DNA from: Thermoanaerobaculia bacterium
GTDB lineage: Bacteria; Acidobacteriota; Thermoanaerobaculia; UBA5066
Length of the DNA: 31,923 nt
Direction: 5' to 3'
Assembly: GCA_035429585.1 (NCBI GenBank)
Contig: DAOMFB010000001.1
Coordinates: 1 to 31,923, forward strand
Numbering within the stretch: the stretch's first letter is position 1; every line of letters starts with the position of its first letter. The translations under genes and the position numbers were made by a program. The notes beneath the pieces were generated by a model. It saw only the letters and a list, made by a program, of their open reading frames with translations, ran no database searches and had not been told where the DNA came from. Below, piece by piece: positions 1-31,923 of this stretch.

Positions 1-1
1 C

Positions 2-1756
2 GCGAAGACATTTGGTCCGGACGCGCCGGCCGACGAGACCGCCGACGCCGTCACGGCTGCCGGCGTCGTCCTCGGCACGGCCCGGTACATGTCCCCGGAA
101 CAGGCGGCGGGGCACGCCGTCGACGCCCGGAGCGATCTCTTCAGCCTGGGCACGATCCTCTTCGAGATGCTGGCGGGCCGCCCCCCCTTCCGCGGCGATT
201 CGGGCGCCGCCGTGATCGCGGCGGTCCTGCGGGACACCCCGCCCCCGATCGACGGCGTGGACGAAGGGGTCGCCCGGCTCGTCCAGAAGTGCCTCCAGAA
301 GGATCCGGACCGGCGCTTCCAGTCCGCCGCCGAGCTGAAGGCAGCCGTCGACGAGTGCCTCTCGTCCCCGGGCGAACCCCGGAGACCTTCGATCGCCGTC
401 CTCCCCTTCACGAACATGACCGGGTCGGCCGAAGAGGACATCCTCTGCGAGGGCCTGGCCGAGGAGATCATCGACGCCCTCACCCGGATACCGGGCCTGC
501 GGGTCATCGCCCGGACCTCGGCGTTCGCCGTCGCCCGGGCCGAGCGCGACGTCCGTGCGGCCGGGTCCCGTCTCGACGTCCGACACGTCCTCCAGGGAAG
601 CGTCCGGCGCGAGGAGCGCCGCGTGCGCGTCGCCGTGCAGCTCGTCGACGCGCAGGACGGCACGCAGCTGTGGAGCGAGCGATTCGATCGCGAGCTCGCG
701 GGCGTGCTCGCCCTCGAAGACGAGATCGCGGCCGCCATCGCGGCACGGCTGCGGCTCGGGATCGAGCCCGGCGTGCCGGTCCCGGCGCGGGCCGCCGTCG
801 ACCCCGAGGCGCATGCGGCCTTCCTCGAGGGGCGGTACCACTTCGCCCGGGGGACGCCGGAGGCGCTGGCGACGGCGATGGCCTGCTACCAGAGCGCCAT
901 CGCCCGGGACCCGGGTTTCGCGCTCGCCTACGACTCGCTCGCGGAGCTCCACTGGTACTTCGGGTTCTTCGGAAACGCACCTCCCCGCGAGGCGTTCACG
1001 CTGGGCACCTGGAACGCCCTCCGGGCTCTCGAGCTGGACGACGGCCTCGCCCAGACGCACGCGCTCCTCGGCATGCTCCGGAAAGAGCTCGACTACAGCT
1101 GGTCCGAGGTGGATCGCGAGCTGGCGCGCGCGTTCGAGCTGAACCGGGACTCGCCCCTCGTCCGTCTCCGTTACGCCATCAGCGGGCTCCTCCCCCACGG
1201 CCGGATCCCGGAGGCCGTCGCCGAGATCGAGCAGATCCTCCGGAGCGACCCACTCAACCTCTTCACCCGCTGGTGGCTGGGCGTGATGCTCTATCTGGCC
1301 CGGCGGTCAGGCCGGACGATCGAGGAGGGTCGGCACATGATCTCCCTCGAGCCGGCCTTCTTCCTCGGCCACTGGGTTCTCGGGCTGGGCCTCGCGGAGG
1401 CCGGGGCGACGGAGGACGCGGTGGCCGCCCTCGAGAGAGCCCACGAGCTCTCGGGGGGCTCGCCGTTCACGCTCGGCTTCCTCGCCTTCGTGAAGGCGCG
1501 CGCCGGCCGCTCCGGGGAGGCGCGCCGTCTCGTCGACCAGGCCCGGATGCGCGCGGCGGAAGGCTACTTCCCCCCTTCGACGTTCTTCCTCGCGTACGGC
1601 GGCCTCGGCGACTGGGACGCGGCCTTCGAGTGGATGGACCGCGCCATCGAGACGCGCGATCCGGTCGTCATGCCGATAAAGTCCTTCCCCTTCCTCGACC
1701 CCGTACGGACGGATCCGCGCTACCTCGCCCTTCTTCGGAAGATGCGCCTCGCCTGA
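2..1756 (+). CDS. Ser/Thr protein kinase (C-lobe only in window) fused to a TolB-like/adenylate-cyclase-associated domain and TPR repeats; 5'-truncated by the window edge
   Basis: The frame is open from base 2 and reads ...GVVLGTARYMSPEQ...DARSDLFSLG...EMLAGRPPF (kinase subdomains VIII-IX). It continues into PSIAVLPFTNM...EGLAEEIIDAL...LRVIARTSAF (TolB-like) and helical TPR-like repeats. The ORF track's ATG at 89 is internal. Confidence 0.9.
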   Translation, partial: AKTFGPDAPADETADAVTAAGVVLGTARYMSPEQAAGHAVDARSDLFSLGTILFEMLAGRPPFRGDSGAAVIAAVLRDTPPPIDGVDEGVARLVQKCLQKDPDRRFQSAAELKAAVDECLSSPGEPRRPSIAVLPFTNMTGSAEEDILCEGLAEEIIDALTRIPGLRVIARTSAFAVARAERDVRAAGSRLDVRHVLQGSVRREERRVRVAVQLVDAQDGTQLWSERFDRELAGVLALEDEIAAAIAARLRLGIEPGVPVPARAAVDPEAHAAFLEGRYHFARGTPEALATAMACYQSAIARDPGFALAYDSLAELHWYFGFFGNAPPREAFTLGTWNALRALELDDGLAQTHALLGMLRKELDYSWSEVDRELARAFELNRDSPLVRLRYAISGLLPHGRIPEAVAEIEQILRSDPLNLFTRWWLGVMLYLARRSGRTIEEGRHMISLEPAFFLGHWVLGLGLAEAGATEDAVAALERAHELSGGSPFTLGFLAFVKARAGRSGEARRLVDQARMRAAEGYFPPSTFFLAYGGLGDWDAAFEWMDRAIETRDPVVMPIKSFPFLDPVRTDPRYLALLRKMRLA

Positions 1757-1762
1757 CGGGCC

Positions 1763-3115
1763 TCACGGCGCGCCGCCGGCGAGCGCGCCGTCGACGGTGA
1801 CGGCGTCCACGACCCCCGCCGCCCCGTAGAGGACGGGGAGGACCTTCTCCGGCGGGTACTTCTTCCGGAGCGCGGCCACCTTCTCCGTCCCGAACCGGTA
1901 GGCGGGGAGGTACATCCGCCCGAGGAGCGGGTGCCGCCCCCAGGCGCCGGAGAGCTTGTCGGCCCGCTCGGGAGAGACGAGGAACTCGTTCCGGAGGACG
2001 GACGCCACCTCGGCCTGCGGGCGCTTCTCCTGCCACGTCAGGTACGAGGACTGGTTCTTCGCGTCGTCCTGGAGGAGGGCAAGAAGGAGCCCGATGACGA
2101 CGTCCTTGTCGGGTATGGCCGACAGGTCCGTGACGCCGTAGGCCATCAGGAGGGCGTTGTTGGCGATCCCCTCGGCGAGGGCCGCGTAGCGCGTGTTCAT
2201 CGTCAGGACGGTCGCCTCGAAGCCGACGCGGCGCCGGACCCAGAGGTTCTGGAGGAACGCGAAGGTCGTGACGTGCCCCGGCACGACCTCGTGGCTGACG
2301 AGCTGGTGGAACTCGGGGACGGAGATCTGGAGGGAGGCGTTGATCTCGTACGTCGCCTCGTACTCGGGCGAGCCGTCCGGCCGGCGCGCCCGGCCGAGGT
2401 AGTTCATCGAGCCGGAGAACCAGGCGTTCTCGATCGGCAGGAACGAGACGTTCGCGAGCGGCACCCCCCGCAGATCCGCCGGGAGGTGCGGGAGGACGTT
2501 CTGCCGGGAAAGGGCCGTCAGCTCGGCGATCACCTTCGTGGCGAGGCCCGGGATGGCCCGCCCCTCGACCGTCCGGCCGGAGCGCCAGGCGTCGACGGCC
2601 GCGAGGAGCCCGGCCCGGTCCTTCGACGGGTGTCCCGCGGCCGCCAGCATGTCCGCGACGAGCCGCCGCTTCTCCTCCGGCCGGGACGGCTCCGGCGGGC
2701 GGGCCGTCATGGCGTCGACGCACCGCGCGTACGGGACGGGCGCGCCCCGGTCCAGAAGCTCCATCGCGAGGTCCCACATCACGTCGAAACAGAGGGCGAG
2801 GCCCGACAGGTAGGCGCCCCGCAGGCCTCCGAGCTTCTTCCCCTCGGCCGCGACGGCACCGATCGAGCCCCTGACGTCCACCGCGGCGAGGTAGGCGTCC
2901 ACCGAGGCCGTGTCGGGCCCCTTCGCCGTGACGCCGCCGGTCTCGCGGAGCCGCGCCGCCGCGGGATGCGAGTAGGCGAGCGGGAGCTTCTCGTCGGAAA
3001 ACCAGCTGTCCGCGATGAAGCGGCCCGTGCCGGAGGGGTTCAGGACGTCGCCTCCCCAGAGCGTGTCGATGCCGAGGATCGCCTGCGCCACGTGGTGGTC
3101 GAGACCGGTCAGCAT
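1763..3115 (-). CDS. Conserved hypothetical protein, DUF885-like putative zinc metallopeptidase (450 aa)
   Basis: ATG at 3115 with GGAGG 5 nt upstream; typical high-GC codon usage. Contains HEVVPGH (2273-2293) and a downstream AEG, resembling the HExxPGH...EGW signature of DUF885 proteins. The CDS is solid; the family call is tentative. Confidence 0.7.
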   Translation of the reverse strand: MLTGLDHHVAQAILGIDTLWGGDVLNPSGTGRFIADSWFSDEKLPLAYSHPAAARLRETGGVTAKGPDTASVDAYLAAVDVRGSIGAVAAEGKKLGGLRGAYLSGLALCFDVMWDLAMELLDRGAPVPYARCVDAMTARPPEPSRPEEKRRLVADMLAAAGHPSKDRAGLLAAVDAWRSGRTVEGRAIPGLATKVIAELTALSRQNVLPHLPADLRGVPLANVSFLPIENAWFSGSMNYLGRARRPDGSPEYEATYEINASLQISVPEFHQLVSHEVVPGHVTTFAFLQNLWVRRRVGFEATVLTMNTRYAALAEGIANNALLMAYGVTDLSAIPDKDVVIGLLLALLQDDAKNQSSYLTWQEKRPQAEVASVLRNEFLVSPERADKLSGAWGRHPLLGRMYLPAYRFGTEKVAALRKKYPPEKVLPVLYGAAGVVDAVTVDGALAGGAP

Positions 3116-3153
3116 GGAAGCCTCCGGAGGGAAGTATCGCCCGTCCCCGTTCC

Positions 3154-3182
3154 TTGCGTTCCCGAAGGGGCGCCCGTAAGCT
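3154..3182 (+). promoter_or_regulatory. Candidate sigma70-type promoter for the OPT gene
   Basis: TTGCGT (3154-3159), a 17-bp spacer and TAAGCT (3177-3182), lying in the 109-bp divergent intergenic region. Confidence 0.45.
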
Positions 3183-3224
3183 GCCGGGGCCCACCGCGAA
3201 CGAAATCCTTCGGAGGTGCCCTCC

Positions 3225-5249
3225 GTGGAGCCGACCCGCCGGACCCTGCCCGAGAACGCGTACCGCGCTCTCAAGCCCGGGGAGACCTACAGCCCCATCG
3301 TTCCCGCCGGCGAGCCGGTGGCCGAGTTCACGACACGGTCGCTCGTCCTCGGCCTCATCATGGCGGCCGTCTTCTCCGCGGCCGCGGCGTTCCTCGGCCT
3401 GAAGGTCGGCCAGGTCTTCGAGGCGGCGATCCCGATCTCGATCCTGGCCGTCGGCCTCGGCTACGCCTTCAAGCGCCGGTCGACGATCCTCGAGAACGTC
3501 ATCATCCAGTCGGTCGGGGCCGCGTCGGGCCTCGTCGTGGCGGGATCGGTCTTCACCCTCCCCGCCCTCTTCATCCTCGGCCTCGACGTGAACCTCGTGA
3601 AGCTCTTCCTCGTGGCGCTCCTCGGCGGAACGATCGGGATCCTCTTCCTCGTCCCGCTCCGCCGCTACTTCGTGAAGGAGATGCACGGGGAACTCCCCTT
3701 CCCCGAAGCCACGGCCACGACGGAGGTCCTCGTCGCCGGCGAGGCGGGGGGCCAGCAGGCGAAGATCCTCGCGGTGGCCGCGGCCGTGGGCGGCCTCTTC
3801 GACTTCCTGATCATTCACCTCGGGGCCTTCGCCGAGGTCTTCACGTCGCGGTCGCTCCCGGTCTTCCGGGAGCTGGCCGAGAAGGCGAAGCTCGTCTTCA
3901 AAGTGGACATCCTCGCCTCCATCGTGGGGCTCGGGTACATCATCGGCCTCCGCTACTCCGCCATCATCTGCGCCGGGTCGTTCGTCTCCTGGTTCCTCCT
4001 CGTCCCCGTCGTCGCCCATTTCGGTTCGCAGCTCGGGGTCGCCATTCCGCCCGCCGGGTCGGGAACCCTCATCGGCTCGATGTCGGCCGAGACCGTCTTC
4101 CGGACGTACGTGCGGCACATCGGCATCGGCGGCATCGCGGCGGCCGGGATCATGGGGATCCTCCGGAGCTGGCGGATCATCGCGAAGGCCTTCTCCCTCG
4201 GCTTCAAGGAGCTGTTCGGAGGAAAGCGCTCCGGCGCGGTCGCGTCGGCCGAGCGGACGGACCGCGACATCCCCATGGGCCTCGTCATCGCGGGAATCGT
4301 CGCCGTCGCCGTCGGCGCGTGGCTCTTCTTCCGATTCGGGGTCCTGAGCGGCGAGGGCGCCACCGCGCAATCCCTGATCGCCCTGGCCGTCGTCATCGTC
4401 ATCTCGTTCCTCTTCACGACGGTGGCCGCCCGGGCCATCGCCACGGTGGGCACGAACCCCGTCTCCGGCATGACCCTGATGACGCTCATCCTGACCTCGG
4501 TCTTCCTCGTGAAAGCCGGCCTCTCCGGCCCCTCCGGAATGCTGGCGGCGCTCCTGATCGGCGGCGTCGTCTGCACCGCCCTCTCCATGGCGGGAGGCCT
4601 CATCACCGACCTGAAGATCGGCTACTGGATCGGCGCCACGCCGGCCGTCCAGCAGCGCTCCAAGTTCCTCGGGACGATCGTGGCCTCCCTCACGGTCGGC
4701 GCGGTCATCCTCCTTCTCGACCAGGCCTACGGCTTCGCCCCGTCGGCGGCCCACCCGGAGAGCGAGGTCCTGGTCGCGCCGCAGGCGAACGCCATGGCGG
4801 CCGTCATCAAGACCCTCATGTCGAACGAGCCGGTCCCCTGGCTCCTCTACGGGGTCGGCGCCCTCGTGGCCATGACGATGCAGATGATCGGCATCCCGTC
4901 ACTCGCCTTCGCCCTCGGCATGTACATCCCGCAGGAGCTGAACACGCCGCTCCTGATCGGCGGCCTCGTCGCCCACTTCGTGACGAAGTCGGCCGGCAAG
5001 AACGAGAAGCTCGCGTCGGCGCGCAACTCCCGCGGCACCCTCATCGCGTCGGGCTTCATCGCCGGCGGCGCCATCATGGGCGTCATCGCGGCCGGCCTGA
5101 AGTTCCTGACGACGAAGGTGAGCCTCGGCCCCCTCGGCTACAACTTCGACTACGCCGCCGGCCGCGGCCCCGAGCTCCTCGCCCTCTTCTTCTACGCCCT
5201 CCTCATCGTCTACATGTACTGGGACTCGAAGCGGGCGCAGGAGGAGTAG
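3225..5249 (+). CDS. OPT family oligopeptide transporter (674 aa)
   Basis: Polytopic membrane protein with OPT motifs LKVGQVFEAAIPISIL, ENVIIQSVG, PFPEATA, NPVSGMTL, DLKIGYWIGATP and APQANAMA. GTG at 3225 is preferred because GGAGG lies at 3212-3216. Confidence 0.92.
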   Translation: MEPTRRTLPENAYRALKPGETYSPIVPAGEPVAEFTTRSLVLGLIMAAVFSAAAAFLGLKVGQVFEAAIPISILAVGLGYAFKRRSTILENVIIQSVGAASGLVVAGSVFTLPALFILGLDVNLVKLFLVALLGGTIGILFLVPLRRYFVKEMHGELPFPEATATTEVLVAGEAGGQQAKILAVAAAVGGLFDFLIIHLGAFAEVFTSRSLPVFRELAEKAKLVFKVDILASIVGLGYIIGLRYSAIICAGSFVSWFLLVPVVAHFGSQLGVAIPPAGSGTLIGSMSAETVFRTYVRHIGIGGIAAAGIMGILRSWRIIAKAFSLGFKELFGGKRSGAVASAERTDRDIPMGLVIAGIVAVAVGAWLFFRFGVLSGEGATAQSLIALAVVIVISFLFTTVAARAIATVGTNPVSGMTLMTLILTSVFLVKAGLSGPSGMLAALLIGGVVCTALSMAGGLITDLKIGYWIGATPAVQQRSKFLGTIVASLTVGAVILLLDQAYGFAPSAAHPESEVLVAPQANAMAAVIKTLMSNEPVPWLLYGVGALVAMTMQMIGIPSLAFALGMYIPQELNTPLLIGGLVAHFVTKSAGKNEKLASARNSRGTLIASGFIAGGAIMGVIAAGLKFLTTKVSLGPLGYNFDYAAGRGPELLALFFYALLIVYMYWDSKRAQEE

Positions 5250-5291
5250 GCCAATCTCGGTGCATCGGTCCGCCTGAAGGGGGAGAGCGCC

Positions 5292-5942
5292 GTGTCGAAA
5301 CTGCGGGTCTGCTGCTTCGCGATCTCGATCGACGGCTACGGTGCCGGCCCGAACCAGGATCTTCAGAACCCTCTCGGCGTCGGCGGCCCGGCTCTCTTCG
5401 AATGGTTCTTCCGGACGCGCACCTTCCGGCGGATGCACGGGAACGAAGGAGGCGAGACCGGCCCGGACGACGACATCGCGGCGCGCGGATTCGAGAACAT
5501 CGGCGCCTGGATCCTCGGGCGGAACATGTTCGGCCCCGTCCGGGGTCCATGGCCCGACGAAAGCTGGAAAGGCTGGTGGGGGGAGGAGCCGCCGTACCAC
5601 GTCCCCGTCTTCGTCCTGACCCATCATCCCCGCGCACCGATCCGGATGAAGGGCGGCACCGAGTTCCGGTTCGTGACCGACGGCATCCACGCGGCGCTGG
5701 AGCAGGCCCGGGCGGCGGCCGGAGGCCGCGACGTCCGTCTCGGGGGCGGCGTCGCCACGATCCGCCAGTATCTCCGCGCCTGCCTGATCGACGAGTTGCA
5801 CCTCGTCCTGTCGCCCGTCCTCCTCGGATCCGGAGAGCATCTTCTGGGCGGGCTGGATCTCCCGGCCCTCGGCTACGAGTCCGCCGGGCACGTCGCCGGC
5901 GCCCGGGCCGCGGCGCACCTCACCCTCCGCCGACGACCGTGA
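5292..5942 (+). CDS. Dihydrofolate reductase family / RibD C-terminal domain protein
   Basis: SIDGYGAGP N-terminus, ILGRNMFG, PVFVLTH, DVRLGGGVATIRQYL and LIDELHLVLSPVLLGSGE motifs. Confidence 0.88.
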   Translation: MSKLRVCCFAISIDGYGAGPNQDLQNPLGVGGPALFEWFFRTRTFRRMHGNEGGETGPDDDIAARGFENIGAWILGRNMFGPVRGPWPDESWKGWWGEEPPYHVPVFVLTHHPRAPIRMKGGTEFRFVTDGIHAALEQARAAAGGRDVRLGGGVATIRQYLRACLIDELHLVLSPVLLGSGEHLLGGLDLPALGYESAGHVAGARAAAHLTLRRRP

Positions 5943-5946
5943 CCGA

Positions 5947-6585
5947 ATGGCAGAGCCGACCGGCCTCCTCCCGTCCTTCGCCCTCGGGGCGGGACTCGCC
6001 TTCGCGGCGGTCGTGCAGCCGGGGCCGCTCCAGGCGTTCCTCCTCTCCCGGGCGGCGACGGAGGGGTGGCGGAGGACGCTGCCCGCCGCTTTCTCCCCCC
6101 TCCTGAGCGACGGGCCGATCGCGCTTCTCGCTGTGCTGCTCCTCTCCCGGTTCCCGCCGGCGGCCCAGAGCCTCCTCCGGGCCGCGGGGGGCGTCCTGCT
6201 CCTCTACCTCGCCGGGAGCTCCCTGCGAGCGCTCCGCGCCGGGGCGGACGCCCCCGAGCCCGATCGGCGCGCCGCCCCGAAGACGCTCTTCCAGGCCGCG
6301 GCCGTCAACCTCCTGAACCCCAATCCCTACCTCGCCTGGGCGCTCGTGCTGGGGCCCGCCGCGGTCTCGGCATGGCGCATCCGCCCGGTCAACGCCGTGG
6401 CGCTGCTCCTCTCCTTCTACGGGGTCATGGTGACGGGCCTCGCCGCCTTCATCGTCCTGGCGAGCGGAGCGCGGTCGCTCCCGCCGCGGGCCCGGCGCGC
6501 CGTCGCTCTGGCGGCGGCGGCGATCCTGGCCGGCCTCGGCCTCTGGATGCTCGGCACCGGCCTCGCGGCGATCGCGTCCGCCTGA
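5947..6585 (+). CDS. LysE family translocator
   Basis: Hydrophobic 212-aa protein with the QPGP motif in TM1 and NLLNPNPY...W in the second half. Confidence 0.82.
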   Translation: MAEPTGLLPSFALGAGLAFAAVVQPGPLQAFLLSRAATEGWRRTLPAAFSPLLSDGPIALLAVLLLSRFPPAAQSLLRAAGGVLLLYLAGSSLRALRAGADAPEPDRRAAPKTLFQAAAVNLLNPNPYLAWALVLGPAAVSAWRIRPVNAVALLLSFYGVMVTGLAAFIVLASGARSLPPRARRAVALAAAAILAGLGLWMLGTGLAAIASA

Positions 6586-6603
6586 GCCACCGGACGCCGA
6601 CGC

Positions 6604-7683
6604 TCAGCAGATCCGCGGCAGCTGCTCGCCGGTCAGGAGGTCGACGACGCGGAGGCCGCCGATGCGGCTCCTCATGACGACCCGGCCGGGATGGTCGGCC
6701 ACGACCTCGCCGATCCGCGCGGCGCTCTTCCCGAGAGGGTGGCGCCGGAGCGCCGCGAGCGCGGCGTCCGCGGCCTCGGGAGCGACGAGGACGAGGCACT
6801 TCCCCTCGTTCGCGACGTAGAGAGGGTCGAGGCCGAGGATCTCGCAGGCGCCGCGGACCTCCTCGCTCACGGGGATGGCCCTCTCCTCGAGCCGGATCCC
6901 GACCGCTGCCTGCGCCGCGATCTCGTTGAGCGTCGAGGCCACGCCGCCCCGCGTCGGGTCGCGGAGGACGTGGACCTTCTCCCCCGCCGCCGCCAGGACG
7001 CCGTCGACGAGCGTGTCGAGCGGTGCGCTGTCGGAGACCAGCTCCGTGTCGAACGTCAGCCCTTCGCGGACCGACATGATGGCGATGCCGTGGACGGCGA
7101 TCTCCCCCGAGACGAGAACGGCGTCACCCGGCCGGGCGCGGCGGGGGGAGATCTCGATCCCGTCCCGGACGAGGCCGAGGCCGGTCACGTTCACGAAGGC
7201 GCCGTCCCCTTTCCCCCGGTCGACCACCTTCGTGTCCCCCGTGACGATCGGGACGCCGACCCCGTTCGCGGCGCTCTTCATCGAGGCGACGATCCGGCGG
7301 AGGTCGTTCATCGGGAGCCCTTCCTCGAGGATCAGCCCGGCGGAGAGCGCCAGCGGCCGGGCCCCGCACATCGCGAGGTCGTTCACCGTGCCGTGGACGG
7401 CCAGGGAGCCGATGTCGCCGCCGGGGAAGAAGAGCGGCTTGACGACGAAGGAGTCGGTCGAGAAGGCGAGCCTTCGCCCGCCCACGTCGAGGACGGCGCC
7501 GTCGTGCAGCTCGCGGAGGAGGGCGTTGTCGAACGACGGCACGAAGAGCTGCTCGATGAGCCGCTGCGTCAGCCGGCCGCCCCCGCCGTGAGCGAGGAGG
7601 ACGTGCGGGTAGTCCGAGAGGGGCACGGGGCACGTGAGGTCGAAGGAGCCCTCGCCGCCCTTCTTCGCGGGCCCGTCGCTCAC
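6604..7683 (-). CDS. hypE: Hydrogenase maturation protein HypE (carbamoyl dehydratase), 359 aa
   Basis: [58 protein letters not shown] and the invariant C-terminal PRIC. GTG at 7683 overlaps the hypD stop (GTGA). Confidence 0.97.
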
Positions 7684-8768
7684 GCCGGCCTCCCGTAGTT
7701 GTAGTAGGCCGCGCAGGCCCCCTCCGAAGAGACCATCGGCGCGCCGAGGGGCTTCTCCGGCGTGCACTCCCTGCCGAACGCGGCGCAGGCGCTCGGCTTC
7801 TTCAGCCCCTGCAGGATCTCGCCCGCGATGCAGACCGACGGCTCCGCGGCCGTGATCGTCCCGACGTCGAAGCGCTTCACCGCGTCGTGCTCGGCGTATT
7901 CGCTCCGCAGCCGCCAGCCGCTCCCCGGAATGACGCCGATCCCGCGCCAGGGCCGGTCGCAGACCTCGAAGACCTCGCGAAGCGTCTCCTGCGCCCTCAC
8001 GTTCCCGTCGCGCGTCACCGAGCGGGCATACTGGTTCTCGACGCCGACGCGCCCCTCCTCGAGGGCCCGGAGCGTCATCCGGATCCCCTGCATCAGGTCG
8101 AGCGGCTCGAAACCGGTCACGACGATCGGGATCCGGTACTTCGCCGCGATCGGCTCGTACTCCCGGGTGCCCATCACCGTGCAGACGTGTCCGGCGGCGA
8201 GGAAGCCCTGCACCCGGTTCGCCGGGGAGCCGAGGATCGCCTCCATGGCCGGGGGGACCAGGACATGGGACACGAGGAGGGAGAAGTTCCTCACCCCCTC
8301 CTTCTTCGCCTGCCAGACGGCCGTCGCGTTCGCGGGCGCCGTCGTCTCGAAGCCGACCGCGAAGAAGACGACCTCCTTCGTCGGGTTCTTCCGCGCGATC
8401 TCCACGGCGTCGAGGGGTGAATAGACCATCCGGACGTCGCCCCCCGACGCCTTCACCGACAGGAGATCCGTCGTCGAGCCGGGGACGCGGAGCATGTCGC
8501 CGAAGGAGGTGAAGACGACCTCCGGCCGCCGCGCGATCGCGAGCGCCCGGTCGATCATCTCGAGCGGCGTCACGCAGACGGGGCACCCCGGGCCGTGGAC
8601 CATCGTGACCGACGGGGGGAGCATCTCGTCGATCCCGAACCGGATGAGCGTGTGGGTCTGCCCGCCGCAGATCTCCATCAGGGTCCAGGGGCGGGTGACG
8701 AGCCCGCGGATGGACGCGGCGAACTTCCGGACCGCCTCCCCGTCCCGGTACTCGTCGACGAAGCGCAC
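7680..8768 (-). CDS. hypD: Hydrogenase maturation protein HypD
   Basis: [24 protein letters not shown] and the C-terminal Fe-S motif C..F...[16 protein letters not shown]. Confidence 0.97.
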
Positions 8769-8775
8769 GTCGCCT

Positions 8776-9039
8776 TCAGCCCTTCGCGTCCGCCGGCCCG
8801 GAGAGATCGGCCAGGTCGCCCATCTCCTCGAGCGTCCGGAAGACCTCCTTCGCCTGCTCCTCGTCGAGCTTCGAGATCGCGAAGCCGACGTGGACGAGAA
8901 CCCAGTCTCCGACGTCGGCCTCCGGCGTGTACATCAGGCAGACCTCCTTCGAGATCCCGCCGAACCTGACGACGCCCATCGCCATTCCGAGGTCGTTCTT
9001 CTCGACACGGACGACCTGTCCCGGCACCCCAAGGCACAT
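8776..9039 (-). CDS. hypC: Hydrogenase maturation chaperone HypC
   Basis: N-terminal MCLGVPG and [13 protein letters not shown]; 87 aa. Confidence 0.97.
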
Positions 9040-9053
9040 GGGCGTCTCCCCCC

Positions 9054-11467
9054 TCAGCCGAGATTACCGCGACCGGCCGCCAGGCGCGCTGCGGCGACCG
9101 CCGCCTGGCCGAGGCAGATCCCCCCGTCGTTCGGCGGGACCTCGCGATGGAGGAGGACCTCGAAGCCCTCGCGCCGGAGCGCCGCCGCCGCCCGCTCGGT
9201 CAGCAGCCTGTTCTGGAAGCACCCCCCCGTCAGGGCCACGCGCGGGCAGCCGACCCGCCGCGCCACCGCCGCGATCGCCGCGGCAAGGGCGTTGTGGAAG
9301 CGCGCGGAAAGCCGCTCGATCGGGACATCGGCCGCGCGCTCGGCGAGGAGCCCCGAGACGAGGGGAGACCAGTCGAGGACCAGTCTCCTTCTGGTAGCTG
9401 ACGCACCCGCCGGCACTTCGAAGCCGGTCATGACGTCGAAGGACGGAAGGGCACCGGATTCTTCGAGGGGAAAATAGAGGCGGCCGGTTTCCGTTTCATT
9501 CGGATCGGGGAGCCACTCGAGCCGCATCGCCGCCTGCCCCTCGAAGGAGCACTTCTGGGCGACGCCGAGGAGAGAGGCCACCGCGTCGAAGAGGCGGCCG
9601 GCGGACGTCGTGACCGGCGAGTTCACCGCCCTCTCCAGCATCGTCGAAAGGACGCGCTTCTCCGCCCCCGTGAACGCCCCGGCGGTTTCACCGACGTCGT
9701 CATTCTTCCCTTCGAAGAAACCCCCGGTCGGTTCCCCTCTTCCTCCCTCTCTCCTACTTCCGCCTTCCAGCGCCATTTCCCAGAGCAGCCCCGCCGCGCT
9801 GCGGCGCGGCTCGCGGACGGCGGCCTCGCCGCCCGGGAGGCTGAAGGGCCTGAGGTGGGCGACGCGTTCGAAACCGTTCGCGTCGCCGAGGAGGAACTCA
9901 CCTCCCCAGACCGTCCCGTCCGTCCCGAAGCCCGTCCCGTCCCACGTGACCCCGAGCGCCGGCCCGTCCACGCCGTTCTCCGCGAGGCAGGAGGCCAGGT
10001 GGGCGTGGGGGTGCTGGACGGCGACCGCCGGAAGGCCTGACGCCAGCGCCCATCTCGTCGAGAGGTAGTCGGGATGGAGGTCGTGCGCGACGGCGGCCGG
10101 CTTCACCTCGTAGAGCCGGGCGAGATCCCCGAGCACGCGCTCGAAGGCGGCGAGGGCCTGCGGCGTCTCGAGATCCCCGACGTGCTGGGAGAGGAACGCC
10201 TGCCGGCCCACCGCGAGGGCGACGACGTTCTTCAGGTGCGCGCCCACGGCGAGGAGGGGCGGCGTCTCGAACGGGAGACGGACCGGCAGCGGGGCCCAGC
10301 CGCGCGCCCGGCGGAGGAGCCGGGGGACGCCGTCCACGACGCGCGCCACGCTGTCGTCCACGTGCCGCTCGACGGGGCGGTCGTGGACGAGGAAGAGGTC
10401 CGCCATCCCGCCGAGGCGCCCGAGGGCCTCCCGCTCGTCCGTGCAGATCGGCTCGTCGGAGAGGTTCCCGCTCGTGGCGACGAGCGGGAAGCCGAGCTCG
10501 TCCAGCATCAGGTGATGGAGCGGCGTCGCCGGGAGCATCAGCCCCAGGTTCGGGTTCCCGGGGGCGACGTTCCGCGCGATTCCGTTTCCGGGCCGCGACG
10601 GGAGGAGGACGATGGGGCGCTCGGGCGACTCGAGCAGCAGCGCCTCCTCGGACGTCACCTCGCAGAGCGCCCGCGCCGCGTCGAGGTCGGCGACCATCAG
10701 GGCCAGCGGCTTCTCGTACCGGGCCTTCCGCTCGCGCAGGAGCGCCACGGCGCCGGGGCTGCGGGCGTCGCAGATCAGGTGGAACCCGCCCAGCCCCTTC
10801 ACCGCCGCGATCCGTCCCCCGGCGATCGCCCGGCAGGCCGACCGAAGCGCTTCGTCCCGTGCCGCGAGGACCTCGCCCGCGGCGCTCCAGAGCTCGAGAT
10901 GCGGGCCGCAGGCGCCGCACGCGTTCGGCTGGGCGTGGAAGCGCCGGTCGCGGGGGCTCTCGTACTCGGCCCGGCACGCGGCGCAGAGCGCGAAGCCCGA
11001 CATCGTCGTGTTCGGCCGGTCGTACGGCAGCGCCCGGACGATCGTGAAGCGGGGCCCGCAGCTCGTGCAGTTCGTGAACGGATAGCCGCGCCTCCGTCCC
11101 GAGGTGGCCCGGACGTCCGCAAGGCAGGGGACGCACGTCGCCAGGTCGGGAAGGACCTGGACGCTCTTCTCCCCCTCCCCGCGGCTGAAGCGGATCTCGA
11201 ACGAGGCCTCCCCCGCCGCCGGGACCTCTCTCTCGCGGACGGACGTCACGCGGGCCCGCGGCGGCCTCTCCGCGGAGAGGCGCGACCGGAACCGCGCCGG
11301 ACCCCCCCCCCCCCCGCCGGGTCGCCTTCCCCCCCGAGGAACCCGCCGCGCCCGTCTTCAAGCCCCCAGCCGCCGAGCCCCTCGTCGGCGGCGAGCCGGT
11401 AGACGAACGGGCGGAAGCCGACCCCCTGGACGGCCCCCTCGATCTCCACCCGCAGCCGCTTCCGCAC
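9054..11467 (-). CDS. hypF: Carbamoyltransferase HypF, split by a frameshift at a G14 tract (11302-11315)
   Basis: The acylphosphatase-domain start (RLRVEIEGAVQGVGFRPFVYRLA) is in one frame from GTG 11467. After the homopolymer, a different frame gives ARFRSRLSAERPPRARV..., zinc fingers (CVPC/CTSC, CAAC/CGAC), KGLGGFHL, HDLHPDYLS, QHPHAH, DGTGFGTDGTVWGGE and PPNDGGICLGQ. Confidence 0.93.
11302..11315 (-). repeat. 14-nt homopolymer (C14 on the + strand, G14 on the hypF coding strand)
   Basis: Read directly as a-cccccccccccccc-g at 11301-11316. It coincides with the hypF frame switch. Confidence 0.95.
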
Positions 11468-11559
11468 CGGGAAAGAGATTACCCGTCGGGGCCGGAGCCC
11501 GCGTCCCGACGCCTCCGGGAGGTCTCCCACCGCGTCGAAGGCCTCCCCGGACCGTTCGC

Positions 11560-11579
11560 CATGATGCAGAAAGATCATG
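11560..11579. promoter_or_regulatory. Inverted repeat CATGAT-N8-ATCATG in the hypF/cytochrome divergent intergenic region; candidate transcription factor site
   Basis: Perfect 6-bp arms within an AT-richer patch. A TATCAT -10-like hexamer lies at 11646-11651. Confidence 0.35.
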
Positions 11580-11695
11580 CGGCGACCGAAGCGATCCGGG
11601 CCCTCCTAGTGCGAGTTCGGGATATCGCTGCCGGAAGGGCGCCGCTATCATCCGCCCGCGCCGCGGCCTGAATCGTGGACGCCCGCGAGGTGAAC

Positions 11696-14509
11696 GTGCC
11701 GAGTCGACCCGCTTCCCCCAAGCCCCGCCGCCGTCCCGGCCTCCGGACGGCCGGTCTCGCGCTCCTCGCCCTGCTCTCCGTCGCGAGCTTCCGGGCCCTC
11801 GGCCAGGAGAACGCGGACTGCCTCGGGTGCCACTCCGACAAGACGCTGACGAAGAAGCGGGCCGGAAAGACCGTGTCGATCTACGTGGACGAGAAGCGGC
11901 TCGAGGCCTCCGTCCACAAAGGGGCCCCCTGCATCGGATGCCACTCGGACCTGGCCGGCAAGGAGCTCCCGCACGACGAGAACGTCGGGCGGCCGGCCTG
12001 CGACTCGTGCCACGGAGAGATCGTCTCCCGGTATGCCGAGAGCCTCCACGGCAAGGCCGTCAAGAAGGGGGACCCCCTCGCTCCCCGCTGCCAGACCTGC
12101 CACGGCAGCCACGACGTCGTGAAGGTGAAGGACCCCAAGTCCCCGGTCCTCCCCGCGAAGATTCCGTTCCTCTGCGGCCGGTGCCACCGGGAGGGGACGG
12201 CCGTGCAGCTCCAGCACGACATCCCGCAGAGCCGGATCCTCGAGAACTACACGGAGTCGATCCACGGCGAGGCGCTGATGAAGAAGGGCCTCACCGTCGC
12301 GGCGACCTGCGTCTCGTGCCACACGCCGCACCTGACGCTCCCGCACACCGACCCGCGCTCCTCGATCGCCCGGGCGAACATCGCGAAGACCTGCTCGGCC
12401 TGCCACTCCTCGATCGAGGAGGTTCACCAGAAGGTGATCAAGGGCGAGCTCTGGGAGAAGGAGGCCCATCAGCTCCCGGCCTGCGTCGACTGCCACCAGC
12501 CCCACAAGGTCCGGGTCGTCTTCTACGACCGCGGGATGGCCGACGCGGAGTGCCTGAAGTGCCACGCGAAGAAGGACCTCAAGGCGAAGGACGGCCGGTC
12601 GATCTTCGTCGACACCCAGCAGCTGGCCGCCTCGAAGCACAAGGAGAAGCGCTGCTCGCAGTGCCACTCCGAGGTCCGGCCGTCGCTCGACCGGCCCTGC
12701 GCGGCGATCACCCAGCGGGTGAACTGCGGCTCCTGCCACGCCCAGACGGTCCAGCAGTACCAGCGGAGCACCCACGGCCAGCTCGTCCTGAAGGGCGACC
12801 CGAACGGCCCCCCCTGCGAGGAATGCCACGGGACCCACGGCGTGAAGGGGCGGACGGACCCGTCCTCGCCGACGTTCGTCAAGAACGTCCCGGCGCTCTG
12901 CGCCCGCTGCCACCGCGAGGGGAAGAAGGCCGCCGTCCGCTACAAGGGCGAGCAGCACGAGATCATCGAGCACTACACGGAGTCGATCCACGGGAAGGGC
13001 GTCCTCCAGAGCGGCCTCCTCGTGAGCGCCGCCTGCACCTCCTGCCACACGGCGCACTACGTCCTCCCGGCCTCGAACCCGGAGTCGAGCGTCAGCACCG
13101 CGCGCCTCCCCGAGACGTGCGGCCGGTGCCACCACGGCGTCGAGGAGAAGTTCGAGAAGAGCATCCACTCCCGGCTCGTTTCGAAGTCGAAGGAGAAGCT
13201 CCCGGTCTGCGACGACTGCCACACCGCCCACACGATCCGCCGCACGGACAACGTCGGCTTCAAGCTCTCCGTGATGGACAGCTGCGGCAAGTGCCACAAG
13301 GACGTCACGGAGACCTACTTCGCCACCTTCCACGGGAAGGTCTCCCAGCTCGGCTACGCCAAGACGGCGAAGTGCTACGACTGCCACGGCGCCCACGACA
13401 TCCTGCCGCCGACGAATTCCGCCTCGCACCTCTCCCGCGAAAACGTCGTGCAGACCTGCCAGAAGTGCCACCCGGGAGCCACGCGCCGGTTCGCGGGGTA
13501 CCTGACGCACGCGACGCACCACGACAAGCACAAGTACCCGGTCCTCTTCTACACGTTCTGGGGGATGACGCTCCTCCTCCTCGGCACCTTCACCATCTCG
13601 GGCCTCCACACCCTGATGTGGCTCCCGCGCGCGCTCAAGATGCGGAAGGAGCATCTGGCCGAGGAGAAGGTGCACGACCCGACGGCGAAGCAGTATGTCC
13701 GGTTCACCCGCCTCGAGCGGACCCTCCACATCAGCCTCATCGTCAGCTTCATCACGCTGGCGCTGACCGGCCTCTCCCTGAAGTTCTCCTACACTCCCTG
13801 GGCCGTGAGGGTCGCCAAGGTCTTCGGCGGGTTCGAGACGGCGGGATTCATCCACCGGACCGCCGCGGTCCTGATGTTCGCGGTCTTCGTCACCCACGTC
13901 GTCGACATGCTCAAGCAGAAGCGACGCAAGAAGAAGAGCTGGAAGGACGTTCTCTTCGGCGCGAACACGATGATGCCGACGATGAAGGACGCCCGGGACG
14001 TCCGCGACTCCGTCAAATGGTTCCTCGGCCGGGGGCCGCGCCCGCAGTACGGCCGGTGGACCTACTGGGAGAAGTTCGACTACTTCGCCGTCTTCTGGGG
14101 GGTCTTCGTCATCGGATCGACCGGCCTGCTCCTCTGGTTCTCCGAGGCCTTCACGCAGTTCCTGCCCGGCTGGCTCCTGAACGTCGCGACGATCGTCCAC
14201 AGCGACGAGGCGCTCCTCGCCGTCGGCTTCATCTTCACGATCCACTTCTTCAACACCCACCTGCGCCCGGAGAAGTTCCCGATGGACATCGTGGTCTTCA
14301 CGGGCCGGATGCCGGTCGAGGAGCTGAAGCGGGACAAGCCCGCGGAGTACGAGGAGATGGTCAAGTCGGGCAAGCTCGAGGAGAACCTCGGCGAGGCCTA
14401 CCAGCCGGTCGTCCTGAAGGCGATCCGGGCCTTCGGGTGGACGGCCCTGACCCTCGGCTTCCTGACGGTCCTCTGGATCATTTACGCGATGATCTTCGCC
14501 TACAGGTGA
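11696..14509 (+). CDS. CbcL-like inner-membrane cytochrome: 19 c-type hemes plus a C-terminal FdnI/HydC-type cytochrome b domain (about 937 aa)
   Basis: Signal peptide, then 19 CxxCH motifs counted by hand, then hydrophobic helices with His (RTLH, FIHR, VTH, IVHS, TIHF) and WEKFDYFAVFWG. GTG 11696 is preferred over 11675 because of the GAGG upstream. Confidence 0.9.
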   Translation: MPSRPASPKPRRRPGLRTAGLALLALLSVASFRALGQENADCLGCHSDKTLTKKRAGKTVSIYVDEKRLEASVHKGAPCIGCHSDLAGKELPHDENVGRPACDSCHGEIVSRYAESLHGKAVKKGDPLAPRCQTCHGSHDVVKVKDPKSPVLPAKIPFLCGRCHREGTAVQLQHDIPQSRILENYTESIHGEALMKKGLTVAATCVSCHTPHLTLPHTDPRSSIARANIAKTCSACHSSIEEVHQKVIKGELWEKEAHQLPACVDCHQPHKVRVVFYDRGMADAECLKCHAKKDLKAKDGRSIFVDTQQLAASKHKEKRCSQCHSEVRPSLDRPCAAITQRVNCGSCHAQTVQQYQRSTHGQLVLKGDPNGPPCEECHGTHGVKGRTDPSSPTFVKNVPALCARCHREGKKAAVRYKGEQHEIIEHYTESIHGKGVLQSGLLVSAACTSCHTAHYVLPASNPESSVSTARLPETCGRCHHGVEEKFEKSIHSRLVSKSKEKLPVCDDCHTAHTIRRTDNVGFKLSVMDSCGKCHKDVTETYFATFHGKVSQLGYAKTAKCYDCHGAHDILPPTNSASHLSRENVVQTCQKCHPGATRRFAGYLTHATHHDKHKYPVLFYTFWGMTLLLLGTFTISGLHTLMWLPRALKMRKEHLAEEKVHDPTAKQYVRFTRLERTLHISLIVSFITLALTGLSLKFSYTPWAVRVAKVFGGFETAGFIHRTAAVLMFAVFVTHVVDMLKQKRRKKKSWKDVLFGANTMMPTMKDARDVRDSVKWFLGRGPRPQYGRWTYWEKFDYFAVFWGVFVIGSTGLLLWFSEAFTQFLPGWLLNVATIVHSDEALLAVGFIFTIHFFNTHLRPEKFPMDIVVFTGRMPVEELKRDKPAEYEEMVKSGKLEENLGEAYQPVVLKAIRAFGWTALTLGFLTVLWIIYAMIFAYR

Positions 14510-14517
14510 TCCGGTCC

Positions 14518-14548
14518 CGGTCCCGGCCGCGCACGGCGGCCGGGACCG
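14518..14548. terminator. GC-rich hairpin between convergent cytochrome genes; probable bidirectional terminator
   Basis: 13-bp perfect stem CGGTCCCGGCCGC / GCGGCCGGGACCG with a 5-nt loop, in the 51-bp gap between the two stop codons. No U-tract. Confidence 0.6.
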
Positions 14549-14560
14549 AGCGGGGGCGGA

Positions 14561-17500
14561 TCAGGCGGGCGGCTTCCCGCGGCCGATCGAGAGGTAGAAG
14601 CGTCCTCCGACGACCGCCGGATCTCCGGGGTAGCCGAGCGCCTTGAAGTCGAGCCGCTCCTTCACCCCCGGATAGACCTTCCGCCGGTGCTCGGGAAGGT
14701 CCATCTGCTGGGCCTTCTGGTGGCACCGCGTGCAGGTGATCGCCTCGGCCTGGTGGCAGTCCGCGCAGCCGAGCGCCTTCTTCGCCGGGACGACCTCGTG
14801 GTGGATTCCGGAGTACATCTTCGTCTCGACGAAGCCGTACTCGCCGGAGTAGGCGACCCCGGCCTTCTTCATCCCGTCCGTGATCGCCTTCGGCAGGTCG
14901 AAGTGGGTCCAGTAGCCGTCCTGCAGCTCCGGAACGGCGAGGACCTTGTTCTTCTTGTCGTACGGGAGGGTCGCCGTGTGGAGCTTGAAGGGGAAGATGC
15001 GGGCGTCGGGCGTCCTCTTCTCTCCGACGGGCGCGTTCAGGACGACGGGCTTCGACGGGTCGATCTTGTCGCCGACGAGCGTGGCCGAGCGCGTGCCGTC
15101 GAACCAGAGGTAGACCGGCTCGACGTCCTTCGCCCACGTGAGGGAGCCGAGCTTCTTGTCGTAGACGGGCCGGCCATACGCATCGGTCTTCTCGGGGCGG
15201 TCCTGCCCGGCCACGGAGAAGTCCCGCCGGACGAGGGTCGGGGCCGTGTGGGCGAACGACGGGATGTGGCACGTCTCGCACGCCACGGCGCGGACGTGGT
15301 CGTCGAGGTGGCGGGAGAGGGCCCCGGCGACGCCGTGCGGCGTCGCGCCGTGGCACTTCTCGCAGCGGACGCGCCCCTCCACGGCCGGCGCCGAAAAGGA
15401 CATTCCGGCGATCCGGTGGGCGGTCGTCGTGTGGCAGTCCTGGCAGCGCATCTTCAGGGTGCCCATGTGCATGTCGAGGCCGGCGGCGTCCGCGACGAGG
15501 GCCGGCTCGAGGTCGCCGTGGGAGGCGTTCGGGGCGCCGCCGATCCCGAAGTGGCAGGAGCCGCACTCGCGGAGCCCCGGCCGCCCGACCTTCTTCGCGG
15601 CCGCGGCGAGGTCGAACGACGGGTCGGGGAGGCCCGAGCGGCTCGCGTCCTTCTTGTACGTTCCGGTCGCGTCGTGGCAGACGAGGCAGTCGATGTTCGC
15701 CGGGTCCTTGTAGTCGAAGCTCCCGTCCATCTTCCCGTACCCGATGTGCATGGCGGCGCTCTGCGGCGTGCTCGGCGAGAAGGTGATGTAGTAGCCGTTG
15801 ATCACCGAGGCGAGGGCGACGTCGGCCCGGTGCTCCTGCCCGACGATCGTCGGGGACCGCCCTTTCCAGTTCCAGTGGGCGGTCGCGAGGATGTCCTGCC
15901 CGACCTTCGTGTGGCAGCGGAGGCACTCCCGGGTCACGTCCTGCGGCCCCGGCGTCTCCTTGAAGGCGACGAGGGCGGCGTGGTCGGGGGTCCAGGGATG
16001 GTGGCAGCCGGCGCACTCGGTCGGGGCCGTCGTCGGCTTGGGCTGCCGCTCGTGGCAGCCGATGCATTGCCGGTGGTACGCCCCCTTCAGTCCGATGCGG
16101 GAGGGGGCATCCTCCTCCTTCGGCAGGCCGTGGCAGTGCATGCAGCTCTGCGGCGGCCGGTCGGCGAGCGAATCGTGGCACGCCGAGCAGGGGCCGCCGA
16201 GCTTCACGTCCATCCCGGCGTGCAGCTCCTTCAGGTCGCTCCCGACGCGGTCCGTCGGCGAGCTCGCGTAGCGGTGGTGGCACGCCGCGCAATCCCCGTT
16301 GACGAGCTCGTCGTGGATCCGGTGCGAGAAGGGGACGGGCTCGTAATCGTCCCCCTTTGCCTTCAGGGCCGCGGCCTCGAGGAGGTAGAAGTTCTTGTAG
16401 CCCGACGGGCGGTGGGGGTAGGCGGGCCCGCCGGCCGCCTTGACGGGCGGAAGCGGCGCCGTCACCCGCTGGACCTCCTTGACGGTCAGCTCGGTCGCCT
16501 GGATCGCCTCCTTGTGGACGACGACGTAGAGGAGGACGAAGCCGAAGACGGAGGCGGCGGCGAGGCCGCGGACGACCCACGTCCAGAACGGGGAGACCGG
16601 CTCGGTCCCCTCGTCCTCGCCGGCGGCCATTCCCGTCTCCTCGGCCGCCGCGGTTCCCGGCAGGATCGGGAAGAAGGTGACCATGAACCGGTAGCAGAAG
16701 AGGATCGAGCAGACGATCGCGATCGTCATCGAGATCTCGCCGACCGACGGGAAGTAGGCCTTCTGCGAGAAGGGGGGCTCGTAGGCGACGAGGAAGACGT
16801 TGAACCGGTTCAGGATGACGCCGAAGATGACGAGGCAGGCGCTGAAGAAGAGCCAGCCGGGCGAGCGGCGGACCCCGTCGTTCATCAGGAGGACGAGCGG
16901 CGCCACGACGCCGAGGAGGAGCTCGACGGCGAGGGCGACCGTCGCGCCCGGGTGGGAGACGAAGTCGAGCTGCTTGTGGCGGATCGCGAGGTCGCCGAAC
17001 TTCACGACCGCGTACGCGCCGAGGAGGTACGGGATGAAGCGGGCCAGCGGCGCCAGGAGGTCCATCTCCGGTTTCCGGCCGAAGCTCGTGCTCGAGTAGA
17101 TCGACTCGAGGATGACCATCGGGTACCCGACCGCCATCGCCGACATCAGGAAGAGGAGCGGGAGGATCGGCGTGTCCCAGATCGGGTTCAGCTTCGTGTG
17201 GGCGATCATCATCAGCGTCCCGAGGGACGACTGGTGCATGCACGAGAGGACGACGCCCGCGACGATGAAGACGGGGAGGATGATCTTGATCCAGGAGTGG
17301 ATCGTCAGGATCGGCTTCTTGACCTTCCGGAGGAAGGCGGCCCCCCACTCGTCCCCCTCCGCCCGGGCCCGGAGGCCCTCGAGGACCGCCGGGCTCGTCT
17401 CGATCGCGAGGACCATGAGGTAGGCCATCACGCACATGCCCACCTCGAAGAGGACCGAGTTGCCCTGCCAGTTGAAGAGCGGACGCCAGATGTTCCACCA

Positions 17501-17842
17501 CCGGCCGAGGTCGAACATGAGGGCGATCGCGACCCAGAGGTAGCCGAGGAAGGCCGTCAGGATCGCCGGGCGGAGGAGGGGCTTGAACTTCTTCTTCCCG
17601 AAGATGTCGACGAGGGCCGCCGTCGTGAAGCCGCCGGCCGCCAGCGCGACGCCGCAGGCGACGTCGAAGGAGATCCAGATTCCCCACGTGTTGATGTCGT
17701 CGAGGTTCGTGACGAACCGGAGCCCCAGGAGGAGCCGGGTGATGCCGAACGCGTAGCCGACCGCCATGAAGACGAGGATCGCGATCGTGCCGGCCGTGAA
17801 GAACGGTTTCGACAGGCGCCGGGGACGCTCGTGCGGGCTCAC
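14561..17842 (-). CDS. Fusion protein (1093 aa): NrfD/HybB-type membrane domain, class III cytochrome c-like 5-heme domain, and OTR-fold multiheme domain with a degenerate catalytic site
   Basis: The N-terminal ~390 aa carry WGIWISFDVACGVALAAGGF, FDLGRWW, SVLFEVGMC and HQSSLG (HybB/HmcC type). Then PVPFSHRIH...CAACHH...LKGAYHRQCIGCH...CAGCH (class III-like). Then HWNW, HIGYG, IDCLVCHD.TGTY.K, CGSCHF, HGDL, IFPFKLH, YSGEYGF and RLDF.ALGY.GDP (OTR family). 13 CxxCH in total. Confidence 0.9.
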   Translation of the reverse strand: MSPHERPRRLSKPFFTAGTIAILVFMAVGYAFGITRLLLGLRFVTNLDDINTWGIWISFDVACGVALAAGGFTTAALVDIFGKKKFKPLLRPAILTAFLGYLWVAIALMFDLGRWWNIWRPLFNWQGNSVLFEVGMCVMAYLMVLAIETSPAVLEGLRARAEGDEWGAAFLRKVKKPILTIHSWIKIILPVFIVAGVVLSCMHQSSLGTLMMIAHTKLNPIWDTPILPLLFLMSAMAVGYPMVILESIYSSTSFGRKPEMDLLAPLARFIPYLLGAYAVVKFGDLAIRHKQLDFVSHPGATVALAVELLLGVVAPLVLLMNDGVRRSPGWLFFSACLVIFGVILNRFNVFLVAYEPPFSQKAYFPSVGEISMTIAIVCSILFCYRFMVTFFPILPGTAAAEETGMAAGEDEGTEPVSPFWTWVVRGLAAASVFGFVLLYVVVHKEAIQATELTVKEVQRVTAPLPPVKAAGGPAYPHRPSGYKNFYLLEAAALKAKGDDYEPVPFSHRIHDELVNGDCAACHHRYASSPTDRVGSDLKELHAGMDVKLGGPCSACHDSLADRPPQSCMHCHGLPKEEDAPSRIGLKGAYHRQCIGCHERQPKPTTAPTECAGCHHPWTPDHAALVAFKETPGPQDVTRECLRCHTKVGQDILATAHWNWKGRSPTIVGQEHRADVALASVINGYYITFSPSTPQSAAMHIGYGKMDGSFDYKDPANIDCLVCHDATGTYKKDASRSGLPDPSFDLAAAAKKVGRPGLRECGSCHFGIGGAPNASHGDLEPALVADAAGLDMHMGTLKMRCQDCHTTTAHRIAGMSFSAPAVEGRVRCEKCHGATPHGVAGALSRHLDDHVRAVACETCHIPSFAHTAPTLVRRDFSVAGQDRPEKTDAYGRPVYDKKLGSLTWAKDVEPVYLWFDGTRSATLVGDKIDPSKPVVLNAPVGEKRTPDARIFPFKLHTATLPYDKKNKVLAVPELQDGYWTHFDLPKAITDGMKKAGVAYSGEYGFVETKMYSGIHHEVVPAKKALGCADCHQAEAITCTRCHQKAQQMDLPEHRRKVYPGVKERLDFKALGYPGDPAVVGGRFYLSIGRGKPPA

Positions 17843-18813
17843 GCGGCACCCCCCTCATGGCCGGAGGCGGGAGGCTTCGGTCCGCCGGACGCCGGCGGCT
17901 CGCCGCCCGCCGCCGCCTTCCGGTTGTTCATCCACATCAGGCCGGCGAGCGCGCCGTAGAGGGCGATCGGAATCGCTCCGAACTTGAAGATCCCGTGCTG
18001 GATCGCCTCGGTCCGGAGGGCCGGCGCCGTGCTCGTCAGCTTCAGGAGGGCGATCTCCTCGGGGGGCCGGCCGGTCAAGTAGATCCAGGAGGTCCCGCCC
18101 ACCTCGTTCTCCCCGTACACGTGCGGCACGTAGCGGTCGGGGCGCTTCGCGATCCGGTCCTTCGCCATCGCGACGAGCTCGGCCCGCGGCCCGAAGACGA
18201 GCGCCTCCGTCGGACAGGAAGCGGCGCAGGCCGGATTCGCCCCGGTCCCCTTCGCGCGGTCGGTGCAGAACTCGCACTTCCGCACCTTCGGGGTCAGCGC
18301 GACGTCGAACTCGTACGCGGGGACCTCGAACGGGCAGGCGATCTGGCAGTAACGGCACCCGACGCAGATCGTCGGGTTGTAGACGACCGCCCCGTCCTTC
18401 GACTTCGTCAGCGCGCCGACGATGCAGGCCGAGACGCACGACGGGATCAGGCAGTGCATGCACTGCGTCTTGCAGTAGGTCTCGGCGCGCCCGGCCTGGT
18501 CGGGCGACGGGCTCCCCGGGAAGCGGTTCACGACGGTGAACGCGTTCGCCGTCGGGCGCCGGAACGTCCGGAGCCCGTCCCGGTTCTCGAAGGACTCCGC
18601 GGTCCGGGGGAGGTGGTTCCGCCGGTTGCAGGCCTCCTCGCACTTGCGGCACCCGATGCAGAGGGTCGTGTCGACGAGGACGGCCGCGTAGTTCGGGGCC
18701 GGTGCGGCCTTCCCCTTCTCGCCCTCCTCCGCCGGGGCGGCGAGCGCCGCCGTGGCGGCCACGGTCGAGGTCGTCAGCCCGAGGTTCAGAAGGGCCCGTC
18801 GGCTCAGTGTCAT
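17839..18813 (-). CDS. hybA: HybA/HmcB-like periplasmic 4x[4Fe-4S] ferredoxin subunit, Tat-exported, with a C-terminal TM anchor
   Basis: MTLSRRALL twin-arginine signal; CIGCRKCEEAC, CMHCLIPSCVSAC, CVGCRYCQIACP and CEFC...CAASCP; YVPHVYGENEVGGTSWIY; hydrophobic C-terminal helix. Stop overlaps the start of the next gene (GTGA). The symbol indicates family, not proven orthology. Confidence 0.88.
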   Translation of the reverse strand: MTLSRRALLNLGLTTSTVAATAALAAPAEEGEKGKAAPAPNYAAVLVDTTLCIGCRKCEEACNRRNHLPRTAESFENRDGLRTFRRPTANAFTVVNRFPGSPSPDQAGRAETYCKTQCMHCLIPSCVSACIVGALTKSKDGAVVYNPTICVGCRYCQIACPFEVPAYEFDVALTPKVRKCEFCTDRAKGTGANPACAASCPTEALVFGPRAELVAMAKDRIAKRPDRYVPHVYGENEVGGTSWIYLTGRPPEEIALLKLTSTAPALRTEAIQHGIFKFGAIPIALYGALAGLMWMNNRKAAAGGEPPASGGPKPPASGHEGGAA

Positions 18814-18909
18814 CGATGTCTCCCTTTCGGCTCGTCGCGAGCCACTTCCCGTCTGCCCGGCCGGGCGCCGTGGACCCTCATCGGGCCCCCGCCCGCCGGC
18901 GGCGACGAG

Positions 18910-21384
18910 CTATTCGTGCCCGTCGCCTCCCTCCTTCTCGGGGGGGACTTCCCCGTCCTGCACGAGCTTGCGGTACCAGCGCCCGTGCCGGTGCCGGACG
19001 TGGTCGAGGCCCATCTTCCCCGTCAGCCACGTCCAGCTCATCGGGTATTCCTCCGGGTGGAAGATGACGAAGAAGAAATGCCAGACGATGATCGCGAGCG
19101 TCGCGAGGACCGCCTCGTAGAGGTGGATCGTCTGGGCGGCGGTGATGGCCCATCCCGGCATGTAGGAGGCGAGCTGCGCCGGGAACCAGAGGATGAATCC
19201 CGTCACGATCATCAGGACGGTGCCCCAGATCAGGGCCCAGTACTCGGCCTTCTGAGAGTAGTCGTAGCGGCCGTACTCCGGGGCTTTCCCGCCCATGTTC
19301 AGGTGGTAGCGGAGAGTTGTCGTCAGGTCTCCGATGTCTTCCTTGGCGGGGAGGAGCGCCATGAACTCCTCGCGGCCCCGTCGCGACACGATCAGGTAGA
19401 CGACGTGGTAGACGCCGCAGACGATCAGGAGGACCGCCATGGCGCGGTGGAGGACCCGCCGGACCACCTCGTTCAGGCCGATCGCCGAGAGCCCCTGCGC
19501 CCACCAGGAGTCGGGGAACTTCAGCGCGAACCCCGTGACGGCCAGGAGGATGAAGGAGACCGAGAGGGCCATGTGCTGGACGAGTTCCTGCCGGTTGAAC
19601 CGGACGACGCCCGGCCCCGCCTCCTGGTGCCGGCGGGACTCGAGCATGTGGAAGTTCAGGATGATGAGGTTGTGCAGGACCATGCCGCCGATGACGAGGG
19701 CGATCAGGATCCAGTAGATCCGCGTGATCCAGTAGTTGAGGCCTCCCACCGTCGGCTGCAGCGCCGCGTGGGTGTACGAGGCGGCGAAGATCGTCGAGGC
19801 CTTGGGGTGGCACTTCTGGCAGGTCGCGACGACGTTGTCCTTGTTGACCGACGACTTCGGGTCGCGAACCGTCCGGACGGCGTGGGCTTCGTGGCAGTCG
19901 GCGCAGGTGGGCGCCTTGGCGCTGCGCCGCTCGGTCGCGAGGCCGTGGTAGCTGTCCGTGTACGTCGAGACGACGTTCGGGTTCAGGCCGTACTTCTGGA
20001 TGATCGTCGGGTTGTCGTGGCAGCGCCCGCACGTCTCGTGCGCGAGCCGGAAGTGGCTGACGCGGCTGTTCGGGTCCTTCGGCGTCGTCATGCTGTGCTC
20101 GCCGTGGCACCCGGTGCAGGTCGGGCTGTCCTCGATGCCGAAGGTGAGGGCGCGGTAGTGGATCGAGGTCCGATACGCGTCCGCCTCACCCGAGTGGCAC
20201 TGGCCGCAGGTCTTGTCGATGTTGATGTGGGCGATCGTGGAGGTCGCGTCGCTCCGGGGCCGGATCGCGTGGCCGCCGTGGCAGTCGACGCAGATGGGGA
20301 CGTTCTCGTTCCCCTGCGCCAGGAGCTTGCCGTGGGTGCTCTGCGCGTAGCTCTCGAAGGAGCGCGGCAGCCGGACGTCGGGGTCGAGGCTGATCCCGAT
20401 CTTGCTGTGGCACTTCGCGCACGTCTCGACCTGCTTGCCCCGCGAGACGGGCGAGAGCGGGTCGGAGACCTTGCGGATGTTGTGCGCCCCGTGGCAGCTC
20501 TCGCAGCGGGGGGCGCGCGGGGAGCCGGCCGCGAGCGCGTAGGCGTGGAGGCTCCGGTTGTATCGGGCGACGGAGTCCGGGTGGCAGGTGCCGCAGGTCT
20601 TCTCCGCGGGCGATTCGTTCTGGACCGTCAGGCTCGAGTCGGACGGCGCCCGGCTCCGGTGCTCGCCGTGGCACTGGAAGCAGTGCGAGTTGGCGCGCCC
20701 TTCGTTGATCGTCCCGTGGACCGAGGCCTTGAACTCGGCCTCGACCTTCGGGTGGCACTTGAGGCAGGCGCGCTCGAGCGCCGCGGAGCTCTTCGTCTCG
20801 CTGACGACCGTGTGGCCGCCGTGGCAGGCGATGCACGAGGGGCCGCCCGGGCCGCTCGCGACGGGGTGCCGCCCGTGGAGGCCGACGTCGTAGTTCGCGT
20901 AGCTGGCGGTCCGGCCGGCGAGGGGGGCGTGGAGCCGGTCGTGGCACTCGGCGCAGGTCCTGTTGATCTTCCCCGAGGAGACCGGCGAGGCGACGTCCTT
21001 GGCCTCCCGGATGTCGTGCGTGCCGTGGCAGCCCGCGCAGGTGAGCTGACCCTTGTGCGCCCCGGCGCCGACCTCGGCCGCGGGCTTGTCGTGGCAGGCG
21101 GCGCAGTTCACCGGCTTGAGCTTCTCGGCGTGCGGGAAGTCGGTGACCTTCTTCAGGTCGGCGTGGCAGTCGACGCAGGCGAGGGAGCCGTGCATCGACT
21201 TGGCGAAGACCGCCGGGTCGACCGCGAGGGACTGCGTCCCGCCGCCCGGGAGCGGACGCGTCAGCGTCGCGTCGGAATGGCAGTCGAGACAGGTGCCGTT
21301 CGGGTCGTCCGCCGCGGCCAGCGGCGCGAGGGCCCGGAGGGCCGGGAGGGCCGCCCCCAGCAGAATGAGAAGGACGCGCTTCAT
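18910..21384 (-). CDS. Second CbcL-like cytochrome: 17 c-type hemes plus a C-terminal cytochrome b domain (824 aa)
   Basis: ATG 21384 with GGAGG RBS and signal peptide MKRVLLILLGAALPAL...; 17 CxxCH counted; TM domain with VQH, VLHR, VYH, TIHL, VWHF and YSQKAEYWALIWG. Confidence 0.9.
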   Translation of the reverse strand: MKRVLLILLGAALPALRALAPLAAADDPNGTCLDCHSDATLTRPLPGGGTQSLAVDPAVFAKSMHGSLACVDCHADLKKVTDFPHAEKLKPVNCAACHDKPAAEVGAGAHKGQLTCAGCHGTHDIREAKDVASPVSSGKINRTCAECHDRLHAPLAGRTASYANYDVGLHGRHPVASGPGGPSCIACHGGHTVVSETKSSAALERACLKCHPKVEAEFKASVHGTINEGRANSHCFQCHGEHRSRAPSDSSLTVQNESPAEKTCGTCHPDSVARYNRSLHAYALAAGSPRAPRCESCHGAHNIRKVSDPLSPVSRGKQVETCAKCHSKIGISLDPDVRLPRSFESYAQSTHGKLLAQGNENVPICVDCHGGHAIRPRSDATSTIAHINIDKTCGQCHSGEADAYRTSIHYRALTFGIEDSPTCTGCHGEHSMTTPKDPNSRVSHFRLAHETCGRCHDNPTIIQKYGLNPNVVSTYTDSYHGLATERRSAKAPTCADCHEAHAVRTVRDPKSSVNKDNVVATCQKCHPKASTIFAASYTHAALQPTVGGLNYWITRIYWILIALVIGGMVLHNLIILNFHMLESRRHQEAGPGVVRFNRQELVQHMALSVSFILLAVTGFALKFPDSWWAQGLSAIGLNEVVRRVLHRAMAVLLIVCGVYHVVYLIVSRRGREEFMALLPAKEDIGDLTTTLRYHLNMGGKAPEYGRYDYSQKAEYWALIWGTVLMIVTGFILWFPAQLASYMPGWAITAAQTIHLYEAVLATLAIIVWHFFFVIFHPEEYPMSWTWLTGKMGLDHVRHRHGRWYRKLVQDGEVPPEKEGGDGHE

Positions 21385-21570
21385 CGGTTCCTCCCGCGCC
21401 GGCGCCCGTCGGGCGCTGCGGCGGCCGGGCCTTCGCGACCCGGGGCCGGCGTCTCGGAGGGAGCGCCCGGAGCGGACGGCCTCCGCCGTCCCTTTGCGAC
21501 CCGCGTACTCTCCGACCCTCTCAGACGCCTCACCCATCCCGGAATCGACTCTAGCGGCGGGGCTTCCCCG

Positions 21571-21600
21571 GGCGCCATGAGCCAAACGACTCACGGCGCC
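21571..21600 (-). terminator. Hairpin just downstream of the MFS gene; probable terminator
   Basis: On the - strand GGCGCCGTGAGTC-GTTT-GGCTCATGGCGCC gives a 13-bp stem with two G-U pairs, 17 nt after the stop. No U-tract. Confidence 0.45.
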
Positions 21601-21617
21601 CCGCGGCGGGCGCGGGA

Positions 21618-22796
21618 CTACGCGCGGGAGGCCGCGGGCTCGACGGCGGGCTCCCCCGCCAGGAGCCGCCGCTCGGCGACGAGGAACGCGGCCGGAGCGA
21701 GGAGGGCGAGCGCTCCCCCGACGTGGAAGGCCGCCCCGAATCCGGACCGCTCCGCGAGGGCCCCGAGGAGCATGGAGCCCGTCCCGATCCCCGTGTCGAA
21801 CGCGGCGATGGCCGATCCGAACGCCGCCCCGCGCCGCTCGGGCCGCACGAAGCGGAAGACGTGCGCCACGAAGAAGGTGTACGCGTTCCCGAACCCCAGC
21901 CCGTAGAGGGCCGCCGACACGACGAGGGCCGGGCGGGTCGTGGCCGAGCCGAGGAGGAAGAGCGCCACCCCGCCGACGACGAACGCCGGCAGGAGGAGCT
22001 TTCGCGACCCGACGCGGTCGGCGAGGCGGCCCGAGAAGAGGCGGGTGACGAGGACGACGAGGGCGAAGGTCGAAAACCAGAGGCCGCGCGGCGCGACGCC
22101 GTTCTGCTCGGTCCAGAGGGCGGCGAAGCTCACCGCGGCCCCGTAGCCGAACGAGGTCAGGAAGAGGCTGGACGCCATCCCGAGGACGCGCCACTCCACG
22201 AGGTCCCGGAGGCGCCGCGGGCGCTCCGACGGGGCCACGTGCGTCTCGGGGAGAGAGGAGGCGATCCCCGCCATGACGAGGTTCAAGAGGACCGCGAGGC
22301 CGCAGACCCAGGCCCACCCTCTCCGGTAGAGGGCCAGCCCGAGGCCCGGGGCGAAGGCGACCGCCAGCATCGTCGCCATCCCCCAGTAGCCGAACCCCTC
22401 CGCGCGGCGCGAGGCCGGGATCTGCGCCGTCATGTAGGCGGACGAGGCGGACAGGAGGCCCGACCAGAAGATCCCGTAGACGAAGACGAGGACGACGAGC
22501 GCGGGCCAGGAGGGGGCGACGGCGTAGAGACCCGAGAAGAGCGCGCCGACGAGGCTCGCCGTCACGAGCATCTTCCGCCGGCCGATCCGGTCCCCGAGCG
22601 CCCCGGTGAAGGGCGCCGAAAGGGCCGAGGCCCACGTCTGGAGCCCGAGGAAGAGCCCGGCGGCGAACTTGTCGCCGCCCAGGTCGAGGATCCGGTAGGG
22701 GGCCGTCGGAAAGACCTGGAAGGCCGAGAGAAAGACCGTGAACGTGAACCCGCACATGAGGAAGTAGCGCGGGGTGAAGAGCCTTTCTCTCGGCAC
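21618..22796 (-). CDS. MFS transporter (392 aa)
   Basis: About 12 hydrophobic segments; MFS motif A in both halves (GALGDRIGRRKML, GRLADRVGSRKL). Confidence 0.9.
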   Translation of the reverse strand: MPRERLFTPRYFLMCGFTFTVFLSAFQVFPTAPYRILDLGGDKFAAGLFLGLQTWASALSAPFTGALGDRIGRRKMLVTASLVGALFSGLYAVAPSWPALVVLVFVYGIFWSGLLSASSAYMTAQIPASRRAEGFGYWGMATMLAVAFAPGLGLALYRRGWAWVCGLAVLLNLVMAGIASSLPETHVAPSERPRRLRDLVEWRVLGMASSLFLTSFGYGAAVSFAALWTEQNGVAPRGLWFSTFALVVLVTRLFSGRLADRVGSRKLLLPAFVVGGVALFLLGSATTRPALVVSAALYGLGFGNAYTFFVAHVFRFVRPERRGAAFGSAIAAFDTGIGTGSMLLGALAERSGFGAAFHVGGALALLAPAAFLVAERRLLAGEPAVEPAASRA

Positions 22797-22827
22797 CTCC
22801 CGAGTCTAAGGGGAGATCACCCGGGGA

Positions 22828-23688
22828 CTACTTCTTCGCCTTCCACTCCGCGATCGCCTTCTCCAGCGCCTCGGTGCTCGGCTTGTCGGGCGAGGCCTTC
22901 GCGATCGCGACCGCCTCCTCGCCGGCCTTGATCGCCTCGGCGGTCCGGCCCTCCGCGGCGAGCATCCGGGCCAGCTGCCCCGTGTTCGAATACCCCTTCT
23001 TCGCGGCGATCGACTTCTGGACGTCCTTCATCGCCTCGCCCGGGTCGCCCAGCTTCTCGTTCCAGAGGTAGCGCCCCACCGCGAGCGGCGTCTCCCAGTC
23101 GTCGGCCTTCGCGCCGGCGACGGCCGCGCGTCCCTTCGCCAGGACGAGCGCCTTCGTATCGACCTTGATCTTCACCGGGACGCGGAGCTTCTCCCAGATG
23201 AAGGAGAGATCCGCCCCGTCGTTCGTGACGTTCCGGAAGACGATCGTGAAGCTCTCGACGGCCTCCGGCAACGTCTCCGGCTTGACGGTGACGCGGAGCG
23301 CGTCCTTCTTCTCGTCGTAGTCGGTCTTGAACCAGAGGTCGAGGTCCCTGTTGAAGGCGACCGTCCACGACTCCTTCCCGGGGATGGTGACGATGCTGTA
23401 GGTCCCCGCGGGGAGCTTCTTCCCCTCCACCTCGAACTCGTCGGAGGAGGCGATGGTCGTGGCCCGGTTGGCGCCCGTCCGCCACGGCTTGTCGTACGGC
23501 ACGAGGCCGCCCCAGATCACGCGCCCCTTCACGCCGGGGCGGCTGTACGAGACGCTGAAATCGGTCGCGCCGATCCGCTGCGTCACGGTGGCCTTCGGGC
23601 TCGGCATCGGGGCCTCGAACTGGGCCGCGAGGGGCGCCGCCGCGGCGAGGGCTGCGGCCACGAGGGCGAGGAACATCGGCTTCTTCAT
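22828..23688 (-). CDS. DUF2911 domain protein with signal peptide and C-terminal TPR-like helices (286 aa)
   Basis: SPKATVTQRIG, YSRPGVKGRVIWGGLVPYDKPWRTGAN and LPAGTYSIVTIP. ATG 23688 with AGGAG RBS. Confidence 0.85.
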   Translation of the reverse strand: MKKPMFLALVAAALAAAAPLAAQFEAPMPSPKATVTQRIGATDFSVSYSRPGVKGRVIWGGLVPYDKPWRTGANRATTIASSDEFEVEGKKLPAGTYSIVTIPGKESWTVAFNRDLDLWFKTDYDEKKDALRVTVKPETLPEAVESFTIVFRNVTNDGADLSFIWEKLRVPVKIKVDTKALVLAKGRAAVAGAKADDWETPLAVGRYLWNEKLGDPGEAMKDVQKSIAAKKGYSNTGQLARMLAAEGRTAEAIKAGEEAVAIAKASPDKPSTEALEKAIAEWKAKK

Positions 23689-23774
23689 GGAAACGCTCCT
23701 TTCGTCGACTGTCACAATCGAGAGGCTATCTCAAAATCGCCGACACGGGTTCCGGCCGCTGGTGTACGATCTGA

Positions 23775-23802
23775 TAACGGAACTGACCAGTCCGTTCCGT
23801 TA
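23775..23802. promoter_or_regulatory. Probable TetR-family operator (TAACGGAAC-N10-GTTCCGTTA)
   Basis: Perfect 9-bp inverted repeat between a TACGAT -10-like hexamer (23765-23770) and the tetR ATG (23809). It has an inner ACTG-AC-CAGT palindrome. Confidence 0.7.
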
Positions 23803-23808
23803 CCGACG

Positions 23809-24396
23809 ATGCCGAGGACCCGAAGCGCCCTGAAGAGAAGCGGCATACTCAAGGCGGCCTCCGGCGTCTTCGCCCGGAAGCCGTTCCACGAGGTGCGGAC
23901 CGACGAGATCGCCGCCGAGGCCGGCGTCGGGAAGGGGACGCTCTACCGGTACTTCCCGACCAAGGACGACCTCTTCTACGCGACGCTCGTCGACGGCTTC
24001 GACGAGATGGACCTCGTCCTCGACGGCCTCCGTGACGCGGACGGCGCGCCCGCCGAGGCCCTCGCCGCGTGCGCACAGGAGGCCGTCCGGATCTTCTGGG
24101 CGCGCCCCTCCTTCGCGATGGTCCTCCACCGGGACGAGCGCCGGTTCCGGAGCCGCGAGCGGGAGCTGCACCGGCGGCGCGAGACCCTCCTCCGGTTCGT
24201 CCGGGAGACGATCTCCCGGGGCGCCGCCCGCGGCGACTTCCGCGCGGTCGACCCCCGCGTGGCGGCCGACCTGTTCCTCGGAATGATCCGCGCCGTGATC
24301 CTCTACCACGGCGCGTCCGACACGCCCGGGGCCCTCGTGAAGACCGTGACGGAGACCTTCCTGGGCGGCATCGGGCGGCAGAGGGAGGCTTCATGA
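23809..24396 (+). CDS. TetR/AcrR family transcriptional regulator
   Basis: N-terminal HTH ILKAASGVFARKPFHEVRTDEIAAEAGVGKGTLYRYFPTKDDLF; first gene of the efflux operon. Confidence 0.95.
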   Translation: MPRTRSALKRSGILKAASGVFARKPFHEVRTDEIAAEAGVGKGTLYRYFPTKDDLFYATLVDGFDEMDLVLDGLRDADGAPAEALAACAQEAVRIFWARPSFAMVLHRDERRFRSRERELHRRRETLLRFVRETISRGAARGDFRAVDPRVAADLFLGMIRAVILYHGASDTPGALVKTVTETFLGGIGRQREAS

Positions 24397-25844
24397 GGCG
24401 CCGTCTCGCGGCCGCGGCCGCTCTCGCCGGGCTCGGCCTCGCCGCCGCGGGGTGCGTCGCGTCGCGCCCGGCGGCGTTCGTCGACGCGTCCGTCCCGCCC
24501 TCGCCCGAGAAGCGGACGGCCGCGCCGATGCCCGCCGCCCCCCCGCCGGCCCTTCCGGGGGCGCCGGAGGCCGGCCTCACGCTGCCGCCGCCCGGAGGCC
24601 CGCCGCGGACGATCACACCGGTCGAGGCCGTGGATGTGGCCCTCCGGAACAACCCCGCCACGCGGCAGGCCTGGTTCCGGGCCCGGGCCGCCGCGGCCGG
24701 CGCCGGCAGCAAGCGCTCGGCCTGGTACCCGACCCTCGAGGCGGACGGCTTCTTCACCCGGCAGAAGAACGCGGCGTTCAGCGGGCAGACGATCTACTAC
24801 CAGACGACTTACGGGCCGTCCGTCCTCCTGAGCTGGCTCCTCCTCGACTTCGGCGGACGGGCCGCGGACGTGGCGGAGGCGGATCTCCTGCTCGCCCAGG
24901 CCAACGCCGCCCACGACGCGATCCTCAACGACGTCATCCTGCAGGTCCTCCAGGCGTACTACGGCTACGAAGGGGTCAAGTCGCTCCTCTCGGCGCAGGA
25001 GGCGAGCCTGAAGCAGGCCGAGGAGAACCTCCGCGCCGCGGAGGAGCGCCACCGGGCCGGCGTCGCGACGATCGCGGACGTCCTCCAGGCCCGGACGACC
25101 GCCTCGCAGCAGCGCCTCGCCTACGACTCGGTGAAGGGCCAGATCGCCGTGATCCGCGGCGCCCTCGCGACGTCGCTCGGCGTCCCGGCCAACACCCCGG
25201 TCGAGGCGGGCCAGCTGCCCGAGGACCTGAACCTCGACCGCCTGACCCGTTCGGTCGACGAGCTGATCGCGATGGCCGAGGAGCAGCGGCCGGACCTGGC
25301 GGCCGCCCGCTCGGCCGCCCTCGCCGCGGAGCGTCACGTGGCCTCGGTCCGGTCGGGCTTCTGGCCCACCCTCGGCGGCGCCGCCGGCGGGAGCCGGACC
25401 TGGTTCGGCGGCTCCTCCGCGACGAACGTCGCCGACCTCTGGTCGGTCGGCCTCCTCCTCCGGATCCCCGTCTTCACCGGATTCCAGACGCAGTACAACC
25501 TCCGGAAGGCCGAGGCCGAGAGCGAAGCCGCCCGCGCCGCCGCCGTGGGCGTCGAGCAGCAGATGGTCCAGCAGGTCTGGGCGAGCTACTACAACGTCCG
25601 GACCGCCGCCCAGAAGATCCGCACCGCGCGGGACCTCCTCGCGAGCGCCGGCCAGAGCGCCGAGGTGACGCGCGGCCGTTACACGGCCGGCGTCGGGAGC
25701 ATCCTCGACCTCCTGACCGCCGAGAGCGCCCTCGCGCAGGCCCGCGCGCAGGAGGTCGCGGCCCGCGCCGAGTACCTCTTCTCCCTCGCCCAGCTCGCCC
25801 ACGACGTCGGCTCCATCGAGCCGGCGGTGAAGGAAGCGCCATGA
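24393..25844 (+). CDS. TolC family outer-membrane efflux lipoprotein (483 aa)
   Basis: ATGA overlap with tetR; lipobox LAAAGC; AVDVALRNNP, WYPTL, RPDLAAAR, LRIPVFTG and YTAGVGSILDLLTAE motifs. Confidence 0.92.
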   Translation: MRRRLAAAAALAGLGLAAAGCVASRPAAFVDASVPPSPEKRTAAPMPAAPPPALPGAPEAGLTLPPPGGPPRTITPVEAVDVALRNNPATRQAWFRARAAAAGAGSKRSAWYPTLEADGFFTRQKNAAFSGQTIYYQTTYGPSVLLSWLLLDFGGRAADVAEADLLLAQANAAHDAILNDVILQVLQAYYGYEGVKSLLSAQEASLKQAEENLRAAEERHRAGVATIADVLQARTTASQQRLAYDSVKGQIAVIRGALATSLGVPANTPVEAGQLPEDLNLDRLTRSVDELIAMAEEQRPDLAAARSAALAAERHVASVRSGFWPTLGGAAGGSRTWFGGSSATNVADLWSVGLLLRIPVFTGFQTQYNLRKAEAESEAARAAAVGVEQQMVQQVWASYYNVRTAAQKIRTARDLLASAGQSAEVTRGRYTAGVGSILDLLTAESALAQARAQEVAARAEYLFSLAQLAHDVGSIEPAVKEAP

Positions 25845-26977
25845 GACCGACCCGCCGCTTCGCCCCCGCCCTCGCCGCCCTCGTCCTCTTCGCCCCCGGG
25901 TGCGGGCCGAACAAGGGCGCGTCCGGCGGGCCGCCCCCCGCCCCCGTCCGGATCGGCGAGGTGACGACGACGTCGCTTCCCGTCGAGCTCGCCGCGATCG
26001 GTCACGTCGAGGCCTTCTCGACCGTCTCCGTGAAGCCCCGCGTCGGCGGCGAGGTGACGAACGTCGGCTTCCGCGAGGGCGAGGAGGTGGCCGCCGGGGC
26101 CCTCCTCTTCCAGATCGACCCGCGCCCGTACGAGGCGGCCCTCGCCGAGGCGCGGGCGAACCTCTCGCGCGACCGCGCCCGCCTGACCGAGGCCGAGCGG
26201 ACGCTCGCGCGGTACGACGAGCTCATCAAGAAGGAGTACATCACGCAGGAGCAGTACGACCAGGCGCGCGCGAACGTCGAAGCCCTCAAGGCGACGACGC
26301 AGGGGGACGAGGCGGGCGTGGAGAACGCCCGCCTGAACCTCGAGTACGCCCGGATCACCGCCCCCGTTCCCGGCCGGACCGGAAGCCTCCTCGTCCACAA
26401 GGGGAACGTCGTCAAGGCGAACGACGACAGGCCCCTCGTCGTCATCAACCAGATCGAGCCGATCCACGTCTCCTTCGCGATCCCCGAGAGCGACTTCCTC
26501 GAGGTGAAGCGGCGCGCCGCCGAGAGGACGCTCTCCGTCACGGCCAGCCCGCAGGCGGGGAAGCCGGAGGAGGGGACGCTCACCTTCCTCGACAACGCCG
26601 TCGACCCGACGACCGGGACGATCACGCTCAAGGCCTCCTTCCCGAACCGCGACCGCGCCCTCTGGCCGGGCCAGTACGTGAACGTCTCGCTCGCCCTCGC
26701 CGTGGACGCGAACGCCGTCGTGGCCCCGGTCGAGGCCCTCCAGACCGGCCAGTCGGGAACGTACGTCTGGGTGGTGACGGGAGACTCCTCCGTCGAGAGC
26801 CGGACGGTGGTGGTCCGGCGGCGCGCGGGGGGATGGGCGCTCGTCACGTCGGGCCTGGCGCCGGGAGAGAAGGTCGTCACGGACGGGCAGATCCGCCTCG
26901 CCCCGGGGACGAAGGTGGTCGAGAAGAAGGACGCGGCCCCCGCGGCGCCGCCGAAGGGGACGGAGGCGGCCCGGTGA
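25841..26977 (+). CDS. RND periplasmic adaptor (membrane fusion protein), MdtA-like (378 aa)
   Basis: ATGA overlap; lipobox FAPGC; VKPRVGGEV, LFQIDPRPY, YARITAPVPGRTG, DNAVDPTTGTITLKA, LWPGQYV and GEKVVTDGQ. Confidence 0.93.
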   Translation: MRPTRRFAPALAALVLFAPGCGPNKGASGGPPPAPVRIGEVTTTSLPVELAAIGHVEAFSTVSVKPRVGGEVTNVGFREGEEVAAGALLFQIDPRPYEAALAEARANLSRDRARLTEAERTLARYDELIKKEYITQEQYDQARANVEALKATTQGDEAGVENARLNLEYARITAPVPGRTGSLLVHKGNVVKANDDRPLVVINQIEPIHVSFAIPESDFLEVKRRAAERTLSVTASPQAGKPEEGTLTFLDNAVDPTTGTITLKASFPNRDRALWPGQYVNVSLALAVDANAVVAPVEALQTGQSGTYVWVVTGDSSVESRTVVVRRRAGGWALVTSGLAPGEKVVTDGQIRLAPGTKVVEKKDAAPAAPPKGTEAAR

Positions 26978-29900
26978 ACCTCTCGGCGCTCTTCATCCGC
27001 CGTCCGGTCATGACGACGCTCGTCATGCTGGCGATCCTCTTCTTCGGCGTGATGGGCTACCGGCTCCTCCCGGTCAGCGACCTCCCGAACGTCGACTTCC
27101 CCACGATCCAGGTCTTCGCGCGCCTCCCGGGAGCCAGCCCCGAGACGATGGCCTCGGCCGTCGCGACGCCGCTCGAACGGCAGTTCACGACGATCGCCGG
27201 CCTCGACTCCATGACCTCCTCGAGCATCCTGGGCCTGACGCAGATCACCCTCCAGTTCACCCTCTCGCGCAGCATCGACGCGGCGGCGCAGGACGTGCAG
27301 GCCGCCATCACGGCGGCCTCGCGGCAGCTGCCGCCGGACATGCCGAGCCCCCCCGCGTACAACAAGGTCAACCCCGCCGACCAGCCGATCCTCTACCTCG
27401 CCCTCTCGTCGACCGTCCTGCCGCTCTCCGTCGTCGACGAGTTCGCCGAGACGAACATGGCGCAGCGGATCTCGACGGTCAGCGGCGTGGCGCAGGTCTC
27501 CGTCTTCGGGGCCCAGAAGTACGCCGTCCGCCTCCAGGTGAACCCCCTCGCGCTCGCCACGCGGTCGATCGGCATCGACGAGGTGGCGGACGCCGTCCGG
27601 AACGCCAACGTGAACCTTCCGACCGGGACCCTCTGGGGGGCGAACCAGGCCGTGAACGTCGAGGCGAACGGCCAGCTGACCGAGGCCTCCGACTACCGCC
27701 CGCTCACGGTCGCCTACCGGGGCGGGAGGCCCGTCCGCTTCGAGGAGGTCGGCCGCGCGCTGGACAGCGTCGAGAACGACAAGACGGCGGCCTGGTTCAA
27801 CCGGGAGCGCGCCGTCGTCCTCGCCGTCCAGAAGCAGCCCGGGACGAACACGGTCGAGGTCGTGGACGAGATCCGGAAGCTCCTCCCCTCCTTCCAGGCG
27901 CAGCTGCCGGGCTCCGCGAAGATGGAGATCCTGTTCGACCGGTCCGTCTCGATCCGCGCCTCGGTGGAGGACGTCCGGTTCACCCTCCTCCTGACCCTCC
28001 TCCTCGTCGTGCTCGTCATCTTCCTCTTCCTGCGGAAGCTCTCGGCGACCCTCATCCCGAGCCTCGCGCTCCCGCTCTCGATCACGGGGACGTTCGCCTG
28101 CATGTACCTCCTCGGGTACAGCCTCGACAACCTCTCCCTGATGGCGCTGACGCTCTCCGTCGGCTTCGTCGTGGACGACGCCATCGTCATGCTGGAGAAC
28201 ATCGTCCGGCACATGGAGCAGGGCCAGGCGCCGCTCGAGGCGGCCTTGACGGGCTCCCGGGAGATCGGCTTCACGATCCTGTCCATGACGATCTCGCTCG
28301 CCGCGGTCTTCATCCCGGTCCTCTTCATGGGAGGCATCGTCGGACGCCTCTTCAAGGAGTTCGCCGTCACGATCGGCCTCGCGATCCTGATCTCGGGCTT
28401 CGTCTCCCTGTCGCTCACGCCGATGCTCTGCAGCCGGTTCCTGAGGCCCCACGAGGAATCCGAGCGGCACGGGCGGCTCTACATGTTCATGGAGCGGTTC
28501 TTCGACGGGATGCGGCGGGTCTACGACCGGGGCCTCGTCTGGAGTCTCGACCACCGCCGGTCCGTCATGGCCTTCTCCGCCGCCGTCCTCGTCCTGACCG
28601 TCGTCCTCTTCCTCCGGATCCCGAAGGGCTTCCTCCCGAACGAGGACATCGGACAGGTCTTCGGCTTCACCGAGGCGGCCGAGGGAATCTCGTTCGAGTC
28701 CATGGTGCAGCACCAGAAGGCGGTCGCCGACGTCGTGGCCGCGGACCCGAACGTCGACGGCTTCATGTCGAGCTGCGGCAACCGGGGTAACAACATCAAC
28801 GCGAACAACTCCGGGCTCGTCTTCGCGCGGCTCAAGCCCCGGAGCGAGCGGAAGCTCTCGGCCGAGGAGATCATCCAGCAGCTCCGGCCGAAGCTCGCCC
28901 AGATCCCGGGAATCCGGGTCTTCATGCAGGTTCCCCCGCCGATCCGGATCGGCGGCGCCCTGACGAAGAGCCAGTACCAGTACACCCTCCAGGACCCCGA
29001 CACGGACGAGCTCTACCGGTACGCGCCGCTCCTCGAGGAGAAGATCCGCCAGCTCCCCGGCCTCCTCGACGTCACGAGCGACCTCCAGCTGAAGAACCCG
29101 CAGGTGAACGTGGGGATCGACCGGGACAAGGCCGCCGCGGTCGGCCTGACGGCGCAGCGGATCGAGGACGCCCTCTACACGGCCTACGGCTCGCGCCAGA
29201 TCTCGACGATCTTCGCCCCGAACAACCAGTACCAGGTCCTGATGGAGGTCGAGCCGCGGTACCAGCGGGACATGTCGGCCCTTCCGCTCCTCTACGTCCG
29301 CTCCCGGACCGGCGCTCTCGTCCCACTCCCGTCCGTGGCGAAGCTCTCCTCCGGCCTCGGCCCGCTGACGGTGAACCACGCGGGCCAGCTCCCCTCCGTC
29401 ACCATTTCCTTCAACCTCCGCCCCGGCGTCGCGATCGGCGATGCGGTGGGGGCGGTGGACGCCGCCGCCCGGAACCTCATCCCGGCCACGATCAAGACGA
29501 GCTTCATGGGGACGGCGCAGGCGTTCCAGGCGTCCCTGAAGGGGCTCGGTCTCCTCCTCTTCGTGGCGATCCTCGTCATCTACATGGTCCTCGGCATCCT
29601 CTACGAGAGCTTCTTCCACCCCCTGACGATCCTCTCGGCCCTGCCGTTCGCCGGGTTCGGCGCCCTCGTGACGCTCGTGATCTTCCGGACCGAGCTCTCG
29701 ATCTACGCCTTCGTCGGCGTCATCATGCTCGTCGGCCTCGTGAAGAAGAACGGCATCATGATGGTCGACTTCGCGATCGAGGCGCGGCGCGGGGGCCAGA
29801 GCGCCCGGGAGGCGATCTACGAGGCCTGCCTCGTCCGCTTCCGGCCCATCATGATGACGACGATGGCGGCCCTGATGGGGACGCTGCCGATCGCCCTCGG

Positions 29901-30084
29901 CTTCGGCGCCGGGGCGGAGGCCCGCCGGCCGCTGGGCCTCGCGGTGGTCGGCGGGCTCCTCTTCTCCCAGCTCCTGACGCTCTTCGTGACGCCGGTCTTC
30001 TACCTCTACATGGAGGCGCTGCGGGAGCGGCTCTACGCGAGAAGGGCCGAGACGAGCCGGTTGGCGACGAAGGCCCCGGCGTAG
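26974..30084 (+). CDS. RND efflux permease, HAE1/MdtB-MdtC-like (1036 aa)
   Basis: GTGA overlap; FIRRPVMTTL, LPVSDLPNVDFPTIQV, GFVVDDAIVMLENI, GLVKKNGIMMVDFA and RFRPIMMTTMAA. Confidence 0.95.
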   Translation: MNLSALFIRRPVMTTLVMLAILFFGVMGYRLLPVSDLPNVDFPTIQVFARLPGASPETMASAVATPLERQFTTIAGLDSMTSSSILGLTQITLQFTLSRSIDAAAQDVQAAITAASRQLPPDMPSPPAYNKVNPADQPILYLALSSTVLPLSVVDEFAETNMAQRISTVSGVAQVSVFGAQKYAVRLQVNPLALATRSIGIDEVADAVRNANVNLPTGTLWGANQAVNVEANGQLTEASDYRPLTVAYRGGRPVRFEEVGRALDSVENDKTAAWFNRERAVVLAVQKQPGTNTVEVVDEIRKLLPSFQAQLPGSAKMEILFDRSVSIRASVEDVRFTLLLTLLLVVLVIFLFLRKLSATLIPSLALPLSITGTFACMYLLGYSLDNLSLMALTLSVGFVVDDAIVMLENIVRHMEQGQAPLEAALTGSREIGFTILSMTISLAAVFIPVLFMGGIVGRLFKEFAVTIGLAILISGFVSLSLTPMLCSRFLRPHEESERHGRLYMFMERFFDGMRRVYDRGLVWSLDHRRSVMAFSAAVLVLTVVLFLRIPKGFLPNEDIGQVFGFTEAAEGISFESMVQHQKAVADVVAADPNVDGFMSSCGNRGNNINANNSGLVFARLKPRSERKLSAEEIIQQLRPKLAQIPGIRVFMQVPPPIRIGGALTKSQYQYTLQDPDTDELYRYAPLLEEKIRQLPGLLDVTSDLQLKNPQVNVGIDRDKAAAVGLTAQRIEDALYTAYGSRQISTIFAPNNQYQVLMEVEPRYQRDMSALPLLYVRSRTGALVPLPSVAKLSSGLGPLTVNHAGQLPSVTISFNLRPGVAIGDAVGAVDAAARNLIPATIKTSFMGTAQAFQASLKGLGLLLFVAILVIYMVLGILYESFFHPLTILSALPFAGFGALVTLVIFRTELSIYAFVGVIMLVGLVKKNGIMMVDFAIEARRGGQSAREAIYEACLVRFRPIMMTTMAALMGTLPIALGFGAGAEARRPLGLAVVGGLLFSQLLTLFVTPVFYLYMEALRERLYARRAETSRLATKAPA

Positions 30085-31922
30085 GCCAGGAGCGTCATCC
30101 AGGCGAACTGGATCGCGGGCCAGCGCCAGCCCCCCGTCTCGCGCCGGACGACGGCGATCGTCGACACGCACTGCATCGCGAAGGCGAAGAAGACGAGAAG
30201 GGCGACGGCCCCTCCCGGCGTGAGGTCGTGTCGGAGGGCGGCCTGGAGCCCCGCGGAGTGCGCGTCGCCCTCCATCCCGTAGAGGGTTCCGAGCGTCCCC
30301 ACGATCACCTCGCGCGCGGCGAGCGAGGTCACGAGTCCGATGGCGATCTTCCAGTCGAAGCCGAGCGGACGGACCAGGGGCTCGAGGGCCCGCCCCACCG
30401 TTCCGGTCACGCTGTCGGCGATCTGCGGCGGCCGGCCGTCCGCGAAGGGAAGGTTCGAGAGGACCCAGAGGGCGATGGAGACCGCGAGGATCACGGTCCC
30501 CGCCCGGCGCAGGAAGATCTTCGCCCGGTCGAGAAGCCGGAGGCCGATCTGGCGGAGGGTCGGCCAGCGGTACGGCGGCATCTCCATCAGAAAGGGGGTC
30601 CCCTCGCTCCGGAGGACGGAGGACTTGAGGAGCCGGGCCGTCCCGAACGCCGCGGCGAACCCGAGGACGTAGAGGCCGAGGAGGGCCGCGGCCCGCGTCC
30701 CGAGGAACGGCCCGAGGAGGGGGCGCTCGGGGATGAAGGCCGCGATGATGAGCGTGTAGACCGGGAGCCGCGCCGAGCAGGTCATGAAGGGGGCGATGAG
30801 GATCGTCGCGATCCGGTCGCGCTTGTTCTCGATGGTCCGCGTCGCCAGAACGGCCGGGACGGCGCACGCGTACGCCGAGAGGAGCGGCAGGAACGACTTC
30901 CCCTGGAGCCCCGCCCGGGACATCGTCCGGTCGGCGATGAGCGCCGCGCGGGCGAGGTAGCCGGAGTCCTCGAGGATTCCGAGGAAGAAGAAGAGCAGGA
31001 GGATCTGCGGCAGGAAGACGACGACGGAGCCGACGCCGCCCCAGACGCCGCCGACGAGGAGGTCCCGTCCGAGCGACGCCGGGAGCGTGCTCTCCAGCCA
31101 CCCGCCCGACGCCGAGACGCCCCGGTCGATCAGGTCCATCAGGGGGCGCGCCACGGTGAAGATCGTCTGGAAGACGGCGATGACGACGAGGAGGAAGACG
31201 GCCGGGCCGGCGACCGGGTGCAGGAAGACGCCGTCCAGCCGCCGCGTCCAGATCGGCGGGGCGGGGGGCGAATACCCGGCCTCGTCGCCGAGACGGGCCG
31301 CCCACTGCCGGCACTTGGGGATGTCGTGCAGCGCCGGGAGCTCGAGCGAGGCCGGCACGCCGAGCTCGCCGCCCAGGAACTCGACGACCGGCTCCAGCCC
31401 CTCCCCGCGCGAGGCCGTCACGAGCGCCACCGGGGCGCCGAGCTGCGCCGCCAGCGCCTCGGGATCGACCTCTCCCCCGCGGGCCTCGAGCTCGTCCGCC
31501 ATGTTCAGGACGACGATCGTCGGGAGGCCGAGCGCGAGGACCGGGGCCGCGAGGACGAGGTGCCGCTTCAGGTTCGTGGCGTCGAGGACGAGCAGCACGG
31601 CGTCGGGCTGCGGCGTCCCCGGCATGGTCCCCATCAGCACGTCGTGCGTCACCCGCTCGTCGTCCGAGCGGGCCACGAGGCTGTAGACCCCGGGGAGGTC
31701 GATCAGGACGACGTCGCGGCCCGAGCCGACCCGCGCGATCCCCCGGCGCTCCTCGACCGTGACGCCGGGGAAGTTCGCCACCTTCTGGCGGAGCCCCGTG
31801 AGCCGGTTGAAGAGCGTCGACTTGCCCGAGTTGGGGGGACCCACGAGGGCGACGAAGCGCCGCGGCGCACCCGAGTTCATCAGCCAGCGGCCCAGGGCAG
31901 CCGGCATCGTGTCGCAGATCTC
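30033..31922 (-). CDS. feoB: Ferrous iron transporter FeoB; start uncertain and possibly beyond the window edge
   Basis: G1 GPPNSGKS, G2 NFPGVTVE, G3 DLPG and G4 NMAD; membrane domain with GVGSVVVFLPQI, LEDSGYLARAA, PFMTCSARLPVY, FLMEMPPYRWP and AREVIVGTL. The frame stays open to the window end (E-I-C-D-T-M...). ATG candidates are at 31907 and 31880. Confidence 0.95.
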   Translation of the reverse strand, partial: EICDTMPAALGRWLMNSGAPRRFVALVGPPNSGKSTLFNRLTGLRQKVANFPGVTVEERRGIARVGSGRDVVLIDLPGVYSLVARSDDERVTHDVLMGTMPGTPQPDAVLLVLDATNLKRHLVLAAPVLALGLPTIVVLNMADELEARGGEVDPEALAAQLGAPVALVTASRGEGLEPVVEFLGGELGVPASLELPALHDIPKCRQWAARLGDEAGYSPPAPPIWTRRLDGVFLHPVAGPAVFLLVVIAVFQTIFTVARPLMDLIDRGVSASGGWLESTLPASLGRDLLVGGVWGGVGSVVVFLPQILLLFFFLGILEDSGYLARAALIADRTMSRAGLQGKSFLPLLSAYACAVPAVLATRTIENKRDRIATILIAPFMTCSARLPVYTLIIAAFIPERPLLGPFLGTRAAALLGLYVLGFAAAFGTARLLKSSVLRSEGTPFLMEMPPYRWPTLRQIGLRLLDRAKIFLRRAGTVILAVSIALWVLSNLPFADGRPPQIADSVTGTVGRALEPLVRPLGFDWKIAIGLVTSLAAREVIVGTLGTLYGMEGDAHSAGLQAALRHDLTPGGAVALLVFFAFAMQCVSTIAVVRRETGGWRWPAIQFAWMTLLAYAGAFVANRLVSALLA

Positions 31923-31923
31923 C

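What the first reader, a model, noticed from the sequence alone, without database searches (positions are those of the whole stretch)
15518..15820. OTR-fold domain with its entire catalytic heme-II site erased (pseudo-enzyme)
The C-terminal ~460 aa of the fusion align end to end with Shewanella oneidensis octaheme tetrathionate reductase as I recall it. OTR RGKKNSINNFC...EPRCTSCHAGYG corresponds here to DVALASVINGYY...TPQSAAMHIGYG (confirmed in DNA, SAAMH at 15746-15760). Both thioether Cys of the heme-II CxxCH are lost, as are the proximal Lys ligand (K56) and the pocket Cys (C64). In the heme-IV loop, OTR FYGGGGDAVKH corresponds to FGIGGAPNASH, so D150 becomes P and K153 becomes S. The other seven OTR heme motifs and the structural motifs are intact and the frame is open, so this is targeted loss rather than general decay. 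Inference: the domain cannot reduce tetrathionate, nitrite or hydroxylamine at the usual site. It may instead act as an electron wire or docking scaffold, or the freed pocket may bind a different cofactor or substrate. Automatic annotation would call it a tetrathionate reductase family octaheme cytochrome.
Basis: partly seen in the sequence, partly recalled or inferred. Interest (0 to 1): 0.88.

Follow-up and report, generated by a model that had tools for sequence, protein, structure and literature searches.

The report
Reductase-like cytochrome without its catalytic heme
A membrane-anchored 13-heme cytochrome of an uncultured soil and wastewater Acidobacteriota bacterium ends in a domain that databases call "tetrathionate reductase", but the catalytic heme site is mutated away while the rest stays under selection, so it most likely works as an electron wire, as the archaeal cytochrome MmcA already does.

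Summary
The gene at 14561-17842 (-) encodes 1093 aa: a HybB/HmcC-like NrfD membrane domain, an eleventh TM helix, a 5-heme module and an OTR-fold domain (1SP3 E 9e-99; model TM 0.81/0.88). OTR's heme-2 CTSCH aligns with SAAMH (15746-15760). Lys56 is Leu677, Cys64 is Tyr685, Asp150 is Pro771 and Lys153 is Ser774. The other seven OTR heme motifs and a ninth C-terminal one are intact. Contigs from independent metagenomes carry the same sequence.

Context changes the story. This is a derived member of a large two-gene family (Tat Fe-S subunit plus fusion, at least 576 protein clusters) that normally has 14 hemes. This scan has met that family before on other DNA. Loss of Lys56 and Asp150 is family-wide and older. 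Loss of the heme-2 cysteines, Cys64 and Lys153 is confined to the window's genus (3 clusters). A second clade (13 clusters) lost heme 2 independently. dN/dS within the heme-less clade is 0.22, so the domain is maintained. A canonical soluble OTR sits elsewhere in the genome.

Best reading: a non-catalytic, unbranched heme wire in an Hmc/Nhc-like quinone-linked complex. The same loss of heme 2 and Lys is published for the archaeal electron conduit MmcA, so this is a convergent bacterial variant. Interest is moderate.

The parts
14561..17842 (-). Whole gene, 1093 aa, GTG start: NrfD-like membrane domain + TM helix + 5-heme module + OTR-fold domain; 13 CxxCH motifs
   Evidence: ORF with GC3 0.97; Pfam NrfD, Cytochrome_C7 and Cytochrome_cB; heme motif positions
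16643..17842 (-). HybB/HmcC-like NrfD-family membrane domain (residues 1-400, about 10 TM segments)
   Evidence: PF03916 68 bits; NF008133 HybB 322 bits (cut-off 450); NF045714 HmcC 278 bits (cut-off 550); hydropathy segments
16520..16576 (-). Eleventh hydrophobic helix (residues 423-441), which should carry the cytochrome part across to the periplasmic side
   Evidence: Kyte-Doolittle peak 2.12. Topology is inferred from the 10-TMH HybB-type topology in PMC8076601
16001..16291 (-). Five-heme c3/c7-like module (CxxCH at residues 518, 552, 567, 593, 610), similar to the C-terminal end of HmcA
   Evidence: HmcA NF045713 52 bits on residues 552-615; PDB high-molecular-weight cytochrome c hits
14564..15952 (-). 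OTR-fold domain (residues 631-1093) with 7 of the 8 OTR heme motifs plus a ninth
   Evidence: TIGR04315 429.5 bits; 1SP3 E 8.6e-99; AF2 model pLDDT 89.1, Foldseek 1SP3 TM 0.81/0.88, rmsd 2.4
15746..15760 (-). SAAMH (residues 695-699) in place of the heme-2 CxxCH; both thioether Cys lost, His kept
   Evidence: The His is invariant in all 53 sequences of alignment A2, and in all 106 superfamily representatives that cover the column
15812..15814 (-). Leu677 at the position of OTR Lys56, the axial ligand of heme 2
   Evidence: Leu in 98 of 105 heme-2-keeping fusion proteins, so this change is family-wide
15788..15790 (-). Tyr685 at the position of OTR Cys64
   Evidence: Cys in 102 of 105 keepers, Tyr in clade A, Thr/Phe in clade B
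15521..15532 (-). Pro771-Asn-Ala-Ser774 at OTR Asp150-Ala-Val-Lys153
   Evidence: The Lys153 position is K/R in 105 of 105 keepers and K in 13 of 13 clade B, S/A only in clade A. The Asp150 position is P/S/A family-wide
14894..14968 (-). Leu959 (14966-14968) and Leu983 (14894-14896): Gln (100%) and Trp (99%) in heme-2 keepers and in most outgroups, replaced only in clade A
14687..14734 (-). Ninth heme motif CTRCH (residues 1037-1041) and candidate distal His1052, in an insertion after OTR heme 8
   Evidence: A second C-terminal CxxCH is present in all 121 fusion-family proteins examined. His1052 is conserved in 98 of 105 keepers and in all 16 heme-2-less proteins
17839..18813 (-). Partner gene: Tat-exported 4x[4Fe-4S] HmcB/HybA-like subunit; its stop codon and the fusion gene's start share a GTGA overlap
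   Evidence: Pfam Fer4_11; HmcB 306 bits (cut-off 420), HybA 252 bits (cut-off 263); SRRALL motif. The same two-gene unit occurs in relatives

Best explanation
The C-terminal domain is an OTR-fold multiheme module whose side-branch catalytic heme (OTR heme 2) has been removed by point substitutions. The remaining seven OTR hemes, the family-specific ninth heme and the five N-terminal hemes form one unbranched 13-heme chain. That chain is fused to a HybB/HmcC-type quinone-interacting membrane subunit, which works with a Tat-exported Fe-S partner. The complex therefore acts like an Hmc/Nhc-type electron conduit between the quinone pool and periplasmic or outer redox partners, not like a tetrathionate, nitrite or hydroxylamine reductase. 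Shown: the motif and residue losses, the fold, the family, the phylogenetic pattern, purifying selection and a canonical OTR paralogue. Inferred: that no heme occupies the site, that the chain stays continuous, the direction of electron flow and the partners.
For: The site is lost while the fold and the other motifs are intact. The state is a derived, inherited character. Clade A (the window plus P0003 and P0004, and genome loci L007 and L010 of the same genus) is nested with 100/99, 100/99 and 98/96 support inside proteins that keep heme 2. A second clade of 13 clusters lost the heme independently. 0 of 200 bootstrap trees allow a single origin, with the trait columns left out of the tree. 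dN/dS between the window and P0004 is 0.218 for the OTR domain, 0.199 outside codons 670-710 and 0.387 inside them. The two clades changed the same conserved columns: of 224 columns conserved in keepers, 12 changed in clade A, 15 in clade B and 5 in both. Three of the five lie beyond the defining Cys pair (Cys64, Gly689, Ser767), with P = 0.015. The ninth heme is present in keepers too, so it is not a replacement for heme 2. The partner and domain affinities point to Hmc/Hyb. The own genome keeps a canonical 474-aa OTR with the GKK, NNFC, CTSCH and DHVKH motifs, scoring 608 bits. Published precedent: MmcA lacks OTR's second heme motif and the Lys, its seven hemes stay within electron-transfer range (about 55 A end to end), and it acts as a conduit attached to a membrane complex.
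Against: There is no biochemical or expression evidence; no RNA run was listed. I could not inspect model coordinates, so it is unknown whether the pocket is filled or open. The His of the lost motif is invariant even in heme-less proteins, and this is unexplained. One same-genus orthologue (L010) carries a net frameshift, which could mean the gene is dispensable. The function of heme 2 in the 14-heme majority is itself unknown, because that majority already lacks Lys56.
Confidence: 0.7

Rival explanations
1. The site still holds a cofactor. The invariant His699 binds a non-covalent heme (b-type) or another ligand in the former heme-2 pocket, so the domain keeps a reactive or sensing centre.
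For: The motif His is kept in all 16 heme-2-less fusion proteins, and also in P0219 and P0181. Seven other conserved non-motif His residues (656, 775, 792, 809, 836, 849, 1015) suffice as distal ligands for the seven bis-His hemes, so His699 is not obviously needed for them.
Against: In OTR this His is not the heme-2 ligand; Lys56 is. It is invariant across the whole superfamily (106 of 106), so its conservation does not depend on ligating heme 2. The replacements are bulky or hydrophobic (Tyr685, Met698, Ile767; Trp/Phe in clade B), which fits pocket filling. Further pocket-candidate residues (Lys153, Gln959, Trp983) are lost in clade A.
Confidence: 0.08
2. The complex is still a terminal reductase, with catalysis at another centre (for example the family-specific ninth heme) or in an unlinked partner enzyme that docks on the cytochrome.
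For: The ninth heme and its insertion are conserved family-wide. The two-gene unit has no fixed catalytic neighbour, so a partner encoded elsewhere is possible.
Against: The ninth heme has a conserved candidate distal His1052, which suggests bis-His ligation typical of electron-transfer hemes. Nothing was found that distinguishes clade A by a new site.
Confidence: 0.12
3. Neutral decay: the gene is no longer needed in this genus and is on its way to becoming a pseudogene. The heme-2 loss is just the first visible lesion.
For: Extra conserved residues are lost only in clade A (Asn683, Thr725, Ser756, Phe898, Gly904, Gln959, Trp983). The L010 orthologue has a net +1 frameshift. dN/dS around the old site is raised to 0.39-0.49.
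Against: The frame is open over 1093 codons. All 13 remaining heme motifs and the candidate distal His residues are intact in the window, P0003/L007 and P0004. dN/dS is 0.2 at dS 0.35. The older clade B kept the heme-less protein across 13 clusters. L010 comes from a genome assembled in three contigs, which I take (without checking) to be a long-read assembly prone to single-base indels; its close relative P0004 (91% DNA identity) has an open frame through that point.
Confidence: 0.06

Closest known systems
MmcA, the heptaheme cytochrome of Methanosarcina acetivorans (bioRxiv 10.1101/2023.04.20.537704, also PMC11024163; NCBIfam TIGR04314)
   Same: An OTR relative in which the second (catalytic) heme motif, the Lys ligand and the active-site Cys are absent. 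The seven remaining hemes form a continuous chain. It works as an electron conduit attached to a membrane energy-converting complex.
   Different: MmcA is archaeal, stand-alone, and partnered with Rnf. The window protein is bacterial, fused to an NrfD-type subunit, carries 5+1 extra hemes, and is not an MmcA orthologue (TIGR04314 23 bits against a cut-off of 250). It lost the heme independently and recently, inside a family that keeps it.
Octaheme tetrathionate reductase OTR of Shewanella oneidensis (PDB 1SP3; NCBIfam TIGR04315)
   Same: Same fold and the same order of seven heme motifs. Sequence E 8.6e-99, model TM 0.81/0.88. The score is above the family cut-off.
   Different: No heme-2 motif, no Lys56, Cys64 or Lys153. 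An extra ninth heme. Not soluble, because it is fused to a membrane subunit.
The 14-heme NrfD-c3-OTR fusion family with its Tat Fe-S partner
   Same: Same architecture, length and two-gene unit; 57-75% identity in the OTR part. Lys56 replaced by Leu and the ninth heme present.
   Different: 103 of 121 members examined have 14 CxxCH motifs, with heme 2, Cys64 and Lys/Arg153 kept. The window's clade has 13.
Hmc/Nhc complexes of sulfate reducers and E. coli Hyd-2 HybAB (NrfD-like complexes; review PMC8076601)
   Same: A 10-TMH NrfD-like subunit, a periplasmic 4x[4Fe-4S] subunit and a non-catalytic multiheme cytochrome that links periplasmic redox carriers to the quinone pool. The best NCBIfam affinities of both subunits are HmcB/HmcC and HybA/HybB.
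   Different: All scores are below the equivalog cut-offs. The cytochrome is fused to the membrane subunit and derives partly from an enzyme fold. No hydrogenase structural genes were seen among the window ORFs I scanned against Pfam.
MccACD and NrfABCD (catalytic multiheme cytochrome + Fe-S + NrfD subunit)
   Same: The same three-part logic. The 14-heme relatives could be fused versions of such quinol:substrate reductases.
   Different: Here the candidate catalytic heme is gone, which moves the complex from the Mcc/Nrf type to the Hmc/Nhc type.

Membership tests
OTR / TIGR04315 tetrathionate reductase family octaheme cytochrome | Sequence and fold homology to 1SP3 | tested here: met
   429.5 bits against a cut-off of 375; E 8.6e-99; TM 0.81/0.88
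OTR / TIGR04315 tetrathionate reductase family octaheme cytochrome | Eight CxxCH motifs, including the second (active-site) one | tested here: not met
   SAAMH at the heme-2 position; the other seven are present. The Cys pair is present in 105 of 106 superfamily representatives
OTR / TIGR04315 tetrathionate reductase family octaheme cytochrome | Lys56 as axial ligand of heme 2 | tested here: not met
   Leu677. Lys is present in 88 of 106 representatives. Its role is stated
OTR / TIGR04315 tetrathionate reductase family octaheme cytochrome | Active-site Cys64 (and Lys153) | tested here: not met
   Tyr685 and Ser774
OTR / TIGR04315 tetrathionate reductase family octaheme cytochrome | Tetrathionate, nitrite or hydroxylamine reductase activity | not testable with these tools
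   Needs the expressed protein
MmcA / TIGR04314 | Orthology to the Methanosarcinales heptaheme cytochrome | tested here: not met
   23 bits against a cut-off of 250. The other heme-2-less proteins are also below the cut-off
MmcA-like functional class (OTR fold without heme 2) | Second heme motif, Lys and Cys absent; the other seven motifs kept | tested here: met
   compared with the description
14-heme NrfD-c3-OTR fusion family | NrfD domain + extra TM helix + 5 hemes + OTR domain + ninth heme, about 1093-1100 aa, preceded by an overlapping Fe-S gene | tested here: met
14-heme NrfD-c3-OTR fusion family | Fourteen CxxCH motifs (heme 2 present) | tested here: not met
   13 motifs; 103 of 121 relatives have 14
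Hmc/Nhc/Hyd-2 type NrfD-like complexes | NrfD-like 10-TMH subunit plus adjacent Tat-exported 4x[4Fe-4S] subunit | tested here: met
   The match is at family level only; all equivalog cut-offs are missed
Hmc/Nhc/Hyd-2 type NrfD-like complexes | A separate multiheme (HmcA/NhcA) or hydrogenase (HybOC) subunit | tested here: not met
   The cytochrome is fused. No hydrogenase structural gene was found among the window ORFs scanned. The adjacent 17-heme gene is absent from the neighbourhoods of the other clade A members

The most novel reading that the evidence does not exclude
The vacated heme-2 pocket is not dead space. The superfamily-invariant His699, kept in every independent heme-2-less lineage, holds a non-covalent heme or another ligand, or forms a docking site for a partner. 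That would create a mixed b/c-type or otherwise new centre inside a multiheme wire.
Probability: 0.08. Interest if true: 0.75.

Novelty: new variant of a known kind. Interest (0 to 1): 0.4.

Why it matters
Automatic annotation calls this protein, and hundreds of relatives in abundant uncultured soil, sediment and wastewater bacteria, a tetrathionate reductase. That label would wrongly assign sulfur- or nitrogen-compound reduction to these genomes.

The family offers a clean natural experiment. Close 14-heme and 13-heme orthologues (75% identical) exist, there are two independent losses, and a canonical OTR sits in the same genome. Together these could show what heme 2 does in this uncharacterised quinone-linked complex.

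The case also shows that removing the catalytic heme from an enzyme fold to leave a wire, described for archaeal MmcA, recurs in bacteria.

Tried and rejected
1. Read or assembly error was rejected. Independent contigs from other studies and the same-genus relatives carry the same state.

2. The idea that the extra C-terminal heme replaces heme 2 was rejected. The ninth motif is present in all 121 family members examined, including those that keep heme 2.

3. A single origin of the heme-less state was rejected. The tree needs 2 changes, and 0 of 200 bootstrap trees show one origin.

4. MmcA orthology was rejected.

5. Pocket geometry could not be examined, because the structure tool returns no coordinates. 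I did not use complex prediction, because a ligand job gives no verdict.

6. DNA for P0003 was not retrievable, so dN/dS within clade A rests on one pair. dS against clade B is saturated.

8. Literature searches for the NrfD-OTR fusion itself found no description.

9. The open-access papers I read do not give OTR's heme-to-heme topology. The statement that heme 2 is a side branch rests on the MmcA model description and on the shared c554/MccA/OTR heme positions in Table 2 of PMC9250108.
Full report
**What is there**

The finding lies in a 1093-codon ORF on the minus strand (14561-17842, GTG start, GC3 0.97).

- Pfam and NCBIfam split it into three parts: an NrfD-family membrane domain (residues 1-400; HybB model 322 bits, HmcC model 278 bits, both below their equivalog cut-offs), a c3/c7-like five-heme stretch, and a C-terminal domain that passes the cut-off of TIGR04315, "tetrathionate reductase family octaheme c-type cytochrome" (429.5 against 375 bits).
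- Hydropathy shows about ten membrane segments plus an eleventh at residues 423-441. Given the 10-TMH topology described for HybB-type subunits, that extra helix should place the cytochrome part in the periplasm.
- There are 13 CxxCH motifs.

**Check of the observation**

phmmer against PDB sequences gives 1SP3 (Shewanella OTR) at E 8.6e-99 over residues 632-1031, plus the C-terminal RLDFKALGYPGDP.

- GKKNSINNFC with ALASVINGYY
- CTSCH with SAAMH
- FYGGGGDAVKH with FGIGGAPNASH

So Lys56 is Leu677, Cys64 is Tyr685, Asp150 is Pro771 and Lys153 is Ser774. The codons at 15746-15760 read AGC GCC GCC ATG CAC. The seven other OTR motifs are in place.

An AlphaFold2 model of residues 620-1093, built on a 53-sequence alignment, has mean pLDDT 89.1 and pTM 0.89, with pLDDT 85-90 around the former heme-2 site. 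Its only significant PDB match is 1SP3 (TM 0.81/0.88, rmsd 2.4 A).

The sequence is not an artefact. A contig from a different study covers 15356-15896 with no difference. Soil-metagenome contigs cover 15506-16052 with three differences each, and none of the differences printed falls in the finding's span, although 19 further differences were not shown.

**Family context**

A search restricted to fusion-length proteins found at least 576 clusters with the same architecture and length (about 1093-1100 aa). They come from MAGs labelled Acidobacteriota, NC10/Methylomirabilota and Binatia. Of the 121 examined, 103 have 14 CxxCH motifs and 17 have 13, and all carry a second CxxCH after OTR heme 8.

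- *Family-wide layer.* The Lys56 position is Leu in 98 of 105 proteins that keep heme 2 and in all 16 that lack it. The Asp150 position is Pro, Ser or Ala throughout.
- *Clade-specific layer.* The two Cys of the motif, Cys64 (Cys in 102 of 105 keepers) and Lys153 (K/R in 105 of 105 keepers) are lost in the window's clade.

In the wider OTR superfamily (representatives at 50% identity, 106 covering all columns) the frequencies are: heme-2 Cys pair 105, the motif His 106, Lys56 88, Cys64 82, K/R153 95, Asp150 only 56. Loss of the heme-2 motif is therefore rare, and Asp150 is a poor marker.

This scan had already met the 14-heme family on other genomes and noted the missing Lys. I reproduced that independently.

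**Phylogeny of the loss**

A maximum-likelihood tree of the OTR-like domain (44 rows, LG+C20 PMSF, with the columns around the site removed, rooted on heme-2-bearing outgroups) gives this picture (the quick 129-row tree agrees).

- The window groups with P0003 and P0004 (100/99).
- That trio sits inside the heme-2 keepers P0006 (100/99) and P0005 (98/96).
- A separate clade of 13 heme-less clusters has 100/99 support.
- The label needs two changes, and none of 200 bootstrap trees allows one.

In the genome collection, two other species of the same genus carry the heme-less form (SAATH and SAVTH). A member of another genus of the family carries CGECH. The loss therefore dates to about the origin of this genus.

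Two further lineages outside the fusion family (P0219 and P0181) also lack the motif. None of these is an MmcA orthologue.

**Selection**

Nei-Gojobori estimates between the window and P0004 (799 codons, dS 0.37):

| Region | dN/dS |
|---|---|
| Whole alignment | 0.24 |
| OTR-like domain | 0.218 |
| OTR-like domain outside codons 670-710 | 0.199 |
| Codons 670-710 | 0.387 |

Against the heme-2 keeper P0005 the values are 0.164, 0.145 and 0.489 for the last three rows. The domain is maintained, with local relaxation at the old site.

Of 224 columns that are at least 90% conserved in keepers, 12 are changed in all three clade A proteins and 15 in clade B. Five are changed in both: the two Cys, Cys64, Gly689 and Ser767. 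The overlap beyond the defining Cys pair has P = 0.015. Clade A alone also replaced Gln959 and Trp983, which are otherwise near-invariant even in the outgroups.

**Neighbourhood**

The gene's GTG start overlaps the stop of a Tat-signal 4x[4Fe-4S] gene (17839-18813; HmcB 306 bits, HybA 252 bits).

This two-gene unit is the only constant neighbourhood. It recurs with P0003, with the keeper P0005 and with clade B's P0109; the P0004 contig begins inside the gene, so its upstream side is unseen.

In the window the unit is flanked by two CbcL-like genes (17 hemes plus cytochrome b561, 18910-21384; 19 hemes plus b561, 11675-14509) and by hyp maturation genes. A keeper-carrying relative in another genus of the family, L008, has the same flanks. 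The other clade A contigs lack the CbcL-like genes.

The genome also holds a canonical 474-aa OTR with every catalytic motif (608 bits).

**Interpretation**

The simplest reading is that the side-branch catalytic heme was pruned, leaving an unbranched 13-heme chain attached to a quinone-interacting HmcBC/HybAB-like module. That makes it an Hmc/Nhc-type conduit rather than an Mcc/Nrf-type reductase (framework).

The direct precedent is MmcA of Methanosarcina. [quoted passage not shown] Its seven hemes remain within transfer distance, and it serves as an electron conduit on a membrane complex.

Loss of heme motifs by point mutation in the OTR family is also recorded in general terms, and pruning is an accepted mode of multiheme cytochrome evolution.

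What is new here is a bacterial, independent and recent instance inside a very large uncharacterised fusion family, with a second convergent clade.

**Open points**

- The His of the lost motif is invariant everywhere. In OTR it is not the heme-2 ligand, and I could not determine its role.
- I could not inspect coordinates, so whether the pocket is filled is unknown.
- No expression data were found.
- The L010 orthologue has a net frameshift that may be a long-read assembly error.
- The function of heme 2 in the 14-heme majority is unknown, so "pseudo-enzyme" presumes an activity that has not been shown.

Noticed in passing
window 11675-14509 (+): A 944-aa gene with 19 CxxCH motifs fused to a cytochrome b561/FdnI-like membrane domain (CbcL-like). 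It converges on the fusion gene here, but in relative L008 (7520-10432) the equivalent 19-heme gene lies on the same strand as the fusion gene. That suggests a single-gene inversion.
   Followed up: partly
window 18910-21384 (-): A second CbcL-like gene: signal peptide, 17 CxxCH motifs and a C-terminal cytochrome b561 domain, 96 bp upstream of the Fe-S gene. It is present in L008 but absent from the other same-genus contigs (L007, L010, the P0003 contig).
   Followed up: partly
L010 about 6760-6830 (G005:C1, same genus): The orthologue of the fusion gene has a net +1 frameshift near codon 880, caused by three single-base indels within about 60 bp relative to P0004. The genome is assembled in three contigs, so this may be a sequencing error or real decay.
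   Followed up: partly
L008 3160-7425: In this family member the Fe-S gene and the 14-heme fusion gene read as one 1421-codon frame. This resembles an earlier scan note about a one-base join (e1-5018880).
   Followed up: no
window 15746-15748 (His699): The His of the lost CxxCH is invariant in every OTR-superfamily sequence examined, including all independent heme-2-less lineages, although in OTR it does not ligate heme 2. Its role is unexplained.
   Followed up: partly
L001 1468-2892 (-) (G000 contig C30): A canonical soluble OTR paralogue (474 aa, all catalytic motifs) lies directly downstream of a 415-aa gene for a signal-peptide protein that looks like an outer-membrane protein (L001 2911-4158; judged by eye only).
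   Followed up: no
L007 (record JBLMYG010000265.1): This MAG is titled Acidithiobacillales in NCBI, yet the genome survey places it in the same genus as the window's genome, whose other relatives are titled Acidobacteriota. The label is probably wrong.
   Followed up: no
window 7680-11249 (-): Hydrogenase maturation genes (hypD, hypF) lie next to the cytochrome locus, but none of the window ORFs I scanned against Pfam is a hydrogenase structural gene. The same fusion-hypF adjacency occurs in L003.
   Followed up: partly
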